Below, piece after piece: positions 1 through 64,000 of a stretch of 64,000 nt of DNA. Numbering within the stretch: position 1 is the stretch's first letter; each line of letters opens with the position of its first letter. The DNA is taken from positions 20,020 to 84,019 of the IMG/VR virus record IMGVR_UViG_3300032007_004013; one strand, written 5' to 3'. Both the position numbers and the translations under genes were made by a program. The stretch comes from a virus. Taxonomy: Duplodnaviria > Caudoviricetes. Under the pieces are notes generated by a model. The model was not told where the DNA came from. It saw only the letters and a program-made list of their open reading frames with translations, and did no database searches.

Positions 1-127
1 TAAGCCGTCGATAGGGGATAATTCCTTATTCTGTTGTCTGATTCAGCAAATTGCAGGCAAGTAAACTTTTCGCATAAGCAAGCCGTTTTGTGACAGACAT
101 TTATGCAGTTGGCAACTTAACGGCAAG

Positions 128-2380
128 TTACGATGCCAAAGAACCGAACGTAGCAGGTCCTGCGATGCCATCGACAACAAGACCATTCTCGCCTTGGTAG
201 TCCTCTACTGCTTTCTCTGTAGCATTACCGAAGATTCCATCAAGACCTCCTGTATCATATCCATTACACATCAGGAAGCCTTGCAGCACCTTAACATAGT
301 TTCCTGATACTCCGTTGAATACGTTTCTGATCTCAGAGTTTGTCATTGGTCCGTAGATGCCGTCAACATCAAGTCCAGAGTCAAACTCTATGTTGAGTTC
401 TGTCTGAAGTGCCATAACGAGAGCTGCTTTAGTCTGAGAGCCGTACACGCCGTCAATGTAGATATCAAATCCGTAATGAGCGTTCAGCCAAGTCTGAACG
501 TCATTAACATTCCTGTCACCTATAGCCGCTTCTGTGACAGTAGCAGGAATGTCTTCGGATTCTCCATCTGCATACTTCGGACGGCAGCATGCTGAGATGT
601 CGGAACGATCTCGTGTCTTGATCTGGAAGTCGTCACACTCATAACCTCCGTTGTTAGCGCCAACGCTCAAGATGGTGTCATCAAACACCTTCAAGCAAAG
701 TTCTACGTGCTCAAAGCACTTATAACCGAGGCTGTCAAGAGGTTTCACGGAGGTATCGTCTCCGCTCCAAGAGAAGATAACCAAGTCGCCGGGTTTTACT
801 TCGTTCGCTTTATGAAGCTGTCCTGCATTATAGAAGTTCAGCGCAAGAGAGCCGCAATCAGCAGCCTTTCCACCGGGAATGAGGTCGAGGGCGTTAAGCA
901 CCTTTCCAAACAGATACATCATACCTGCACAGCAACAAGCGATGTTATTGATACGGGTGCTGAACGTACCATACCAAGCCATGATGTCGCACTCTTCAGG
1001 GTTTTCGTCTTTTCCGACGAGGTTTCTCGCAGCACTCATAGCCTGAGCTGCTGTAACGCCATTTGGTGCAGGAGCAGGAGGAGCAGTTCCTTTGCTTTTA
1101 TCGAAACCGTTGTAGCCGCCTTTTGTGATAATGCTGACATAATCACGGTAGCACATATCCTTGTCGATCACGCCGACGCCGGGTATGCTGTTGCTTTCAA
1201 GGATATTGGTCTCTCCTCCATACTGCCACATTGCGAGGTTATCGTAAGTGTAGCCGCATTTGCTCGCCCAATGAGCGAACCACATGTCGTTACCTTTCCA
1301 CACTTCTTCAGAGATAAGGTTTTCTATCTCCTCGAAGCCTGTGTACAAAAGCGGATAATATCCTGCTTCTGCGATACCTTTCAAGAAAATGCGGCAAACT
1401 TTGTCGATAGTCGAGAAGTTCCATCCGCCATGTCTTGCGTGATATCCGTCAGCGTCTTCCATGTCGAGAGCAACAGGAAGGGTAGGACGCTTGCCTTTGA
1501 GCAACCGCAGAACGTGTTCAAGCTCACTTCTTGCAGATGCTTCAGAACATGCGTAGGAGTAGAAGTAAGCGCCCCACGGCATACCAGCCGCTTCAGCTTT
1601 CCTTACGTTTTCCTCCCAATACGTATCGTCCTGTTCTGCGATGTTCTCTCCAAATCCGCACCGTATCATCACGAAGTCATATCCGGCAGCTTTGATTTTG
1701 GCGAAATCTACCTTTCCGTTGCACGAGGAGATGTCAACGCCTTTTTTACCTTTCAGGTTGATCGACGGGACGGTTGCATTGGTATCGGTTGTCTGCGTTT
1801 CATCTTTCGCAGGTTCCTGATTTTCGATTACAGCAGGCTTGTCTTTGCCGTTGGGATATATTTCGTGTTCGGTCGTCCCTGTGTATGAATAATAATCAGC
1901 AACAATAGCGTAGTTTCCGTGATCATCTACTGTACCTTCATCTCCATGCCAGAAACTGTTTTCCCAAACTCCATATCCACGCATATCGAAGTGCGTACCG
2001 TTCGGATTTCCGCCGCAGTTCAAGCCGATTCCCTTTATACCTATGTCCTGCAAATAGCAAGCTACGAGGCGAGAGGGGATAGGCTCTCCGTTACGGTAGT
2101 AGTACACATCAACTGCTATGCCGAGCGTATGCGGTCCGCTGCCGGAGCCTCTGACTTCGAGATCGAGAGCAGGCGTTCTGTAGCCGGAGCAGATGATTCC
2201 AAGTGTACACCCGAAGTGGGTGTACACCTTTTCCAGAATCTCCGTCAATTTGTCGTGGATAGGGAAGTCTGAGGGGTAATCTCCGTAGTAATCTGTTTGA
2301 GCTACAAATTCCTTTACCTGAAAGTGCTCGGAAAGAAACTTGTCTTTATCTCTTGCATAGTTATATGTCGTAATCGACAT
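128..2380 (-). CDS. Multi-domain endolysin: peptidase M15-like + GH25 muramidase + CHAP/NlpC-like + PG-binding domains
   Basis: SGYRT..HTLGIAVD..THFD (M15); GVDISSCNG..LPVALDME..WQY (GH25); CCAGMMY..HVEL (Cys/His); DGVYGSQT, DGIYGPMT, DGIFGNAT, DGIAGPAT (PG_binding_1); follows holin. Confidence 0.9.
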   Translation of the reverse strand: MSITTYNYARDKDKFLSEHFQVKEFVAQTDYYGDYPSDFPIHDKLTEILEKVYTHFGCTLGIICSGYRTPALDLEVRGSGSGPHTLGIAVDVYYYRNGEPIPSRLVACYLQDIGIKGIGLNCGGNPNGTHFDMRGYGVWENSFWHGDEGTVDDHGNYAIVADYYSYTGTTEHEIYPNGKDKPAVIENQEPAKDETQTTDTNATVPSINLKGKKGVDISSCNGKVDFAKIKAAGYDFVMIRCGFGENIAEQDDTYWEENVRKAEAAGMPWGAYFYSYACSEASARSELEHVLRLLKGKRPTLPVALDMEDADGYHARHGGWNFSTIDKVCRIFLKGIAEAGYYPLLYTGFEEIENLISEEVWKGNDMWFAHWASKCGYTYDNLAMWQYGGETNILESNSIPGVGVIDKDMCYRDYVSIITKGGYNGFDKSKGTAPPAPAPNGVTAAQAMSAARNLVGKDENPEECDIMAWYGTFSTRINNIACCCAGMMYLFGKVLNALDLIPGGKAADCGSLALNFYNAGQLHKANEVKPGDLVIFSWSGDDTSVKPLDSLGYKCFEHVELCLKVFDDTILSVGANNGGYECDDFQIKTRDRSDISACCRPKYADGESEDIPATVTEAAIGDRNVNDVQTWLNAHYGFDIYIDGVYGSQTKAALVMALQTELNIEFDSGLDVDGIYGPMTNSEIRNVFNGVSGNYVKVLQGFLMCNGYDTGGLDGIFGNATEKAVEDYQGENGLVVDGIAGPATFGSLAS

Positions 2381-2391
2381 CGAGGGTTCAC

Positions 2392-2688
2392 CTACTCTCT
2401 GTAATGCTTGCCATTTATCAATTCATTGCTGTCATCATTAGGTTTATCGTAGGTGAGCGCTCTCTCGCTGTCGCTGAATCCTTTTGTCGTGTGGTCTGTC
2501 ACAATGCCGATTGCGGCGAGGATAGCGAAAACAACATCGACAATGCCGATAATCTTGTTTCCTGTCTCACCGAGATCAACAGTGAATCCGAACAAACCAG
2601 CAACAAGCTGAATCAGCAAAACGATCAAGGGAATAATCGTCACCCAAAACGTCTTGCTCATAAGACGTACTTTCCAATTCACATTCAT
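2392..2688 (-). CDS. Holin (phi LC3-like)
   Basis: MNVNWKVRLMSKTFW start, two TM helices, GIVTDHTTKGFSDS motif, directly upstream of endolysin. Confidence 0.9.
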   Translation of the reverse strand: MNVNWKVRLMSKTFWVTIIPLIVLLIQLVAGLFGFTVDLGETGNKIIGIVDVVFAILAAIGIVTDHTTKGFSDSERALTYDKPNDDSNELINGKHYRE

Positions 2689-2708
2689 AACGCTTCATCC
2701 TTTCTTTT

Positions 2709-3014
2709 CTACATCGTGTTGATTTTGTCCTCCAAGCCATCAATACGGTGGTGTGCTGACTTAGCTGACTCTTCTACAGTCGTAAGGCGCGAGATAACCT
2801 CTATGTGATGTTCCTCCTGCCTTTCCTGCTTTCGCTTGATATCATCGACGCCGGATTTGATGTAACCAATTTCGGTCATCATCATTCCATTTTCCTTGCC
2901 CTTCGATTCATTGTCGGTCTTGTTGTTCCTCTTATAGGCAATCACAGCGAATATGATACCGCTAACAGTTCCTACAATACCGATGATGTATGCGAGGACT
3001 TCTTGTGTAACCAT
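2709..3014 (-). CDS. Lysis-cassette membrane protein (N-terminal TM + coiled coil, XhlA-like)
   Basis: N-terminal TM, C-terminal VEESAKSAHHRIDGLE motif typical of this position. Confidence 0.75.
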   Translation of the reverse strand: MVTQEVLAYIIGIVGTVSGIIFAVIAYKRNNKTDNESKGKENGMMMTEIGYIKSGVDDIKRKQERQEEHHIEVISRLTTVEESAKSAHHRIDGLEDKINTM

Positions 3015-3053
3015 TTCTAATCACTCCTAACAAATTACTGATTGGTAATAGGC

Positions 3054-3138
3054 TTTATTGCCCTCTGTTATTCTCAGAAATTGCGTGTGTGGTGTTTTTT
3101 ACGACGTAAGTGAGAATTTATATTATGAGGGCAATAAA
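3054..3138. repeat. Nested inverted repeat in lysis-cassette leader
   Basis: TTTATTGCCCTC (3054-3065) / GAGGGCAATAAA (3127-3138) perfect 12 bp; inner ATTCTCA (3070-3076) / TGAGAAT (3111-3117). Confidence 0.75.
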
Positions 3139-3182
3139 ACCGTTGTGAGCCGTTTTAAGGCTCTTTACCGTCAATGCCTTGT

Positions 3183-3383
3183 TTAGTTGTCTTCGGAAAA
3201 CGAGTAGCCTTCGCATTCAAGGATGTCAATTTCAGCTTTAGCAGTTTTTCTCATGCTTTCGAGTTCTTTTGTCACCTCGTCAGATACCTTCACCTGTTCG
3301 ATGATTTCTGCTTGTTTCCGGACAATTTCGGATAAGCTTCCCACAACCTGACAAAGACGGTCTGTGACTTCTAACAAAGTCAT
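3183..3383 (-). CDS. Small coiled-coil phage protein
   Basis: ORF 3183-3479; likely start MTLLEV at 3383 after GGCGGTG. Confidence 0.6.
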   Translation of the reverse strand: MTLLEVTDRLCQVVGSLSEIVRKQAEIIEQVKVSDEVTKELESMRKTAKAEIDILECEGYSFSEDN

Positions 3384-3396
3384 GACTGCACCGCCT

Positions 3397-3528
3397 TTAT
3401 TCGGTAATGAGTTCGTCAAGTCCACTCTCAATGAGAATCTCCTTGACCTGTTCCTTGAGCTTCGCAGGAACGTCGGCAAAGGTCTTTTTGCCGAGGATGA
3501 TTTTTTGCGCCCAAAGCATAGCCATCAT
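3397..3528 (-). CDS. Small tail-region protein (CD1375/XkdX-like)
   Basis: MMAMLWAQKIILGKKTFADVPAKLKEQVKEIL, a recurrent small protein after tail fibres; GGGGGTG RBS. Confidence 0.75.
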   Translation of the reverse strand: MMAMLWAQKIILGKKTFADVPAKLKEQVKEILIESGLDELITE

Positions 3529-3568
3529 ATCTACACCCCCTTTCCCAAATAGCAGTAATAAAATCAGC

Positions 3569-4060
3569 TTAGTCATCAGCATAGACAACCTCGCTCATTT
3601 CCAGCAAGCAATCCTCAAGAAACTCGATACGTTCGTCCTTTACGGCGCTTGACATCTCAAGCTCTGTAATGCGTTCATCTTTGGCTGTGCTCGATGCTTC
3701 AAGCTCAGTGATTCTGAAACGCATTTGCTCGATAGTCATTACCTGTGTTCCGCTATCTTCTTGCGGTTCATCTTGAGGTTCAGGCTCAGGCTCGTCAAGT
3801 TGGAGAACGAGCATTTCATAATCTGCTTCGGCGATCACCTTTGCGGTAACGCCTGTTTTTGTCGCTCCTTCCGGCATCTGGTTTCTTCCGTCAAGCTGAT
3901 AAATATGCTCTCCGTTTTTCGACACAATTCCTTGCGCTCTGAGCCTTGAGCAACTCTCAACAAGACGGTTCTTTTCCTGCCACCTGACAAAATCAGGAGT
4001 TTCGAGAGCTTCAACCGCTACGACAGTATCGCTGCCGTCAACTAACTTGATATAAACCAT
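3569..4060 (-). CDS. Hypothetical tail-associated protein
   Basis: 163-aa ORF, RBS GAGGAA, C-terminal coiled coil LEDCLLEMSEVVYA. Confidence 0.7.
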   Translation of the reverse strand: MVYIKLVDGSDTVVAVEALETPDFVRWQEKNRLVESCSRLRAQGIVSKNGEHIYQLDGRNQMPEGATKTGVTAKVIAEADYEMLVLQLDEPEPEPQDEPQEDSGTQVMTIEQMRFRITELEASSTAKDERITELEMSSAVKDERIEFLEDCLLEMSEVVYADD

Positions 4061-5192
4061 ACGATTCCTCTCTTTCCGCCTGACGTAGCAGGCTGTTGTA
4101 AAGTGCTGTCATATTATTGCGTGTATGCCACGCATTGAAGCGAAGCGAATAGCCGTACCAGCTTTGATAGGATTGGTAGATAGCGTGAAACGGAACAAGA
4201 CGGTTTCTCCACCGCTTAAAAAGCTTTTTCAACCTCTTCCGGCAGCGTTTAATACTCGCCTTGCATATTTTTCTGACAACCTTTCCGTTCTTCGTCAGAA
4301 AGAACCTAACTTTCAGCCAAGTAAATCCGTGACTAAGCTTCACAATCTGCGTTTTCTTCTTGTTGAGCTTTATGTCAAGGATTCTGCAAATCTCTGCTAT
4401 AGCTTTCTGAACTTTTATCAAACGCTGTTTAGATATGTCGGTCATTACACCGTCATCCATATATCTCTCGAACAGCTTGATAATCAACTTTTCTTTGATT
4501 TCGTGGTCGAGATCATTTGCCGAAGCAAGAGCGAGGATTTGACTGATCTGACTACCTAAGCCAAGACCAACCTCTCCGAACGCGTCGATAAAATGCGAAG
4601 TTAGCTTAAAGAGCCGTTCATCGGACAGTTCGTTCCGAATAATTCTCTTAACAAGCTTGTGCGATACGTTGTCGAAGAACTTCGAGAAGTCAAACAACAA
4701 AGCATATCCGCTGTTTCCGTACTTTCTGTAATGCCTTCTGAGTTGTTCTGTAACGCGCTTTATCGCAAAATCATAGCCTTTGTCTTTCATTGAAGCGCCG
4801 TTATCGTAGATAAACGTCCTACCGAGAGCAGGAACAAGGCAAAAGTCGCACAGACAACGCTGCACAACTCTCTCGTCAATAACAGTCGATCGAATATGCC
4901 TTTTCTTTCCTCTCTCGAATAGGTCAAATTCAAAGAATCCGGGACTTTTGTACTTTCCATTCCTGAGCTTCTTGAGCGTAGTGTACACGTTCAGCGAAGC
5001 GAACAGACAATACTTCTGAACGCTCGATTTCCACGTTACGTTTCTTCTGCATCTTTTGTAGGAAACGTAAAGGTGCTTGAACGTAAACACTTTGTCGAAA
5101 TCATCAACATTTTCAAGTGCTTTCTGCTTCTTTGCTATCCTTCTCTCTTTTCGGCGCTGGTATCGATTTTCTTTCCTATCTTCGCTTGTCAT
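4038..5192 (-). CDS. DGR reverse transcriptase
   Basis: RT motifs GKKRHI, FDFSKFFDNVSH, GLGLGSQISQ, RYMDD; start MTSEDRK at 5192 with AAAGGAG RBS; about 384 aa with no endonuclease domain; adjacent to TR. Confidence 0.95.
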   Translation of the reverse strand: MTSEDRKENRYQRRKERRIAKKQKALENVDDFDKVFTFKHLYVSYKRCRRNVTWKSSVQKYCLFASLNVYTTLKKLRNGKYKSPGFFEFDLFERGKKRHIRSTVIDERVVQRCLCDFCLVPALGRTFIYDNGASMKDKGYDFAIKRVTEQLRRHYRKYGNSGYALLFDFSKFFDNVSHKLVKRIIRNELSDERLFKLTSHFIDAFGEVGLGLGSQISQILALASANDLDHEIKEKLIIKLFERYMDDGVMTDISKQRLIKVQKAIAEICRILDIKLNKKKTQIVKLSHGFTWLKVRFFLTKNGKVVRKICKASIKRCRKRLKKLFKRWRNRLVPFHAIYQSYQSWYGYSLRFNAWHTRNNMTALYNSLLRQAEREESYGLYQVS

Positions 5193-5422
5193 ATAATCTC
5201 CTTTGCGAGCGTGTATGTCTGAGTTGAGGGTTGGTGTAGACACATAGCGATGCAGGGCATTAAACGCGGAATAACCCACAATCCGCGCAATGCAAGCAGC
5301 GTCCGCCCTGACGCATCACGTCGCTTATTCACCTTGCAGGCTTGCGCCTGCTCGGAAGGTCATGTTCTCCTTCTCTCCACTTGGTCTGATTTCCCTATTG
5401 GTACTCTGTCTGCCTTGAGAGG
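5193..5422 (-). ncRNA. DGR RNA 3' spacer between TR and RT, multi-stem
   Basis: Stems CGCGGA/TCCGCG (5265-5287), GCGTC/GACGC (5299-5314), AGCGA/TCGCT (5246-5325), GCAGG/CCTGC (5336-5351). Confidence 0.6.
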
Positions 5423-5550
5423 AGCCGAACGACACGCCATTCGAGTTGCTCGCGTTGTTGTTGTTCTCGTTGCCGTTGTTGTTGACATTCGCAAAGTTAG
5501 TGGTGTTGGACGACCACGGGGAGCGCAGCCACCAATTGTTGGCGGAACCG
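5423..5550 (-). repeat. DGR template repeat (TR)
   Basis: 128-nt ungapped match to 6107-6234; all 11 mismatches are at TR adenines (coding strand); 34 adenines, 15 AAC/AAT codons. Confidence 0.97.
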
Positions 5551-5604
5551 CAATGAGTCAACACGCAACTTAATAATCGTACAGAACATAACCTGTAATT
5601 TGCT

Positions 5605-6033
5605 TTATTTCTTATTTCCGAACAGTTTCTTGTATCTTGCCGAATCGCTTTTAAGTACACCTTTTATCAAGTCAAGCTCTTTTCTAACTACAGGCATCAG
5701 CTTCTCAATTTCGTCAAGGTTGATGTTGTCTTTCAGCGCAATGAGAACTTCAAGCTGCGCGACAAGAAAATACGCCTTTCCTCGTGCCGTGAGGAAATAA
5801 TCTCTGCGTCTTTGCGCTTCGTGCTGATTCGTGGGGTAAATCGAATTGCCCATTATCACATTCTCGAAAACATCTGTCGCGAGTTGCGATATTCTCTGAC
5901 CTTTGTAGAACGTGAGTTTCTTTGGGATATTCTCGTCCTTCTTGCAAAACCGAGTGACTTTCACATCAAGCTCAAGTGCTGTTCTGAGGAACTCTGTATC
6001 TGCTACTCCTCGTAGGTATAATGGAACTGACAT
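5605..6033 (-). CDS. avd: DGR accessory variability determinant (Avd-like four-helix bundle)
   Basis: 142-aa basic helical protein between VR and TR, the canonical avd position. Confidence 0.85.
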   Translation of the reverse strand: MSVPLYLRGVADTEFLRTALELDVKVTRFCKKDENIPKKLTFYKGQRISQLATDVFENVIMGNSIYPTNQHEAQRRRDYFLTARGKAYFLVAQLEVLIALKDNINLDEIEKLMPVVRKELDLIKGVLKSDSARYKKLFGNKK

Positions 6034-6051
6034 ATATTCTCCTTAAAAGCA

Positions 6052-6080
6052 ATATCTCGCTACACACGGTAGCGAGATAT
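6052..6080 (-). promoter_or_regulatory. DGR target-recognition hairpin/cruciform downstream of VR
   Basis: ATATCTCGCTAC (6052-6063) / GTAGCGAGATAT (6069-6080): perfect 12-bp stem, 5-nt loop, 12 nt after the target stop codon. Confidence 0.85.
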
Positions 6081-6092
6081 GAGATGGTAAGA

Positions 6093-9000
6093 TTAGGCAA
6101 GTGAGAAGCCGAACGACACGCCATACGAGTCGCTCGCGACGTTGCTGTACTCGTAGCCGTTGCTGGTGACAATCGCAAAGTTAGTGGTGTTGGACGACCA
6201 CGGGGAGCGCAGCCACCAATTGTCGGCGGAACCGGTGCCGTTGTAATACTTCTTGATTCTCGAATTATTGTCCGTGAATAAGGAACACTTCAAGTCCTCT
6301 GCTTCTGAATCAACCTCGTACATATACGGATTCTCAGCTGTTCTGAAGCCGACCTCTGCCATAGAACGGAGGTACAGCCAATCCTCTGAACTGATGATGT
6401 TAGCGGAAGTGTTACCTTGCGATGACAAGACAATAACCTTCGCGATCATCGTTTTCCAGTGTCTCGGCAATTCAGGGAAAGCGGTGTTGTTCAGCCAATT
6501 TCTCATAGCACAATCGCGCCAGCCGCCAACATTTGTGTTTCCGCTGTTCATCTGTCTTGTGGCGTTCATAATGCCGAGCATACCGAACGAAACAGGAGCG
6601 AAGTTTCCGCTGTTGTCAGCCAACTTGTAGTGGCTAAAGTGCTCTACGCGAAGTATGATTTCCGTGTCAGCAAACTTATTGGTCGAAACAAGAATTTTCA
6701 CCTTGTCACCTTTGCTGAAGAAGTCTTTGCACCTGTTCGCTTTGATGATTCCGTAGAACTCAGCAAGCGTATATGCGCTGTTGTCGTTCGGGTTGTCACT
6801 GAACAGGTAATCGTAGGACACAGGTACGGAGCTGGGAAGGGTAGGAGTGATATACTGAGCATGAATATCCATGTCACTTACGACGTTTACAGCTGCATTG
6901 TCGAATCCCATCCAGATTGTGCCTGCCGGACCTGAGAGATCATTTCCTTCGTAATCGCAGCTTCCGTGTGTTTCAACGTTGTGCGTTTCGAGGAGTGTCG
7001 AGCCGTCGTAATACCTGACTACAAATATTCTCGTGCTGCGGTTATAAGTAGCGGTCAACGTTGTGTTCGCGTTGATGTTTTCAAGCGAGCCGTTCCAACC
7101 TGTAAACGTGTACTGATAATCTACAGTAGGCGTTTTGGTCGGCGTTTGGATTGCGCCGGAAGCTACAGGATTGACAGCATTGTTTCCTGCTCTTACAGTT
7201 TCTGTGTAAAGAGTTGTGCCGTCATCATTAACGAACGTGACTGTATAAGTTTCGACTATCTGATCGTAGTCGAAGGTGAGGTAGGGGAAAGCTGCGATAA
7301 GCGTCCTGATTTCGTCCTCGGTAATCTTGTTGATATGAGCGTAACCGCTGAGGAAGAATGAGCCTGCTTCTTCAATCGGATTTCCTTCTGCGTCGATACC
7401 TTTCAAGGTTGCAAGACGAGTAAGCACGTCAGCGTCAGCAAACGACCAATTCACATTTGTGATTCGTCCTCTAATGAGGTTGGGCGCGTTAGCTACAAGC
7501 GTATCAGAAGGAACGCCGGGGCTGTCTTCTACCAAAATCGTTGTCAAGCTGTTTCCTGCACACGAGAAATTCGCTGACGTAAGGTTAGGAAGATTTCTTG
7601 CGTGAAGCGTTCTGACATTCGTTCCGAGAATCGCTTTCCTCAAGATCTTGCTTTGCGGCAGATAAACGTCTGTAGTGCCTGTTCCTGCAATCATCACTTC
7701 TTCAAGAAGGTTGCAGCGTGTCAGATTGAGCGCGCCTGAGATGCCACTTTGTCCTCTAAGGTCAATGACTCTCAAAAGAGGAACATTAGGCTTATCTGCC
7801 GGGTTTAGTGCAAGGCTTTTGAGGTTGCTTGAACTGTAGGTTTCTCCGCCGAGCAGAAGATCGCGCAGCTTTTCGCCGTTAGTGATATTGACCTGACCGG
7901 GATAGAGGTTGGCTGCTCCTCCAACGTGCATAAGATTTCTGCCGTTGAACAGCTGAACATTGACCTCACCTGCTGACAAGACAAACGGATCTCCGTTACC
8001 GTCAAGGCACTGGACAATAGCGGTTTCGCCCTTTGTCATTCTTCTGCTTCCTGCCGGAGTGTTATCTCTGAGGAATCCGACGTACATATCGCTGTATGGC
8101 GTAAGTTCGAGTGCTGACGAGAAGTTTGCTCCGGGCATCGCCTGATATGTAATCAGATCGCTTTTCGCTTTGGCACTGACATATTTGGAGGATATGAACA
8201 GCTCTCTGTATGTGATAAACTGTTCACGCTGAGGTCTTTTCTCACCGTGCTCCATGTTCTCCATCCAGCTTGTGTTTCCTGCGTTTTCGATCGGCGCGTC
8301 GTACTTGCCTGCGTAGTCTTCGATAACGAGAGCTTCAGGGCGCTGGCGCTGATATTCGTCGAAGAACTCAATCAAAGTTTCTGCATCAAACAGTTTGCGG
8401 TTTTCGTAAACGCTGTACGCAACTGCAAGCTCGTTCTGGAAGCAATCTCTTACGTTGCAGAACAGTACACTTTCCGCCGCGTTGAAGTACGGGTGCGTGT
8501 TGCCGTCTTCTTCGTCAGTGTAGCCGTCTGTATCTTCGATGCTGTAGGCTTCACCCCATCTGAACTGTCCTTTGTTGTCAATACCGAGAATTGTATCTCC
8601 GTCGTAATACTTGCTCAGGTTCCAACGCCATACATCGTTTTCGTCAGGCTCGTAGGAAAGGAACATGTTTTTCGCTCTCTGATCTACGCCGAGGAAGAAC
8701 TCAGTGAACAGGTAGTAGTACAGCAGATTATCGAGATTGAAGTAGTCGCCCACCTCTCTCTTGAACTTCGCTCTGCGGTATGCAGCTGTATCTCTGACGT
8801 GGATATCAAATCTGTCGCTGACATCGAGCGTTTCGTTTGTTGCCTGTTCGGGGTCAGTTGAGTTCACCCAATGGTGCATTTCAATGAAGCGGTCCTTCAT
8901 GGCCTGAGTGCCTTCGCCATCAGGGTATCTGAACTCAAAATGAGAGGGAAGATCGGTTCCATCTTCCTTCCAACCTTCGTTCTCGAAATCGCTCGTCTTA

Positions 9001-12000
9001 AACGTGCAGCGCGTGTAGGTGTTCTCGCGGAACTCTATGCAGCACTGCTGATGGTTTTCGTCGTCCCACTGACTTGTCTGACCGAATACTTCCGTATTCT
9101 TCTTGCTGTTGTTCATGTCTCCTGCAAAGTACAGGATAGTTTCGTCGGGCGCAAGCGTTCTTGCGCCGTTTACGCCGAGAAGCAGAGGTCTGTTGCTTGT
9201 GTTCTTGATGAACACAGCACACGGATGTCCTTCAACAGAATCTCTGCACTTGCTGTTCACGCTTTTCGCCTTTGAGACAAGCGGATTGAAAGCATTAAAC
9301 AGCTCTGCCGAACACACGTTGTTGCAATGCTCTGATGAAGCTACATTCGCCTTCAGATTGAAATACTTCACAGGGATAGAGTTCGCAGACATCGCGTAGC
9401 CGTTAAGGATTGCGTCGGTGCTTGAAACCTTCATCGTGGTCTTCTTCATGTTGATATCGAGGTTTCCTGCACATTGACGGTAGTTCATAGAGCTTGTACC
9501 CTGCAAGGTGTAGAAAGCGTTATCAGCGTACCACTGATCTTCCGCAACGCCGTTGCCGATTTGGTGGATAATCTTACAGCTTGTGTTGCCGCCGCTTCCT
9601 TTATCTCCGGGGAATCCGCCTGTTTCGATCGTGATGATGTGGAGGGCAGGCGCTGCTACCATCAGCTTTTCAATGCTGATCGTGCCGTCGCTGTTGTAGA
9701 TGTCGTTTCTCTCGTATCTTGCAAGCATTTCATCTACGTTTGGAGCGTCAGCGATGAAGTTCTGCATGATTTCTTTATCGAGAAGCGAAACTCTGTACAT
9801 CTTGAAGCGATACACCCAAATATCACAGTCAGAGCTTCCGATTACAAAAGCATCGGGATTGCCCTGTACAAACTGCGTTTTTGTGCTTCCGGTGAGGAAC
9901 GTGGTTCCTTTTGCAGGAGTTCCTTCAAGCCAAAACTTCATCGAAGATTTTGTCGGGTCGATGTTCAGACACATCTCAACCTGTCTGTTTTCGCAGTATT
10001 GGCATGTGATGTTGTTTCCTGCTCCGAACAATGCGTTGTGAGCGTACAGCTCAATTCCCATTCCGCTGTCATAGGAGTGGGCGATCTTTGTATCGTAGTT
10101 CGTGACGTTGGTTGTCTTGAAAATCATCGACAGGTGTTTACCCGTTCCTGTAACGCCTGTTTCGCCGTTGGTGTTATCACTTGCAAGGAACAGTGAACGG
10201 TCAAACGTGACACTTGTTCCTCTCTTGACTACGAAGGCGACTGCTCCGTTTTCGTCGCGCTGGAATCCGCCGTTATCCCAATCAAAGTTCGCGGAATAGG
10301 TGAGTGGATGATTCGTTCCGCTGCTGTCTGAGTAACCGAAGTTTGATCTGTTTTCTTCTGAGTTGCTATGACCGGAGGGGTTCAGGTCCATGATGATTCC
10401 ATCGGTGATCGGAGAAACATCTATGCCGATGGACTGAACGGTTACATCTATCTTCTTTGACACTGAACCTCTTACGGTAGTAATGCGAAGCTCTTTGTCG
10501 CCGAGAGTGGTCGGGCGGTATGTCCATATCTGAACATCTCTTCCGACGCTCAGACTTGACACAACGGTATTGTCTACTTTCTGAGTAACTGCGGAAACAG
10601 CATTTTCAGGGTCGTAGGCAATCCACTTAATCTCAACATTTTCGTACTGACGTGCAGCAAGTTCGTCCTTGAAGATGGCTACAATAGGCGTGTTGTTTCC
10701 ATCCTCAATCCATACGCCTGTGTGCTCAAGAGTCGGGACTTCGATAAGCTCTCCGTCAATCGTCATACTCATGCTGGCTTCGATAACGTGAGCGCCGTGA
10801 GTCTGAGCAGGTACTTGAATCGTAATAGGTCTGTTGTTGAGCGTAACGCCTTGCTGTGAGTAAACAGATGTGCCGTCTACAGTTACGGTAATATCTTTGC
10901 TACCTGCGCCTGACGGTGTAACTCTCAGTGTAAGCGGCTCACTTCCGTGGAAAGCAATGTCTGCTATATTCCAACTCAACGCAACATTCGACAAGGTGAT
11001 CGTCCAAGTGAACGATTTTGTCGTTCCGTAGGCATCCTCTACAGTGAGCTTGACGGTGTTTGTCTCACCTGCAAGGTGAGGTCTGATATCGAAGCTATGC
11101 TGCGCTTGCGTGAGGTTTGTTTCGGTAGCTACGCGGTAATTGTTTACATACCAATACGCAGTACCATTACCTTGCGTAGGCTGGTTTGTATCAGCGTCAA
11201 GGCTCACCCACGACCAAAGCAAATTAAACTGCTCTGTTGTGGTGAGAACAGTCAACCTCGCTGACTGCATACCGTTGGTGATTCTAACCTTTGAATCGGC
11301 AGCAGTACCGCTCCCGCTTCCGGCAGGAATGTCGAACGGTGTAAATCCTTCGATATCCTGATCGTTCAGCGTGAGGTGGAGCTTTCCGTCCTCGACGTAG
11401 CCTGAATCAAAGGCAAGTCCGCCTGTTCCGCTGCCGCTTCCAAGAGGAATCGGGTCGCCTACAGCATGACCGTTGCTGTACAGAATCAGGTCGTTGTATT
11501 CTTCGTCGATATCAAAGCCGTCGATCAATGTTCTGTTCGACAAGCTGTTAAGGGCTGTAGATATCGCTGATACTGTATTACTGAGAGCCGTTACGCTTGC
11601 TGTATCTGCTTTTGTCGTCAACTGAGTGTAAATATATGCGATGGCTTTAATCGCCAAATCAGCAGTGTTTCCGGCAGTTCCGTAATGGGCTGTTACGCCT
11701 TGCGGAATGGCTCCGCTATCAATCCTGAAGCTGCCTTCTTCTCTCGCAAAATATACATCAGTGAGATTGGGGCATCCGGCGAATGAGCCGCCGTCAACGC
11801 TCGTTACGTCCTTGTGAACATATATCGTTTTTGCTGTTCCTGAGAAATTGCCTGCCGACAAGGAATTGCCGTTGACAATCTTTACAGGTACGTTGTTTGC
11901 ATCGAATCCGACACTCAAACAGTACCCATAGAGTGAAGCTGCATCGCTTGGAGAAATGACTTGCGTTTTGTTAGCTTTTTGGGCTATGGAAGTTTCAAGC

Positions 12001-12758
12001 GTGTCAACGATATCGTCAACGTCTTCGGCTGTGTAGTACGCTCTTAAAACAGCATAAACAAAAACCCTAACTGCGTTCGAGTTAGGGAAAAGGACATTAT
12101 CCGCCGTTGTTGTTTGCTTGCTTACTGCGATCTCGCCGGATTTGTGCTCGACTTTCTCATAGGAAGCTGATTCAGCTCGAATATCTGCAACCGCCGCGTT
12201 CGCTGTGTTCGCTGCCGTGTTTGCTGCGTCTTTTGCGTCTTCTGCATCCTGCACAACAGACGCAAGATCTTCTACAAGGTCGTTGATTTCATCCTCAGCT
12301 TCCGCAATAGCTTGTCTGCTGCTGTCTATCTCAAGAAACGCTCTTGTCAAGGTCGAAAGCTCGTTACTTGACTGTACAGATGTACTCAACGCTCTCTCTT
12401 CAATCCTGAGTTTGCAGTTTGCAGATGACAGCAATGTTCCGTCAGCTTCGCTCGATATGACGAAATCAAGCGTACCTAAGCCCGGCGCTGCAAGAGCCTG
12501 TTCTGACAGCTTCGCTACAGCATATGATCTATCCTGAGCGATCTCGCAGGCATCATCATCCATAACGCTGTAACCATCTGGCTTTAACACCCTGATCGTC
12601 ACCTTATGTCCTTCCGGGATAGTAACAGGCGCTTTGTTGTCCGTAAAGCGAACCTTGACATATCTGCTCACATCACACTGCTTCGCGTACACGATCGCGG
12701 TGTTGCTTTTCGCATTAAGGTCAAGCGTCACTTCGGAGATGTATTTCATCTCTGCCAT
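6093..12758 (-). CDS. Giant tail fibre/receptor-binding protein and DGR target (BppU-like N-terminus; Ig-like, CotH-like, LRR, Listeria-Bacteroides repeats; C-terminal WWLRS CLec-like domain)
   Basis: 2221 aa; N-terminal VYAKQCDVSRYVKVRF..KPDG; YTVTFVNDDGT..YTFTGW repeats; VR at C-terminus. Confidence 0.9.
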   Translation of the reverse strand: MAEMKYISEVTLDLNAKSNTAIVYAKQCDVSRYVKVRFTDNKAPVTIPEGHKVTIRVLKPDGYSVMDDDACEIAQDRSYAVAKLSEQALAAPGLGTLDFVISSEADGTLLSSANCKLRIEERALSTSVQSSNELSTLTRAFLEIDSSRQAIAEAEDEINDLVEDLASVVQDAEDAKDAANTAANTANAAVADIRAESASYEKVEHKSGEIAVSKQTTTADNVLFPNSNAVRVFVYAVLRAYYTAEDVDDIVDTLETSIAQKANKTQVISPSDAASLYGYCLSVGFDANNVPVKIVNGNSLSAGNFSGTAKTIYVHKDVTSVDGGSFAGCPNLTDVYFAREEGSFRIDSGAIPQGVTAHYGTAGNTADLAIKAIAYIYTQLTTKADTASVTALSNTVSAISTALNSLSNRTLIDGFDIDEEYNDLILYSNGHAVGDPIPLGSGSGTGGLAFDSGYVEDGKLHLTLNDQDIEGFTPFDIPAGSGSGTAADSKVRITNGMQSARLTVLTTTEQFNLLWSWVSLDADTNQPTQGNGTAYWYVNNYRVATETNLTQAQHSFDIRPHLAGETNTVKLTVEDAYGTTKSFTWTITLSNVALSWNIADIAFHGSEPLTLRVTPSGAGSKDITVTVDGTSVYSQQGVTLNNRPITIQVPAQTHGAHVIEASMSMTIDGELIEVPTLEHTGVWIEDGNNTPIVAIFKDELAARQYENVEIKWIAYDPENAVSAVTQKVDNTVVSSLSVGRDVQIWTYRPTTLGDKELRITTVRGSVSKKIDVTVQSIGIDVSPITDGIIMDLNPSGHSNSEENRSNFGYSDSSGTNHPLTYSANFDWDNGGFQRDENGAVAFVVKRGTSVTFDRSLFLASDNTNGETGVTGTGKHLSMIFKTTNVTNYDTKIAHSYDSGMGIELYAHNALFGAGNNITCQYCENRQVEMCLNIDPTKSSMKFWLEGTPAKGTTFLTGSTKTQFVQGNPDAFVIGSSDCDIWVYRFKMYRVSLLDKEIMQNFIADAPNVDEMLARYERNDIYNSDGTISIEKLMVAAPALHIITIETGGFPGDKGSGGNTSCKIIHQIGNGVAEDQWYADNAFYTLQGTSSMNYRQCAGNLDINMKKTTMKVSSTDAILNGYAMSANSIPVKYFNLKANVASSEHCNNVCSAELFNAFNPLVSKAKSVNSKCRDSVEGHPCAVFIKNTSNRPLLLGVNGARTLAPDETILYFAGDMNNSKKNTEVFGQTSQWDDENHQQCCIEFRENTYTRCTFKTSDFENEGWKEDGTDLPSHFEFRYPDGEGTQAMKDRFIEMHHWVNSTDPEQATNETLDVSDRFDIHVRDTAAYRRAKFKREVGDYFNLDNLLYYYLFTEFFLGVDQRAKNMFLSYEPDENDVWRWNLSKYYDGDTILGIDNKGQFRWGEAYSIEDTDGYTDEEDGNTHPYFNAAESVLFCNVRDCFQNELAVAYSVYENRKLFDAETLIEFFDEYQRQRPEALVIEDYAGKYDAPIENAGNTSWMENMEHGEKRPQREQFITYRELFISSKYVSAKAKSDLITYQAMPGANFSSALELTPYSDMYVGFLRDNTPAGSRRMTKGETAIVQCLDGNGDPFVLSAGEVNVQLFNGRNLMHVGGAANLYPGQVNITNGEKLRDLLLGGETYSSSNLKSLALNPADKPNVPLLRVIDLRGQSGISGALNLTRCNLLEEVMIAGTGTTDVYLPQSKILRKAILGTNVRTLHARNLPNLTSANFSCAGNSLTTILVEDSPGVPSDTLVANAPNLIRGRITNVNWSFADADVLTRLATLKGIDAEGNPIEEAGSFFLSGYAHINKITEDEIRTLIAAFPYLTFDYDQIVETYTVTFVNDDGTTLYTETVRAGNNAVNPVASGAIQTPTKTPTVDYQYTFTGWNGSLENINANTTLTATYNRSTRIFVVRYYDGSTLLETHNVETHGSCDYEGNDLSGPAGTIWMGFDNAAVNVVSDMDIHAQYITPTLPSSVPVSYDYLFSDNPNDNSAYTLAEFYGIIKANRCKDFFSKGDKVKILVSTNKFADTEIILRVEHFSHYKLADNSGNFAPVSFGMLGIMNATRQMNSGNTNVGGWRDCAMRNWLNNTAFPELPRHWKTMIAKVIVLSSQGNTSANIISSEDWLYLRSMAEVGFRTAENPYMYEVDSEAEDLKCSLFTDNNSRIKKYYNGTGSADNWWLRSPWSSNTTNFAIVTSNGYEYSNVASDSYGVSFGFSLA
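6107..6234 (-). repeat. DGR variable repeat (VR) at 3' end of tail-fibre gene
   Basis: GSADNWWLRSPWSSNTTNFAIVTSNGYEYSNVASDSYGVSFG versus TR GSANNWWLRSPWSSNTTNFANVNNNGNENNNNASNSNGVSFG. Confidence 0.97.
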
Positions 12759-12950
12759 TTACTTCTCCTCCTGTGATTTTTTTTCTGTTATCAGGTCGAT
12801 AACTTCTTGCTTTCTGATTTCAGCAAGCAGGTCGGTTACGACACATTCAAACAAGAACGGAGGGAGCTTCGTCTCCTTAACTATCTGGTTAAACGCTTCG
12901 TAAACCTTGAGCTTCGCTTCCTCGATCGCAACCATAAGGGATTTTTCCAT
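12759..12950 (-). CDS. Small hypothetical tail protein
   Basis: 63-aa ORF tightly packed between tail genes. Confidence 0.65.
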   Translation of the reverse strand: MEKSLMVAIEEAKLKVYEAFNQIVKETKLPPFLFECVVTDLLAEIRKQEVIDLITEKKSQEEK

Positions 12951-15900
12951 TATTCTTCTTCCTCCTCTGAATTATCGTTGTCGTTTTCCGAATCTTCGGC
13001 AGGCAGACTTATGGGCTGAGAAACAACCTCGCTATCTCCGCTTGCTCCGACAGGATCGCCTGCATAGTGGTGCGCCCATTGCGCTTCTTTGGTTAAATCA
13101 AGAGCTGCTTTCGTGTACGTCGTACCTGTGTAAGTTCCGGCTTGGAGCTGTTCAACTTGCGATGAAAGCTCCTGAATTGCCTTGATCGCGTAGTAAATCA
13201 GGTTCGACGTTTTGATGCTTTTGATTCCTGCTACATTATCTGCTTCTACAAGCTCAGGGGCTTCAACTTCAAGCTGTTGGGCGATAATTCCTATAGGAAC
13301 ATACTCTTCCGAACCGCACCATTCAAACTCCTTCATATCAATAGAATTTAGCACCTCAAGACCGTTGATCTGTGTAGGCGCGATGTTCTGCTTGATGCGA
13401 ATGTCTGATTGGCTGTTTATACTTTTACCGTTCATGTTGATGTTGGAGTGGAAATTGACAGACGTGTTAGCCCAAACGGTAAAGCTACTTCCGTTAAAGG
13501 TTACTTTATTTGTGTAATCGTAACCTCCGTTATTGTTAAGCGCCCTTGTCCCAAAGGAAAACGAGCCTGCATATCCTACTCCTCCGCTGTTGTATTTTGC
13601 GATATTGTAGTAATTGTCAAGATAGAGATTACCGTTTGCGTAAGTGTCACACTCGAAGTATAGTCCTTTGTACCTGCCACTTCTTGATTTGTGATAATAC
13701 GCTAACTTAACGCCGTAATTGGAATCACTGCTTGAATCCTTCGCAGCCCAGCACATATAACTCGAATTAGCTTCAAGGTCAAATACAAGACCTTTGTAGC
13801 TTTCTTCGCCGCTCCAATTATTTGTTCCTATCTTTCCGACTTCTTTTGTGTCGTCCTTGTGGAAGAAATGAGAGCCGTTATAATCAAAGGTTGATTTCAA
13901 CTTTTTACTTGAGCCTGTGCCGTCGTAAATCTTGAGTTTTCCGCCTTCAAACGCGACGTATTGGCTGATATTGTTCCATGCAATTTGCAAAGAATTATAG
14001 TCCTGCCATACTTTAGTGCCGATTTGGTCGTTGTAAACCACCTCAGAACTTATCTCCCCGACTTTCTGAGTTATTCTACTGAAGGTTTCTTTTACATTGC
14101 TTCGCGCGATCAGCGATATCTTCGTGATATAGAAGTCAATTCCTTCGTTATCGTCAAACCTCAAGCCAACACCAACAGGATTTGACGGTAAGTTCATCTT
14201 GATGATTACCGTTTTGCTTTCACCTGCAACGAGCTCTATCTTGTTTTCTGCGTTCAATCCTACGGATTCTACGATATTAGCGCTCGGTATAGCTCTGCAA
14301 GAGTTTCTGCTACTAACAATTCTACAATCAGCAGGAGATATAACGCAGTCGTTGGTTGCATACAAGGTTACTGAGAAATAATACGGCTGGCTGAATTTCA
14401 GCTTTATCTCGTCAGATATTTCGATTTTCATAATAGCGTAGTAACTACCGCTGCCTGTCATCGAAACCTTGACGTTTCCGTTATCATCAATCGTGTTATC
14501 TCCGCTACCGCCACTGAAAATCCAATTCGTGTAAACATCGAAGTTCTCTGTTTCGAGTGTCATGCTTTCGGATTCAATGGTATTGAAACCTTGAATCATC
14601 GAGGTGAGATTTCCGTTCTGAATAGTAAGTTCTTGCTGAACGTCGTCATACAGATCAGAGAACTGCTGTGCAAGGGCTGTTCTGTACTGCAACGAAAGAG
14701 CGGTAGCTTCGATCGTTCCTGCTTTTATTCGTTCGCCATCTAATTCTCCTACCGTGATGAAGTCTGCAACAATTTCACCTGCTGCTGTTATAGCGAGCGT
14801 GTAAGGTCCTGCATATCCGCTTGAACTGTGTGCGAGACCTACTTTATTCCATCTCCATACGTTTTCAGCCGTCGAAATATCAGGCTGGTCCATTACGAGG
14901 ATTTCGTCAGGATAACCGTCGTTGTTGCTGTCATACAGCACGACATAACCTCCGACATTTCCGGTGATCGCGGCTGTCGCTCTCAGGATGGCTGCTTCGA
15001 GAGCAGTGATACTTTTGCTGAGGTTGTTCTCTGTGTCCTGCGCGAGCTTTGCCATCGAGGTTGTGATGTTGGTAGGCACTTTAGAAAGCGTTATCTTGTC
15101 TTTGTTGTGGTTTTCGGGGTATTCAACATATTCGACTACTCTGTGGTCTACGTTGATACCTCTGAGGTTGTCGATTAGAGTAAGGACTAAGTGCATCCTC
15201 ATATCGAGAAAAGCGTAATCTGGATTCTGCTTTGCGAGATTGATTACATCGCACTCATACGTTCTGTTCGGATATCCTGAATCAAACACTTTTGCCAAAG
15301 CGTCTGCAAGAAGGTTCTCCTTAACGGTGTATCGCTCGTCGCTCCAAACCGTTGCCATCCTTTTCTCGGTGTACTCAAAACACTCTACATAGTTGAGCAG
15401 GTACTTGTGATTACTGTCGTAATGAACTCCTTCGACAAGTCCGTATTTATCTATCAGGTCATTCGCAACCGACGCTCCAACGATGGTTGTTCCGTCTTTA
15501 CCTTTCGGATAAATAACAGTAATCAGATCTGTTGTATCTCCGTGAAACTTTACCTTCTTGAGGTTCAGCTCGTTTGTGAGATACTTTCCTGATGGCTCCT
15601 CGTTTTCCTTTTTGTGGACTATAACCGTCTTTCTGAGTGTCTTCCACTGAAAGTAACAGCTGTACGTTGACATAAACTGATTCAACAGATCGTAGTCTGT
15701 ACAGTCCTCCATATCTACCGTTCTTCTGTAGGTGATTGAGCCGCCAAAAAACTGAATAGTCCATTCGTTTCCGAGAATGGCTCTCAGCTGCTGTGTGAGC
15801 GTCTTTGAGCCTGTAGAATAACTGCCAAAGTGCATTGTGGATTTCAAGAAATCCAGATTAAGCTTTGCATCAAACTTATCGTCCTGTATCTTCTTGATAA

Positions 15901-16090
15901 CGTAATCGTTATCCTCGTACTCTACAACTGTTTCTTCTGAAAGATTGCGGTATTCCGGGAACTCTGTATCGACGTAGAAGGTCAGCTCGTCTTCGCCGTT
16001 CTGCTTGTGCTTGATATACCAATCCGAGCTACTCAAGGAGCCTGTGAGTGGGACGTTTCCGTTTTCGGAAACATAACTTAATATCGCCAT
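12950..16090 (-). CDS. Tail spike/Tal-like protein (prophage endopeptidase domain) with C-terminal S74 intramolecular chaperone
   Basis: Follows Dit; NGEDELTF..WSDERYT..; GEIVADFITVGELDG; C-terminal SDIRIKQNI..IGIIAQQL. Confidence 0.85.
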   Translation of the reverse strand: MAILSYVSENGNVPLTGSLSSSDWYIKHKQNGEDELTFYVDTEFPEYRNLSEETVVEYEDNDYVIKKIQDDKFDAKLNLDFLKSTMHFGSYSTGSKTLTQQLRAILGNEWTIQFFGGSITYRRTVDMEDCTDYDLLNQFMSTYSCYFQWKTLRKTVIVHKKENEEPSGKYLTNELNLKKVKFHGDTTDLITVIYPKGKDGTTIVGASVANDLIDKYGLVEGVHYDSNHKYLLNYVECFEYTEKRMATVWSDERYTVKENLLADALAKVFDSGYPNRTYECDVINLAKQNPDYAFLDMRMHLVLTLIDNLRGINVDHRVVEYVEYPENHNKDKITLSKVPTNITTSMAKLAQDTENNLSKSITALEAAILRATAAITGNVGGYVVLYDSNNDGYPDEILVMDQPDISTAENVWRWNKVGLAHSSSGYAGPYTLAITAAGEIVADFITVGELDGERIKAGTIEATALSLQYRTALAQQFSDLYDDVQQELTIQNGNLTSMIQGFNTIESESMTLETENFDVYTNWIFSGGSGDNTIDDNGNVKVSMTGSGSYYAIMKIEISDEIKLKFSQPYYFSVTLYATNDCVISPADCRIVSSRNSCRAIPSANIVESVGLNAENKIELVAGESKTVIIKMNLPSNPVGVGLRFDDNEGIDFYITKISLIARSNVKETFSRITQKVGEISSEVVYNDQIGTKVWQDYNSLQIAWNNISQYVAFEGGKLKIYDGTGSSKKLKSTFDYNGSHFFHKDDTKEVGKIGTNNWSGEESYKGLVFDLEANSSYMCWAAKDSSSDSNYGVKLAYYHKSRSGRYKGLYFECDTYANGNLYLDNYYNIAKYNSGGVGYAGSFSFGTRALNNNGGYDYTNKVTFNGSSFTVWANTSVNFHSNINMNGKSINSQSDIRIKQNIAPTQINGLEVLNSIDMKEFEWCGSEEYVPIGIIAQQLEVEAPELVEADNVAGIKSIKTSNLIYYAIKAIQELSSQVEQLQAGTYTGTTYTKAALDLTKEAQWAHHYAGDPVGASGDSEVVSQPISLPAEDSENDNDNSEEEEE

Positions 16091-16100
16091 GCACTACCTC

Positions 16101-16835
16101 CTATGCAAATGTCGGATAATACTCAACGGCAAGTGTCATACTGCCTTGATTCTCGTCGAGCACAAACGTGAATGTGTTCGTTCCTGCTTTCAGCGCAGGG
16201 AACTTGCCGAATGTAGCCTTGTCCTTAAATACGTTCAATCCGTTTCTTGTGACGGTCTTTTTTATGCCGTCAATGACAATCGGCACATTGGAGCACTCAA
16301 GCGTGTACGATTCAGTAACCTGATTTCCGTACCTGTCTATGTAGATGTGGTTGAGGATGTTCGTGCCGTTTCCTGTTACAGTAAATACAGCATCAGCAAA
16401 ATCGTTACCTTCAACTTCTATTTCATCGCCGGAAGAAATAGATTCAATCTCAACTTTGTCCTTGTGCCTGAATCCTACGAACTTGTATTTAGACGTGTAG
16501 ATGAAGTCTGCTTCACGCTTAATATTACCAACACCTGCGAGAGTAGAGGTATAGGTGAAACCGTCGGGGAGTTCAAGCTCAATCTTGTTATTCAACAAAT
16601 ACTGTGTGAAGTCGGATTGCTTCTCAGCTACTTCGTATTCGTCTTTCCCAAAAAACTCAACTTCAATCGCTATGGTTCTGCAACTCTTTTTCTCGTTGAG
16701 TTTTACAGGGCGAACGCTGTTTTCTAAGCTGAGATAGAGATTGGAAAGCTTGTGAGAACTAACAGATAGATCTATCGGCTCCGCTCCAAATACGGCGAGG
16801 TCGATGCCGTTCAGCTTGATGGATTCAGTTTTCAT
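16101..16835 (-). CDS. Distal tail protein (Dit)
   Basis: Position after TMP; FPALKAGTNTF C-terminal motif. Confidence 0.8.
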   Translation of the reverse strand: MKTESIKLNGIDLAVFGAEPIDLSVSSHKLSNLYLSLENSVRPVKLNEKKSCRTIAIEVEFFGKDEYEVAEKQSDFTQYLLNNKIELELPDGFTYTSTLAGVGNIKREADFIYTSKYKFVGFRHKDKVEIESISSGDEIEVEGNDFADAVFTVTGNGTNILNHIYIDRYGNQVTESYTLECSNVPIVIDGIKKTVTRNGLNVFKDKATFGKFPALKAGTNTFTFVLDENQGSMTLAVEYYPTFA

Positions 16836-19800
16836 CACTTCGCCTCCCAATCAATCTCTTGTGCAACAACAGGAGCGAGAACTCTTCCTACTTTAACATC
16901 GTCAAAGTAGACATCTCCCTTTATGACTCTCGGTGCATCATCGTCATAATCACCGTCGTCACCGGGGTATGAGTCATCGCTTCCTCCTGACGGTTCCGGA
17001 TTTCCGCTTATCGCATTTGTGTACTTACGTTCTTCTACTACAACATTGTCGAAATCAGATAAGATATCATCGAAATCAATATCAGCTGTCTTAAATTCAA
17101 CTCCTGCTATGCCTTCAGCTACATCTTCCATGGCATTGAGAGCAGCATAACCTTCCTCAGCGATACCTTCTGCAAGACCTAAAACAAGGTTTTTACCGAT
17201 CATATCCCTGAATAAGGTAGAGGGAGAGTGAATACCAAAGAAGCCGCAGATGTTATCCCAAAGACCGCCAAAGAATCCGCTAACTTGGTCCCAAAGCCAG
17301 CCGCCGAGGTTTTGGATGCCTTCCCACAATCCTTCAAGCATCCTTCCACCAAGCTCAACCATTCTTCCTACGATCTGACCGAAGGATTCCATGATCGAGT
17401 CGATTATTCTCGGTATGGCTTCTATAATCGCGGCGATTATCTCAGGTGTGTGCTTAACGAGTTCTACGTTAAGCATTATCAAGCCTTCAATAAGCTGTGG
17501 TAACGCTTCAATAAGCCCTGTTATAACTGCATCTATAATATCCGGCAGAGCTTCGATAAGTCCTGTAATGATTTCAGGCAGATGTTCTACGATTCCGAGA
17601 ACAAGCTGAATCAAGCCGAGGATAAGCTGCGGTAAAGCTTCTATAAGCCCTGTTATCACAGCTTCAATGATTTGTGGCAAAGCTTCAATCAGCGCTACGA
17701 TAATCTTCGGTATTGCTTCTACAATGCCAAGAACAAGCTGAATAAGCCCTTCTATAAGCACGGGGAGCAAAGATATGATTCCCGTTATTATAGACGAGAT
17801 GATGGTCGGCAGGGCTTCTATGATAGACGTGATGATTTGCGGCAACGCCTCTACAATGCCGTTGATAAGCTGAATTACACCTTCAATTAGTACAGGTATA
17901 GCGGCTACTATCGCGTCAACGATGCTTTTTATGATGTCGGGCAGAGCTTCTACTATAGCTGTAATGATTTCAGGTAACGCTTCTACGAGACCTTCTATCA
18001 GTTGAATTACTCCATCTATCAGAACAGGGAGCAATTCAATAATAGCTTCTACGATCGCGCCTATTATCTCAGGCAGTAACTCTATTAAGGCTTCTAACAG
18101 AGCAGGAAGTTCCTCGACAATAGCTTCGATTATTTGAGCAATCGCGTCTATGATTTGCGGCAAGCAGTCTACGATCGCAGTGACGATGCCTTTTACCAAA
18201 TCAGGTATAGCGCCGACTATGGCTTTGATTATGTCAGGCAGCGCGTCGAGTATGCCGGAAATCAAGCTAACTACCGCTTGAACTATTTTCGGCAAATTGT
18301 CGGTTATAGCCTGAACGATCTTTTTGATGATTTCAGGCAGTATATCTACGATCGCATTGACAATATCAGGAAGAACTTCTACGATCGCGTTGATAATGGT
18401 GGTGATACACTCTATGATGGTTGGTATCATTCCCAATACGCCATCAAGAATCTTGTAAACAAGTTCAGGTAACTTATCTACAATAGATTTCACCAAATCA
18501 GGTAGAGCGTTTGCAATGGTTATTACGATGACCTCAACAGCCGTTATAAGCTGATCTGCCATCGAGGTAATACCATCAACAACAGCACTTATTATTCCCG
18601 GAAGAGCTTCTATCAAAGTCGGCAAGGCATCAACAAGCCCTTTTACCAAGCTTTCGATAAGCATGATTCCGTGATTAACAGCAAGTGGTAAATACTCTGT
18701 TACTGCGTTTGCGAGGTTAATCAATCCATTGAACAGGGTGGTGAAAATCTGCTGTGAGTTTTTCGCCAATCCATCGCATAAAGCGATTATCAGTTTACCG
18801 CCAAGTTCTACGAGGTTAGCGGTTATCGACAATATGCCGTCAATGAAGATGGGAATGAGGTTAGATACTGACTCTGCAATGCTTCCTGCTGATTCAGCAA
18901 GTCCTTGAACAAGCGAAGATACAACCTTTACGCCCATTTCGACGAATTTCGGGACGTACTGCACTATCTTGTTGATAGCTTTTGCGAGAGCACCTCCGAG
19001 AGCGTCAGCAAGACCTTCAAATCCTCCGCTCTTTACCGCTTCTCTTAATTCGTCAACGATACTTGTAGCTTCCTGAACGAAGTCGCGCAACATGCCTACG
19101 CCGTCTCCGGCAGCGTTAGCTCCGTTGAGTACGTCATACAGTGCTATTCCGAAACCTTCTGTTGCGGATTTCAGAATCGTGATGTCACCCTGAAGGTTGT
19201 CCATCATGGTAGCTGCCATATCCTCGGCAGCACCATCGCAGTTTTCGATGGCTCCTCGCAGCTTGTTTATATCTTCAGTGGAAGCGTTCATCAATGCGTT
19301 CCAGCCTGCGAGACCTTGCTGACCTGCAATCGTCTTTGCGTAGTTAGCCTGCTCTTCGTCGCTGAGTTTAGACCATGCGACTCTCGCTTCAGAAAGAACG
19401 TCGTTAAGGTTTCTAACGCTTCCGTCTGCATTGTAGAATTGAACGCCAAGCTTTTCTGTTAGAACGCCGAGAGCGCCAAGCTTCGATGATGATGCTCCTG
19501 CGTCTGTTGCGAGCCTTGACAAAATCTGACGTAACGTAGTACCAGCCATAGATGACTTGATACCAGCGTTTGCCATCAATCCTATAGCTTCTGCTGTTTC
19601 TTCGATTCCAATGCCCATACTTCCTGCTACAGGCGCAACGTATTTGAAGGTTTCGCCCATCATCGATACGTTGGTGTTCGCGTTACTTGAAGCTATGGCG
19701 AGGACATCGGCAAAATGCGAACAATCTTCGGCTTTTAAGCCAAACGCGGTAATAGCATCAGTTACGATATCAGAGGTCGTAGCCAAGTCTTCGCCGGAAG

Positions 19801-20176
19801 CCGCTGCAAGAGATAGTACGCTATCAATACCTGCAAGCATTTGGGTTGCGTCCCAGCCAGCCATAGCCATGTATTTGAACGCTTCTGCTGACTCACTTGC
19901 TGTAAATTTGGTGGAGGCACCGAGATCTTTTGCTTTTTCTGTAAGTGCATCAAGTTCTTTACCTGTTGCTCCTGAAATAGCTTCTACCTGAGACATCGCA
20001 GCTTCAAAGTCTGAGCCGACCTTTATTGCGTATGTTCCAAGACCAACAAGCGCAGTTCCTGCCGTTGTGACAGCTGTGGAGATTCCTTTTATCAGGCTTG
20101 TACCTAATTTCGCTAATCCTGTTTTTAGCCCACTTTGGTCTAATTCGGTATCAATAACAACAGAGCCGTCAGCCAT
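16835..20176 (-). CDS. Tape measure protein (TP901-type)
   Basis: MADGSVVIDTELD start; FEAAMSQVEAISGATG..STKFTASE; long 11-residue amphipathic repeats (LPxIIxAIVxA). Confidence 0.95.
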   Translation of the reverse strand: MADGSVVIDTELDQSGLKTGLAKLGTSLIKGISTAVTTAGTALVGLGTYAIKVGSDFEAAMSQVEAISGATGKELDALTEKAKDLGASTKFTASESAEAFKYMAMAGWDATQMLAGIDSVLSLAAASGEDLATTSDIVTDAITAFGLKAEDCSHFADVLAIASSNANTNVSMMGETFKYVAPVAGSMGIGIEETAEAIGLMANAGIKSSMAGTTLRQILSRLATDAGASSSKLGALGVLTEKLGVQFYNADGSVRNLNDVLSEARVAWSKLSDEEQANYAKTIAGQQGLAGWNALMNASTEDINKLRGAIENCDGAAEDMAATMMDNLQGDITILKSATEGFGIALYDVLNGANAAGDGVGMLRDFVQEATSIVDELREAVKSGGFEGLADALGGALAKAINKIVQYVPKFVEMGVKVVSSLVQGLAESAGSIAESVSNLIPIFIDGILSITANLVELGGKLIIALCDGLAKNSQQIFTTLFNGLINLANAVTEYLPLAVNHGIMLIESLVKGLVDALPTLIEALPGIISAVVDGITSMADQLITAVEVIVITIANALPDLVKSIVDKLPELVYKILDGVLGMIPTIIECITTIINAIVEVLPDIVNAIVDILPEIIKKIVQAITDNLPKIVQAVVSLISGILDALPDIIKAIVGAIPDLVKGIVTAIVDCLPQIIDAIAQIIEAIVEELPALLEALIELLPEIIGAIVEAIIELLPVLIDGVIQLIEGLVEALPEIITAIVEALPDIIKSIVDAIVAAIPVLIEGVIQLINGIVEALPQIITSIIEALPTIISSIITGIISLLPVLIEGLIQLVLGIVEAIPKIIVALIEALPQIIEAVITGLIEALPQLILGLIQLVLGIVEHLPEIITGLIEALPDIIDAVITGLIEALPQLIEGLIMLNVELVKHTPEIIAAIIEAIPRIIDSIMESFGQIVGRMVELGGRMLEGLWEGIQNLGGWLWDQVSGFFGGLWDNICGFFGIHSPSTLFRDMIGKNLVLGLAEGIAEEGYAALNAMEDVAEGIAGVEFKTADIDFDDILSDFDNVVVEERKYTNAISGNPEPSGGSDDSYPGDDGDYDDDAPRVIKGDVYFDDVKVGRVLAPVVAQEIDWEAK

Positions 20177-20231
20177 ATAAATCACTTCCTTTCATGTGTG
20201 ATTTACACGGCTCAACGGCTCACAGTGTAAA
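20161..20231 (-). promoter_or_regulatory. Structured TMP translation-initiation region with tandem TGAGCCGT repeats
   Basis: TGAGCCGT x2 (20207-20222); competing stems TTTACAC/GTGTAAA and TAAATCAC/GTGATTTA flanking the SD; ACGGCTC in codons 3-5. Confidence 0.55.
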
Positions 20232-20319
20232 GTTCATAGGCATGTGTTACAAAATTGTCACTTGCCAATTATTCTCGTGAATGAGAGAATATAACTATTA
20301 AATTTTGGAGGTAGCTACC

Positions 20320-21003
20320 ATGAAAAAAATCTATTCGTCAATCGCATTATTTCTTTCGCTGTGCATTTTCGTGTTCTCGTTCTGTGCGTGTTCGTCGAAA
20401 TCAACTTCGGAGAAAGAAAAAACAACAAATATCACGAATCTGAGTTTCTCAACTCTGAAATCGCCTTTAGAACTTGGCGCAGGTGACACGAGGAAAGGCT
20501 GGTTTGGCGTAACAACAACAGGCGACTATGACATTAGCGAGATAGACTTTTATTCGTCGAATCCTGATGTTGCGAAATTTGAATACGACAAAACTGTTCT
20601 CGACAAGAGCGTTTACTATGTCATTACAGGTGTTTCGAGCGGAGAAGCTGTGATTTACGCGCAAACAAAAGATGGAAGTGTTAAGACAGAGGAAATCAAA
20701 GTCACTGTAAAGCAAGAAATCTCTAACCTCAAATTTGCTACACTGACATCTCCATTGGATTTGAAAGTCGGCAAAACGAGAACAGGCTACTTTAGCGTAG
20801 ATGCAGTCGGAAGCTTCTCGATCGACGGCATTGAGTTCTATACATCAGATGCTAACGTAGCGACTTTCGAGTATGACAAGACGACGCTTGAAACTTGTAT
20901 CTACTATACGATAACAGGTGTTTCTGCCGGAGAGTGCGTGATTTACGCAAAGGCTAAATCAGGCGAAGCAAAAACAGATGAAATCAAAGTTGTCGTTTCG
21001 TAA
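20320..21003 (+). CDS. Moron lipoprotein with two tandem Ig-like (Big_2-like) domains
   Basis: Opposite strand within tail operon; GGAGG RBS; signal peptide plus lipobox FSFCAC; two similar repeats of about 95 aa. Confidence 0.85.
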   Translation: MKKIYSSIALFLSLCIFVFSFCACSSKSTSEKEKTTNITNLSFSTLKSPLELGAGDTRKGWFGVTTTGDYDISEIDFYSSNPDVAKFEYDKTVLDKSVYYVITGVSSGEAVIYAQTKDGSVKTEEIKVTVKQEISNLKFATLTSPLDLKVGKTRTGYFSVDAVGSFSIDGIEFYTSDANVATFEYDKTTLETCIYYTITGVSAGECVIYAKAKSGEAKTDEIKVVVS

Positions 21004-21023
21004 CAACAGCATATCTCAAAATG

Positions 21024-21050
21024 AAGCCATCGTTTGAGGGCTTTTTCTTT
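21024..21050 (+). terminator. Probable terminator of lipoprotein moron
   Basis: AAGCCATC/GAGGGCTT imperfect stem followed by TTTCTTT. Confidence 0.45.
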
Positions 21051-21185
21051 ATCAACGGATAAAGATGAATACTTGAGCGTAGAATCGCTCTGGTTTTGCT
21101 GTATTTTCCGTGTGATGCACGATTAACGATTGATAGTGGAATTTGTTGTTTGAGGTAAAAACAGCCATAAAGCTGAAAATAAGCG

Positions 21186-21232
21186 AAAAAATAACCGCAC
21201 CGTGTTTTCCACGATGCGGTCATCCTTTTTTT
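21186..21232. terminator. Bidirectional intrinsic terminator
   Basis: ACCGCACCGTG/CACGATGCGGT stem with A-tract on the left and T-tract on the right. Confidence 0.65.
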
Positions 21233-21279
21233 GCTTCAGCAATAACTTATGAACCGCCTTACACATTATTGTTGATGGC

Positions 21280-21462
21280 TTATTCAGAGAGTTTTCTTGT
21301 CACTTGTTCTCCGTCTTTAATCACAAGTTCAAAGATTCTCTTGCATCCTCTTGTGCATTTGAGATAAACACCATCGCAATTAGCAGCATTGTCGTAAATG
21401 GAGTGCTTTGCACCACAATAAGGGCAGTGAAACCATTTCTGCTCAGTTCCTATTCTTTCCAT
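21280..21462 (-). CDS. Small C4 zinc-ribbon protein (Com-like/Cys-rich)
   Basis: WFHCPYCG...YLKCTRGCKRIFEL, 60 aa. Confidence 0.7.
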   Translation of the reverse strand: MERIGTEQKWFHCPYCGAKHSIYDNAANCDGVYLKCTRGCKRIFELVIKDGEQVTRKLSE

Positions 21463-22049
21463 TAAATACCTCCAAACGCAGCACCTGCAAGTGCTACCTT
21501 ATCCTCAAAGGTGAGGTTTTGCGGTAAGGCATAGATTTCTTTCATCTTAGCTATTCTGTCGCGCTCTCTCTTGTTTTTGATTTCATTGAGATTTGCAGCT
21601 CGATATCCCATTATTTCGACGATTTTGCTCCTTTTCTCAAGCCCTACAAACATAGCGTGGAATTTCCACCAATGCAAAAAATCGATGTCATTCAGATCTA
21701 CCCTGTATTGGGCAAGAAAAGCTGCGTAGATATACGGAGCGTCGTAATCATAGTCGTAAATCAGCTTGTTTTTCAGCGCTACATTGCCGTTCTTTTTCGT
21801 TTTTTTGTCTGGCTTATCGTTATCACCGCAACGATAAACACGCAGTATAGCATCTGTTGCAGCTATGATATCGCTCGGCTTTTCGTCAGGGAAGAAAAGG
21901 TCAATCGATTCAAGCACTTTTCTCCTGCTGCTGCAATTACTTTTCAAGATTTTCTCAAGAATTATGCAGGTCCTGAAATTGCAATCCATAAAATACTCCC
22001 TTCCGCCGATGACCTCGGTTTCAGGGAGTATATCAAGCAATAGATTCAT
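21462..22049 (-). CDS. Tail assembly chaperone (Gp15-like)
   Basis: YDYDYDAPYIYAAFLAQYRVDL..LHWWKFHAMF motif. Confidence 0.85.
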   Translation of the reverse strand: MNLLLDILPETEVIGGREYFMDCNFRTCIILEKILKSNCSSRRKVLESIDLFFPDEKPSDIIAATDAILRVYRCGDNDKPDKKTKKNGNVALKNKLIYDYDYDAPYIYAAFLAQYRVDLNDIDFLHWWKFHAMFVGLEKRSKIVEIMGYRAANLNEIKNKRERDRIAKMKEIYALPQNLTFEDKVALAGAAFGGI

Positions 22050-22441
22050 TTCTTTTTGTGCTTCTTGCTTCCGGGATGTTTGGTCTGCTGCCTGTTGGAA
22101 TAGCGAGAGAACGTGTTCTTGATTTCGTAGATGCTTGACTTCTGCGATCTCGCAACTTCAAGCAGCGCGTAATACGCAGCGTAGCATATGGAAATATTGT
22201 TCTTTTCCGTGCAGACAGCAACGCCTGCTCCTTTGCCGAAAAGATCGTCAAAGAAATCTTTGAACATCTTGCACTGTGCTCTGATGATTACAGAGCCTTT
22301 GCCTTCCTTCGGAAGGCTGTTTTCAGCTACTCTGAGCTTGTCGATAGCATCCTCGAAGGCTTCCTGCATATCGGCATCTCTGATGTCGAAGTCATACGTT
22401 GCTCCGTTGTGCTCGAACACGGTTTTTACTTCTTGGCTCAT
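22046..22441 (-). CDS. Tail assembly chaperone (gpG-like)
   Basis: Position after major tail protein; FFDDLFGKGAG motif. Confidence 0.75.
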   Translation of the reverse strand: MSQEVKTVFEHNGATYDFDIRDADMQEAFEDAIDKLRVAENSLPKEGKGSVIIRAQCKMFKDFFDDLFGKGAGVAVCTEKNNISICYAAYYALLEVARSQKSSIYEIKNTFSRYSNRQQTKHPGSKKHKKK

Positions 22442-22465
22442 TTGCTCATATTCCTTTCGTGGTTA

Positions 22466-23026
22466 TCAGTTTCCGCCGTTTCCGGGGCTGTTGCTGCTAT
22501 TACTGTTTGCGTTGCCGCTATCACTGTTTGCGTTGCCGCTCGCGGCAGTATCAGGAACAAACTGCTTTGTGGCGCGGTTGAAAGTGCCGGGAACGAAATC
22601 AGAGCACGCTTTCATAGTGCCTGTATAAATAAGCGCATCGGTGCCATCACCTTTGTTCGAGGGGATAACAGCAAAGGTGCGCTTTCTTGCTCTGTAGGTG
22701 TTTTCGCCTTCTGCGGTCTCCCAAAGGTTTACCGATACGATTTCTCTGCGAGCGTCTGAGCCAACGAGTTCATCGTCGTGGATTTTGACGACTTCATTGA
22801 CAACAGGATCGCCGCTGATTTTGTCGCAGCTGTACGCAATGCTGGGAGAATATCCGATTACGTCGGTTCTCTCAGTTTTGTCGTGAACGTACTTTCTCGT
22901 GTATTCCTTCGAGTTCTTTGATTCAGAGAGCGAAGTAAAACCCTCGCCAATCAGAGCATACTCAGGGGTGCTTTCGGGAATCTTCATGTATGACTCCCAC
23001 TGATAGCGAAAAACAAGGTCTTCCAT
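22466..23026 (-). CDS. Major tail (tube) protein
   Basis: IGEGFTSLSESKNSKEYTRKYVHDKTE motif; position. Confidence 0.85.
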   Translation of the reverse strand: MEDLVFRYQWESYMKIPESTPEYALIGEGFTSLSESKNSKEYTRKYVHDKTERTDVIGYSPSIAYSCDKISGDPVVNEVVKIHDDELVGSDARREIVSVNLWETAEGENTYRARKRTFAVIPSNKGDGTDALIYTGTMKACSDFVPGTFNRATKQFVPDTAASGNANSDSGNANSNSSNSPGNGGN

Positions 23027-23484
23027 TATACTTTCCTCCTTACTTTGTACTCAAGCGATAAAATCACTTGGTAATCTTCGATTCCGTCATCATATCTCAT
23101 TACGCATGAGGGCGTTGACGTAACCTGTATGCTTGTCGGCTGCTTATAGTCGTCGAGAGCAGGAAGGTGAGCAAAACAACCTTCTCCATTAAGCTCAGTG
23201 AGCCAGTCGGCGAGTTCGTTCAGGCAAGCAACTGCGTCAAGACGCGAAGCTGTATCTGTTCCTGCAACTCTGATATAAACAGCAAAGTTCCAAACTCCTA
23301 TATAGGAGCCGTTGACGTATGTTTTTTTCTTTTCAGCTGCCGAAAGCTGCTGAAGCATCATGCTCGGAACATCTTTACCTAGATCCTCAAGCATGATCTG
23401 AACAGGGAGCTTCTCCCATGAGTTAAGATGGTCTCTTACTGCCTTAGCTATCACAACACCATCGTTAGTGAAACTTCTTGACAT
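23026..23484 (-). CDS. Tail terminator/completion protein
   Basis: Position between minor capsid gene and tail tube gene. Confidence 0.65.
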   Translation of the reverse strand: MSRSFTNDGVVIAKAVRDHLNSWEKLPVQIMLEDLGKDVPSMMLQQLSAAEKKKTYVNGSYIGVWNFAVYIRVAGTDTASRLDAVACLNELADWLTELNGEGCFAHLPALDDYKQPTSIQVTSTPSCVMRYDDGIEDYQVILSLEYKVRRKV

Positions 23485-23486
23485 CG

Positions 23487-23855
23487 TTACCTACCTTTGA
23501 TGATTCTTCTGACACCTTTGAGCCATTCTTCTTTCTTGGTGGCTTTTGCAGCTTCAAACCATTGGTAACGGGCTTTCGGGTGCTTTTCTTTTGAGAAGTG
23601 GAGATGGAAGCCGTAATACATAGCTCTTGCGTATGGCGCATTGTAAACTACCTTTCCGCTTCCTATCTTGGTGCCAACATTACCACTTCTCATAAGGTTT
23701 CCTGTTCGCATAGGTACATAGGGTGCGCTATCTCTCAATACCTCGCTATCGAGGAATTTTTGAGCATCGGAGTATTTCTTTGAGAAACGTCCGATACACG
23801 CTTGGGTGTTGATGTGGAAGTGATACTTCATCGTCCAATCACCTCGAAATGCCAC
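23487..23855 (-). CDS. Minor capsid/head-tail protein
   Basis: APYVPMRTGNL..YNAPYARAMYY..WFEAAK motif. Confidence 0.8.
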   Translation of the reverse strand: MAFRGDWTMKYHFHINTQACIGRFSKKYSDAQKFLDSEVLRDSAPYVPMRTGNLMRSGNVGTKIGSGKVVYNAPYARAMYYGFHLHFSKEKHPKARYQWFEAAKATKKEEWLKGVRRIIKGR

Positions 23856-24232
23856 ATGCGTTTTCTACCTGTTTTCTTCCTGCTGAAGCTGGCGATCTTA
23901 TACCTGTTGTCGTTTCCAACGATACTGAAGTAGTCTTCTCCTTTATCGGATAAAGTCCACTTTTTGGATTTATCCACTGCATATTTCCATTCTTCGTATG
24001 GAACGTACTGCAAAGGCGTACCATATTCAGAAACAACTACAGATTTGCTGTCGAAGATGTAGAACTTAACGCTGTCTGATGGTGCTTTTCCACGGGCAGT
24101 GCTGTTTGCGCCTTTGTTAGTAACGCAATAACAGTTATTGATGATAACTTTCTGAAACTGCGCTTCATCGTCAAACTCTCCGATGTAGAGATATAGCTCT
24201 ACAGTATCTTTGAGCATAGATAACATTCTCAA
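23828..24232 (-). CDS. Head closure/minor capsid protein
   Basis: Position; C-terminal HFEVIG. Confidence 0.65.
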   Translation of the reverse strand: MRMLSMLKDTVELYLYIGEFDDEAQFQKVIINNCYCVTNKGANSTARGKAPSDSVKFYIFDSKSVVVSEYGTPLQYVPYEEWKYAVDKSKKWTLSDKGEDYFSIVGNDNRYKIASFSRKKTGRKRMWHFEVIGR

Positions 24233-24642
24233 GTGTCACACCACCTTGAGTAAACCCATCTACGCATAAGACCGAGCCTTTTGAGCAGCATGATGGTTAC
24301 AGATGATACAGGCACACCTTCAAAGGTCTGGACTTTGGCTGTGCTTCCTGAGCCGCTTCCTTCTGAAACAGAGTAATCTCCGAGACTCTCACTTCCGCCA
24401 GCCATAGATGCTTCCGAAAAGCCTGTTACAGCGTCTATACCACCTTGCTGATAAAGCATTTCGACCTGATAGGCTACCGCTTTCTTGAAAGTTTCGTCTA
24501 TCAGGTCATCTCCTTCAGGTTTGATGATACATACGCCGTAAACTATTTCGGAGGCTATATCGGCAAGCCGATTAAAGAGAGCATCTTCGATTGCTTCACC
24601 TTTGAAAGTGGTGTCGTAGTAGTTCTTGTCGATATAAGCCAT
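24229..24642 (-). CDS. Head-tail connector/adaptor
   Basis: MAYIDKNYY..KKAVAYQVE..ESLGDYSVS motif. Confidence 0.8.
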   Translation of the reverse strand: MAYIDKNYYDTTFKGEAIEDALFNRLADIASEIVYGVCIIKPEGDDLIDETFKKAVAYQVEMLYQQGGIDAVTGFSEASMAGGSESLGDYSVSEGSGSGSTAKVQTFEGVPVSSVTIMLLKRLGLMRRWVYSRWCDT

Positions 24643-24652
24643 AGCGTCCTCC

Positions 24653-25057
24653 TTAGTCTTCGGGATGTTCTTTCTCGATGTGCTTCAGGAGGTATGCTTT
24701 CTTGGTGTACTGCTTGCCGCAGATTGGGCAGCTCATGGACTTCTTTTCGGAAGGAGATTCTGCGGTCTGTGCAGTATCGACAGGCTTTGCTTCTGCGTCC
24801 TCCGTGAGTTTCGCAACAGGTTCGGATTCAGCTTCAGCTACGACAGGTTCTGTGATTTCGGCTTCTTCCTTTACGGTGGGCGTTTCAGCAGCACTGTTGA
24901 GCTGTTGCTCTTCTTTAGGCTTCTCTTCCACGACCACCGGAGCAGAGGTTTCAGCTTTCTTTTTAGGGAATATAACTTCATATCCCCTGCTAAGATAATT
25001 AGGAATAAAAATATCCGCCACATACTTTGTGTCGTTTCCTTTCTTCATCAGAACCAT
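24653..25057 (-). CDS. Head-associated protein with acidic linker and C-terminal C2H2 zinc finger
   Basis: CPICGKQYTKKAYLLKHIEKEH matches C-x2-C-x3-Y-x5-L-x2-H-x4-H. Confidence 0.75.
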   Translation of the reverse strand: MVLMKKGNDTKYVADIFIPNYLSRGYEVIFPKKKAETSAPVVVEEKPKEEQQLNSAAETPTVKEEAEITEPVVAEAESEPVAKLTEDAEAKPVDTAQTAESPSEKKSMSCPICGKQYTKKAYLLKHIEKEHPED

Positions 25058-25071
25058 AGTAACACCTCCTC

Positions 25072-26433
25072 TTAGCCGAGGGAGATGATACGAGCAATCG
25101 GAATCATCTTATGAGCAAGGTACTTCTTACCTTCGGAGCCGTGGGTGCTTACGATCTCCCAATTCGCGCCGTTCTCAAGCTCGGCATCGGTGGGCGAAAG
25201 TCTCGCCATAGAAGCCATAGTGAAGCTGATACCGTAGGGAGCGAAGCACTTACGCTGACGCATAATCAGCGTGTCCTGACCGCCGTTCTTGGTGGCGTTA
25301 CGCTCAGTCTCGTAAGGTACGGTTACACCGCAGTCGGTGTACTCGATCGCGCCCTCGCCGAGAATGTAGGTGACATAAGCAGTCGCAGATGTCGCAGCAG
25401 TCTTGGTAGTAGCAGCAACAGTACCTGCGGTAGAGGTCTTCGACACGGCAGGAGCGCCTTCGCCGTAGTAACCGGCTTTCTCGGTGAGAACCAGCTTGCC
25501 AGCCTCAGCACCTGTGCCTGCAACTGCGGTGTACTTCGCGTTGGTAGCGAGCGCGGCTTCGAGCTGCTCAACGATAGCTGCGGCAGTAACGGTGCTGCCA
25601 ACAGTGACCTCTACACCTGCGACGACGATCTTATCGCCCTCGGCGAAGGTGCCGCCGGGAGTAACGTAGTACACACCTGCGGTGAGATACTGAGTGAAGG
25701 TGGGCATACCGTCATCAACGAGAACAGTCTTGCCGTTGAGGGTAGCAAGAGCGAGATCTCTCTCGATACCCTGAGCGTCCGTGTACTTCATGTAAGACAG
25801 AAGCTTCAGGTTCTCAAGGTTGGTCGCAGGCGTGGAGTGCATGATAGTGAGGCTGAACTTGCCCTTGTTATCACCGCAAGCCTTCTGGATTGCGCTGTTT
25901 AAAGTTGCTCCGCCGATGCAGCCTGCCTTCACTTCACCGGTTGCAGGGTTTGCAGTAACGTCCGTAGTGTGAGCCATTACGAACTTCGCGCCCTCGGCGT
26001 CGCTCATGCTGAAGACACCGTTCAGGATATGGATGATGGTCGCCTGATCGAGTTCCTCCTTGAAGTCGCTGATCTGCTCGGCGATGTTCTCGATGAAGTC
26101 CTTACCGCTGACATCACGGGTAAAGTCTCTTTCGGTCCATGCGCCGCCACGACCCACAACAACTCTGCTGTGCTTGTAGGTATCGGTGCTGTTGCTCTCG
26201 ATGTCCGTCTGACCGTCGTAGTTCACAACGGTGGAGCCGCTGAGAAGACCGTTCATGGCAGAGGTCATGTAGTTTCCGCCGTCATGATCGCCGAGTGTAG
26301 CCGCCAACTCAGGACGGGGGCGGATGGCTCTGGACTTAATCAGCTCATTTCTCTTGGGGTTGGGGATTCTTTCGACGTAGCCCTGAAAGACTTCGCCATT
26401 AAAGATTTTCTTATCAAATACAGAGAGTGACAT
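25072..26433 (-). CDS. Major capsid protein with an Ala/Thr-rich insertion of about 100 aa
   Basis: Follows scaffold; VVVGRGGAWTERDF, VLVDDGMP, YILGEGAI, GGQDTLIMR motifs of Firmicutes phage coat proteins. Confidence 0.9.
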   Translation of the reverse strand: MSLSVFDKKIFNGEVFQGYVERIPNPKRNELIKSRAIRPRPELAATLGDHDGGNYMTSAMNGLLSGSTVVNYDGQTDIESNSTDTYKHSRVVVGRGGAWTERDFTRDVSGKDFIENIAEQISDFKEELDQATIIHILNGVFSMSDAEGAKFVMAHTTDVTANPATGEVKAGCIGGATLNSAIQKACGDNKGKFSLTIMHSTPATNLENLKLLSYMKYTDAQGIERDLALATLNGKTVLVDDGMPTFTQYLTAGVYYVTPGGTFAEGDKIVVAGVEVTVGSTVTAAAIVEQLEAALATNAKYTAVAGTGAEAGKLVLTEKAGYYGEGAPAVSKTSTAGTVAATTKTAATSATAYVTYILGEGAIEYTDCGVTVPYETERNATKNGGQDTLIMRQRKCFAPYGISFTMASMARLSPTDAELENGANWEIVSTHGSEGKKYLAHKMIPIARIISLG

Positions 26434-26455
26434 TCTTTCTTCTTCCTTTCGTTAT

Positions 26456-27130
26456 TTAATCGAAGTCAATTGCCGCCTCCGGGTTTTCATTTTTGAGCTT
26501 CATCAGCTCAAGCAGGCTCTTCTTCTTCGGAGGGGGCGGTGTCTGCTTGTTTGACGCAAACTTGGGCGGAGGGGGAGTGTCTTCCTGCTTCGGCTCCTGC
26601 TGAGGTTCAGGCGGAGCTTCTACAACAAAGGCGTTCTTGTAGCCTTCATCGTTCATAAGACCTTCCATAAACTCAGTAGCGCCGAGGAACTTGCCATCCT
26701 CAAACGGGAAGTTCTTCTTAGCAAAAGCGGCTTTAACACCCTCTTTCGCAGGAACAGAAGAAAACTTGTAACCGGTGAGGAACAGGTCCTGAGCAAACGC
26801 CCTTGCGTTGTCTTCAAGCTGCTTCTGAAGAGCTGCCGTGTCGTCCTGATACTTCTTTTCCCAATCAGCCGCAGACTTCTTGATGCCGTCTATGTCCATG
26901 TCCTTGTAGGACTGAATCGTAGCGTTTGCTTCGTCAAGCTGTGTCTTAATGCCGTTCAGTTCGGTTTCTTTCGCATCGAGCTTGGCTTTCGAGACGTAAC
27001 CGCCGCTTGCGAGGTTAGCAAGCTTAATATCTTTGTTTGCGCCGAGCTTTTCGACAAGCTGATCGTATGTGAGGGATTCAGGATTGCCGTCTTCGGTAGT
27101 ACCGAATAAGGCTTTGAGGTATTCGTACAT
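26456..27130 (-). CDS. Capsid scaffolding protein (GP20-like)
   Basis: GGYVSKAKLDAKETE..MDIDGIKKSAADWEKKY; start MYEYLK with GAAAGG RBS. Confidence 0.85.
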   Translation of the reverse strand: MYEYLKALFGTTEDGNPESLTYDQLVEKLGANKDIKLANLASGGYVSKAKLDAKETELNGIKTQLDEANATIQSYKDMDIDGIKKSAADWEKKYQDDTAALQKQLEDNARAFAQDLFLTGYKFSSVPAKEGVKAAFAKKNFPFEDGKFLGATEFMEGLMNDEGYKNAFVVEAPPEPQQEPKQEDTPPPPKFASNKQTPPPPKKKSLLELMKLKNENPEAAIDFD

Positions 27131-27256
27131 GGTGTACCTTTCTTCGCTGATTTGGCTTAAACGTCGGTTCACTCCGACAACTGCTATCTGCCTATATATC
27201 CCTGACAGAAAGGGAAATTAGCTGTTTCTTATAAACGCCCTACAGCTTTCGGGCAT
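27131..27256 (-). ncRNA. Structured leader of scaffold gene (GP20-type cis-RNA candidate)
   Basis: Stems GTCGG/CCGAC (27163-27178), TCCCT/AGGGA (27199-27215), AGCTGT/ACAGCT (27220-27247), GCCC/GGGC. Confidence 0.5.
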
Positions 27257-27283
27257 AAAAAAACGAGCAGCGTTAGCTACTCG
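27257..27283 (-). terminator. Intrinsic terminator
   Basis: CGAGTAGC-TAAC-GCTGCTCG followed by T7 on minus strand. Confidence 0.7.
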
Positions 27284-27440
27284 ATTCTTTCAGTTCTTTA
27301 AGGAGCATGTTCTTGGCTTGCTCATTCGTGTACCTGTCTCCGTAATACCGAATGGTTCTTTTTCCATTCACCAAGAAAAGAAATCTATCTACGTCTGCGC
27401 TCTGAGGCAGACGGCTAAGTAAAGCCACTTTGAAACTCAT
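27273..27440 (-). CDS. Small hypothetical protein (55 aa, below ORF-track cutoff)
   Basis: MSFKVALLSRLPQSADVDRFLFLVNGKRTIRYYGDRY...; AAGGAAG RBS. Confidence 0.5.
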   Translation of the reverse strand: MSFKVALLSRLPQSADVDRFLFLVNGKRTIRYYGDRYTNEQAKNMLLKELKESSS

Positions 27441-27459
27441 TCATTCTGCACTTCCTTGA

Positions 27460-27813
27460 TTACTTCTCGTAGGTTCCGAGGACGTTTCTTGCTGCTCTGT
27501 CCTCTACACGTTTATTCATCCACAACAGAGCTTCCTCGATGTGGGTGAGGGCGATGGCGTTTTCTCTGGTTGCGAAATCACCGGTTTGAAAGCCTTTGAG
27601 CCTGTCGCGGACGATTTCGAGAAGGTCGGTGTCGAGAACACCATTGACAGCGTTTTCATCATTTCTCGCGCCGTTCTGGAATGTGATCTTGACCTCCACA
27701 TCCACAGGAACTTTAATGAGGTATTCGTGATTTGCTCCGCCGTTGCCGGGTTCGTCTACCGCAAAAACAGTGTTAAGCTTGTTTCTCTTCTGGATTGTTA
27801 TAAGTTCTCTCAT
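27460..27813 (-). CDS. Conserved phage hypothetical protein
   Basis: [47 protein letters not shown]. Confidence 0.8.
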
Positions 27814-27815
27814 TA

Positions 27816-29009
27816 TTAGCTTCCTTTCGTTGCTTTTCTATTCGCCCAAACAGCCTTGCTGCTAACGCTTCTGTTCCATCCGGCAACCCATTCGCGGTCG
27901 TTCTGCCTGATTCTCGCGTTTTCTGCAAGGAAGTCTTTAAGCCTTTGCTCTCTGTTTTTCAACAGCACTGAAGCCCTTTGAAAATCTGCGTACAATTCTT
28001 TTTCAAGCGCTTCACTGTCTGTTGATTCTATGGCTGAGTTCAGAAGTTGGCACTCTTTTTTTGACTGCCTAATTCTTCTTTCGTATGTTCGTTGCTTTTG
28101 CTGAAGTGCGTAGTCTTCGTCGTTATCTCTTCCTTCGTCAGCAGATGGATCCGGCGAGAACGCTCTTGTAGATAGACCTTCAAAGTACGGGTAAAAGCTA
28201 TGGTAGCAGTTCCAACCGCATAAACCATCACCTTCTCCATACCCTGTTTCTTCAGCGAGATTTCCGTATTCTCTCGTTGTTCCGTTGACACAGTAAACCT
28301 GACCTTGCCAAACTGCGTGTGAAGGTCTTGCACCTGAGTGACTTGTTACTTCTACAAGGTCGCATCCCATTTCAGTAGCTCTTTCGAGCTGTAGCTTGGA
28401 AGAAGCTTGATTAACTCCTGTAATAACAGCTCTTCTAACAGCAACTTCTAAGCTTGATTCATGGCCTGTTGGATAAGCGATCTTGTTTATCCCTTGCGAT
28501 GCGATCTTCTTAATTGCCGTTTTAATCGCTGTTATAGGATCGAATGTTCCGGTAAGGATTTTTAGGAAAGCTTCATCTAAAATGTTATTGAAGCCGATAT
28601 TTGCCATATTAGCGGTAGTTTTGGTGAAGTTTGATAGAAGCTGTAGTGTATCTGATGTCCCTTGCAATAGCATTGCCATCAAGACAGGCGATTGTGTGAG
28701 CTTGATAGGAGAAAGCCCAACAGCTTTATAAATAGTGTCATCGAAAGCTAATGCTTTAGCTCCTGACTCTACCATAATGCGTTTGATTTCTTTTTCAGAC
28801 AACCTTGTAGCATTGGATAGAATCTTGGTTACATCTCCGCTGAAATATCCAAATTCTCTTGCCCTTGCTAACTGCCATGAAGCGGTTTGAGTGAACTTTC
28901 CTGTTTTAGATATCCTTCTGACTATATCATCAAGTATCTCAACTTCGACTTGGCTGTAAACTTCAACTACAGGGTCGGCTACGGTCATAAGATATTCAGG
29001 CTGTAACAT
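27816..29009 (-). CDS. Phage minor capsid protein 2
   Basis: [45 protein letters not shown]. Confidence 0.9.
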
Positions 29010-29017
29010 ACATCCTC

Positions 29018-29215
29018 CTATCTAAACTCTCTTCCGCTGCGCTTATCTCTTACCTCAATTCTGGTTATCAGCTCGAATCCGCTCAAAGCGATGATGCCTT
29101 TTAGAACTTTGATAAGAGTGTTCACCCTGTATTCGAGATTGTTCTCCTTCTCTATACAAGCGTAAGCTGTCGGGTCAGGATAGCCCTCGCTGTTGAGGAA
29201 ATGGTTTTCTTTCAT
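29018..29215 (-). CDS. Small hypothetical protein
   Basis: NSEGYPDPTAY..RIEVRDKRSGREFR motif. Confidence 0.7.
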   Translation of the reverse strand: MKENHFLNSEGYPDPTAYACIEKENNLEYRVNTLIKVLKGIIALSGFELITRIEVRDKRSGREFR

Positions 29216-29221
29216 TTTCCG

Positions 29222-29395
29222 TCATCCTTTGTAGTGGCATCTTCCGTTTCTGTAAGCGCCACAGTTTTCTTGCAGGCAATCCGCAAAGATGGCTCTGTTA
29301 TCGAATTGCTGTATGACGGTAGAAAGACCGTTTCCGCCGCTTATACTACGACTGATAAGGTCTTCTTGCCGATGAACAGCGTAAGGGCATTTCAT
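29222..29395 (-). CDS. Small Cys-containing hypothetical protein
   Basis: MKCPYA...CLQENCGAYRNGRCHY; internal start in ORF 29222-29569. Confidence 0.6.
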   Translation of the reverse strand: MKCPYAVHRQEDLISRSISGGNGLSTVIQQFDNRAIFADCLQENCGAYRNGRCHYKG

Positions 29396-29396
29396 C

Positions 29397-30905
29397 TTAC
29401 TTTGATTCTTTTCCTGCTGATTTTGTTTCCTTTGCGTTGACATCTTCCTTCTGCTTCTCCTTGTCTTCGTCTTCATCTCCGTTTGCGATCTTTGCGAAAC
29501 CGAGGATTTCATTGTCTGAAACCCCATCCATTTCATCGCATATTTTCCTTGCTGTGATTTCGTCTTCACCGTACCACTTCATTCTGTATTGGTACTTAGG
29601 CATAAGCTTTTGAGCGACTTCGTTTTGATCTCTCATTCGCTCAACTTCAGCGTCGATAACGATGCTGTCATCCCATACATACGTTGTGTTGTACTTGCCG
29701 TTCGGAGCGAGATTGTAGAGGGTAGCGAGGGCATACATGGCGTAAACGAGATCGTCGAGAGCATACTCAAGCGACTTCTGAATATCGGTAACAGTGGAAT
29801 ATGATCGCTGCTTGACTATCTTGATTTCCGTAGCGCTTCTTGCTACAGTGTCAACATCTGAGAGTGTTCCTCTCGACAAACAGCAAGCGTCCTCTATCTG
29901 TAGGAGGATTCTGTTCAGACCTGACATGTAGTTGGCATCACGAAGGGACGGAGCCCATTCTTTCATTAAGCTGTCGGTGCTCGCGGTAGCAGAGTCGAGA
30001 TTGTTGGTTCTGTACAATCGCTCTTTTCCTTTGGGGAGAACAGGCATTCCGTTTACTCTCCTGAAAGCGTCCTCAGCTGCGTCGATGGCGAGTTCACCGC
30101 CTTCGTACTCCCAAAGCAACCTACTGTACTGTTCGTCAGCGTCTTTGATAAGGTTGACTGCTCTTGCGTAAACAGAAACACCGAGAGGCGAGTTTTTATC
30201 TACCGTATTGCCTATCGGAATTTTGAAGTAGGCGAAAAGCGGTGACTCTATATCGTTGATCGTTACTTCCGGTTCAATATCAGCCCAATCATCGACTTCT
30301 GAAAGCTGACACGGTGTACCAATCGCTTCTTCTACGGACGAAACATACGCTTTGTTCGTTATAGTGTAATCTGTTCCGTTGAGTTCATGGCGTTCAAGTC
30401 TGCTGTAGACTTTCCTACCCTTCCAACTGCGGTATAGGAAGTACGCGGCAGTAATCTTGCCGGAATTGTTGTACGCAAGAGGGCAGAAGTAATCAGCCTG
30501 AACAACCTCCGTGATTATTCTTCCGTCAGAAACATAGGGCTTGAAGACGATTCCGCCACCTGCACAGGCGTATTCCGTGTTGACCCTTATATTCTTTCTG
30601 ACCGATTGGAGCTGATCGCTGATAAAATCAGCCATCTCGGAACCTGAGACGTTTACTTCCATTTCAAGTGTGACAGATCTCGCTATATCAGAAGCGATGA
30701 TCGCAGGCAGACCAAGCGTGATGGGATTATTCTTTAACCATTTCGCTTCATTGGAGAACATCGCCAGCCAATTCGTTATAGCATCCATCATGTCTGTTGA
30801 AGCTATCGTCTGTTCTTTTGTGACTTCAGCGATGCTCCGCATTACATTTCCACCTTTGAACATCGTTCTTATCCTCCCGAAAAACTCTTTGATTCTTTCA
30901 AACAT
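29397..30905 (-). CDS. Portal protein (SPP1/A118-like)
   Basis: AGGGIVFKPY; SPLGVSVYARA..LIKDADEQYSRLLWE; ARSATEI. Confidence 0.92.
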   Translation of the reverse strand: MFERIKEFFGRIRTMFKGGNVMRSIAEVTKEQTIASTDMMDAITNWLAMFSNEAKWLKNNPITLGLPAIIASDIARSVTLEMEVNVSGSEMADFISDQLQSVRKNIRVNTEYACAGGGIVFKPYVSDGRIITEVVQADYFCPLAYNNSGKITAAYFLYRSWKGRKVYSRLERHELNGTDYTITNKAYVSSVEEAIGTPCQLSEVDDWADIEPEVTINDIESPLFAYFKIPIGNTVDKNSPLGVSVYARAVNLIKDADEQYSRLLWEYEGGELAIDAAEDAFRRVNGMPVLPKGKERLYRTNNLDSATASTDSLMKEWAPSLRDANYMSGLNRILLQIEDACCLSRGTLSDVDTVARSATEIKIVKQRSYSTVTDIQKSLEYALDDLVYAMYALATLYNLAPNGKYNTTYVWDDSIVIDAEVERMRDQNEVAQKLMPKYQYRMKWYGEDEITARKICDEMDGVSDNEILGFAKIANGDEDEDKEKQKEDVNAKETKSAGKESK

Positions 30906-30918
30906 TGTCCGTCACCTT

Positions 30919-32871
30919 TTATATAAATCTCGCTGCTTCTCTCTCTATCGTGTACTCAAAGGCGTTGAGTGTACCCGTTTCAGAGTTTGCACTTCTACTG
31001 TCATCTGTGCTCTTTTCAGACCAAGTGGCAGTAGTAAAGGCTCTTGCAAGTGTTTCGCAATCTTCCGTAAGGAATAAGCGATTCTGAGCAAAGAGCCTTG
31101 TTGTCAATCTTATTCTGTTGTTTACATCATCATCTGCCGCAGTTCGCACTGTGATCGGAATGTTGTACTTGTCAGCAGAGTCCCTGATACACTTGAACAG
31201 GAATCTTTCTTTTGAATCACAATAAGCGTAATCAAGCTTGTTGTGGCGCTTTTGGATCTCACGACAAAAATCATTAAATTCTTTGCCAAGAGCATTTGTT
31301 TCAACTTCTCCGGTAAATGTCTTTGAAGCCAAAACAACAACTCTCTTGTGATTTTCTATGATGGCTGTGGCAACGATGGAGGTTCCTGAAACGGAGCTTC
31401 CTATGCTTATGCCGATGTTCACCTGCATAATGTGCATAGCGTGTACAGCACTGATAGGAATAATGACGGTTTCTGCGTTGTCGATAAATCCGTTGTAAAC
31501 CTTATTCTGAGTGAAGCAAGAAAGACCAACAGCGTCTCCTCTATCAGGTGACTTAATTCCTCTTGCTTTCATTTCTTTCTTGCTTTCAAGCTGTAGTCTG
31601 CCATTGCTTGATATATGGTATTTCCTAACAGACAGTTGAGCAACAAGTTCTTCGTCGTTAGGAATAGAGATAGCTCTGCTTTCCATCTTGTCTTTAACTG
31701 TTGCCCACATATATGTAGCAATGTCTCCGTAGTGTTCTTCAGAACCGTCTTGTGGAGGGTTCTTTCCGAAGTTGACAGGTACTATTTCGAGCCGCCTTAA
31801 CCGCTCCTCCACCTTAACTTCTTCAAGCCTATCTGTAACACCGCCGCCAAGACCTGTATCATCTATGTTGCAGGTGATAACTCCTTTGTACTGCGGATAG
31901 TCTTTTACCAACTTCCTGTACTGTATTACAATGTCACCGACAGTAGCCATAAGGTTTTGTCCGTGCCTGATTACAGGGAGCTTTATCATTCCTCCAACAT
32001 TGGTAGCGATAATGGTTTCATCATCTCCGTATCGAGCTACGTCAACACCAATGGAGATCCTGTCGATCTTCTCTATTTCGATTTCGTTGATGATCGTTTG
32101 CTCGACGAGGGGGAGAGGAATAAATACATCGTCTTCTTGCGTAGGGAAATCTCCGAGAACACGGACCTTCACTACGTTGCTTTCTTCGCCATACTTTCGT
32201 ATGAGAGTTTCTATGCTTTGTTTGTTTGTTCTTTTGCTGTAAAGAGAATTGACCTTGTGGCACTTGTAAAGCGCCCTATCTCTGTTGTGACTGTCATAAA
32301 ACGCTCCTGTTGTTCTTGTAGGGTTTCCGCACATAAGGAGCTTGTTGTTTGCGCCTGTGAGCGTACCAAATACAGGCTCAAGGACTTCATCTGAAACACC
32401 GGATGCTTCATCAATGATGAACAACATGTTGTCTTCGTGGAAGCCTTGCATGTTCTCAGGCTTTGATGCTGTCTTTGCGACAGCAAACCATCTGCTTTCG
32501 CAGCCGCGCATAGCAACGTGCGTTTTTGTCCATACAAGTAATGCGCTTGCGAGTTCGCTTCTATCTATCCACTTTCTGACCTCAGACCAGAGAACATCGC
32601 TTAACTGTTGAGCTGTAGGAGCTGTAGCGACCACTCTCGCGTTTTCAAAACACGATAAAAACCATATAATCAGATTTGCTTCAAGGCAGGTCTTTCCAAC
32701 GCCTTGTCCTGATCGTACAGATACTCTCGGACTTGAAGCTATATCCAAAGAAACGTTCTTTTGCCATTCATCAGGATCGAAATGCGTTACTTCGTCGAAG
32801 AACACTGTCGGTTTTTTCTGATAAATAGTCATTCTTTCGTTCAGAAAGGATTTTCTTTGATTCGACTTCAT
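30919..32871 (-). CDS. terL: Terminase large subunit with extra C-terminal nuclease-like domain
   Basis: Walker A SGQGVGKT, Walker B IIDEASG, nuclease GVDVARYGDD..DDTGLG..SPDRGDA. Confidence 0.93.
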   Translation of the reverse strand: MKSNQRKSFLNERMTIYQKKPTVFFDEVTHFDPDEWQKNVSLDIASSPRVSVRSGQGVGKTCLEANLIIWFLSCFENARVVATAPTAQQLSDVLWSEVRKWIDRSELASALLVWTKTHVAMRGCESRWFAVAKTASKPENMQGFHEDNMLFIIDEASGVSDEVLEPVFGTLTGANNKLLMCGNPTRTTGAFYDSHNRDRALYKCHKVNSLYSKRTNKQSIETLIRKYGEESNVVKVRVLGDFPTQEDDVFIPLPLVEQTIINEIEIEKIDRISIGVDVARYGDDETIIATNVGGMIKLPVIRHGQNLMATVGDIVIQYRKLVKDYPQYKGVITCNIDDTGLGGGVTDRLEEVKVEERLRRLEIVPVNFGKNPPQDGSEEHYGDIATYMWATVKDKMESRAISIPNDEELVAQLSVRKYHISSNGRLQLESKKEMKARGIKSPDRGDAVGLSCFTQNKVYNGFIDNAETVIIPISAVHAMHIMQVNIGISIGSSVSGTSIVATAIIENHKRVVVLASKTFTGEVETNALGKEFNDFCREIQKRHNKLDYAYCDSKERFLFKCIRDSADKYNIPITVRTAADDDVNNRIRLTTRLFAQNRLFLTEDCETLARAFTTATWSEKSTDDSRSANSETGTLNAFEYTIEREAARFI

Positions 32872-33326
32872 CGATCAGAGTCCTTTTCATTGTTAGTTTT
32901 GCTTGCGTTCTTTACAGCGCTTATCCAATCATCAACAGCATTGTTGCTTTTGTCTTCTTTGAGCACGGTCCTCTTGTGCCTTTCCACTTCGAGCTTGAAC
33001 TTCGGAGAAATGCCAGCCATTTCAACCAGAAAGTTCATCGCGTTTACATCTCCACCCATAGCTTTCAAGAAAGCTCGCGCCATCATAGCTACAATATTGG
33101 TGTAATCTTCTTCATTATCAAGACCTAATGCTTCGAGATTTCGTGTTACAGTCTCCGTTGTCGGAAGTTCGAGAATTAGCTTTGCGGCGGATTTGGCATC
33201 TCGCTTCTTTCGTCTTGCGACTCCGCTTGCCTTTCCGCCTTTGGAGCGAATTTCTCTCTGTTCTTCCTCTGTTCGTTCGTCAAAGGGGATAAGGTTATCA
33301 TCACGAGCCAAATCTATCACCTCCAA
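32868..33326 (-). CDS. terS: Terminase small subunit (putative)
   Basis: NLIPFDERTEEEQREIRSKGGKASG start; immediately upstream of terL. Confidence 0.75.
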   Translation of the reverse strand: MEVIDLARDDNLIPFDERTEEEQREIRSKGGKASGVARRKKRDAKSAAKLILELPTTETVTRNLEALGLDNEEDYTNIVAMMARAFLKAMGGDVNAMNFLVEMAGISPKFKLEVERHKRTVLKEDKSNNAVDDWISAVKNASKTNNEKDSDR

Positions 33327-33352
33327 GCCGGAAACGCAGCAAAAAGCGGTAG

Positions 33353-34474
33353 TTATCTGACAACTTTGAGTTCGAGAGGCTCGTTGATAAAGTGGTTTTC
33401 AAGAGCTATCGTATAAGCTCCGCAGTTGGCAAATGTAAGCGTATCTCCAACAGATAATTCTCCCGTGAAACCTCTATAGACTATATCGCTCTCCATACAG
33501 GAATAGCCGAGCAGATCGACTCCTTGAAGGGATATTTTCTTGTTCGATGTGTGAGAAACGTCCATCGGAGGGTTTGCTTTACGGTTGGTAAATCCGAGGT
33601 CAAACATTGAGCAATCAAGCGTTACAAACTTTTGACCTCTTATCGTTTTGATGTTTGTAACGTGCGCTCTGAGTTTTATCGCGTTGGCGATCAACGGTGT
33701 TCCGAGCTCAAGGATAATCTTCGGTGCATTTCCATCAGGAAACTCTCTTGCCAATGCTTCTGCGGTTACTCTTGCATAATCGTCGAATGTAGGGATATTT
33801 CCGCCAAACCACTCTACGAGCCTTTCGTCCATAAACCCGTACATTCCGCTTCCTAAGTCGATGTAGCGAACGCCGAGCATCTTTCCGATGGAAGCCATCA
33901 TATCTACACGCGGCTTGTAATATACAAGGTCTCTCGTACCGTATGCGTGGTTATGGATGCCTTTCAGTACGAGGTTGGTGCTCAATCCAAGAAAATCAAT
34001 GCACTTGTAATAATCTTCGCTTTTGTACTCAATGCCGAATCGAGAGTTTATTCCGTTGCCAACGTCAATGTTGAGCCGGAGACCGATGGGGAAGACGCTG
34101 TTTCTCCTGATAACCAACTGATTCTTCATCTTTCCTATGTAGTCGTCGATTTCGACAAGCTCGTCATAGTTGTCTACATTGACAATTCCTCCGTTTACCA
34201 GAAGTAAGCACTTGCCGTGTGTGTCCGGTATAACGCCGTTGTAGATGATTTCTGAGCTTTTATACCCGATAGACAAAGCCTTGCAATATTCGTTCTTTGA
34301 CACAACCTCTGCGTAAACTTCGTTTCTTCTTATCTCCTGAAGCACTTCATAGTGAGAGTTTGTCTTAAAGCTGTACGACAAAGCAAGATCAACGCCTGCT
34401 TCTTCGTATGCTCGCTTAACTTCTTTTACGTTTCTTTCGAGCACACGCTTACTAAAAAGATAGTACGCATTCAT
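33353..34474 (-). CDS. PLP-dependent fold-III decarboxylase (DAP/Orn/Arg decarboxylase family)
   Basis: YSFKTN (PLP lysine), LRLN, IDLGSG, GYSCMESD, GAY; start MNAYYL at 34474 with GAGG RBS. Confidence 0.88.
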   Translation of the reverse strand: MNAYYLFSKRVLERNVKEVKRAYEEAGVDLALSYSFKTNSHYEVLQEIRRNEVYAEVVSKNEYCKALSIGYKSSEIIYNGVIPDTHGKCLLLVNGGIVNVDNYDELVEIDDYIGKMKNQLVIRRNSVFPIGLRLNIDVGNGINSRFGIEYKSEDYYKCIDFLGLSTNLVLKGIHNHAYGTRDLVYYKPRVDMMASIGKMLGVRYIDLGSGMYGFMDERLVEWFGGNIPTFDDYARVTAEALAREFPDGNAPKIILELGTPLIANAIKLRAHVTNIKTIRGQKFVTLDCSMFDLGFTNRKANPPMDVSHTSNKKISLQGVDLLGYSCMESDIVYRGFTGELSVGDTLTFANCGAYTIALENHFINEPLELKVVR

Positions 34475-34485
34475 ATTAACCTCAT

Positions 34486-34516
34486 AAAAAAAGCAGCCGC
34501 ACTTTCGTGAGACTGC
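34486..34516 (-). terminator. Intrinsic terminator with GAAA tetraloop
   Basis: GCAGTCTCAC-GAAA-GTGCGGCTGC then T7 on minus strand. Confidence 0.7.
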
Positions 34517-34533
34517 TCTTTGCTGTTTTTTCG

Positions 34534-35229
34534 TTACCAAATTGGATCTTTTATTTCCATATCCTCACCGAAGTGAGTCGGATCGAGTTCTCTTTGACGT
34601 TCAAAGTCCCTTACTCTCGGAATCGTTGCTCTGTCAATCCTTCCTTCGTCGATGTCTCTCTGGTTGGATATCTCCCAACTTCCGTTATCGAAAAGAGAGA
34701 GTTGCAACGGCTTCAATGCAGCTTGTTCATCAACGATCATGTCGAACTCTGTCTTGCCTTTTCTTCTTCCTTCGTAGGTGTGAACGTCAAAAACCCAATC
34801 GGGTACTCCTTCAACGCCAAGTTCAGCTTCATCTATGTTGCTGATGTATTCGTTCGGGATCTCTTCCGGTCTCAGCGTTCTTACCATACTCATAAAGTTG
34901 CAGGCTACGTAACAGGCATCCCTGTTCTTTCGAGCCATACATAAAAGCGTTACCGCTTTGCTGAGGAAGATCGAATCTCTGTCGTAGCCTTTTCTGCCTT
35001 TGTTTACGGTGTCGTCGGCTATCTTCAAAGCAACGATCTCCTTTGTCATCACTCCGTAGCAATCTTCAGCAGAGATTACATAGAGGCGTTTCCAGAGATA
35101 ATCAGGGAACTTACCTCTCAGTTCTTTGGCAGCAAAGGCTGCTCTGTTGATGTCTGCCCGTCTGATTGCTTTCTGAAGCATACTTGACATTGTGTACATA
35201 CTGTAACCGCCGTCTGTCATTAACTTCAT
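34534..35229 (-). CDS. MgsA/RarA C-terminal-like helical protein lacking an AAA domain
   Basis: SMLQKAIRR..LWKRLYVISAED..; PDWVFDVHT; no Walker A. Confidence 0.7.
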   Translation of the reverse strand: MKLMTDGGYSMYTMSSMLQKAIRRADINRAAFAAKELRGKFPDYLWKRLYVISAEDCYGVMTKEIVALKIADDTVNKGRKGYDRDSIFLSKAVTLLCMARKNRDACYVACNFMSMVRTLRPEEIPNEYISNIDEAELGVEGVPDWVFDVHTYEGRRKGKTEFDMIVDEQAALKPLQLSLFDNGSWEISNQRDIDEGRIDRATIPRVRDFERQRELDPTHFGEDMEIKDPIW

Positions 35230-35266
35230 TACATTACCTCGTTTCTTTGTATTATTTGGTACTTTT

Positions 35267-35295
35267 ATTCTACCACAAATTAACTCTTGCGTCAA
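35267..35295 (-). promoter_or_regulatory. SigA-type promoter
   Basis: TTGACG-N17-TAGAAT with extended TG. Confidence 0.75.
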
Positions 35296-35323
35296 TAATG
35301 TAATAAGATTTTTTAATCTTAAC

Positions 35324-36055
35324 TCAACGGTTTACTAATATTTTGGGAACGTTCTTGTTCGCGTTGTAATCAAAATACTTTCCCCACTTAGCTTTCATCA
35401 TCTCAACTGACGCTGCGATGTCTTCTCGGTTGTAGCTTGATCCCGTGGTGTTCGTGATGTCATCTTCTTGCGGATTGTCAACGAGGTACTTTGCGTTCAG
35501 GCACACTCTGTTAAGCAGAAGCTCCGTGAGAACATAGTCAATATCGGTGTTGCGAGGAAGTTCTGTGTCCATTCTCGCTTTGATACATTTTCTGTTCACT
35601 ACCTTGAACGCTCCGGGGATCCCGTACCAGCCAAACTCGCTTGTATACACATAAGGAGTAGGTGTAGCGGAGCCAAAAGCAACTCCAATATCGAGATCGT
35701 AGATAAGTTGGGCAAGACGTTCAAATTCAGCTTGGCACGTCTCTACATCATCAATAGAGTAGTTCCTCTCTAACCTGTAGATGAAATTCTTTACATCATC
35801 ATCTACTATCGCTACTACATCTTCTTCTGCGTTATCGACAATCCAATTATAGACTTTGGAATACTGATTGATTTCTTCGTCTTCAACTCCGATAACGTTA
35901 GGAAAACCTGCGTTAATGTAGAGCTGTTCCTGCGACTTTCTTACGATATGCTTTGGGTTTTCAAACCACTTTCCGGTGATGACTCCTCTTTCGTACCTTC
36001 CTACTGACGGAATGTACACGCCAAAGGTGAAGTTACCATCTGCCACGAGGGACAC
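35324..36055 (-). CDS. GT-A glycosyltransferase (TET/JBP-associated/GREB1-like family)
   Basis: VYIPSVGR N-terminal strand, IVDDD motif, TDIDY, MMKAKWG. Confidence 0.75.
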   Translation of the reverse strand: MSLVADGNFTFGVYIPSVGRYERGVITGKWFENPKHIVRKSQEQLYINAGFPNVIGVEDEEINQYSKVYNWIVDNAEEDVVAIVDDDVKNFIYRLERNYSIDDVETCQAEFERLAQLIYDLDIGVAFGSATPTPYVYTSEFGWYGIPGAFKVVNRKCIKARMDTELPRNTDIDYVLTELLLNRVCLNAKYLVDNPQEDDITNTTGSSYNREDIAASVEMMKAKWGKYFDYNANKNVPKILVNR

Positions 36056-37112
36056 CGTCCTTTTCGTACAACGTGCCGTAGTTCCGCATTAACCTCATGC
36101 CGTATTCAGGCGTAATGTTTTCGTCGATTTTAATGCCAAGGGCGTGTTTGATACCAAGCTCGACAAGATTGAGACCGGCTTTGGCCGTGAGAGAAACGGT
36201 AGCGCTTATCCTCGGATTGATTTCGAGGAGGAAGAGCTTTCCATCATCTCTTCTGATGAAATCATATCCGATATTGCCGTCAAGCTCGAACAGCTCGTTG
36301 AGCTTCGTGACGATTTCGTTCGCTTCCTTGCTTTCGATCAACTCACAGTAGGTAGAAGTGGCAAATTCCATCTTCATATTTCTGTGAGTTACAGCGTACA
36401 CGGTTCTTCCGTGATCTACGAGGCAAATGGTGCTTCCTTCTGTTCCGGAAACGTGTTCCTGAAGCATAAAATCTTCGCCGATGTCGTCGATAGCAAGTTC
36501 AACCTGTGCTTTCGACGTGTACTTGTTAGCTCTGAGGTCTCTCGTTCTGGCGAAGACGCTTTTCTTTGCCATCTCGTCGTCGATGACTCTGAAGCCTGAA
36601 GCGCCGCAACCATCAACTCTCTTGATGCAGACAGGCTTGTCGGGATAACCGAGTGCGTAAAGCGCCTCCTCCCAATTATCCTTGTTGACCTTGATCGCTT
36701 TTGGCATATAGAAGAGGGAACGGCTTTCGAGGAATTGCATGAGCATGTATTTGTTGTTGGCGATGTCAAGCTTATCTTTGTTGCCGGAAAGAGAAACTTT
36801 AATGCCGTTCTTTTCAAAATCATCTCTGTGAAGACTGATGATGTCGATTTCGTCGCTGATAAGCGGTATCACAAGCTCAACGCCTGTTGCTTTGCATATG
36901 CGAAGAAGCTCCGGAATGTATTCTTTGTCGTCGTATCTCGGAACTTTGCAGAGTACATCGACGTAATTAGCTGCGGCAGGATTCGGGCTGCAATCCACGC
37001 CGATGATTTTGAAATCCAAATCTCTGCTTTTTCTCAACGTGTCTATGGTTCCGCAGGTGGGCCATCCGCAGCAAGCGGTGAACAAAACGGTTACTTTTCT
37101 TTTGTCGATCAT
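36033..37112 (-). CDS. ATP-grasp ligase (carbamoyl-phosphate-synthase-like family)
   Basis: IIGVDC..ANNKY..VCIKRVDGCGASG..MLQEHVSGTE..LLEINPRISA. Confidence 0.88.
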   Translation of the reverse strand: MIDKRKVTVLFTACCGWPTCGTIDTLRKSRDLDFKIIGVDCSPNPAAANYVDVLCKVPRYDDKEYIPELLRICKATGVELVIPLISDEIDIISLHRDDFEKNGIKVSLSGNKDKLDIANNKYMLMQFLESRSLFYMPKAIKVNKDNWEEALYALGYPDKPVCIKRVDGCGASGFRVIDDEMAKKSVFARTRDLRANKYTSKAQVELAIDDIGEDFMLQEHVSGTEGSTICLVDHGRTVYAVTHRNMKMEFATSTYCELIESKEANEIVTKLNELFELDGNIGYDFIRRDDGKLFLLEINPRISATVSLTAKAGLNLVELGIKHALGIKIDENITPEYGMRLMRNYGTLYEKDGVPRGRW

Positions 37113-37717
37113 TGTGTAGCTTCTCCTTTATTCTCTTCTTTGCCGAACAGTTTCTCTCTGATTTTGTGATACCAAACAGCTCTTCCTTGAATCTTTCTTT
37201 TGTTCGTAACGTATACAACAGCGCCTTGTATTCCGAGTTTGGAAACAAGTTCGTCGTAGTCAAAGGAGTCTTTGCAGGCTATGAGAATGTAGTCGTATTT
37301 CTCGTAGTGAAGAAGCTCCATCTCGTTGATTTTTCTGTCGCCTACCTTTTTGTTGGATTCGGTGATTCCGAGATCTACGCTAAGATCAGCCGTCCAGTCA
37401 GCGAGCACATCGTAGTCCCATTCACCTGCGTGGGTGTTGGCTTTGATGTTGATTGCTCTCTTTTCGGCAGTTGAATAGCCGACAATTCTTTTGCACAAAA
37501 CAGTTGTGTCGGGGCTTTTCTCCAACAGAACACTGCACCGCTGATTTCCTGCGATGATGTTGTTGTCCTCGTCTATGACGATAAGCCCAAAATCTCCAAA
37601 AGTGTCGAGCGAACGTTCAAGTTCATCTCGTTTGCCTTTGGAGATCTTTCTCGGATTGCCAAATCCGGTTTTGAGGTCGCCTACTTTTAATTCGACGACT
37701 TCAATGCTTTTTTTCAT
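37109..37717 (-). CDS. ParB/Srx N-terminal domain protein
   Basis: NPRKIS..SLDTFG..IVIDEDNNIIAGNQR..IKANTHAGEWD. Confidence 0.85.
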   Translation of the reverse strand: MKKSIEVVELKVGDLKTGFGNPRKISKGKRDELERSLDTFGDFGLIVIDEDNNIIAGNQRCSVLLEKSPDTTVLCKRIVGYSTAEKRAINIKANTHAGEWDYDVLADWTADLSVDLGITESNKKVGDRKINEMELLHYEKYDYILIACKDSFDYDELVSKLGIQGAVVYVTNKRKIQGRAVWYHKIREKLFGKEENKGEATQ

Positions 37718-37728
37718 TTGTATTCCTC

Positions 37729-38841
37729 CTATATCTGCTTTTCAGCAAGCTCAATGGCGTTTAATATAGTGTCGTCCATGTCGTAGTATCTGTAGTCTCC
37801 CGTCCTTCCTGCGAATATGATATTATCTTTTCCTTTTGATAAACGCTTGTATTCAGCGTATATGGCGTTGTTTACGTAATTGTTGATAGGATAGTAGGGT
37901 TCGTTGAGATCATCGTGTATGGCTGGATATTCGCGTGTAATCACCGTTTTACCGTTGTTGATGGGATTGGTGGAGAAGTGTTTGTGTTCAACTATCCTTG
38001 TGAACGGAATGTTTCTTTCGGTGTAGTTCACAACTGCGTTGCCTTGATAGTTGTCAACTCCTGAAATGGTTTCCTCTTCAAATCTGAGCGATCTGTATTC
38101 CAGCCTACCGAACTTATAGTCAAAGTATTCGTCGATCTTGCCTGTATAGATAATCTTCTTTGCTATAAGTTCATATTCTTCCTTGAATGGCGTGTTGAGG
38201 ATAACGTCTGCATTACTCAACAACTTGCTGAAGATTTCTGTGTAACCGTTTTTCGGGATTCCCTGATATCTGTCGTTGAAATAATCATTCCTGTATGTAA
38301 ACCTCAAAGGCAATCTGCTGATAATGTCAGGCGGCAGATCTGAACATTTTTTGCCCCATTGCTTTTCTGTATAGCCTTTTACGAGCATGTTGTAAATCGT
38401 ATCGCCTACAAGGGAGATCGCTTTCTCTTCGAGGTTCGATGGTGTTCCGGTGAAGCTGATGTCAGCTTTTATTCTTTCAATCGCTTCTGCGGGAGATGTT
38501 ACGCCAAATATCTTGGCAAACGTATTCATGTTGAATGGTAGGTTGTAACTTTGCCCTTCATAGATCGCTATAGGAGCGTTTATGAACGGCGTAAACTTGG
38601 AGAAGGAGTTTATGTATTGCCAGACCTTTTCGCTATCTGTATGGAAGATGTGAGGACCGTATTTGTGTACATGTATTCCTTCGATCTCTTCCGTATAGCA
38701 ATTACCGCCGATATGGTTCCTCTTGTCGATAACAAGACATCGTTTTCCGTGCGCTGATGCTATCTGGCAAAATACAGAACCAAACAACCCAGCTCCAACT
38801 ATCAGAAAGTCGTAGCTCAAATGTACCATCTCCAAAAGCAA
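37729..38841 (-). CDS. glf: UDP-galactopyranose mutase (true start probably TTG at 38820)
   Basis: IVGAGLFG, HIGGNCY, HKYGPHIFHT, RLPLRFT, LEYRSLRFE, EPYYP, GRTGDYRYYDMD. Confidence 0.95.
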   Translation of the reverse strand: MLLEMVHLSYDFLIVGAGLFGSVFCQIASAHGKRCLVIDKRNHIGGNCYTEEIEGIHVHKYGPHIFHTDSEKVWQYINSFSKFTPFINAPIAIYEGQSYNLPFNMNTFAKIFGVTSPAEAIERIKADISFTGTPSNLEEKAISLVGDTIYNMLVKGYTEKQWGKKCSDLPPDIISRLPLRFTYRNDYFNDRYQGIPKNGYTEIFSKLLSNADVILNTPFKEEYELIAKKIIYTGKIDEYFDYKFGRLEYRSLRFEEETISGVDNYQGNAVVNYTERNIPFTRIVEHKHFSTNPINNGKTVITREYPAIHDDLNEPYYPINNYVNNAIYAEYKRLSKGKDNIIFAGRTGDYRYYDMDDTILNAIELAEKQI

Positions 38842-38842
38842 A

Positions 38843-38870
38843 AGCCGTCTGAGATAATTCCCAAACGGCT
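38843..38870 (-). terminator. Leader hairpin with U-rich tail directly upstream of the glf RBS
   Basis: AGCCGTTTGGGA/TCTCAGACGGCT 12-bp stem (2 G-U) then TTTGCTTTT. Confidence 0.55.
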
Positions 38871-38886
38871 GATTTTCGACGATACC

Positions 38887-39000
38887 ATTGTAGCACCTGT
38901 AGTTGTGTCATTCAATTTCATTTGCTGACATTTACTATAAATCGCTATCATCTTCTTTTCTTTTTGTCACTTACTATCATTCACTATTATTCGTTATCAT
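38887..39000 (-). promoter_or_regulatory. Putative late promoter with upstream 10-bp-periodic direct repeats
   Basis: TTGAAT-N17-TACAAT with TG (38887-38915); TTACTATCAT/TCACTATTAT/TCGTTATCAT (38971-39000) plus CTATCAT at 38945. Confidence 0.6.
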
Positions 39001-39061
39001 TTGCTCGCATAAAACTTTGCGCTTTAGTGAAGAATCACATAATTCTGGTGGGAAGTTTTCG

Positions 39062-39532
39062 TTATGCGTAGCCGCAAGTGACGCCGATTTGTTCAAACTT
39101 CGGTCCGTGGTTTCCGTATTCAAGGACAATTCCTTTCTGAGGGTTACTCGCTATAACAAAGAAGTGGAGCATCGCCTCGTCAATCTTTTCGGGTATCATC
39201 ATCTTGATGGCTGCTTGCAGACAATCTTCGAGAGTGTAGATGAAATCTCGTCTGTTTCCGTATTCAGTGTTGAATACTGTGACCGATTTTCCTTCTCCAA
39301 CAATCCTGATAATATCGTATTGGGCGAGGATAAAGTCATCGATAGCAAGGGTTCTGAGCATAGGAGCATTCCAGAGCTTTTTAAGCTTTTTCAGGAATCC
39401 AAGCGTGGCTTCATCATCTTTGCGTTTTGATCTGGAAAAGTAGCGCTTGCTGTGCAGCTTGTGTTCAAGTTTATCTATGCAAGCTGATAAGTCATCTGGT
39501 TCACGAAAAGCTCTTATCATTCGTTCCGGCAT
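39062..39532 (-). CDS. Hypothetical protein
   Basis: 156-aa ORF in operon orientation. Confidence 0.65.
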   Translation of the reverse strand: MPERMIRAFREPDDLSACIDKLEHKLHSKRYFSRSKRKDDEATLGFLKKLKKLWNAPMLRTLAIDDFILAQYDIIRIVGEGKSVTVFNTEYGNRRDFIYTLEDCLQAAIKMMIPEKIDEAMLHFFVIASNPQKGIVLEYGNHGPKFEQIGVTCGYA

Positions 39533-39536
39533 AACA

Positions 39537-39785
39537 TCAACTCCAATCTATAGCTTGTCCGCACTTGGGACAGTATTCATCTCTGATTCTCCTTGAGATG
39601 CTGCTACCGGGACGTAGTTTCGTTCCGCACGAGCAGCACTTGTATGTAGAATTGGCTATGCTCGGCTTTTTCTGCTTTGCTTTCTCGATTACTTTGTCAA
39701 GGGTGATGATGAAATTAAGGGGCATTTCCCACTCAATATAGCCTTTGATAGCTTCAAGATCTGAGACGAGTTCTTCTTTCTTCAT
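39537..39785 (-). CDS. Zn-ribbon protein (CxxC..CxxCGQ.IDW family)
   Basis: KCCSCG..YCPKCGQAIDWS. Confidence 0.7.
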   Translation of the reverse strand: MKKEELVSDLEAIKGYIEWEMPLNFIITLDKVIEKAKQKKPSIANSTYKCCSCGTKLRPGSSISRRIRDEYCPKCGQAIDWS

Positions 39786-39821
39786 GTTCTTCCTCCGTTA
39801 TCGGTTTGGCGATTTCTCGCG

Positions 39822-40145
39822 TCAGCCGTTCATCAATAGTTCATTTTCAATGAGATACTTGCTGTACGCTTCTTCTGCATCTTTACGGTTGAAGAAGACC
39901 GTCTTGCCTATCTCAGTATGAGAGATCTCGACGAGCAAACCGACATCAACTTTCGCCTGCCAAATGTAGTTGCGGTAGCGCCTTACAACTTTGGCTTTTA
40001 CAACTCTCATCTTAACATCAGAGTAGTATCGTATCGGCTTTAGCAAATATACTATTTGCCCAACACTAAACTTTGGTTCCATTAACATCACTCCAATCAA
40101 GTCGTTGACCGCAATGGCAACAATGCGGCAAGCCAACCAATTCAT
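39822..40145 (-). CDS. Hypothetical protein (probable start MEPKFSVGQ)
   Basis: IGKTVFFNRKDAE motif shared with other small phage genes here. Confidence 0.6.
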   Translation of the reverse strand: MNWLACRIVAIAVNDLIGVMLMEPKFSVGQIVYLLKPIRYYSDVKMRVVKAKVVRRYRNYIWQAKVDVGLLVEISHTEIGKTVFFNRKDAEEAYSKYLIENELLMNG

Positions 40146-40353
40146 TCAGTATAATCAAATTGCACGTTGGGCATTTGTAACTGTGGGCATATACTTTCTT
40201 AGGCTTTTCAGCAACCATTCTTTCGAGAGCGTTTCTTGCTGCTCCTATGAATCTGATCTGCAAAGTCTTTCCGATGCTTCTACCGATGCTGTGATGTATC
40301 GTTTCGATATAATGCAGAGCTTCTTCAGGTGGCATCGGCATTATGAGTTTCAT
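40066..40353 (-). CDS. Zn-ribbon protein (CxxC..CxxCGQRLDW family)
   Basis: YKCPTC..HCCHCGQRLDWS. Confidence 0.7.
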   Translation of the reverse strand: MKLIMPMPPEEALHYIETIHHSIGRSIGKTLQIRFIGAARNALERMVAEKPKKVYAHSYKCPTCNLIILNELVGLPHCCHCGQRLDWSDVNGTKV

Positions 40354-40675
40354 GCGTTTCCTCCTCTCCAAAACTGATTGTCTTGTCGTCAAGAAACTCA
40401 ATCAGCCGTCGCTTTATCATTTCTGCAAACTCTTCCAAAGGAACTTCCTTCTCTTCGATTATAGCTATCCTCTTGTAGATTTCAGCCATCTGAATGAGGA
40501 CAAGCATCGTCATCTGTGCAGGTGTTCCTATGCCGGTGTGGAGATAGTGACCGCCGGGGAATACAATCCTGAAATCAAACGAATACCCTTCGCCTGAGAG
40601 CTGATGCTTCGCTATATCAAGCTCGTGAAAAATTCTCATTACATCATTTCTTCTCATTTCCTTTATCACCGTCAT
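40325..40675 (-). CDS. Hypothetical protein
   Basis: Packed ORF with GGAG RBS. Confidence 0.6.
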   Translation of the reverse strand: MTVIKEMRRNDVMRIFHELDIAKHQLSGEGYSFDFRIVFPGGHYLHTGIGTPAQMTMLVLIQMAEIYKRIAIIEEKEVPLEEFAEMIKRRLIEFLDDKTISFGEEETHETHNADAT

Positions 40676-40681
40676 GTTCTC

Positions 40682-41200
40682 CTATTTGTTCATTTTGTTC
40701 CATAATCGAATTACAACATTCTTTATTTGCGACTCTCTTGTTCCTGCGCCGCAATGATAACAATACGCAGCATAGATCGTAGTCTCTAAAAATGGATTAA
40801 CAGATTTGCTTATGCGTATATCTGTGCTTCCGCACTCTTTGCACGGATTGAGCTTTGCAATATCTTTATCAATATACTCTCCTCCTGTCTCAATAAGGGA
40901 CTCAATTTCGTGGAATGTGTATCTTCCAGCAAGCCTTTTCAGCCCGTCTCTGAGTTCGATCATCATTTTCTTGTTTTGATCGTCAACTATAACTGAGGTG
41001 GCTCGCATTTTGCAGTTGTCGCCTTTGTATCTAACAGGAATGAGTTCGCCTAATTCGCATGGAAGGGTTATCGTTCTTTCTTTATCACGGAAGTGGCAGC
41101 ATGGTTTAGGGTATTCCGATTCAGTGAAAACTTCATATACGCCTGACGCGAATCCGCACACTTCTTTGTGAATGCAATCTTCACACGTTTTGTTATCCAT
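40682..41200 (-). CDS. CxDCxHxxxC-start protein with C-terminal Lar-like domain
   Basis: TCEDCIHKEVC..LPCELG..LNPCKECGS..CYHCGA..IRLWN. Confidence 0.7.
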   Translation of the reverse strand: MDNKTCEDCIHKEVCGFASGVYEVFTESEYPKPCCHFRDKERTITLPCELGELIPVRYKGDNCKMRATSVIVDDQNKKMMIELRDGLKRLAGRYTFHEIESLIETGGEYIDKDIAKLNPCKECGSTDIRISKSVNPFLETTIYAAYCYHCGAGTRESQIKNVVIRLWNKMNK

Positions 41201-41459
41201 TCTTTTCTTCCTCAAGCTTTTTGGTAAGAGCGTAACCTTCAAGCTCCCACAGCTTGTTGGTGATTCGTTCCATACAAATATCCTTGCCGATCTCCTCGTC
41301 GTAGTTGGCAGGATCAACGGCTGCGCTTGATTCTGTGATAACAAATCCGTTCGGAAGCTTGCAGCATACAACCGTAGCTTTGCCGTAAACGGTCCTTACG
41401 TCGATTTCTGAGTTCGCAATCAAATCCTTGATCTGCTGCTCTGTTACTGTGTTTTTCAT
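41193..41459 (-). CDS. N4 Gp49/Sf6 gp66-family protein
   Basis: VVCCKLPNGFVITESSAAVDPANYDEEIG..KLWELEGY. Confidence 0.85.
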   Translation of the reverse strand: MKNTVTEQQIKDLIANSEIDVRTVYGKATVVCCKLPNGFVITESSAAVDPANYDEEIGKDICMERITNKLWELEGYALTKKLEEEKNG

Positions 41460-41470
41460 AACTTTCACCT

Positions 41471-42022
41471 TTAACCTTTCTTGTTGATATATTCTGAGAA
41501 GACAGGCATATCAAAGCAATCTTCATACGCCGCGAGCCTGCTCCTTAATTCCGCTGCCTGAACTGCTACAGTGTAGCAAACGCCGTAGATACAATCTCCT
41601 GCATTGCACTCTATGCAAGCACCATCTTCTATTGATTCTGCGCTTACTCCGCAGTGTTCTTTTGCTTCTTGCGCTATGTATTCGCACAAGTCCATGTCGT
41701 CTTTTCCGTTCGCGTGTCGTAACACAACGCGTCCGTCTTTTGCATAAGCGTAATTCATCATTGCGCTTGTGTAGTTATCAGGTTCTTCTTGCGTGAGCCT
41801 GTAGGGGAAGTTGGGGAGAGCAGACAAGTCTTCAACCCTGTTATTCCACATCTCGATAGCTTCTTCTCTGTCTTTCGCTGACATACAACAAGTGCAGTTA
41901 CACTCAACGAAACATTCACCTTCGCAATCTGGCAAGCCGGGCAGCATGTGCGTATGAGGCTGTATTTCGTTTAGATATGGCGTTCTTCCGCAAAACGGAC
42001 ACGGCTTTAATTCATTTTCCAT
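41471..42022 (-). CDS. Lar-like restriction-alleviation domain fusion protein
   Basis: ELKPCPFCG..EAIEMWNNR plus C-terminal RLAAYED. Confidence 0.7.
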   Translation of the reverse strand: MENELKPCPFCGRTPYLNEIQPHTHMLPGLPDCEGECFVECNCTCCMSAKDREEAIEMWNNRVEDLSALPNFPYRLTQEEPDNYTSAMMNYAYAKDGRVVLRHANGKDDMDLCEYIAQEAKEHCGVSAESIEDGACIECNAGDCIYGVCYTVAVQAAELRSRLAAYEDCFDMPVFSEYINKKG

Positions 42023-42035
42023 TGTCAACCTCCCT

Positions 42036-42314
42036 TTACTTGTGAAATATAACACCTATTTGAGTTTGTTTAGCGTTGTCTTCGCCTTTTTGCTTTTGTT
42101 TGATTCTCAAAAGCTTGTGACTTTTTGTACGGCGGTTCCATACGGAAATCGCACGTTCTTTGTCTGTAGTTATAAGCGTACCAATGTTGCAAACATTACA
42201 CTGAACTTGCCAGAAACTATTGTAAGCTTGATGCAGTTTAGCTTTTCCTCCGCAGAACGGACAAGGTTTTAGCTTGTTACTATTCTCGGCTTTCATTGTC
42301 ATCATCATCGTCAT
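42036..42314 (-). CDS. Lar-family restriction alleviation protein
   Basis: LKPCPFCGGKA..VQCNVC..AISVWNRR. Confidence 0.75.
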   Translation of the reverse strand: MTMMMTMKAENSNKLKPCPFCGGKAKLHQAYNSFWQVQCNVCNIGTLITTDKERAISVWNRRTKSHKLLRIKQKQKGEDNAKQTQIGVIFHK

Positions 42315-42546
42315 CTCCTCCGATTGTTTTGGTCGTGATTTGGAGCCAATCTTCGTTTTGCTTTCTGCAAAAATCGGCGTATTTTGTGTTCATCTCTTTG
42401 AACATGTTGTCAAACTCAGTGAGTATGACCTTTAACTGCTTGTACCACGAATTACTGATACGCAGACAGATAACAAGCCAAATGACGTTTGAGATCATAG
42501 CGAATATCCATCCTGCTATTTGAAACAGTTCGTTTGCGATCTTCAT
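42280..42546 (-). CDS. Hypothetical membrane protein
   Basis: N-terminal TM followed by helix. Confidence 0.55.
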   Translation of the reverse strand: MKIANELFQIAGWIFAMISNVIWLVICLRISNSWYKQLKVILTEFDNMFKEMNTKYADFCRKQNEDWLQITTKTIGGDDDDDDNESRE

Positions 42547-42558
42547 AAAATATCCTCC

Positions 42559-42699
42559 TTAAAAAGTTACAGCCGCGTTGAGGACGGCTGCTGCAAGCCA
42601 ATATACAGCCATTTTGTACTCTCGATTGATGATGTTGGTGATTGCCGCACCAATGTCAAGAGCGATCATAATAACAGGGAAGATGCAGGTAGGTTTCAT
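42559..42699 (-). CDS. Small two-TM membrane protein (46 aa)
   Basis: MKPTCIFPVIMIALDIGAAI..YWLAAAVLNAAVTF; GGAGG RBS. Confidence 0.6.
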   Translation of the reverse strand: MKPTCIFPVIMIALDIGAAITNIINREYKMAVYWLAAAVLNAAVTF

Positions 42700-43514
42700 G
42701 TTCTATACCTCCACCAATCAAGCTGTTGACCGCAGTGATCGCAATGGCTCTGATACTTATGCGGAATACTGCACCAACATTCGGGGCAGGTGTAAACATC
42801 AACTCCATTATCGTCGACGAACAGTGGTTCTTTTTCGATGTACTGAAGCCGAATAGCGGAAATCGCCGTCAGAACAGCTTTGTGCTGTTCTGAAGAATTA
42901 CACTTGATTCTTTTAAGGCGCTCTATAGCCGATTCAGGAGGAGTCAACCGTCTGATCTTTGATTTCTTTCTGATTGTAGGATTCGCAACAGCAGCCCACT
43001 CATAAGCATCTACTATATCGAAGATCTTTGAGTAGCAAAGCTTTCCGTCGTACATTTCTCCTTTTTTGTGTCCACAGATGTGGATGTCTTTACCACAAAT
43101 GCTGCACATTCTATTTTCAACAGAACAGCCTATGCTGATTTCCGAAACCCTTCCGTTTTTGATGTCTGAAACTGTATCAACTGTATTCTCGTTTACAGGA
43201 ATAAAGGCTCGTGCGACAAGCTTGTAGTAATCATCACCTGCTTTAGTCTTTTTACCGGGAACACTTTCTACTCCGCATACAAATATTCTCGCTGTACTGT
43301 TTTTACTTGATGGGGATTTTTCCAATATTCCGGTTTTTCCTACAAACAGTCTTTCGAGTTCGCGGAGAGCTTCTACAGAGAACGCTTCATTATCTCCGTC
43401 TACATCGTTGTCGCAGAGGTTTACTGTGAACACATAAACTTCATCAGCTTTGTACTTCCGATTTGCAAAGCGGTTTATGTACTCAAGCTCTTTTTCAGCG
43501 TAACCTTCTAACAT
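42696..43514 (-). CDS. Prohead-protease-like domain fused to Zn-ribbon
   Basis: YVFTVNLCDNDVD..LFVGKTG..EISIGCSV..CSICG..CGHKKG..DAYEWAAVANP; C-terminal CPEC..CDHCGQQLDW. Confidence 0.6.
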   Translation of the reverse strand: MLEGYAEKELEYINRFANRKYKADEVYVFTVNLCDNDVDGDNEAFSVEALRELERLFVGKTGILEKSPSSKNSTARIFVCGVESVPGKKTKAGDDYYKLVARAFIPVNENTVDTVSDIKNGRVSEISIGCSVENRMCSICGKDIHICGHKKGEMYDGKLCYSKIFDIVDAYEWAAVANPTIRKKSKIRRLTPPESAIERLKRIKCNSSEQHKAVLTAISAIRLQYIEKEPLFVDDNGVDVYTCPECWCSIPHKYQSHCDHCGQQLDWWRYRT

Positions 43515-43746
43515 AATACGTCCTCCTGTTCCAAGCTTCTATAGCTTTGTTCTGAGCGATCAACGGTGAGTGATGCCAAAAGGCGACAGGGAACGATGGT
43601 CCGTTTGCACCGCAGTTTTGGCAAACAACTCTGTATCTATTTGTTTTGAATTGCCTGATTCTGCCTTTGTTTTTACCGCAAAAGGGGCAATGCTCTGTTA
43701 TCTTGTCCATATCACGTTTTGCCCTCCAATAAGTCAGAAACATCAA
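43495..43746 (-). CDS. Lar-like protein
   Basis: CPFCG..VVCQNCGANGP..AIEAWNRR. Confidence 0.7.
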   Translation of the reverse strand: MMFLTYWRAKRDMDKITEHCPFCGKNKGRIRQFKTNRYRVVCQNCGANGPSFPVAFWHHSPLIAQNKAIEAWNRRTYYVRRLR

Positions 43747-44032
43747 TTCTTATACCTCTTCCTTTATCTTTGTTGATGTGTTTTTTGATATACGGAACAG
43801 ATGTAGACAGGATAACCTCGATTGTAAGTCTTGTATCTCTTCCACAACAATCGTTCCATAACATGTACAGTTCGCATCCTCTGATGTCGTTCTTTTGCAT
43901 CTTCGAGAACGCAGATTCAGCTGCCGTCTCGTTCATTTTATACGCTTCAGCAACAAACGTCATAGCTCCGGGATTCCAATTTGCTACGTCTAACGCTAAT
44001 GGGTTACCTAAAAGAGCTTCAAGTGTTGTCAT
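43712..44032 (-). CDS. Hypothetical protein
   Basis: NPGAMTF..IRGCELYMLWNDCC conserved-looking motif. Confidence 0.65.
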   Translation of the reverse strand: MTTLEALLGNPLALDVANWNPGAMTFVAEAYKMNETAAESAFSKMQKNDIRGCELYMLWNDCCGRDTRLTIEVILSTSVPYIKKHINKDKGRGIRIDVSDLLEGKT

Positions 44033-44044
44033 TTGTGTTCCTCC

Positions 44045-44362
44045 TCAAAAAACTTCTATATCTTCTGTTTTCTCGATAGATTCTGTAGGGCAGACGATAT
44101 ATCCAAACAGGGTTTGAGGCTGGTTTATAAACCCGTTTCCGATAGGTCTGCACCTAAATCCAAATTCATAGCGATCAAGCGCTTCGTAAACCCATTCAGG
44201 AATTTTAATGTACCTCGGTTTTCGCTTATAGCGTTCCGAGAACTCATACGCTTTTCGATCAATGAGCTTATACAAGTCATCAACGTTAAGCGTATATGTC
44301 TTTACGACTAAACCGTAGTCCTTTGTGACGGATATCATGTTATTCCTTTCCATCGTTTTCAC
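44045..44362 (-). CDS. Hypothetical protein
   Basis: Packed ORF. Confidence 0.6.
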   Translation of the reverse strand: MKTMERNNMISVTKDYGLVVKTYTLNVDDLYKLIDRKAYEFSERYKRKPRYIKIPEWVYEALDRYEFGFRCRPIGNGFINQPQTLFGYIVCPTESIEKTEDIEVF

Positions 44363-44579
44363 TCTCCTCGTGTTTTTCTCTCTTTTTACGCTTGCAGATA
44401 GTAGAAACGGCGCTAATCATCATAGCAGCGTCTGCTATAGAGCCGTATTCGTAGTTAGGCAATTCGAGATCACTTTTATGCTTGTTTGCAGGATTTTTCT
44501 TGTTAGTTCTCCAACATTTCATATTGCTCTCGGTCCATCTTTCAATCGTTCTTTGAGTTCGTCTATTAAGAACATACAC
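44340..44579 (-). CDS. Hypothetical protein (start uncertain)
   Basis: Packed ORF. Confidence 0.4.
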   Translation of the reverse strand: MYVLNRRTQRTIERWTESNMKCWRTNKKNPANKHKSDLELPNYEYGSIADAAMMISAVSTICKRKKREKHEESENDGKE

Positions 44580-44710
44580 TTATTGATCGCACTCATGTAA
44601 CAATATTGACGGCGCTCATAGTTGTAGGTGCTTGACGGATGTATAGCATTTCCTTCTGCTACAAGTCGGTAAATGTCGTATGCGAGTTTTGCTGCTTTTA
44701 TCTTATTCAA
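44519..44710 (-). CDS. Hypothetical protein
   Basis: Packed ORF. Confidence 0.5.
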   Translation of the reverse strand: MNKIKAAKLAYDIYRLVAEGNAIHPSSTYNYERRQYCYMSAINKCMFLIDELKERLKDGPRAI

Positions 44711-44732
44711 ACTTCATCACCATTAAGTTCTT

Positions 44733-44999
44733 TTAGCGTCTAATCGTTTTGAGTTTTTTCTCTGTTGATTTGGTTAATTCTTCTGAATCTCCATAAGCAA
44801 GCTTCCTTTCACATTCGTCGCAGAAGATGAAGTTGTCTGCTTTCTTCTGGTAACAAGTGATACCATCGTACATCTCAGGGTTTTTCGCTTCATCGCCATT
44901 TGCGAAAAATTTTACCCTTATAGGACCTTTGACGTATTCACGAACAAAAAATATAGTACATCCGCAGAAAGGGCAACACTCTATGTCTTTAATTGTCAT
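44733..44999 (-). CDS. Zn-ribbon hypothetical protein
   Basis: CCPFCGC..FCDECERKL. Confidence 0.65.
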   Translation of the reverse strand: MTIKDIECCPFCGCTIFFVREYVKGPIRVKFFANGDEAKNPEMYDGITCYQKKADNFIFCDECERKLAYGDSEELTKSTEKKLKTIRR

Positions 45000-45459
45000 T
45001 TCCTTTGCGCTCCTTCAATATACGTTCAGCTTCTTTGCTGCTGAGGAATGCAGTTTTACCGATTGCCTCTACACAAGTTAATACAGGCGAGCAATCTATT
45101 CCACTTATAAGTAAGCGATCAATCCACACTCCGAATTTACTAATCGAAACAGCGATAACCATATATTTTGAAATCTGATTACGAAACGGTACATACAACA
45201 ATGCGCCCGGTTTAATTGACAACTCAACGAATCGGGAGCGGTCTTTGTAGTGATCGCATTCTATATCAACAGCTTTTTGAGCTTTGCGCATCGCGATTCT
45301 AACTTCTCTTTCCGTTTCATACGTCAGCTCACACTTTTGCTTATAATGCATTTGACAAACTTCATAATGAACGCAATCCTTGCAAGTTGCCATGTCATCA
45401 ACCTCCAAATATCCGTCGTATGAATTGTGGCACAGCCTTGTATTTCTGTGTGATTTCAT
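44989..45459 (-). CDS. CxDCxHxxxC-start hypothetical protein (probable start MATCKDC at about 45393)
   Basis: TCKDCVHYEVC..IGKTAFLSSKEAE. Confidence 0.65.
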   Translation of the reverse strand: MKSHRNTRLCHNSYDGYLEVDDMATCKDCVHYEVCQMHYKQKCELTYETEREVRIAMRKAQKAVDIECDHYKDRSRFVELSIKPGALLYVPFRNQISKYMVIAVSISKFGVWIDRLLISGIDCSPVLTCVEAIGKTAFLSSKEAERILKERKGNDN

Positions 45460-45682
45460 AGGCGATGATTCTGTTTACTTGATTTCCACTTACCGCGTCA
45501 GCTGTGTACCAATTCTCACCCAAAATCTCGTCACAGAGATTATTCAGGCACTTCTGAGCATTGCTGATGTAGTCAGGGTGCGAGAAGCATTTGCATACTC
45601 TCGCATCACCATGAATCTCTCCGGCTGCGTCTACAATTTTGCATACACAGTGGTGATCGCAGTCTTTACATGACATATTCAT
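45398..45682 (-). CDS. CxDCxHxxxC-start hypothetical protein
   Basis: SCKDCDHHCVC. Confidence 0.6.
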   Translation of the reverse strand: MNMSCKDCDHHCVCKIVDAAGEIHGDARVCKCFSHPDYISNAQKCLNNLCDEILGENWYTADAVSGNQVNRIIAYEITQKYKAVPQFIRRIFGG

Positions 45683-45692
45683 AACTTTAGCC

Positions 45693-46151
45693 TCACTTTA
45701 AATTTGTGGAAAGTCCAAAGCAAAGTGCGTACAATTCTGTTTCGAGTTTTTCTCTTATCTCGCGTTCTGCTTCTTTTTTTATCTCTTTAACCATTTTGGA
45801 TATTATATCATCACTTTCGTTGATCTCTATATTTTTGCACCTTGCGTGTGAAATCAAAAAAGCGATGTTCCAAATCATATCTTTGTCTTCTTTGCTTAAA
45901 TCATCTACTGTTTTTCCTTGTGGGAGAAACCCGTTTACTCTCTTCAAAATGCGCCAGAAAGAACTATCAAATTGCATATTGCCCTCCGTATATGTACTGT
46001 TATACTGCTGCGCTATTTCTGTTATATCATCGCAGCACGCATAGTCTTTGCATGTGAACATATCAATCCCACCACACTTCTGAACTGTATTTCTCAGCTC
46101 TCTCTTTTTCAAAAAACCAAACACTCCCAAAATCACTTGGGGAGATGTCAT
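45693..46151 (-). CDS. Hypothetical protein (start uncertain)
   Basis: Packed ORF. Confidence 0.5.
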   Translation of the reverse strand: MTSPQVILGVFGFLKKRELRNTVQKCGGIDMFTCKDYACCDDITEIAQQYNSTYTEGNMQFDSSFWRILKRVNGFLPQGKTVDDLSKEDKDMIWNIAFLISHARCKNIEINESDDIISKMVKEIKKEAEREIREKLETELYALCFGLSTNLK

Positions 46152-46398
46152 ATCCGTTGTTTCCGCCTTTTCTCTTAACCGACATCAGTAAGTTTCCGTT
46201 AAGACATTTATCGTAAGCGCCTATAACTACACATTCCTCTATTTTTCCTCGTCCGCTTATGACGTAAACGGTTGTTCCTAATTTGCAAGGCAAAGGAATT
46301 GCGTTTGCTTGAGCTTTTGGAACAAAGCAATTACCTACGATTTGAGGAATCTGATATTGACAAACAAAGTAGCAAGCACAATCTTTACAAAACGTCAT
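46063..46398 (-). CDS. CxDC-start hypothetical protein
   Basis: FCKDCACYFVC..LPCKLGTTVY..WFFEKERAE. Confidence 0.65.
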   Translation of the reverse strand: MTFCKDCACYFVCQYQIPQIVGNCFVPKAQANAIPLPCKLGTTVYVISGRGKIEECVVIGAYDKCLNGNLLMSVKRKGGNNGYDISPSDFGSVWFFEKERAEKYSSEVWWD

Positions 46399-46402
46399 AC
46401 AT

Positions 46403-46756
46403 TTACCTCCATAGTTGCTTGTCCTTATTTTTTCTTATGTAATCAAGAATATCTTCTTTCTTTGTGCTGCATAACCATCCTTGCGAAAGTGCGAGGTAGT
46501 AAATCTTTTCACTATGCACATAGAAGCATATTCCGTGGTTACAATTATCAACATCAGAAAAGAGGTTATCCGGTTTCTTTAGTGCCCAATTAGACCAATT
46601 ACATAACTCCCAACAATAATCCTCGATGCCTTCTCCTATTAGATCTACTTCGATGAAGCCTCGATAAATCATTGTTCCGCACAAGCAGTCGTATATGGAG
46701 ATTTTCTGCTTTGCTGTCTGTGAAGACGCACATTTACAGTTTCTTCCGTCGCTCAT
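46403..46756 (-). CDS. Hypothetical protein
   Basis: Packed ORF. Confidence 0.5.
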   Translation of the reverse strand: MSDGRNCKCASSQTAKQKISIYDCLCGTMIYRGFIEVDLIGEGIEDYCWELCNWSNWALKKPDNLFSDVDNCNHGICFYVHSEKIYYLALSQGWLCSTKKEDILDYIRKNKDKQLWR

Positions 46757-46837
46757 TCTTCCACCTCAGATATTTTACAGCTGCATCATGGTTTGTTTCT
46801 ACCCACCTGCCGCCTATTTTTACGAACGTTATTATCA

Positions 46838-47035
46838 TTACTTTGCTCCTTTGCAAATTGATCTGTGATAGCACCCTTTAGCTTTCTTACAGCTGAAACA
46901 TTTGCTTTCCTCTTTGATCTCGTTCAGCTTAACCATTTTGCTCGGTTGCCGGATGGTTTGGCATGAGCCAAAGTGGGAGCAAGAGCTGCACACGTTAAAG
47001 TGTTTACAGTCGGTTTCCGGGATGAACATCAGCAA
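46838..47035 (-). CDS. Cys-rich hypothetical protein
   Basis: Eight Cys in 65 aa. Confidence 0.5.
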   Translation of the reverse strand: MLMFIPETDCKHFNVCSSCSHFGSCQTIRQPSKMVKLNEIKEESKCFSCKKAKGCYHRSICKGAK

Positions 47036-47679
47036 TCAACCTCCTTTCCAAGCCATTCCTCCTGAAGTTTCCAAACGTATTCTGTGTCAATGAACTCAAT
47101 AGGCAGAGGGCTAAGCTTCTGTGATTCGTTAATCTGAACACCTGCTATGAACTTAGCCATTTCGGTCGGGGACATTTCTTTGATTTTGTCGTAGTTTGTC
47201 TTCTTCTTTTTGGTATTTACGATCTCGTATAAGAAACTGTCAATATAGTTTCCGCTTTCATCCTTAGTCGTTTCGTGGTAGTGGTGTATGTAACCGTTGT
47301 GCTTCTTGCAGAATCTGTCATAGTTCCGCTTTACAGGGTTATTGCCAACAACACACCACTCAACTCTGTGGTGTCGATGTACAAGGTCTTTGAGCTTATT
47401 AAACAAGTCTCTGGCAACGATCAGATTGCCTTTCTCGAACGAGAATAAGCCGAAGTCCTGAACAGTATCACTGTAATCGTTGATTCTGTATGTGAGGAAT
47501 CCAATGACGTTATCTTCAGCATCAACAAACGCATATTGATACAGGTCATCTTTCTCCTCGATCTTCGGCAAGGTGCTTCCGCAGTAATATCCGCAGTAGT
47601 AATAGTAGTCTGTCGTGTACAGATGTTCAGCAAACTTTCTTGTGATTTCATCTGCATACAAGAGTGCAGGTTTCAGCAT
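47029..47679 (-). CDS. GNAT-like acetyltransferase with small C-terminal phage domain
   Basis: YAFVDAEDNVIGFLTY..VEWCVVGNNP..YDRF; C-terminal TNYDKIKEMSPTEMAKFI. Confidence 0.55.
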   Translation of the reverse strand: MLKPALLYADEITRKFAEHLYTTDYYYYCGYYCGSTLPKIEEKDDLYQYAFVDAEDNVIGFLTYRINDYSDTVQDFGLFSFEKGNLIVARDLFNKLKDLVHRHHRVEWCVVGNNPVKRNYDRFCKKHNGYIHHYHETTKDESGNYIDSFLYEIVNTKKKKTNYDKIKEMSPTEMAKFIAGVQINESQKLSPLPIEFIDTEYVWKLQEEWLGKEVDC

Positions 47680-47879
47680 GTCTTTTCCTCCTTTATTTCA
47701 CACATCGAAATAAGCCCTTCTGGTTTTTCGAGATCTCCGATTTTTCTTGATTCGATTTCACAAAAAGGCTCAAAGACACAATTAGCGCACGACAACTGGT
47801 CGCAGCCGATCACCAAGTTTGCAAACTCTTTCTTATTGCAGATTATCTTCATATTTCGTTCTCCTTCATATTCTCGCAA
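47673..47879 (-). CDS. Small Cys-containing hypothetical protein
   Basis: MKIICNKKEFANL..CANCVF. Confidence 0.55.
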   Translation of the reverse strand: MREYEGERNMKIICNKKEFANLVIGCDQLSCANCVFEPFCEIESRKIGDLEKPEGLISMCEIKEEKTC

Positions 47880-48003
47880 AATTCCTCATAGGTCATAGGT
47901 GGGGAGGAGTCGATTACACCATCCATATCCATGAACAGCATCTGAAGCAGATACTCTTTGTAAAGAGTTCTGCTTTCAATGTCATTATCACGAGGCAATA
48001 CAC

Positions 48004-48255
48004 TCACCTGTCCTTGTGGTATGTTTTCAATGAGCCATCAGCGTTATAGAGTGGGGAGAAAACGCCGTCTTTTGATGAAACATACATAACATTCGTTTCT
48101 TTATCGTAGAAGGTTCTGTAGTCATAAGCTCCACTTACATCTATGCACACGAGAGTGTCTCCTGCGTCATCGAAGTTTTCTGCATCGCAGGCAGTCATGC
48201 TTAACGCGAGGAAGCAGACGCAGAGCATTGCAACAAGCATCTTTTTCATTGTCAT
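48004..48255 (-). CDS. Small lipoprotein (DUF6440-like)
   Basis: Lipobox MTAC; YDKETNVMY..PLYNADG. Confidence 0.7.
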   Translation of the reverse strand: MTMKKMLVAMLCVCFLALSMTACDAENFDDAGDTLVCIDVSGAYDYRTFYDKETNVMYVSSKDGVFSPLYNADGSLKTYHKDR

Positions 48256-48974
48256 TTCTTCTCCATTTCTGCCCGGAGGCTGTCTTTGATGTAGTAATCG
48301 AGTCCGATCTTCTGAAATAGAGCTTCAGCTTTTCTTCCAAATTCCGCCCAATCAATGTCCGACTTGTGGTAGTTAAGCTTTCCTATTTTTACTTTGTCGA
48401 AAGCGGAAGAAAAGCAAGAAAACGTAGTCAAAACATATTCATCAACTACAGGTTCAAGCGAAATCCAAGTTCTTATCCCTTGAGCTTTTGCTTTTTCTGC
48501 TATTCCCACTCTATAATACGGGTTTTTGGCTCCCGGCTCACACGGACAAATCGCTCTGAAATCTAACGTGGTGTTGAAAGTCGATACCGAAACTCCATAC
48601 CAATCGTTTTCATCGAGTAGATCAAAATCCCTGCTTCCATCGCCTTTCGTTAGTATCTGAACGTGATTACCACTTTCTTTGAGAATCTTGATTATCTCCC
48701 TTGTAGGCGTTGAATCATATCCAGTGGGGTAGGGATCGCAGGTAAAACACAGATGAATCAGCTTTCCGGTGATATGCTCTCTTTCGATCTGTTTCTTTGT
48801 TTCCTCAACTATGTTTTTTCGCGGCTCCACAATGTTATGGAACGTTTCTTTGTCGCGGTGCAGAACATTTGGAGCAAAACAGTAAAAACACCTGTGCGGA
48901 CATCCGGTGTAGATGTTGAGCGCGAGATCACCGTACTCTTTTGCCGCTCCTTTAGGTTCGTATATTGGTTTCAT
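48252..48974 (-). CDS. Radical SAM protein
   Basis: NIYTGCPHRCFYC (CxxxCxxC); CFTCDPY; ILTKG; WISLEPV. Confidence 0.88.
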   Translation of the reverse strand: MKPIYEPKGAAKEYGDLALNIYTGCPHRCFYCFAPNVLHRDKETFHNIVEPRKNIVEETKKQIEREHITGKLIHLCFTCDPYPTGYDSTPTREIIKILKESGNHVQILTKGDGSRDFDLLDENDWYGVSVSTFNTTLDFRAICPCEPGAKNPYYRVGIAEKAKAQGIRTWISLEPVVDEYVLTTFSCFSSAFDKVKIGKLNYHKSDIDWAEFGRKAEALFQKIGLDYYIKDSLRAEMEKK

Positions 48975-48985
48975 TGGCTATACTC

Positions 48986-49177
48986 CTATCCTCTGTAGAT
49001 TATCATGGCATATAAGGCACTACATGCTTTTGGCACTTGGAATTTTACGTCGAAGACTTCTCCACAAGCATCTTCAATCTTTCTGATTTCTTTATTGACA
49101 GCTTTATCTAAATCTTCTTCGTTGAATTCACATATGGTTTTGACTTTTTTCATTTTTACAAAAGAATAATGTTTCAT
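48986..49177 (-). CDS. Hypothetical protein
   Basis: Packed ORF. Confidence 0.55.
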   Translation of the reverse strand: MKHYSFVKMKKVKTICEFNEEDLDKAVNKEIRKIEDACGEVFDVKFQVPKACSALYAMIIYRG

Positions 49178-49188
49178 CGTGGCTTCCC

Positions 49189-49482
49189 CTACTTTCCATA
49201 CGCAGTTCTTATTTCACGCATAATCTTTGATAGCGAAAATTCGCCGTATTGCAGATAACAAGTAATGGCATCCGCAAGGGTTTCCGCGTTTTCAGCTTCG
49301 GACGGTGTACCGTCAGCGTCAATGCACATATCATCAAGCAAGGCGAACACTAACCGCTGTGCTTCGTGCGCGGTAACGGCTTTACGCCTTGCCAATTTCA
49401 GCGCTTTTTCAAACTCCATAAAAACAAGCTCGTCCGCAGCTTGCTCAGGTGTGAGATTGGGTATATCTTCTCTTTTTATCAT
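49189..49482 (-). CDS. Hypothetical protein
   Basis: Packed ORF. Confidence 0.6.
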   Translation of the reverse strand: MIKREDIPNLTPEQAADELVFMEFEKALKLARRKAVTAHEAQRLVFALLDDMCIDADGTPSEAENAETLADAITCYLQYGEFSLSKIMREIRTAYGK

Positions 49483-49493
49483 TTCACATCATC

Positions 49494-49820
49494 CTACAGA
49501 ATAAATCCTACTTCATTGTCTTTTGAAGTGACTACAAGGTATTCTCTCCCGTGAGGTCTTGATATCACATATTCTTTCTCTCCTGCAACAAGGCATTGAT
49601 ATCCTATCGGGATTTTGCTTTTCGTTTTTGCTACAGCGAATCCTTCAAGCTGTACCGCTGCGAAGCCATCTCTTAACGCCAGACAAAGACCGCAAAAGGT
49701 ATCTCCAACTTCACATTTTCCGACTGTTCCGCTTTCAACTATTTTTACGAATTGTCCTGCTTCCGTTAATGAACTGTCAGCAATAAATGTGAGGACGCTT
49801 TCTCCGTAACCAACAAACAT
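49494..49820 (-). CDS. Capsid cement/decoration-like protein (orphan)
   Basis: GQFVKIVESGTVGKCEVGDTFCGLC..RDGFAAVQLEG resembles DUF2190-like head decoration proteins. Confidence 0.5.
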   Translation of the reverse strand: MFVGYGESVLTFIADSSLTEAGQFVKIVESGTVGKCEVGDTFCGLCLALRDGFAAVQLEGFAVAKTKSKIPIGYQCLVAGEKEYVISRPHGREYLVVTSKDNEVGFIL

Positions 49821-49931
49821 ATCAGTCTTTTCCTCCTTATCTTCTCACAAAGATGAATATTCCTATCGTGATACCTAAAAGGATTCCTACTGAAAACGCA
49901 ACTGCAATCCATCTTACTAACTCGTCCATCA

Positions 49932-50243
49932 TCATTCCTCCGCTTCTATGATTGTCGGGGCATTGTGAACGTAATTCTTCGGATAATTGGCTGTGTTCAT
50001 AGGTTGCCGCAGTAGATCGTCCGCGTCGATCAAACGACCATGCGGAGTAGGAATTTCTACAAGTGGGCAATCACTCAGCTTTTGGTGAATGTCATATACA
50101 TCTGGTGCGCTATCTTGCGCAGAGCAATACATACCTGTATGGTAATCTTCGTAATAAACACAGGCTCCTTTATCATATTCGACGCAGCAAGGACATTCAC
50201 CACATGTTTCAGGAAAATCCAATCCCTTAACGATAAAACTCAT
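49932..50243 (-). CDS. HGRLIDAD-family paralog 1
   Basis: CPLVEIPTPHGRLIDADDL..APTIIEAE. Confidence 0.75.
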   Translation of the reverse strand: MSFIVKGLDFPETCGECPCCVEYDKGACVYYEDYHTGMYCSAQDSAPDVYDIHQKLSDCPLVEIPTPHGRLIDADDLLRQPMNTANYPKNYVHNAPTIIEAEE

Positions 50244-50611
50244 TCTTTGACCTCCGCTTTGATGACTTCTATTCCTTCTTGAAGCCCTTTACTTATTTCT
50301 CCACCAACACGAGCCCATTTCCGCGCTTCTGATTCATGCTCTGCTTCGATGACCGTTGGCGCGTTATCAATATCTCCTTTTGTAACCACATGCTGAGAGC
50401 AACATAAATGATCTATTGAAGGATAGTAATTTCGCATATTCTTTGTGAGTTTATCCGCGTCAATGAGTCTGCCGTGAGGTTTTGCGAGCGGTTCTAAATT
50501 GGCTATCGTTTCGTCAATCACTTGCTCGAAATGCCATAAATCGCAGTGCTGAGTTTGACCTATCTGCTGTTTGAGTGATTTAAGCCATTCGATATTGTCT
50601 TTACAATTCAT
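50240..50611 (-). CDS. HGRLIDAD-family paralog 2
   Basis: KPHGRLIDADKL..APTVIEAE. Confidence 0.75.
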   Translation of the reverse strand: MNCKDNIEWLKSLKQQIGQTQHCDLWHFEQVIDETIANLEPLAKPHGRLIDADKLTKNMRNYYPSIDHLCCSQHVVTKGDIDNAPTVIEAEHESEARKWARVGGEISKGLQEGIEVIKAEVKE

Positions 50612-50801
50612 CGTACCTCTCCTTGTAAGTTATAAGAGCATTATGAAAAACGTAAACTTTGCTTCCTGCTACTGTCTGGACTGATGTAGCTGGTGAGGAA
50701 TACTGTACGTTTACTATTTCGCATCCAGACATTGCTGAAAACATATTTAGCTCATGCTCTAAATCTTCTGGCGTTCTTTTGCTGAGAACTTTATACTTCA
50801 T
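50601..50801 (-). CDS. Hypothetical protein
   Basis: Packed ORF, similar in style to 48986-49177. Confidence 0.55.
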   Translation of the reverse strand: MKYKVLSKRTPEDLEHELNMFSAMSGCEIVNVQYSSPATSVQTVAGSKVYVFHNALITYKERYDEL

Positions 50802-51106
50802 TTTATACGCTCCTCTTCGATGATAACTGGTTGATGGTCGATTAAATCAAGAACAGCTTCTGTCGGTACGCTTTGGTTTGTGCTTGCCATACTTTTGAGA
50901 ACGGCTAAAAGTCTATCAGCGTCTATCAGCGGTCCGTGCTTATCAGGGAGCTGTCTCATAGGGCAGTTGTCGTCTACCGAAAAAGGATCTACCTCAACAA
51001 GTCTTGGACAGCAAATTCCTTCATTGTCACAAGGATTGTACTCGTAAAAGTCGCATCCTTTGCATTGATCTTTTGGCTTATCAACACCTAATAAAACAAC
51101 GCTCAT
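50798..51106 (-). CDS. HGRLIDAD-family paralog 3
   Basis: CPMRQLPDKHGPLIDADRL..QPVIIEEE. Confidence 0.75.
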   Translation of the reverse strand: MSVVLLGVDKPKDQCKGCDFYEYNPCDNEGICCPRLVEVDPFSVDDNCPMRQLPDKHGPLIDADRLLAVLKSMASTNQSVPTEAVLDLIDHQPVIIEEERIK

Positions 51107-51463
51107 TTACTCGCCCTCCGCTTCGATGATAGTTTTGGAATATTCGATTTCAGTGAGTATCTCGATTGCGTCAAATCCCATCGGATTTTCTTTCCTGTTA
51201 AGTCCATTCGTGATGAACTCAATCAGCTTGTCAGCATCAATTAGTCTTCCGTGAGGAGTGGGAACATCTACGACAGGGCAATAAGGCAAACGACCTGTTT
51301 CTCTGATTTTTGTTACATCGCTTTTTTCGGGGTGGTAAGGGAAGTACAACGCGGAACATTCGTAGGTAACATCAATATCACAATATCCTGAAATCAACTC
51401 TTCACAGCACGGGCAATCATCACACTTTTTAGGAAAATCTGCACCTAAGATAAGTAAACTCAT
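51107..51463 (-). CDS. HGRLIDAD-family paralog 4
   Basis: CPVVDVPTPHGRLIDADKL..KTIIEAE. Confidence 0.75.
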   Translation of the reverse strand: MSLLILGADFPKKCDDCPCCEELISGYCDIDVTYECSALYFPYHPEKSDVTKIRETGRLPYCPVVDVPTPHGRLIDADKLIEFITNGLNRKENPMGFDAIEILTEIEYSKTIIEAEGE

Positions 51464-51732
51464 TCACTCGCCTCCGCTTCGATGATTGTAGGTTCATCAA
51501 TCAAATCTCCGCTATACTGATAAGCGTCCGCGTCAATCAGTCTGCCGTGATTTTCAGGAATCTCCACAAGAGGGCATTGAGGATGTCTGCCTTTATTCTG
51601 ATTCGTATATTTAGTTACTTCTTCATTTTTCATCGCTTTACAATATTCATTTAAACCTTTGTATTCTGTTTGGCTAAACCAACAACTGCTGCAACTTATC
51701 GGTAACTTCATTCCCCTAATCATTAGGCTCAT
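51460..51732 (-). CDS. HGRLIDAD-family paralog 5
   Basis: CPLVEIPENHGRLIDADAY..EPTIIEAE. Confidence 0.75.
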   Translation of the reverse strand: MSLMIRGMKLPISCSSCWFSQTEYKGLNEYCKAMKNEEVTKYTNQNKGRHPQCPLVEIPENHGRLIDADAYQYSGDLIDEPTIIEAEASE

Positions 51733-52181
51733 TCTGCCACCCCCAATTGTTCGGAATTATCTAACAGTTCAGGGTTGTCGTGGATTTTTCCTATCACTTC
51801 GAGCTTATCTGAATCTCCGTAGTAATCAATCTCTCTACTACTGCCGTCAGCCTTTCGCGCTCTGTATTGCAGATAGTCTTCATCGAAGTAAACCTCGAAA
51901 ACAGTGTCCCAACAGCCCTTTACGATATCTCCTTCAAATATTCTGTTTTTGTTCTTGTCTTTCTTGCCGATGTATCTCCCGAAGGTTTGCGGAATGATTT
52001 TGCATCCGAACGTTTCGAGATCAACAAGGTTGTAGTTGTCGTCAATCGAAGCACAAGCTCGTTCTCCGTGATTGACTATGAAAATGATGTTTTCTCCTCC
52101 TATGCAAATAGCGATGAAAACTCGTCCTTCAGCCCAACCTTTACCATCTGCACGTTTTCCTCTGAAAACAGCATCTGTCAT
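51729..52181 (-). CDS. YopX-family protein
   Basis: FRGKR..W.EG..GKKDKNKNRIFEGDIV..LEVIGKIHDNPELL. Confidence 0.9.
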   Translation of the reverse strand: MTDAVFRGKRADGKGWAEGRVFIAICIGGENIIFIVNHGERACASIDDNYNLVDLETFGCKIIPQTFGRYIGKKDKNKNRIFEGDIVKGCWDTVFEVYFDEDYLQYRARKADGSSREIDYYGDSDKLEVIGKIHDNPELLDNSEQLGVAE

Positions 52182-52468
52182 TATAACTCACCCCAATCAA
52201 GAAGCTGTCCGCACTTTACGCAGAACGAGTATCTCCGCTTTTCGTGTGCCAATCTGTCGAATATCATTTTTGTGTGGCACACAGGGCAAAAGCCATCTCT
52301 ATCAAATAACATATTTGAGCCATCAGATATTATGCTTTTGGGGATTCTCTGTTTCTGTACAGACTCTTTTGCTATCTCTATAGCTTTATCTCTCTTATCT
52401 ACGTCGTTAGTGTGCTCTGAACAAGTTTTAACCTTGTTCAGCTCTTTGATGACTTCGTAGCCGTTCAT
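52181..52468 (-). CDS. Zn-ribbon protein (CxxC..CxxCGQLLDW family)
   Basis: KQRIPK..FCPVC..FCVKCGQLLDW. Confidence 0.7.
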   Translation of the reverse strand: MNGYEVIKELNKVKTCSEHTNDVDKRDKAIEIAKESVQKQRIPKSIISDGSNMLFDRDGFCPVCHTKMIFDRLAHEKRRYSFCVKCGQLLDWGEL

Positions 52469-52483
52469 GTAAATGTTCCTCCT

Positions 52484-52633
52484 TTAGCAGGAAATCTCGG
52501 TTTCGTCCACTTCCTTAGTATACGGTCCTCTTTTCAGGCAGTATTTGGTTCTACCATCTACTACCTTAAATCCTGTTATAACCCACTTCTTTCCTTCGTG
52601 CGTAACGTATTGGTCCTTCGTGAAAATAATCAT
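52484..52633 (-). CDS. Small hypothetical protein (49 aa)
   Basis: MIIFTKDQYVTHEGKKWVITG...; AGGAG RBS. Confidence 0.5.
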   Translation of the reverse strand: MIIFTKDQYVTHEGKKWVITGFKVVDGRTKYCLKRGPYTKEVDETEISC

Positions 52634-52645
52634 AACTTTTTGCTC

Positions 52646-52837
52646 CTAAAACATTCTTTCTGCGTATTCGCAAGTGAATTTTTCTTTCTTGAGGTTATGA
52701 ACAAGCAGCAGGTTGTCCATCCTTCTTTTCTCGCTCAGACAGCCCCAATCATATCCTCCAATGTTTCGTCCATAAATACAGTTATCGCATGTAACAGGCT
52801 CTTCTTCGTCAAATAAGTTGCAGGCAAAATCGTTCAT
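52646..52837 (-). CDS. Small Cys-containing hypothetical protein
   Basis: TCDNCIY..GCL..FTCEYAE. Confidence 0.55.
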   Translation of the reverse strand: MNDFACNLFDEEEPVTCDNCIYGRNIGGYDWGCLSEKRRMDNLLLVHNLKKEKFTCEYAERMF

Positions 52838-53355
52838 GTCATACTCCTTTGAATGATAGCGAGGTGGGTGATCGCCGAACTATGAAGTCGGTACATCATC
52901 TGCTTGTAGTTGTCGTAATTATCGTTGAAATCTTGGCGATTACCAAAGAGCATGAATTGAACTTCGTCCCAATCCTCAATATCGAGGTATCTCATTCTGA
53001 TTACCGCTTTTTCGTCAGCTTTGCGTAGCTTCTTTACGAGGCGCTCTATGCTGCTGTGTTCACTATCGCGCAATTCAACGAGATGGTTGATTTCTTCTTC
53101 AAGAGCGAGCATTTTTGTGACTGCATTTCCAACTCTATCAGTTACAGCATTGGATGATTTCGGCATACCGCTCAAATTCGGACCGCTTGGCAATTGCGCT
53201 CTGTCGTGCATACGCTCAAGTCGCTCAATTTGATTATCAATCTCTCGGTTAAGGTCGATGTAGTTTGCCAATCGCGTCTTCATTGATTCTCGCTCCTTAT
53301 TCATACTATTGTCGCAGGATTGTCCTCGGACAATAGCTCGATTTTCCTTTTCCAT
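52834..53355 (-). CDS. Late transcriptional activator (RinA/ArpU/DUF1492-like, sigma region-4-like C-terminus)
   Basis: GMPKSS..EKAVIRMRYLDIEDWDEV..YRLHSSAI; GGGAGG RBS. Confidence 0.75.
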   Translation of the reverse strand: MEKENRAIVRGQSCDNSMNKERESMKTRLANYIDLNREIDNQIERLERMHDRAQLPSGPNLSGMPKSSNAVTDRVGNAVTKMLALEEEINHLVELRDSEHSSIERLVKKLRKADEKAVIRMRYLDIEDWDEVQFMLFGNRQDFNDNYDNYKQMMYRLHSSAITHLAIIQRSMT

Positions 53356-53375
53356 TTGAACAATCCTCCCACCTG

Positions 53376-53404
53376 TTGCATTTTTATAAAACTTGTGCTA
53401 TAAT
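53376..53404 (+). promoter_or_regulatory. SigA-type promoter, antisense to early operon
   Basis: TTGCAT-N17-TATAAT with extended TG. Confidence 0.7.
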
Positions 53405-53409
53405 CAACT

Positions 53410-53468
53410 TGTGCGTCATTGATTACAGCCGTCTGCCTTGCATTAGGTGGGCGGTTGTTTCTTTTTAT
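53410..53468 (+). ncRNA. Candidate antisense sRNA of about 55-60 nt ending in an intrinsic terminator
   Basis: ACAGCCGTCTGCCT/AGGTGGGCGGTTGT 14-bp stem with G-U pairs valid only on the plus strand, then TTCTTTTT. Confidence 0.6.
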
Positions 53469-53888
53469 TTAGAACGGCAGATCATCGCTGAATGGCGAAT
53501 CGTCATTGACTTCAACAAAACCATCATCAGAATTATTCTGTTCGTATGCTGCTCCTACGCTCGGTCGAGCAGTTTCTTTATTCCTTCTGGATTTGCCGAA
53601 GTCAACTTCTTCTGCGGTGAACTCTGTTACGGTTCTTTTGTTGCCATTCTTATCTTTGAACTCTCTCGGCATTGCGTAGCCTCTAACTTCGATGCCGTCG
53701 CCTTTTTGAAAATAACTGCTGATGAACTCAGCTGTCGAGCGCCAAGCAACAACAGTGAAGAAATCGGTAATCTCTTTGGTGTGCGGTCTTCTGACAGCGA
53801 GGTTGAACGATGTGACAGGGATTCCGCTCTGCGTATGTTTCAGTTCAACGTCAGTAGAAATGTTGCCGGATAAAATACAACTGTTCAT
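53469..53888 (-). CDS. ssb: Single-stranded DNA-binding protein
   Basis: GNISTDVELKHTQSG..FNLAV..VVAWRSTAE; acidic tail DDLPF. Confidence 0.95.
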   Translation of the reverse strand: MNSCILSGNISTDVELKHTQSGIPVTSFNLAVRRPHTKEITDFFTVVAWRSTAEFISSYFQKGDGIEVRGYAMPREFKDKNGNKRTVTEFTAEEVDFGKSRRNKETARPSVGAAYEQNNSDDGFVEVNDDSPFSDDLPF

Positions 53889-54391
53889 ATCGTTTCCTCC
53901 TCGTATTCGTAATCATCGAAATCTTCTTCAGCAGGCGGCATGAGCTTCGGTTTAGCGTCCGGGAGAGCGTCAGGACTTTCATCAACTTCGACGTAATCTG
54001 CCTGAATCACATTGCCGTCTTCACCGTCGAACAATGAGCCTTGTCCGTTGTCGATGGGCTTCATAACGAAATCCTGAGCGTCCTCGTCCCATACAAGCTC
54101 GTATTCGCCTTTGAATGAGCCGGACTCTTCTGTTTTGATTTGCATTACAGAGGAACATTTGTGGTCGAATCTCGGCTTGTGCACCTTCTTTACAGCATCC
54201 TGAACATCTGAATCGAAGTCGGGAACAGTTACCTCTTCAAGCTTGATCGAGATTTTGAGCGTGAGCGTAGCTTCATCACTCTCTTTGACCTGCATGTTTC
54301 CGAGCGTTCTTTTCAACACCTTGTCGAAATCGCCCCTCATGTTCTTGAAAGCGTCGCTTTCGATGTTAAGCGTCAAAATGTTACCATTCAT
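53885..54391 (-). CDS. Acidic hypothetical protein
   Basis: Packed ORF in replication module. Confidence 0.7.
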   Translation of the reverse strand: MNGNILTLNIESDAFKNMRGDFDKVLKRTLGNMQVKESDEATLTLKISIKLEEVTVPDFDSDVQDAVKKVHKPRFDHKCSSVMQIKTEESGSFKGEYELVWDEDAQDFVMKPIDNGQGSLFDGEDGNVIQADYVEVDESPDALPDAKPKLMPPAEEDFDDYEYEEETI

Positions 54392-54404
54392 TTCTTGTTC
54401 TCCT

Positions 54405-54635
54405 TTACAAGTTTTCTTTTATGTAAGTGTTTCGACATTGTTCACAACAGAAGTCGAACCATACACCTTTTGACTTTATTGATTGCCAGCCTATCTCGCG
54501 CAACTCTCTCTGCGCTTTTGCGTAATCAGGGTAGTTGTCCTCAAATTCAAATCGTTCCTCTTTCTTGCACTGATCGCAAGTGCAAACGATTTCTCCTTCG
54601 CCGTAAAACGGACTCCAATCAATCTCCTTAGACAT
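54405..54635 (-). CDS. Zn-binding hypothetical protein
   Basis: CTCDQC..GW..DFCCEQC. Confidence 0.7.
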   Translation of the reverse strand: MSKEIDWSPFYGEGEIVCTCDQCKKEERFEFEDNYPDYAKAQRELREIGWQSIKSKGVWFDFCCEQCRNTYIKENL

Positions 54636-55053
54636 TGATAACCTCCTGAATCATAACGACAACTCTTGGCTCGTCGCTGTAGAACTTCCTTACTTGTGCA
54701 TCGACGATTTGGGTGTCGTCTTTGTACGCGATCTGATTGAGGCTGTCTGCAATGACCTTAATCACATTATCCATGTCAGGCTTCTTTGTTGGTCTGATAA
54801 GGTTGTCAAGCATCTTCAAGCGCTTTTTCTTTCCTGCACTCTTGGGGATGCTGTAATACGCCATTATCCTCATATCGAGCATAGCGTCATCAGGAAACCT
54901 GTGCTTACATTGTCTTTCGTATTCGATTCTCACGAGATTCTCATAAGCGGCTGTTTCAGTCGGTGTGTACGTCTTAACGTATGCTCCTGCGCGAGAAAAA
55001 CGTGGGCGACCTTTGCCTTTGGGATCTCCGGGAATCGTAAACGTCACCTTCAT
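54628..55053 (-). CDS. rusA: RusA-family Holliday junction resolvase
   Basis: IPGDPKGKGRPRF..KKPDMDNVIKVIADSLN..YKDDTQIV. Confidence 0.92.
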   Translation of the reverse strand: MKVTFTIPGDPKGKGRPRFSRAGAYVKTYTPTETAAYENLVRIEYERQCKHRFPDDAMLDMRIMAYYSIPKSAGKKKRLKMLDNLIRPTKKPDMDNVIKVIADSLNQIAYKDDTQIVDAQVRKFYSDEPRVVVMIQEVINV

Positions 55054-55054
55054 A

Positions 55055-55213
55055 TTACTTCTCCTTTTCGGCGTAAACGTAATAGCTATACGTCCTCGAT
55101 GTTGAGGATTTAAGTTCTTTTCCAAGCTTTACGGTATAGCCGTTCTTAATTAGCAGCGTGGCAATCGTGAGCCTGTCACCTTCACCTTTTATCTCTATTT
55201 TGAATTTCTCCAT
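55055..55213 (-). CDS. Small conserved phage protein (52 aa)
   Basis: DRLTIATLLIKNGYTVK motif. Confidence 0.65.
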   Translation of the reverse strand: MEKFKIEIKGEGDRLTIATLLIKNGYTVKLGKELKSSTSRTYSYYVYAEKEK

Positions 55214-55214
55214 C

Positions 55215-56084
55215 TCACCCCTCCAATAGAGTTTTCATGTCATCGTATCTGCAAGCAGCTTCTTTCATTCTGAATGAATTAAACATAAACGGAACAGGAT
55301 AGCAGACTTCAAGAACCCTGTCATATATTCTTTGAAGCCGTACATCGTGAGTTCTTTGCATTTCATTCAACGAAAGATTCGTAGTGACGATCATCGGCTT
55401 CCTGCTTCTATACCTGCTGTCAATGATGTTGTAAACCGTTTCGTGCGAGAACTCAGTATCACGTTCAGCTCCCAAATCATCGAGAATAAGAAGCTTTGCT
55501 GCGTTCATTTTGCGTATGATGTCTTCTTCGATCGATCTGCTTTTATTGAACTGAATCTGAGAGATTATCTTTACGAGTGATGTAGCGAAGACGGATATCA
55601 TGTGCTCCATCAATTCGTTACCGATGCAACAAGCGAGCGTTGTTTTTCCTGTGCCAACTTTGCCGTAAAATAGCAGCCCTTGATTCTTCTCGTAAAGTTC
55701 ATCGAACTTTTCAGCGTATCGTTTTGCTATTCTAAGTTGCCTTTCTACTTCATTGCAGCACGGGAAAGTCGAAAAGGTGCATGATGTGAACTTTTCGTCC
55801 ATAAGACTGTTCCGTTTCAACTGTCTTATGATATCAAGCTCTTTTTCATGCTGTATTCTCGCCTTTTCTTTAGCTTCGTTTTCTTCGTCACATCTGCACA
55901 TACACTTGAACACTCTATCCTTGTCGCCAAGCTTTACTCTTACTTCTCTTGGCTTTCCGCAAGCTCCGCAAATGAGCAAGCCGTCTTCGTTTCTGTAGTC
56001 TGTGATTCTTTCGCTAAAGGTTTCATCTGCTTTTTTTGCAGCTTGATTTATGACATCGATAAAAGTGTTACTGCTTTCAGTCAT
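55215..56084 (-). CDS. DnaC/IstB-like helicase loader ATPase
   Basis: GLLFYGKVGTGKT; LLILDDLG; IVTTNL; RIYDR. Confidence 0.92.
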   Translation of the reverse strand: MTESSNTFIDVINQAAKKADETFSERITDYRNEDGLLICGACGKPREVRVKLGDKDRVFKCMCRCDEENEAKEKARIQHEKELDIIRQLKRNSLMDEKFTSCTFSTFPCCNEVERQLRIAKRYAEKFDELYEKNQGLLFYGKVGTGKTTLACCIGNELMEHMISVFATSLVKIISQIQFNKSRSIEEDIIRKMNAAKLLILDDLGAERDTEFSHETVYNIIDSRYRSRKPMIVTTNLSLNEMQRTHDVRLQRIYDRVLEVCYPVPFMFNSFRMKEAACRYDDMKTLLEG

Positions 56085-56092
56085 ATCTTCTC

Positions 56093-56854
56093 CTACTTAT
56101 AGTTTTCAAACGGATTTCCACTTGCAGGAACGTCTTGCTTATGCGTGATTAAATGACGGTACTTCATCTCGCATTTATCGACAACCCACATCAAAATTGC
56201 TCTGTAGTCGCTCTTATAAGTCTTTCCTGACGAGCCTTTATAATTGTCGAGGGTTTCAATCAGTTTCTGCGTGAATTGTGCTCCGTATTTCTCAACAAGG
56301 GTATCGTACTCAGATTGTTGCATACTGACGTTTTCTGCGTACTTCACTTTAGGCACTTCTGACTTTTTCTTCTTTTTCGACGATTCTTTCTTTGGCTTTG
56401 CAGCTTGTTCTTCATCTTTAGTGTCAGTAGGTGGGGGAGAGGGTTCTTTGTCATTGTCAGAATTGACATGGTTTTTACCTCTCTCTAATCGCTTCCTGTT
56501 CCTGTCTTTTTCTTTTTTCTCAAGATGCTTATACCAATACTGCTGCCATTCGCTCCAATCATGGACATACAATCCGTCATCTTCTTCATCAATCCATGCT
56601 GTATCAATGAGTGCTTCGACGACCTTTTTGGCATCAAGCTGATCGCTTATAGAAGGCGTTATGAATCTCACTATATCATCGCGCTCTACGTTCAGTAAAA
56701 GTCCTGTGAAGATAGCGTTCTTTCTCGCCCATAGCCATACCAAAGTTAATATGCCGAGTGCTTCTGCTTCGGAACAGCCAATAGCTTTTCTGAAACCTCT
56801 AAGCTTCCCTCCGAGAACGTCTTCGTGTACGGCAATCCAATTCATTGTACTCAC
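56093..56854 (-). CDS. Phage replication initiator
   Basis: N-terminal wHTH-like (HDWSEWQ); C-terminal YKGSSGKTYKSDYRAILMWV; precedes DnaC. Confidence 0.8.
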   Translation of the reverse strand: MSTMNWIAVHEDVLGGKLRGFRKAIGCSEAEALGILTLVWLWARKNAIFTGLLLNVERDDIVRFITPSISDQLDAKKVVEALIDTAWIDEEDDGLYVHDWSEWQQYWYKHLEKKEKDRNRKRLERGKNHVNSDNDKEPSPPPTDTKDEEQAAKPKKESSKKKKKSEVPKVKYAENVSMQQSEYDTLVEKYGAQFTQKLIETLDNYKGSSGKTYKSDYRAILMWVVDKCEMKYRHLITHKQDVPASGNPFENYK

Positions 56855-56899
56855 CTGCCTTTATCGCCCTCCTCGTAGCAGAGGAGGGCTTGCGTTTTT

Positions 56900-57742
56900 T
56901 TACTCTTCGCGCATTACTTCCGCTCTTTCGTTGATTCTTCTTGTAAGTTCAGCGTCGATTTTCGCGAGCTGACTCTTCTTCATTCCAGTGGTAGAGGAAA
57001 GCCCCTCACTCTGAATCAGTTCCTTGAGAATCGCGTTGCCTTCTTCTTTTCCGAAGAATCCGTGAGCTTTAGCGAAGAGCGACTGGCGCTCACTTTGCGT
57101 GATTACCTCGTCGATCACTTCAGGCTCGATAACACCAGATTCATCTTCGTTTGCAGCAGGAATGTTTCCTGTGGGCGAGATTTCAGCTTCAGTGTAGATA
57201 CCTTCGTAGTCTTTCGGATATGCTTCGCGGAGGGCTTGGCTGACAGCAACCTTTTCCATCATCATACATGGCTTTTCCTTCCAGATGGATTTGCCTTTGT
57301 CGTACTCGGCAAGTCCGCACTCTTTGTACGTTGTGACTTCCTTATTGTTCTTTAGCTTATGCACTCTGCACCAGCCGCCGATAAGCGTTTCTGTCGGGTA
57401 CAGGCAGGCTCCCTGCTTCTGCACGATCTCTCCTGATTGACCTCTGCAAACAACGATACCGCTTTCTGTGTACAGGTGGTTCGGGTTCTCCTCTGCTCTT
57501 CTCTTATATGTATCGTAACCAACGACGAGCTGTGCAGGCTGATCGCCAAACTTAATTAAATAGACCTCGCCGGTAGCGAACGGATTGAGCTTTTGCGCTT
57601 CACACATCTTGATGAACAAGAACACTTCCTGTTCAGATACGTTTCCGTTTCCTCTTACGAGGTACTGTTTTACAGTTTCCGAATCAAGCTTTACGTTACC
57701 GAGTGCGGTTTCGTAGCTGATAGACATTAACTGATTTGCCAT
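56900..57742 (-). CDS. Bet/RecT-like single-strand annealing protein
   Basis: FIKMCEAQKLNPF..EVYLIKF..LIGGWCRV..MMEKVAVSQALREAYP. Confidence 0.9.
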   Translation of the reverse strand: MANQLMSISYETALGNVKLDSETVKQYLVRGNGNVSEQEVFLFIKMCEAQKLNPFATGEVYLIKFGDQPAQLVVGYDTYKRRAEENPNHLYTESGIVVCRGQSGEIVQKQGACLYPTETLIGGWCRVHKLKNNKEVTTYKECGLAEYDKGKSIWKEKPCMMMEKVAVSQALREAYPKDYEGIYTEAEISPTGNIPAANEDESGVIEPEVIDEVITQSERQSLFAKAHGFFGKEEGNAILKELIQSEGLSSTTGMKKSQLAKIDAELTRRINERAEVMREE

Positions 57743-57744
57743 AA

Positions 57745-58473
57745 TTAAGACCTCCTAAACGACATCTTTGATACTTCTTCGTAGGTGATGCCGGGGATTT
57801 TGATGGAGCCTTTCGATGCTTTGATAAGCTTCAGAACAGCCTTTTCGTCAACAGGCCTGATGATAACACCGGAAATAGTGTCGGGGACCTTGCTTACGTC
57901 GATGCTCTTAATCTCCCAGCTTTTCGTCGCCGATACACCTTTTGCTACAGGCTGACAAGCTGTGATAGAGATGTTTCTCGAAGCGGTATCGCTGATTTCA
58001 GCGTCAACCAAAGCAGCTTCAGATGCTTCGCGATCGCCATTGCGCTCTGCTTCTACAGCTTCTGCGAGTTTTCTTTCGGATTCCTCGCGAGCAAGCTGCC
58101 TCGCTTTTTCCTCTGCTTCTCTGCGCTCACGTTCTTTTTTAGTGACGTATTCACCCATCGTCTTTTTCAGGATGGCTTCTGCCGATTTGAGGGGAGCGAG
58201 CATTTCTTTTTCTCTGCTGCATACGTTCTTGTGTGCTTCGTTCGCAGCTTTTTTCATCGGCTTGAAGAACTCAGTTACCTCTGCGATTTTTGTCTTGATC
58301 TGTACGCCAAGCTCACCTGCTGTCTTGTAGTCGTTGTCGTCGATAACAACAAGTGTCTTTGCGATGGTTTCGATGTCGCTGACCTGAACGGTCAATTCAT
58401 CTTCACCTGATACCGCCTGCGGCTCGATTGTCGCAAGCACCTTTTCTTCAACTTTCTTTTCATTTTCTTTCAT
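57745..58473 (-). CDS. Coiled-coil phage protein of the recombination module
   Basis: FFKPMKK..IPGITYEE C-terminus. Confidence 0.7.
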   Translation of the reverse strand: MKENEKKVEEKVLATIEPQAVSGEDELTVQVSDIETIAKTLVVIDDNDYKTAGELGVQIKTKIAEVTEFFKPMKKAANEAHKNVCSREKEMLAPLKSAEAILKKTMGEYVTKKERERREAEEKARQLAREESERKLAEAVEAERNGDREASEAALVDAEISDTASRNISITACQPVAKGVSATKSWEIKSIDVSKVPDTISGVIIRPVDEKAVLKLIKASKGSIKIPGITYEEVSKMSFRRS

Positions 58474-58482
58474 TGTGCGTCC

Positions 58483-59112
58483 TCACTTTCTGTATTTTTC
58501 TATATGGTTGCGAACCGTCAAAAGAGCGCCGAAGACTTCCCAGCTTTCGCTGTCGTTTTTGTCGTAATACACCCAAGTGTATTTGCCGTTCCTTTTCAGG
58601 TGCAATATAGCCTTTCCGTCTATCGGATAATCGTGGCTTTCATACGCTTTCGCGTATGCTTCAGTTTGTATGCCCGTGAGCATCTTATTTACAGTAGCTG
58701 ACGTTTTGTAATCGACGAGAATCCTCTTGTCTTCAATCATCGCGATCAAGTCAGATGTTCCGGCGTATCTAAGGACCTTGTGGTACACCTTACACTCTGT
58801 CGATATTGGCTGAGGGTTAAAATCATTGCACCACGATATGTAAGCATCCAGATACCCTTGATACATAGGCTCTATGTCAGAGAGCCCAAAAAGCGTATAG
58901 TTCTCTATGGCGTTATGTACAGCAGTTCCTCTCGCTGCCGCTTTATTCAGAATTGCTTCGTCTACGCCTTTGTACAGTGACTGAGATAGCGGTCTCATAA
59001 TCGTCGTAACTGACGGTATAACCGCTCCGTTGAGCGTATAAATGTGTCTTGCTTCTTCAAACGACAATTCATCGAATGTCGGAGGGCTAATAGTCTTAGT
59101 CTTCATAAGCAT
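58483..59112 (-). CDS. PD-(D/E)XK exonuclease-like protein
   Basis: HIY..PSVTTI..RGTAVH..YAGTSDLI..LVDYKT. Confidence 0.85.
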   Translation of the reverse strand: MLMKTKTISPPTFDELSFEEARHIYTLNGAVIPSVTTIMRPLSQSLYKGVDEAILNKAAARGTAVHNAIENYTLFGLSDIEPMYQGYLDAYISWCNDFNPQPISTECKVYHKVLRYAGTSDLIAMIEDKRILVDYKTSATVNKMLTGIQTEAYAKAYESHDYPIDGKAILHLKRNGKYTWVYYDKNDSESWEVFGALLTVRNHIEKYRK

Positions 59113-59350
59113 CCTCCGCGATTCCTCTTGTAGCCATATCCATGACGATTTCTTCTGCTGCTCCTTTCAAGCACTCCTCATGGTACTTATCGCCGTCGAT
59201 TTCCATGTACTCTTCGCCAACGAATATCGGCTCACAGCAATACGTGCAGTAGCAAGACATTGGCGGATCAGGAGCATTAGGACACCTTGGGTGGCATGGG
59301 CTTTGCCTGCATATCTCACACATATAATCTCGTCCTTTCGTAGATTTCAT
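59096..59350 (-). CDS. Small Cys-rich protein
   Basis: MCEICRQSPCHPRCPNAP..CTYCCEPI..YHEEC. Confidence 0.7.
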   Translation of the reverse strand: MKSTKGRDYMCEICRQSPCHPRCPNAPDPPMSCYCTYCCEPIFVGEEYMEIDGDKYHEECLKGAAEEIVMDMATRGIAEDAYED

Positions 59351-59534
59351 TGATTCTCATTCCTTGAATCTTCAAGGGAAGTTCGCTTCTGTATAATATC
59401 GGCAAGTAATCTTCGCCTTTCTTTATGATAGCGAGCTTTCTTTTACAGATGTCAAGGATTTCGTTGGCGGCATCGTCGCTTATGCGAAATCCAAGCTCTC
59501 TTTCAGCTTCTCTTCTTGCTTCGGAAACGTTCAT
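59316..59534 (-). CDS. Hypothetical protein
   Basis: Packed ORF with GGAAGG RBS. Confidence 0.65.
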   Translation of the reverse strand: MNVSEARREAERELGFRISDDAANEILDICKRKLAIIKKGEDYLPILYRSELPLKIQGMRINEIYERTRLYV

Positions 59535-59623
59535 GCTTTCACCTTCCTAAAACAAAAAGTCTATAAACGACAACTGCCGCCAGCAACAGCAGGTTGAGCG
59601 AGACTGCTATTAGCCATAAATGA

Positions 59624-59815
59624 CTATCCAGCCATCGAAATAGCCTGCTCTTTTCTTTCTTTCGTAAATAGCGCAATATCAATCCCTCCTATTTTTTCTA
59701 ACGCTCTATCCAATTCTTCCGGGGAATTGATGCCGTAAACATCGCTTAACAGTTTCTTCATTTCATCAACAGAGATCACCGCAATTCCCCTTTCGTTTTT
59801 GGTCGTATATTTCAA
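59624..59815 (-). CDS. Hypothetical protein
   Basis: Packed ORF. Confidence 0.55.
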   Translation of the reverse strand: MKYTTKNERGIAVISVDEMKKLLSDVYGINSPEELDRALEKIGGIDIALFTKERKEQAISMAG

Positions 59816-60281
59816 GCTCTTCTACGCGTCTTCTTACTTCACTCAAATAAGCAACGATTTCAGCCATTTGATCCTGTTCGTCTTTATCAACCTTTCCGTC
59901 AATAGCTATATGAGTGAGTCGTCCCATTCTCTTGCTTAGTTCTTCAGTGGATAACACATCGAGCAACCCTACAGTGATAGCTTCGAGCGATTTCAGTTCA
60001 TGTCCAATGGATTTTCTACAACCGATAGGACATTCTGTTTGGCAATACTTATTAAGCAGTTCGGGTGCGTTATACAAATCAGCCATAAGCACAACCTTAT
60101 CAACAGGAACAACTTTCGTGTTGCCGAGTTCATAATCTGCAAGAGATGATGTCGAAACTCCGAGCAATTCAGCTGCGCTTTCTCTGCTGTTTAGCTTATC
60201 GTTGTACTTTGCAGCCTGTTTTCTACATACAAAGTACATATTATCGTTCTGGTTCGTGTAGTCGTTCCCCATTTCGCTCAC
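59766..60281 (-). CDS. XRE-like HTH protein
   Basis: SRESAAELLGVSTSSLADYELG..ADLYNAPEL..CPIG. Confidence 0.8.
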   Translation of the reverse strand: MSEMGNDYTNQNDNMYFVCRKQAAKYNDKLNSRESAAELLGVSTSSLADYELGNTKVVPVDKVVLMADLYNAPELLNKYCQTECPIGCRKSIGHELKSLEAITVGLLDVLSTEELSKRMGRLTHIAIDGKVDKDEQDQMAEIVAYLSEVRRRVEELEIYDQKRKGNCGDLC

Positions 60282-60299
60282 ACTTCCTATATGGTATAA

Positions 60300-60548
60300 T
60301 TACAGTACAGTATTCAGAACAGTTGGCGAAATACCAAACAGTAACTTTGAGTCACAAAAAACTGCGTTGAATCTCGCAGGAGATAAACGCAGGTCATTTG
60401 AAATTGCTACCATCTCAGGGATTGAGAAAGCAACCTTGCCACGTTCTTTTTTACGGTATGAGGATGGATTCTTTCCTATAACATTTGCCATGTATTCAAC
60501 GCTTTTGTTTTGCTTCATTCGTTCTGCTCTCAATTCTCTACTGTTCAT
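60300..60548 (-). CDS. Cro-like HTH regulator
   Basis: LRAERMKQNKSVEYMANVIG..YRKKERGKVAFS; divergent from CI. Confidence 0.85.
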   Translation of the reverse strand: MNSRELRAERMKQNKSVEYMANVIGKNPSSYRKKERGKVAFSIPEMVAISNDLRLSPARFNAVFCDSKLLFGISPTVLNTVL

Positions 60549-60596
60549 CAGATCACTCCTTACTGATTAGTCTAACTAAAAAGTTATTATAGTAAT

Positions 60597-60625
60597 ATTA
60601 TACTTACTGAACAGTAAAAAGTCAA
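60597..60625 (-). promoter_or_regulatory. Lytic (cro) promoter containing a palindromic operator
   Basis: TTGACT-N17-TATAAT; spacer contains TTACTG-AA-CAGTAA (60604-60617). Confidence 0.85.
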
Positions 60626-60673
60626 GCATATTTTGATTTTTTTCAGAAAAATATTCCCATTTTGTTCAGAATG

Positions 60674-60682
60674 TGGTATAAT
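60674..60682 (+). promoter_or_regulatory. Extended -10 for CI/integrase transcript
   Basis: TGGTATAAT upstream of AGGAGG RBS of cI. Confidence 0.55.
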
Positions 60683-60725
60683 TGGGCAAAATATTCTTCA
60701 TATATAATGTATAGGAGGTTACTTT

Positions 60726-61106
60726 ATGGCAATCGATTTCAGCGACAATCTAAGAAAAGCAATGGCACATAGAAAGGTTACGCAAGCGTGGCTTGCAGAC
60801 AAAGCCAATCAAAAGGAAGCTACCATCAGCAGATATGTCAACGGCGTGAACAAATCGCCGCAGATAGATATTCTTGTCGAAATTGCGAAAGCTCTGAATG
60901 TATCGACAGACTATCTTCTCGGTATAAGCGATGTTCCGGTCACAACAGATAATCTATCTCACGAGGAACTTCTGCTGATATACGCATTTGAACGTGCTTC
61001 AAAACGTGATGCAGCAATAGTATGGCAAATCCTTGAAGACTATCTAACCATTGAGGAAAAGGGCGACTTATCTGCATTAGAGCAAAAAGCAGATCAAGCA
61101 GGGTGA
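60726..61106 (+). CDS. CI-like XRE repressor
   Basis: TQAWLADKA..ISRYVNG..IAKALNVSTDYLLG. Confidence 0.9.
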   Translation: MAIDFSDNLRKAMAHRKVTQAWLADKANQKEATISRYVNGVNKSPQIDILVEIAKALNVSTDYLLGISDVPVTTDNLSHEELLLIYAFERASKRDAAIVWQILEDYLTIEEKGDLSALEQKADQAG

Positions 61107-61154
61107 ACGTAATCAAATTTCCGAGCACATCAGAATGAGAGGGAGGCAGCATAC

Positions 61155-62906
61155 TTGGCTAAGGATTCGTTATCATCTAAGCTATCTGACAAGAAGGCTG
61201 CTTTGTATATCAGGGTTTCTACACTTTACCAAATCGACAAAGACAGCTTACCGTTACAGCGTTCAGATCTTATCAACTACTGTAAATACGCTCTCGATAT
61301 CGACAAGTACGAGGTATTCGAGGACGCAGGCTATTCCGCAAAGAATACAGACCGTCCTGCTTTCCAACAGATGATGGCAAGGCTGCGATCAGGAGAGTTC
61401 TCTCACCTGCTTGTCTGGAAAATCGACCGCATAAGCAGAAATCTACTTGACTTTTCAGAGATGTACGTCGAGCTAAAAAAGCTCGGCGTTACTTTCGTGT
61501 CTAAGAACGAACAGTTTGACACATCAAGTGCGATGGGTGAGGCGATGCTCAAGATCATCCTTGTATTTGCGGAACTTGAGCGAAACATGACTTCGGAACG
61601 CGTCAAGGCTGTGATGATTTCAAAAGCTAAAGACGGTCAATGGAACGGCGGAAAAGTACCGTTCGGTTACGATTGGGGCAAAGAATCAAAATCATTCTCT
61701 ATCAACGAGAATGAAGCTATGGCTGTGAATCAGATTTACGATCTATACGAAAAAGAACAATCTCTGCTGCTGGTATCAAGGACTCTAAACGAGCGCGGCT
61801 TTTTGACAAGGAGAGGGAGGGCTTGGAGTCCTACTACAGTTTCATCTATACTTAATAACAAATTTTACGCAGGCACTTACATTTACAACAAATACGGAGT
61901 AGATCCTGACACCGGAAACGTCAGTCGCCAGATCATAAAAGACGAATCAGAGTGGGTGGTCGTCGAAGACCATCATCCGGCGATCGTCGGCGCTGAACGT
62001 CAAGCAAGGGTATCTGCTATTCTTGAACGCAATCGTAGAAGTAACCACCGTGACGGCAAAAAATATGTCAGGAAGAATACACACATCTTTGCCGGATTGC
62101 TTTACTGCGCGTACTGCGGAGGTCAAATGCAAGCTACTATAGACAGGGCGAGAAACGACGGCTACAGACCTTCTATATACGCATGTTCACGGAAACGACG
62201 GTTCAATGATTGCGGAAACAAATATATCTCGGATGTCGTCATTGGTCCTTTCGTTCTCAACTACATAGCAAACATACTGAAAGCTCAAAAAAGTTTCGGC
62301 AAGACAACAAGCGTTGATGCTTTTGAAAAGAAGCTGTTGAGGGGCGCTATGTTCTTTGATGTTCTTCATATAGACACGTTTGGACTTACTGAGATGTATG
62401 ATATGTTGAGGGAAGAAAACTCAGGAGAAGCCGTTTATTCTGCGGTAAAGCGATCTAAGCGCAACAAGCAAAAAGAAGAGTCGAACGAGAGGGATTTGCT
62501 GCTTGCGGAGAAGCACAGAAACGAACGCGCATTGCAAAGACTAAAATCTTTGTTCCTGTATAGCGACGAAACAATTTCAGAATCAGATTACTTGGTCGAA
62601 AAGAAAAACCTTACAGACGCTATGGATAAGATCGACAAGCGAATCAAAGAGATTGACAAGAGTTCAGTTGAACAGTTCTCACTATCAGACGACGAGTTCA
62701 TGGAGAAAGCATCTACATTCATAATGACAAACGCTCTTCAAGGAAAACGCTACATAGATTTCGAGGAAATGATAAAGACAATCGACACCAAAGTAGTGAA
62801 GAATTTTGTCGTCAGCATCATTCAAAAAATTGTAATCAAGGATGGTAGAATCTTGTCAATTCGCTTCAAAAACGGTATTGAGCATAAATTTCTGTACAAA
62901 ACATAA
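61155..62906 (+). CDS. Large serine recombinase (integrase)
   Basis: ALYIRVST catalytic Ser; VWKIDRISRN; AELER; recombinase domain; Zn ribbon LYCAYCG..YACS..C. Confidence 0.96.
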   Translation: MAKDSLSSKLSDKKAALYIRVSTLYQIDKDSLPLQRSDLINYCKYALDIDKYEVFEDAGYSAKNTDRPAFQQMMARLRSGEFSHLLVWKIDRISRNLLDFSEMYVELKKLGVTFVSKNEQFDTSSAMGEAMLKIILVFAELERNMTSERVKAVMISKAKDGQWNGGKVPFGYDWGKESKSFSINENEAMAVNQIYDLYEKEQSLLLVSRTLNERGFLTRRGRAWSPTTVSSILNNKFYAGTYIYNKYGVDPDTGNVSRQIIKDESEWVVVEDHHPAIVGAERQARVSAILERNRRSNHRDGKKYVRKNTHIFAGLLYCAYCGGQMQATIDRARNDGYRPSIYACSRKRRFNDCGNKYISDVVIGPFVLNYIANILKAQKSFGKTTSVDAFEKKLLRGAMFFDVLHIDTFGLTEMYDMLREENSGEAVYSAVKRSKRNKQKEESNERDLLLAEKHRNERALQRLKSLFLYSDETISESDYLVEKKNLTDAMDKIDKRIKEIDKSSVEQFSLSDDEFMEKASTFIMTNALQGKRYIDFEEMIKTIDTKVVKNFVVSIIQKIVIKDGRILSIRFKNGIEHKFLYKT

Positions 62907-62916
62907 AACAGCGAAA

Positions 62917-62951
62917 AGCCGCAAACCCCATATTTACTGAGGTTTGCGGCT
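62917..62951. terminator. Inverted repeat between convergent integrase and queA
   Basis: AGCCGCAAACC / GGTTTGCGGCT perfect 11-bp stem, 13-nt loop. Confidence 0.65.
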
Positions 62952-62974
62952 CTATTCTTTCTCGATTTTATCCT

Positions 62975-64000
62975 TTACAGGATAAGCATAGCGTCCCCAA
63001 AACTAAAAAACCGATACCTCTCCTCAACCGCGATCTTATACGCGTTCATCACGTTGTCATAGCCGGCAAACGCCGACACCAGCATGATCAGCGTGCTTTC
63101 GGGGAGGTGGAAGTTTGTCACCAGCCCGTCGAGCACCTTGAATGGATAGCCGGGATAGATGAAAATATCGGTATAGCCCTCGCAGGGCTTGACGGCGCCG
63201 TACTGCGTCGCCACGCTCTCGAGCGTGCGGCAGGAGGTGGTGCCGACAGCGATCACACGGCCGCCGTTTTGCTTGGTCTCGTTGATCAGACGCGCGGTTT
63301 CGGCAGGGATCTCATAGTGCTCGCTGTGCATTTTATGACGAGTCACGTCGTCGACCTTGACAGGGCGGAAGGTGCCGAGCCCGACGTGCAGGGTCACATA
63401 GGCGATCTTGACGCCCTTTTGACGGATCCTGTCCATCAGCTCCTCGGTAAAATGCAGTCCGGCGGTCGGCGCGGCGGCGGAGCCCAATTCGTGGCTGTAA
63501 ACGGTCTGATAGCGCTCCTTGTCCTGCAATTCGGCGGTGATATAGGGCGGAAGCGGCATTTGCCCGATCTTGTCGAGCGTTGCAAAAAAGCTCTCGTCGC
63601 AGTCAAAGTCCACCACGCGGTTGCCGTCGTCCCTGACCTCCGCGACCTTGGCGCGCAGCAGCCCGTCGCCAAAGGTGAAGCTTGCGCCCTCACGCGCCTT
63701 TTTGCCGGGCTTGCAGAGGGTTTCCCAGCGGTTGCCGCTGATTTGCTTTAGCAGCAGAAATTCCACGCGCGCGCCGGTTCCGTCCTTGACGCCGAAAATA
63801 CGCGCAGGCAACACGCGCGAATCGTTGGCGACAATCAAGTCTCCCTCATGCAAATAATCGATAATATCATAAAAATGGCGGTGTTCCACGCTGCCGTCGC
63901 GGCGGTCGAGCACCAGCAGACGCGAGCTGTCGCGCGGCTCCACGGGCGTCTGCGCAATCAGCTCCTTTGGCAGTTCGTAATAAAAATCACTCGTTTTCAT
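62975..64000 (-). CDS. queA: S-adenosylmethionine:tRNA ribosyltransferase-isomerase (host)
   Basis: [13 protein letters not shown]; [17 protein letters not shown]; TLHVGLGTF; [11 protein letters not shown]; TNFHLPEST; [10 protein letters not shown]. Confidence 0.98.

Follow-up and report, generated by a model that had tools for sequence, protein, structure and literature searches.

A probably active diversity-generating retroelement with two DUF6273 targets in a prophage of rumen Ruminococcus

Described retroelements of related architecture

The diversity-generating retroelement (DGR) of phage BPP-1 (mtd-avd-TR-brt) and the one described here have in common the order of their parts, adenine-specific mutagenesis, a target with a C-type-lectin fold, IMH/IMH*-like 3' ends, a hairpin after the variable repeat (VR), and reverse transcriptases (RTs) that are homologous over the full length. 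They differ in the RNA of the spacer between the template repeat (TR) and the RT gene, which is RT-10 in BPP-1 (PMC5737381) and RT-2 here; in the target domain, Mtd versus DUF6273; in the number of targets, of which the present DGR has two; and in Avd, for which no similarity was detectable by sequence profile.

Large and small DUF6273 targets of DGRs have been described in the Faecalibacterium phages Lelie/Toutatis and CP11 (PMC11792537, bioRxiv 10.1101/2024.10.15.618418). As in the present phage, one TR serves two VRs, both C-terminal in DUF6273 (C-type-lectin-like) domains; one VR can be separated from the TR by more than 10 kb; and activity was inferred from variation at A sites among cognate genomes. 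However, the RTs of the Faecalibacterium phages are only about 30% identical to the present RT, and Toutatisvirus has, in place of a tail fibre, a Hoc-like protein with Ig domains as the nearby target. Tentaclins and the target-2 proteins of nd4/nd12 (PMC10743442) likewise have DUF6273 / C-lec domains in which a beta-hairpin is encoded by the VR, and there, again, two targets depend on a single TR. In tentaclins, the C-lec domain and VR are N-terminal and followed by Ig domains, whereas both VRs described here are at the extreme C-terminus, and no Ig-like domain was found by Pfam in either target. On these grounds, the assignment of the present targets to tentaclins was ruled out.

Roseburia phage Shimadzu (LR596903) shares with the present phage the order tail fibre (with a DUF6273 C-terminus), Avd, TR, RT-2 RNA (144.9 bits) and RT, as well as a second, small DUF6273 target, orf43, located about 12 kb away among early genes, with 15 of 15 changes at A. 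The diversification of two Shimadzu proteins is cited in PMC11792537 as previously reported. Shimadzu differs in its P2-like baseplate and in a fibre of 431 aa, as opposed to the 2221-aa fibre of the siphovirus-type prophage here, and comes from a different host family and habitat (Ruminococcus and the rumen for the present phage); a megablast search with window positions 1-25000 detected no nucleotide similarity between the two. The architecture that combines a tail fibre with a small remote DUF6273 target is already published (Shimadzu, Lelie, CP11).

Parts of the cassette

The locus in the window (the whole 64,000-nt stretch of DNA analysed) is very probably a complete DGR of a temperate siphovirus-like prophage, integrated beside queA in the genome of a Ruminococcus (bromii-group) from the rumen, with one TR and two targets. 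All genes of the cassette are on the minus strand, and the features within the window are as follows:

4038..5192, minus strand: DGR reverse transcriptase, 384 aa (RVT_1; LGSQISQ in motif 4; YMDD)
5185..5418, minus strand: structured spacer RNA, Rfam RF03077 (RT-2 RNA), between TR and RT start
5423..5550 (5550->5423), minus strand: TR, template repeat, from the ungapped repeat alignment with VR1
5605..6033, minus strand: accessory gene, 142 aa, predicted Avd-like four-helix bundle (position, AF2 and homology)
6052..6080, minus strand: hairpin 3' of VR1, perfect 12-bp stem with loop CGTGT (fold)
6107..6234 (6234->6107), minus strand: VR1, variable repeat, 11/11 mismatches at TR adenines
6093..12758, minus strand: target 1, tail fibre / receptor-binding protein, 2221 aa (ORF list, Pfam and neighbours)

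TR and VR1 align without gaps over 128 nt, with a spacing of 684 nt, and VR1 makes up 44 codons at the end of target 1, finishing 4 codons short of the stop codon. The two repeats differ at exactly 11 positions, all of them adenines in TR (five A>T, five A>G and one A>C), and ten AAY codons of TR are changed to D, I, T, S, Y, Y, S, V, D and Y in VR1. The 34 adenines of TR are distributed among 15 AAY codons and four single-A codons, none of which can be converted to a stop by mutation of A, and up to about 1e20 protein variants of VR1 are possible. A first-pass annotation had claimed the ungapped 128-nt alignment, the adenine-specific mismatches with the same 5/5/1 split and the same ten codon changes, the order target-hairpin-avd-TR-RT, SQ and YMDD motifs in the RT, and divergence of the repeats immediately after ...TTCGGCT (TR CCTCTC vs VR1 TCTCAC); all of this was recovered here from the alignment (5423-5550 / 6107-6234), the ORFs and the coordinates (hairpin 6052-6080). 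An ORF of 111 aa at 5325-5660 (minus strand) was rejected as a gene because its frame reads through TR, which is the only source of its DUF6273 match.

At the 3' end, TR, VR1 and the second variable repeat, VR2 (see below), share 16 nt that are A-free and G+C-rich (GGCGTGTCGTTCGGCT); beyond this shared end, TCT..TTGC.TAATCT is common to VR1 and VR2 and absent in TR. These sequence features give the VRs IMH-like and TR IMH*-like 3' ends, accompanied, as in other DGRs, by a downstream hairpin. The VR1 hairpin is located about 26 nt past the end of TR homology and is identical in all five cognate contigs, and the hairpin after VR2 has a different, 9-bp stem with the identical CGTGT loop at matched spacing. 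The VR1 hairpin is a candidate DGR target-recognition element.

The most likely start codon of the RT gene is the ATG at 5192, giving 384 aa as in the cognate contigs, rather than the GTG at 5279. The protein matches Pfam RVT_1 and phrog_1423 (4.5e-73) and contains the motifs of DGR-clade RTs, [I/L/V]GxxxSQ in motif 4 and YxDD. It is 41% identical to the RT of phage Shimadzu and 35% identical to that of phage nd12, and residues 32-345 align with BPP-1 Brt over the full length (4e-17, 23% identity). Among solved structures, the best match was 8ub7_A (3.2e-14), followed by group II intron RTs (6.7e-10); to judge from an alignment identical to that with Brt, 8ub7_A is the BPP-1 DGR RT. Given the weak NCBIfam similarity of the protein to RTs of group II introns, retrons and Drt systems, the locus could in principle consist of an ordinary duplication of the fibre 3' end beside an unrelated RT, with the A bias arising by chance or from base composition. 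However, the respective scores are far under the NCBIfam cut-offs (group II intron, 87.6/300 bits; retron St85, 39.6/235; Drt3a, 38.2/200), so that the retron, group II intron and Drt assignments were all rejected, and the closest solved structure is the apparent BPP-1 RT. The probability that all 11 VR1 mismatches fall on A by chance (34 A in 128 nt) is P = 1.2e-7, and the corresponding value for the eight changes in VR2 is P = 1.9e-5. These values, the alignment with Brt and the concerted evolution of TR and VR in related phages refute the duplication, the probability of which we consider negligible.

The RT-2 RNA match in the spacer is full length (106.8 bits, gathering threshold 40; E 3e-25; model positions 1-222/222), starts 5 nt past the TR homology, and takes in the ribosome-binding site and ATG of the RT gene. 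The same RNA occupies the spacer between TR and RT in the five cognates and in phage Shimadzu; a structured RNA at this position is a feature of DGRs.

The 142-aa ORF is located where DGRs encode the accessory variability determinant, a small basic helical-bundle protein, between target and TR. This protein has no direct match among Pfam and NCBIfam models, including those of Avd; comparisons with PDB sequences, using both the single sequence and a profile, yielded only noise; and hhalign of the family profile against BPP-1 Avd was negative, at a probability of 0.1. Its AF2 model is a four-helix bundle (pLDDT 76), for which the best Foldseek matches are 2gsc and 2rld (family denoted 23S rRNA-IVP in Pfam), and its sequence shows 29% identity (3e-14) with the protein annotated as Avd in phage Shimadzu. 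Judging from these comparisons, the protein appears to be a divergent branch of Avd that is tied to the Avd families only transitively, because 8 of 71 relatives match PF05635 and PF22296 bAvd (best E 2.7e-6 and 5.2e-6), whereas the protein itself matches neither. The first-pass annotation had missed the lack of a direct match to any Avd model, the identity of the spacer as RT-2 RNA, and the second target, which is outside the window.

Target 1 is encoded directly after TMP, Dit, a Tal-like 1046-aa protein and a 63-aa ORF (PHROGs, Pfam). The fibre is a multidomain protein, with a weak CotH-like match, regions of phrog_14959 and phrog_24896, and a C-terminal DUF6273 domain (residues 2068-2214, Pfam 1.4e-14). 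From this Pfam domain, which is shared with the modelled small target, we infer that the tip of the fibre adopts a C-type-lectin fold; in both targets, the VR forms the 3' end of the DUF6273-encoding ORF.

The small remote target

VR2 is located outside the window, 11.5 kb from the cassette, at the end of the gene for a 236-aa DUF6273 protein, and shares 106 of the 128 TR nucleotides, with all eight changes at A; 30 TR-adenine positions are represented in VR2. The gene is among early/accessory genes in both the present phage and phage Shimadzu. The distance from the cassette, the position outside the structural module and the incomplete sharing of TR nucleotides would be compatible with a paralogous DUF6273 gene that has common ancestry with VR1 and is not rewritten by TR. 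Against such a paralog, VR2 is identical to TR over the 106 nt except for the eight A sites, whereas the remainder of the gene has no nucleotide similarity to target 1. Furthermore, VR2 carries the private TR variant of the lineage, T at TR position 5499; it is followed by the VR-specific 3' sequence and a CGTGT-loop hairpin, as is VR1; close homologues of the small target vary mainly at the VR2 Asn positions; and phage Shimadzu has a matching two-target arrangement with A-specific changes throughout (15/15). We regard the paralog as highly improbable and VR2 as a true target of TR.

Modelled with AF2 at pLDDT 94, the small target resembles the DUF6273 domain of 9qa6 most closely (Z 17.2), with the DGR variable protein TvpA (2y3c, Z 7.7) and 4eps (Z 7.5) as the next structural matches, and also dozens of C-type lectins. 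Up to about 5e17 variants of VR2 are possible. No signal peptide was found in the 236-aa protein, which has an N-terminal CPDC beta-hairpin and is encoded outside the structural module, among small accessory genes. Because of this location and the lack of a signal peptide, 'receptor diversification', the first-pass reading of the DGR, may not describe the small target. It is conceivable, although we consider it rather unlikely, that the small target is not a virion receptor-binding protein but a binder that the DGR diversifies and that acts inside the cell or after release, with a variable defence or surface factor of the host as one conceivable partner. In that case, mutagenic homing would have a conserved non-structural use in this DGR lineage.

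Activity, mechanism and significance

Six cognate phage genomes, including five cognate contigs from other samples, were compared to assess activity. Among these, VR1 is variable in 30 of the 34 columns that correspond to TR adenines, compared with 9 of the 94 other columns. Minority non-A bases of TR are mirrored in VR1 of the same genome in 22 of 31 cases (21 of 22 without contig L091, from sample SRR15023582, in which the altered TR may reflect either self-mutagenesis of TR or an assembly chimera); because such lineage-specific changes were copied into the respective VR, homing continued after the phages diverged. Taken at the level of sequence, these patterns indicate that unidirectional transfer from TR to VR (mutagenic homing) occurred in recent evolution. 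Megablast of window positions 1-25000 against the phage collection produced no match, and an exact-pattern scan of viral contigs with the A-free TR core found none; three loci from a metagenome contig scan were discarded as chance matches because they lack similarity to the present genome.

Related TRs contain fewer adenines (25 in contig L005 and 24 in L091, versus 34), so that such cassettes can drift, and the present DGR might likewise be a recently inactivated relic, with the TR/VR differences as a frozen record of past activity. We consider a relic unlikely: the cassette retains an intact RT, avd-like ORF, 34-A TR with no stop-prone codons, full-length RT-2 RNA and IMH-like ends, together with two intact hairpins, and three other samples have an Avd of 100% identity but VR1s that all differ, which argues for very recent turnover. 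The DGR is probably active, with evolutionary evidence that bears on activity in the lineage rather than in this copy today. The first-pass description of an intact, probably active DGR of BPP-1-type architecture thus holds up, the architecture through the order of parts and the homology of the RT to Brt, and the activity at lineage level through A-column variation in VR1 and the mirrored TR variants.

The mechanism we propose combines the observed parts, adenine specificity, RNA family and recent flow of information from TR to VR, and the computed folds, with elements adopted from the BPP-1 paradigm, namely, spacer priming, a complex of Avd with the RT, the function of the hairpin and the benefit of receptor switching. 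TR and the adjoining RT-2 spacer would be transcribed as a single RNA; the RT, acting with the Avd-like bundle protein, would then copy TR into cDNA, misincorporating opposite template adenines; and the cDNA would replace the VR. Three elements would guide homing: the 3' end that is free of A and rich in G+C, the sequence past this end that is specific to the VRs, and the hairpin farther downstream; the roles given to the hairpins and to the RT-2 RNA are presumed by analogy. The single TR would thereby supply both VR1, in the DUF6273 tip of the 2221-aa fibre, and VR2, in the 236-aa leaderless protein.

The present DGR is real, probably active, and a new member of a type known from earlier work on gut-phage DGRs, such that the current picture of DGR biology is unchanged by these findings. 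The locus is a well-supported case of a DGR with two targets in a prophage of rumen Ruminococcus, and a comparison of six cognates shows that adenine-specific rewriting is ongoing. It assigns the Rfam RT-2 RNA precisely to the spacer between TR and RT of a bona fide DGR and reveals an apparent divergent branch of Avd that escapes the Pfam models, which is useful to DGR annotation pipelines. It also shows that one template of 128 nt suffices to diversify a multidomain tail fibre of 2221 aa.

Repeats, target proteins and targeting signals

The minus strand encodes all genes of the region, and a search for repeats found a single direct repeat of 132 nt (5419-5550 and 6103-6234; 91% identity, spacing 684 nt). 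Read on the coding strand, the template repeat (TR, 5550->5423) and the variable repeat VR1 (6234->6107) align without gaps and with exactly 11 mismatches, all at TR adenines (5 A>T, 5 A>G and 1 A>C). Translated within the 2221-aa ORF, they change ten AAY codons to D, I, T, S, Y, Y, S, V, D and Y. With 34 adenines among the 128 positions, the chance of 11/11 changes on A is 1.2e-7. The first-pass annotation had described this pair correctly in every detail: gapless, adenine-specific and with the same ten codon changes. A 111-aa ORF (5325-5660, minus strand) matching DUF6273 is TR read in frame, likely an annotation trap and not a gene. Searching the whole 84-kb provirus record (G000:C1) with TR yielded a third repeat copy, VR2, at the end of a second target gene.

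Elements of the retroelement and the endolysin gene (window positions unless marked)
128-2380, minus: endolysin, 750 aa, with Peptidase_M15_3, GH25 and PG_binding_1 repeats
4038-5192, minus: reverse transcriptase (RT) ORF, 384 aa, counted from the ATG chosen by gene callers in cognate contigs
5185-5418, minus: RT-2 RNA (Rfam RF03077), 234 nt, from the end of TR homology to the RT start
6093-12758, minus: target 1, 2221-aa ORF following the genes for the tape measure, Dit, a 1046-aa Tal-like protein and a 63-aa ORF
G000:C1:13858-13963, outside the window: VR2
G000:C1:13844-14554 (L003:1487-2197 in a stretch of the same record), minus, outside the window: target 2, 236 aa

Given its position after the tape measure, Dit, Tal-like protein and 63-aa ORF, target 1 is a distal tail fibre; DUF6273 forms its final 150 residues. 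For large stretches of the fibre, the only matches are PHROGs of unknown function, and a weak CotH kinase-like Pfam match (residues ~1322-1428; window 8100-9600, minus strand) scores 23.0 bits, just under the cut-off of 23.8.

VR2 covers TR 5528->5423, with 8/8 mismatches at A (P = 1.9e-5). Target 2 also contains DUF6273 and lacks a signal peptide. Structures matched by its AlphaFold model (pLDDT 94) are the T. ramosa IgA peptidase at its DUF6273 domain (Z 17.2), TvpA, which is a DGR variable protein (Z 7.7), 4eps, a fimbrial tip from B. ovatus (Z 7.5), and numerous C-type lectins. The family comprises ~70 clusters. At the N-terminus, a CPDC motif precedes the C-lec/DUF6273 domain; a classical four-Cys zinc ribbon was rejected, with only two cysteines invariant across the family. 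Neighboring genes include those for DarA_C and MazF-like PHROG proteins. In principle, the one TR can specify ~1.1e20 protein variants through VR1 and 5e17 through VR2, with no stop codons possible among them.

TR, VR1 and VR2 share a 16-nt, A-free, G+C-rich 3' end, past which TCT..TTGC.TAATCT is common to VR1 and VR2 and absent from TR, a pattern as expected for IMH vs IMH*. A perfect hairpin (12 bp for VR1, 9 bp for VR2) comes after each VR, at comparable distances; the stems are unrelated and the 5-nt loop, CGTGT, is identical. The VR1 hairpin is unchanged in relatives that are only ~81-84% identical overall.

Reverse transcriptase, Avd-like protein and spacer RNA

The RT matches RVT_1 and phrog_1423 (4.5e-73) and carries the LGSQISQ and YMDD motifs. 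The closest solved structure is 8ub7_A (3.2e-14), with group II intron RTs ranking behind; this alignment is the same as that of residues 32-345 with Brt of Bordetella phage BPP-1 (23% identity, 4e-17). Models for retrons, group II introns and Drt scored far under their cut-offs. A 163-aa ORF (3569-4060, minus strand), which shares 23 nt with the 3' end of the RT gene, is conserved in position in every cognate contig; it showed no significant family match and may be a further cassette-associated gene.

The 142-aa ORF between VR1 and TR has few close relatives and no match in Pfam or NCBIfam; an exhaustive search recovered 328 representatives of ~135 aa. Its AlphaFold prediction is a four-helix bundle (pLDDT 76); Foldseek ranks 2gsc and 2rld first, both bundles from the 23S-rRNA-IVP family. 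The protein shares 29% identity (3e-14) with the Avd annotated in Roseburia phage Shimadzu, and 8 of 71 relatives match PF05635 and PF22296 (bAvd-like). Because direct profile comparison with BPP-1 Avd was negative, we denote this protein divergent Avd-like: it falls under the functional definition, with an only transitive tie to the Pfam family.

The RF03077 match is full length (106.8 bits vs a gathering score of 40), and five cognate contigs as well as phage Shimadzu carry this element in the equivalent place. RT-10 has been placed in the BPP-1 spacer, and other RT motifs were speculated to serve other DGRs (Weinberg et al., PMC5737381); in the present DGR, RT-2 occupies the TR-RT spacer position.

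Variation among cognate phages

Cognate contigs from other samples were retrieved by exact-protein look-up with Avd, which is identical in L089, L090 and L091, and 79-93% identical in L092 and L005. VR1 differs in every contig, and its mismatches to the respective TR fall at A in 17/17 (L090), 18/18 (L092), 12/13 (L089), 9/10 (L005) and 10/18 (L091) cases. Across the six genomes, VR1 varies in 30 of the 34 consensus-TR adenine columns vs 9 of the 94 other columns. Minority non-A bases of TR are copied into VR1 of the same genome in 22 of 31 cases (21 of 22 leaving out L091), and a T private to the TR of the present genome, at 5499, occurs in both VR1 and VR2. Close homologues of target 2 differ mainly at the VR2 Asn positions. 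Together, these observations indicate that homing from TR to VR went on after the divergence of these phages. The DGR, which the first-pass annotation considered intact and probably active, is real and has all its parts intact; judging from these sequence comparisons, it is very probably active, with present-day activity of this copy being an inference.

In the TRs of L005 (5167-5343) and L091 (775-951), substitutions lie precisely at ancestral adenines; each TR is altered at 10 such sites and retains 25 (L005) or 24 (L091) adenines, vs 34. These TRs look as if they were hit by DGR mutagenesis or VR-to-TR conversion. The VR sequence tracks the altered TR in L005 but not in L091, a Logan assembly that may be a TR/VR chimera.

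Phage context and relation to published retroelements

The record, an IMG/VR provirus, measures 84,019 bp and encodes terminase, portal, major head protein, tape measure, Dit, Tal, holin and the 750-aa endolysin; in cognates, a Phage_holin_1 gene precedes the endolysin. A large serine recombinase gene adjoins host queA, which is 92% identical to queA of rumen Ruminococcus MAGs. The left arm of the provirus has, between small phage genes, an Rfam match to the Hammerhead type II ribozyme (L093:2743-2808, equal to G000:C1:2743-2808, minus strand, outside the window; 45.4 bits vs a gathering score of 37).

As a target domain of DGRs, the C-lec-like DUF6273 is already established (PMC10743442). One TR serves large and small DUF6273 targets in Faecalibacterium phages Lelie and CP11 (PMC11792537), and Toutatisvirus has such paired targets served by one TR, with one of the VRs located 17 kb from it (bioRxiv 10.1101/2024.10.15.618418). 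The present DGR belongs to this already described type. Diversification of two proteins in phage Shimadzu is cited by PMC11792537, and we confirmed both VRs, with changes at A in 17/18 (VR1) and 15/15 (VR2) cases.

Variable repeats of Roseburia phage Shimadzu
L095:2020-2131: VR1, in tail fibre orf22
L004:7953-8082: VR2, in small orf43

The orf43 gene lies between those for a DNA methyltransferase and an Erf recombinase. The two-target layout of Shimadzu is the same as that of the present phage, and hence distant phages have conserved the combination of a fibre and a small protein of the early region.

Follow-up and report, generated by a model that had tools for sequence, protein, structure and literature searches.

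Post-replicative hypermodification clusters of phages are described, in the passages of three reports that deal with them, as a TET/JBP-like dioxygenase (5mYOX), with or without a C5-methyltransferase, accompanied by a ParB-like activator and a GT-A glycosyltransferase (GT) of the TAGT type (Burke 2021, PMC8256090; Pyle 2023, bioRxiv 10.1101/2023.12.21.572611; O'Toole 2026, PMC13229309). According to the sections of PMC13229309 on activation, phage ParB-like proteins lacking a DNA-binding domain activate the DNA thymine dioxygenase on double-stranded DNA, and the ParB-activated dioxygenase pathways co-occur with GTs (31%) and terminases (19%). Pre-replicative systems lead to glucosyl-5hmC in T4 and to arabinosyl-5-hydroxycytosine in RB69 and DLP3 (Lee 2026, PMC13326640).

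We analysed a window of 64,000 nucleotides from an 84-kb provirus record (IMGVR_UViG_3300032007_004013). The phage is temperate and has genes for a replisome organiser and a DnaC-like helicase loader, and apparently none for a DNA polymerase. A cassette at the head of its packaging operon is best explained as one form of a widespread, apparently uncharacterised phage glycosylation module. No experiment on any module member was found in the literature searched, and we know of none.

Layout of the cassette and its core proteins

Six co-oriented genes, and not five, stand on the minus strand directly ahead of the packaging genes, in the order Glf, ParB-like, ATP-grasp, TAGT-like GT-A, MgsA_C-like and fold-III PLP decarboxylase, followed by terS-like, TerL and portal (Table 1). 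A sequence-only reading of the window had listed five enzyme-like genes, all of which were recovered at their positions and on this strand; the sixth, the MgsA_C-like gene between the GT and decarboxylase genes, had been overlooked. The same reading had the genes running in one direction into terS and terL, as they do, with overlaps or gaps of 4 to 94 bases between neighbouring cassette genes. No membrane segment was found in any of the six proteins. The terS identity is putative and assigned by position, and the C-terminal part of TerL is also matched by TIGR01547 (E 3e-7). Promoter-like sites are not enriched in a consensus scan (10, versus 10.2 in shuffled sequence), which leaves the late promoter of the earlier reading putative.

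Table 1. Features of the cassette and of the adjoining packaging genes
Feature	Position	Strand	Basis or remark
Promoter-like site TTGAAT-17-TACAAT with TG	38915-38887	-	Consensus scan; a lead only, upstream of Glf
Terminator-like hairpin with T run	38870-38843	-	From sequence; between promoter-like site and Glf
UDP-galactopyranose mutase (Glf)	38841-37729	-	TIGR00031, PF03275, PF13450
ParB/Srx-like protein, 202 aa, core gene 1	37717-37109	-	phrog_620, phrog_498
ATP-grasp amide ligase	37112-36033	-	PylC-like N-terminal domain, ATPgrasp_Ter type; probable sugar-tailoring accessory gene
GT-A glycosyltransferase, TAGT/GREB1-related, core gene 2	36055-35324	-	PF20691 (sub-threshold), phrog_842, fold
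MgsA_C-like helical protein, 231 aa, core gene 3	35229-34534 (ORF to 35295)	-	VIA, profile versus PDB, phrog_16866
Fold-III PLP decarboxylase, accessory gene	34540-33353	-	PF02784 E 5e-15, PF00278
Small-terminase-like gene (putative)	32868..33326	-	phrog_2412 E 2e-24 (function unknown) and place directly before TerL
Terminase large subunit	30919..32871	-	phrog_2 E 7e-39; phrog_5902 E 2e-72
Portal protein	29397..30905	-	phrog_533 E 7e-120

Glf exceeded the TIGR00031 cut-off (401.6 bits against 303.75), matched PF03275 (E 1e-73) as well as PF13450, contains a GxGxxG motif and is 49% identical to the Glf of an S. ruminantium TAM6421 prophage; its true start is likely the TTG at 38820, 9 nt past a GGAG, or the ATG at 38829. 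The ParB-like protein combines a nucleotide-binding-type N-terminal domain, with NPRK and GNQR motifs in the sequence, and a short C-terminal part. It matched phrog_620 (E 2e-22) and the N-terminal part of phrog_498, a 'DNA methyltransferase' family (E 8e-20), while a Pfam search gave no match and no HTH match was obtained. Its counterparts in two surveyed loci (L002 and L003) are 62-63% identical, and that of Microbacterium phage Paschalis 28% (E 2e-13).

The GT scored 20.2 bits against PF20691 (TAGT), under the cut-off of 27.5, and matched phrog_842 (E 4e-8); 16 of 21 members of its family match TAGT and no other Pfam family was matched consistently. Its AF2 model (pLDDT 86.2) found its best BFVD matches in TAGT proteins and the T-even beta-glucosyl-HMC-alpha-glucosyltransferase (TMq 0.68-0.75), and an Atlas search placed it at 0.98 with GREB1-related/TAGT clusters. 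The best PDB GT-A fold match reached a TMq of about 0.55; this match, AvpGT (0.54), was crystallised with the nucleoside Ara-A and is equalled by other GT-A enzymes. Sequence and fold thus agree with the earlier assignment of this protein to a family predicted to glycosylate DNA, and the BFVD, Pfam and Atlas matches suggest a transferase of the DNA type.

The MgsA_C-like protein superposes on 2r9g (VIA Z 11.9, rmsd 1.9 Å across 89 residues) and on E. coli MgsA, 3pvs (Z 11.2); its profile matched 2r9g (E 4e-4) and phrog_16866 (E 1e-35). By these structure and profile matches its MgsA_C domain derives from a replication/repair AAA+ protein. The C-terminal half, which has no assigned fold, bears conserved DxHT and GxxxGKT motifs, and the protein is 40% identical (E 4e-39) to the 'AAA-ATPase' gp87 of Paschalis. 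All three core proteins are acidic, with pI values of 4.7 (GT), 6.35 (ParB-like) and 5.3 (MgsA_C-like) and family medians of 5.5-5.8.

A three-gene core with interchangeable tailoring genes

We surveyed about 160 viral loci, treated as independent. Of 83 GT loci, 80 had an MgsA_C-like gene and 72 a ParB-like gene; conversely, the GT was found in 61 of the 62 MgsA_C-like loci having at least 2.5 kb of upstream DNA. Minimal modules consist of ParB, GT and MgsA_C-like genes alone (L155-L160). The conserved unit is therefore this three-gene core, and recurrence in about 160 independent viral loci puts the arrangement far outside what chance would produce. Prophages of Clostridia, Bacteroidales, Treponema and Selenomonas carry the core, as do cultured lytic Microbacterium phages. 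In the latter, ParB, GT, UDP-glucose dehydrogenase-like and MgsA_C-like genes lie at the genome end beside terS, all three core proteins are homologous to those of the window (hhalign E 4e-5), and neither integrase nor repressor was found.

At least four terminase types follow the core: the window's own, Terminase_6, TerL_ATPase, Terminase_3, and Terminase_6N with Terminase_3C. This conserved linkage bears out the proposal of a packaging-linked functional cluster and disposes of the possibility, raised with it, that homologous clusters lack any constant association with the terminase. As to which genes are conserved, the proposal held for the ParB-like and GT genes; Glf, ATP-grasp and decarboxylase form one of several interchangeable sets. 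Sugar-tailoring genes differ by lineage, and the Glf and ATP-grasp/decarboxylase pair found here, present in about 7-8 surveyed loci in several gene orders, is replaced elsewhere by PIG-L/WbqC, a PseB-like dehydratase, a Mur ligase with GNAT or a UDP-glucose dehydrogenase-like gene.

The ATP-grasp protein exceeded the cut-offs of PF15632 (E 7e-18), PF21360 (E 3e-17) and PF02655 (E 5e-13), and its gene was found in 13 of 83 and 30 of 78 related loci in two surveys. In the decarboxylase alignment the PLP lysine (FKTN versus IKAN) and the cysteine (SCMESD versus VCESAD) are kept and the EPGR motif is replaced by ELGT. The earlier statement that all key motifs are intact is thus right for these two residues and for the DDD motif of the GT (residues 85-87), and has to be corrected for EPGR. 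A LysA identity was considered for the decarboxylase and rejected (lysA equivalog model, 101.9 bits versus a cut-off of 297.9); judged from its sequence, the enzyme is DAP/ornithine decarboxylase-like.

Relatives of the pair were found in cellular polysaccharide loci. The ATP-grasp protein is 32% identical to those of L098 and L099, and the decarboxylase is 32% identical (E 4e-58) to one that adjoins the ATP-grasp gene of L098. The latter locus (Lachnospiraceae) also holds a PseB-like dehydratase, PIG-L, a PglD-like acetyltransferase, Wzy and a flippase; in L099 the relative stands beside PIG-L within a sugar-modification locus. Given its homology to neighbouring genes of cellular surface-polysaccharide loci, the pair most likely acts on the sugar and not on the base. 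With 32% identity, the capture from such loci was an old one, and not the recent one from a host capsule locus that had been offered as an alternative.

Proposed chemistry and target of the module

We propose, with a probability of roughly one half, that the cassette glycosylates the phage DNA late and post-replicatively, adding a tailored Galf-type sugar to an acceptor that we leave unspecified. Glf would turn host UDP-galactopyranose (or UDP-GalNAc) into the furanose form, the ATP-grasp ligase would form an amide between the sugar and an amino acid, and the decarboxylase would strip the alpha-carboxylate from the latter to leave an amine. The GT would then move the sugar onto its target late in infection, brought to its substrate by the ParB-like and MgsA_C-like proteins as non-catalytic partners. 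The likeliest substrate would be the phage's DNA once it has been replicated and is about to be, or is being, packaged, and such a modification could keep host nucleases from attacking the DNA or label it as self. The ligase would find no amine and no carboxylate on Galf, and the PIG-L deacetylase that joins the ligase in several relatives is missing from this phage; the chemistry of the Glf/ATP-grasp variant is therefore incomplete.

No enzyme making 5hmC, 5hmU or 5hoC is recognisable in the record. Tet_JBP matched nothing in the 84-kb record, nor in the 46 related viral records searched, of which 14 have a completeness of 90% or more; this is a weak negative, as control genomes also gave no match at the same threshold. 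Neither a dioxygenase nor a methyltransferase was found in this record or the 46 others, and a ThyA-type hydroxymethylase is absent from the 84 kb, ThyA being present in 1 of 47 records. The earlier remark that no acceptor-making enzyme can be recognised in the window thus extends to the whole record. We know of no precedent for a sugar on canonical DNA.

The module might instead act while particles are assembled, glycosylating capsid, tail, portal or terminase proteins of the phage in the cytoplasm, with the ParB-like and MgsA_C-like proteins as adaptors or unrelated packaging factors. We regard this as a doubtful but serious candidate. Virion glycosylation has been reported in mycobacteriophages, and the layout predicts that the cassette is expressed together with structural and packaging genes. 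Several observations speak against a DNA target and would suit a protein: the acidic pI of all three core proteins is unexpected for DNA-binding proteins, tailoring enzymes of this kind typically serve cell-surface and protein glycans, and no acceptor-generating DNA enzyme was found in the record or its relatives. The TAGT-family member GREB1 is reported, in the relevant part of PMC7968844, to be a protein O-GlcNAc transferase, and passages of actinobacteriophage papers tie phage GTs to capsid glycosylation (e.g. PMC11256854). However, the near-obligate partners, of ParB/Srx and MgsA_C type, belong to DNA-handling families, the best fold matches of the GT are phage DNA-type GTs, and, though terminase and head types change, the module stays ahead of terS/TerL and does not move next to the capsid or tail genes.

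It is improbable that the module makes or uses a soluble metabolite, for instance a glycosylated nucleotide or nucleoside, or depletes the host of UDP-sugars, so as to block receptor synthesis or counter a host defence, with the ParB-like protein supplying or binding the nucleotide. The ATPgrasp_Ter type has been predicted to take part in making a nucleoside-like metabolite, and AvpGT would fit such a substrate, but its match is weak and on par with other GT-A enzymes. ParB N-terminal domains bind CTP, as stated in the sections of PMC13229309 on this domain, and host-sugar sequestration is discussed in a passage of Pyle et al.; yet the fixed pre-terminase place and the MgsA_C-like partner would stay unexplained, and minimal three-gene modules carry no biosynthetic genes. 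Lysogenic conversion, in which a host surface polysaccharide, O-antigen or peptidoglycan is altered to exclude other phages, would agree with Glf, a classic surface-glycan enzyme, and with the Wzy/flippase loci that hold the closest cellular relatives of the pair. We consider it highly improbable: a membrane protein, a flippase, a polyprenyl-phosphate transferase and a polymerase are all missing from the module, it lies inside the late packaging operon and not at a moron position, and its homologous core occurs in the lytic Microbacterium phages.

Comparison with known systems

The cassette shares with the 5mYOX clusters, as presented in the passages cited above, a short ParB-like protein without a DNA-binding-domain match, a TAGT-type GT-A, frequent proximity to the terminase and sugar-modifying accessory genes borrowed from host glycan pathways. 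Unlike these clusters it comes with no dioxygenase or methyltransferase in the records searched. The MgsA_C-like protein, an obligate third partner here, goes unmentioned in the passages on 5mYOX clusters in PMC8256090, bioRxiv 10.1101/2023.12.21.572611 and PMC13229309. The proposed reaction resembles the pre-replicative systems of T-even and related phages, in which phage GTs add sugar to the DNA polymer late and nucleotide-sugar synthesis genes are the phage's own, and the fold of the T-even transferase resembles that of the window's GT. Those pre-replicative systems, however, need a thymidylate-synthase homologue for the hydroxylated nucleotide, whereas such a gene occurs in only one of the 47 related records and not in this one; this phage, moreover, is temperate and apparently without its own polymerase.

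The cellular cassette L098, with its PseB/CapD-like dehydratase, PIG-L de-N-acetylase, fold-III decarboxylase, ATP-grasp and PglD-like acetyltransferase, has the ATP-grasp and decarboxylase genes adjoining one another, their products being 32% identical over their full length to those of the window, where the pair is likewise together. It differs in having Wzy, a flippase, an initiating transferase and GT-B transferases, which the cassette does not, and in lacking ParB, the TAGT-type GT, the MgsA_C-like gene and a terminase. There is also a sister variant of the module, the commonest in IMG/VR, which reads ParB, (PglD-like), PIG-L, WbqC, TAGT-like GT, MgsA_C-like and terS. It has the same three-gene core in the same place, with a GT identity of 41-46%, and the window variant carries Glf and the ATP-grasp/PLP-decarboxylase pair where its sister carries PIG-L and WbqC.

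Layout of the cluster and predicted folds of its core proteins

A temperate prophage of siphovirus type, read on the minus strand, takes up nearly the whole window; it belongs to an IMG/VR provirus record of 84 kb that CheckV estimates to be 91% complete. The cluster consists of six co-oriented ORFs spanning 38841-33353, whose neighbours overlap or stand apart by 4 to 94 bases. The sequence-only reading had described five genes here; the five it named are all present, but it missed the MgsA_C-like gene. A terS-like gene, TerL and a portal gene follow the decarboxylase gene, while the early region upstream encodes a replisome organiser, a DnaC-like loader, RecT, an exonuclease, RusA and Lar-like zinc-ribbon proteins. 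No membrane segments were found in any of the six cluster proteins.

Features of the cluster and of the early region
Feature	Coordinates	Strand	Evidence
Radical SAM protein, 240 aa, early region	48252-48974	minus	PF04055 E 1e-9; phrog_13321 (function unknown)
Early gene, small C-terminal matches	42696-43514	minus	phrog_10714/phrog_16351
Early gene, Lar-like restriction-alleviation zinc ribbon	41471-42055	minus	PF14354, phrog_599
Early gene, Lar-like restriction-alleviation zinc ribbon	40682-41371	minus	PF14354, phrog_599
Promoter-like site and hairpin	38843-38915	minus	TTGAAT-17-TACAAT with TG; at most 20 bases on, 12-bp-stem hairpin and T run ending at Glf start
Glf	38841-37729	minus	TIGR00031 401.6 bits (cut-off 303.75)
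ParB/Srx-like protein, 202 aa	37717-37109	minus	phrog_620 E 2e-22; no Pfam match
ATP-grasp	37112-36033	minus	PF15632, PF21360, PF02655 over cut-off
GT, 243 aa	36055-35324	minus	PF20691 TAGT 20.2 bits (below 27.5 cut-off); phrog_842 'beta-glucosyl-HMC-alpha-glucosyltransferase' E 4e-8
Promoter-like site in 94-base GT/MgsA_C-like gap	35267-35295	minus	TTGACG-17-TAGAAT with TG (10 of 12)
MgsA_C-like protein, 231 aa	35229-34534	minus	phrog_16866 E 1e-35
Fold-III PLP decarboxylase	34540-33353	minus	PF02784 and PF00278

The hairpin and T run before Glf look like a terminator or an antitermination checkpoint heading the late operon. The site between the GT and MgsA_C-like genes has the highest score of the region and may act as an internal promoter driving the MgsA_C-like, decarboxylase and terminase genes, in a region where promoter-like sites are no commoner than in shuffled sequence (10 versus 10.2). 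In the early region, the two Lar-like genes and the gene at 42696-43514 are neighbours, each joining a short terminal domain to otherwise unknown domains, and no tie was seen between the radical SAM protein and the modification cluster.

The match of the glycosyltransferase to the TAGT family (E 6e-4) is confined to its N-terminal 100 residues. Its orthologue on IMGVR_UViG_3300028242_002437 (L002), 73% identical, scores 27.8 bits, and 16 of 21 family members match TAGT at E<=0.01 (best 2.4e-6), with no other Pfam family matched consistently. The AF2 model (pLDDT 86.2, pTM 0.86) has a GT-A fold, and the motif DDD lies at residues 85-87, D86 and D87 being invariant in the family. Among viral models (BFVD) the best matches were TAGT-domain proteins and a T-even beta-glucosyl-HMC-alpha-glucosyltransferase (TMq 0.68-0.75, E 1e-13 to 1e-8), solved structures gave generic GT-A enzymes at TMq about 0.55, and an Atlas search grouped the protein with GREB1-related/TAGT viral clusters (score 0.98). 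As modelled, the protein has a GT-A fold with a DxD motif and lies closest to phage TAGT proteins. Searches of the GT and ParB-like sequences against PDB chains returned nothing usable.

The MgsA_C-like protein scores under the cut-off for PF12002 (17.4 versus 27 bits), and its family profile retrieves 2r9g, the MgsA/RarA C-terminal domain, from the PDB at E 4e-4. Residues 1-103 of its model align with this structure over 89 residues (Z 11.9, rmsd 1.9 A) and with E. coli MgsA over 90 (Z 11.2, rmsd 2.0 A). Profile and predicted fold together point to an MgsA/RarA C-terminal domain; as the AAA+ ATPase domain is lacking, the protein is not a RarA orthologue. Its C-terminal half carries conserved DxHT and GxxxGKT motifs in a part of the model that has low confidence and no assigned fold, and ten longer homologues showed no Pfam domain besides MgsA_C. 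We also considered this 231-aa protein as a divergent TET/JBP dioxygenase and rejected the idea, because the model is all-helical rather than a jelly roll and its N-terminal half matches MgsA_C. The ParB-like protein, encoded 3.8 kb upstream of terS, has NPRK and GNQR motifs, and a Pfam scan found in it neither an HTH nor any other DNA-binding or further domain.

Conservation of a three-gene unit ahead of the terminase

At high identity the GT family comprises 31 clusters, among which a prophage of Selenomonas ruminantium TAM6421 is represented once, and a profile search extended it to at least 176 IMG/VR contigs. It also occurs in the genomes of 32 bacterial species, as prophages of Lachnospiraceae, Oscillospiraceae, Ruminococcus, Faecalibacterium, Treponema, Bacteroides and Parabacteroides. 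We clustered the neighbouring genes of 83 GT loci offline, which amounts to the neighbourhood survey that the sequence-only reading had proposed for glf, ParB and this GT. The MgsA_C-like gene lies directly downstream of the GT in 80 loci and the ParB-like gene upstream in 72; accessory genes are much rarer (ATP-grasp in 13, decarboxylase in 8, Glf in 7). The MgsA_C-like protein itself falls into 554 representative clusters at E<=1e-10, and in the reverse survey the GT was present in 61 of the 62 viral MgsA_C-like loci with enough upstream DNA. Given this two-way co-occurrence, the accompanying ParB-like gene, and minimal loci that hold these three genes and nothing else of the module, we regard the unit as one of three genes.

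The module keeps its position ahead of terS/TerL while the terminase changes: besides the window's own type we found Terminase_6N/6C, TerL_ATPase, Terminase_3, and Terminase_6N with Terminase_3C. The proposed linkage to the terminase has thus survived comparison across lineages. On a short soil or sediment contig (L094:43-1421), a distant MgsA_C-like homologue (E 8.5e-37 to the family profile) comes right after a GLF-domain gene, which suggests that the Glf association recurs beyond the rumen/gut lineage.

No relative turned up among 50,697 phage records, whether by megablast with the 9.4-kb region or by tblastn with the GT, the ATP-grasp protein and a WbqC-type GT; the MgsA_C-like protein was the only query with cultured-phage matches, in Microbacterium and Arthrobacter phages. 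Lytic Microbacterium cluster EC phages have terS at the left end of the genome and, at the right end and in this order, a ParB-like gene, a 247-aa GT, a UDP-glucose dehydrogenase-like gene and the MgsA_C-like gene, there called 'AAA-ATPase'. By alignment, each of these core proteins is a homologue of its counterpart in the window: identity is 28% for the ParB-like protein (E 2e-13), 24% for the GT (E 3e-4; E 4e-5 by hhalign, in which the DDD motifs align) and 40% for the MgsA_C-like protein (E 4e-39). The description of the cluster EC phages records the genes and assigns them no function (PMC7302621), and a literature search on the glycosyltransferases of these phages brought up no work on the module's function. 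These cultured lytic phages open the question of the target to a direct bench test.

Exchangeable tailoring genes and their probable origin

Around the core, the sugar-tailoring genes vary. In most gut and rumen loci, genes for a WbqC-like protein and a PIG-L de-N-acetylase (66 and 62 loci) come before the GT. A dehydratase of the PseB/CapD type (21 loci) or a PglD-like acetyltransferase is occasionally added, and other lineages have a Mur ligase and a GNAT. The window's version combines Glf, ATP-grasp and PLP decarboxylase. The latter two are near-constant companions (30 and 29 of 78 loci). Glf accompanies them in about 7-8 loci, where the gene order varies and PIG-L is in some cases present too. 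A fixed core with swappable tailoring sets is the pattern expected from an arms race over a glycan.

Glf is predicted to be a genuine mutase from its equivalog-level TIGR00031 score, its PF13450 and PF03275 matches and an FAD-binding GxGxxG seen as IVGAGLFG. The ATP-grasp protein scores 65.1 bits against PF15632 (cut-off 29.1), 62.8 against PF21360 (27) and 50 against PF02655 (23.2). The decarboxylase exceeds the cut-offs of PF02784 (56 bits) and PF00278 (28.4 bits) and is not LysA (101.9 bits versus a lysA cut-off of 297.9). The view that all key motifs are intact applies to the Glf GxGxxG, the DDD of the GT and, in the decarboxylase, to the PLP lysine (FKTN aligned to IKAN) and the active-site cysteine (SCMESD aligned to VCESAD), but the EPGR of the latter enzyme reads ELGT.

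Among cellular proteins, those closest to the ATP-grasp enzyme (32% identity) are encoded in surface-polysaccharide loci. One such locus, in a Lachnospiraceae MAG (GCA_051880375.1; L098:4099-9613), has a PseB-like dehydratase, PIG-L, fold-III PLP decarboxylase, ATP-grasp and PglD-like acetyltransferase in contiguous order, and continues with a GT-B, a flippase and Wzy; its decarboxylase is 32% identical to that of the window (E 4e-58). In a second cellular locus (L099), PIG-L and ATP-grasp accompany a set of UDP-sugar dehydrogenase, aminotransferase and acetyltransferase. The Lachnospiraceae set looks like an as yet uncharacterised route to an aminoacyl-amino sugar, and a locus of this type is the likely source of the phage ATP-grasp and decarboxylase genes. 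Because the cellular relatives sit in polysaccharide loci, we read the pair as an old capture of a nucleotide-sugar tailoring step and not as base chemistry. In this step the ATP-grasp enzyme would ligate an amino acid to the sugar through an amide, and the PLP enzyme would then decarboxylate it. A recent copy of a host-type lysine/ornithine decarboxylase (cadaverine, Selenomonas peptidoglycan) was set aside, the closest relative being the polysaccharide-locus enzyme and the decarboxylase of L002-type phages being only 30% identical. The chemistry of the Glf variant is incomplete, because Galf offers no amine or carboxylate to the ligase and PIG-L is absent from the window's module; the mutase may therefore use UDP-GalNAc, with a host deacetylase giving the amine, or the ligase may use another group.

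Acceptor, target and relation to known pathways

No TET/JBP match (PF12851) was found in the 84-kb provirus or in 46 related viral records; control genomes likewise gave none at threshold, so that divergent dioxygenases may have escaped the search. A thymidylate-synthase homologue (PF00303) was absent from the provirus and present in 1 of the 47 records, with the control positive in 10 of 14 known genomes. This homologue (L002:1595-2500, E 7e-52) is on the contig of the cluster's closest viral relative (L002/L008); 2.3 kb separate it from the module downstream, which there comprises a Mur ligase, decarboxylase, ATP-grasp and GNAT. Another 20 ORFs of the early region, scanned with Pfam and PHROG, yielded replication and recombination proteins, RusA, YopX, Lar-like proteins and one radical SAM protein, and no methyltransferase, kinase or dioxygenase. 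The earlier statement that no TET/JBP enzyme, hydroxymethylase or kinase is recognisable is borne out by these searches.

We put the probability that DNA is the target at roughly 0.5. The nearest relatives of the GT are phage DNA-type transferases, the MgsA_C domain derives from a replication/repair protein, and the module stays with the packaging genes, not with those for capsid or tail. O'Toole et al. (PMC13229309) describe short ParB-like proteins, lacking a DNA-binding domain, that activate a phage thymine dioxygenase on dsDNA, in pathways that co-occur with GTs and terminases. Against DNA stand the searches for an acceptor-making enzyme, with no TET/JBP match and ThyA in 1 of 47 records, the acidity of the three core proteins, the surface-glycan type of the tailoring enzymes, and the TAGT relative GREB1, which is described as glycosylating a protein. 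Glycosylation of a virion or packaging protein we consider rather unlikely; if true, it would be a widespread virion glycosylation system beyond actinobacteriophages. That the enzymes make a soluble product or sequester sugar is quite improbable, and conversion of the host surface, for all the polysaccharide ancestry of the tailoring genes, is very improbable.

Were DNA the target, the acceptor would, given these searches, have to be new; a new role would fall to the ParB-like and MgsA_C-like proteins, and the module could account for gut and rumen phages resisting restriction, CRISPR or sequencing. We tentatively suggest, as a doubtful but possible case, that the trio suffices for DNA glycosylation with no 5-hydroxymethyl or 5-hydroxy precursor and would leave on virion DNA a Galf-type sugar bearing an amide-linked decarboxylated amino acid. 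The sugar could be attached directly to a canonical base or to the backbone, through an N- or O-linkage; alternatively, the C-terminal half of the MgsA_C-like protein, which has no assigned fold, could supply the acceptor by a new activity. Such precursor-free glycosylation would be an undescribed DNA modification chemistry in hundreds of gut, rumen and soil phages; that the module represents new DNA-modification chemistry at all is a real, though minor, chance.

To our knowledge, phage DNA glycosylation is known only after a hydroxylated pyrimidine has been made by a thymidylate-synthase homologue or a TET/JBP-type dioxygenase. Our literature searches found no paper in which a ParB-like protein, a TAGT-like GT and an MgsA_C-like protein are described as a trio, and no functional study of the module under WbqC with phage or MgsA with GT and ParB. 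The wider class, phage glycosylation and hypermodification clusters, is known; this analysis adds to it the variant with Glf, ATP-grasp and decarboxylase, the cellular ancestry of that variant, linkage counts taken in both directions, the minimal form of three genes, and cultured Microbacterium phages that give experiments a starting point. Pyle et al. (bioRxiv 10.1101/2023.12.21.572611) report that neither 5mYOX (a TET/JBP-like 5-methylpyrimidine dioxygenase) nor ThyS occurs in about 65% of contigs with a phage GT; they call these less obviously DNA-linked and leave them unexplained. The window cluster belongs to a large coherent portion of this set.

The module appears to depart from the known systems in its acceptor chemistry. 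Pre-replicative pathways of 5hmC, 5hmU or 5hoC glycosylation include a ThyA homologue, whereas the window's record has no PF00303 match. The TAGT family is associated with TET/JBP dioxygenases, but for the window's GT no PF12851 partner was found in the 84-kb record and 46 relatives, the controls being blank as well. In the 5mYOX-ParB-GT pathway a dioxygenase makes the hydroxymethyl acceptor, in contrast to the window's module, which has no dioxygenase match. A possible likeness to this pathway lies in the ParB-like partner, which there is short, adjoins the modifying enzyme near the terminase and has no DNA-binding domain; the window's protein is short, gave no HTH match and is encoded 3.8 kb from terS.
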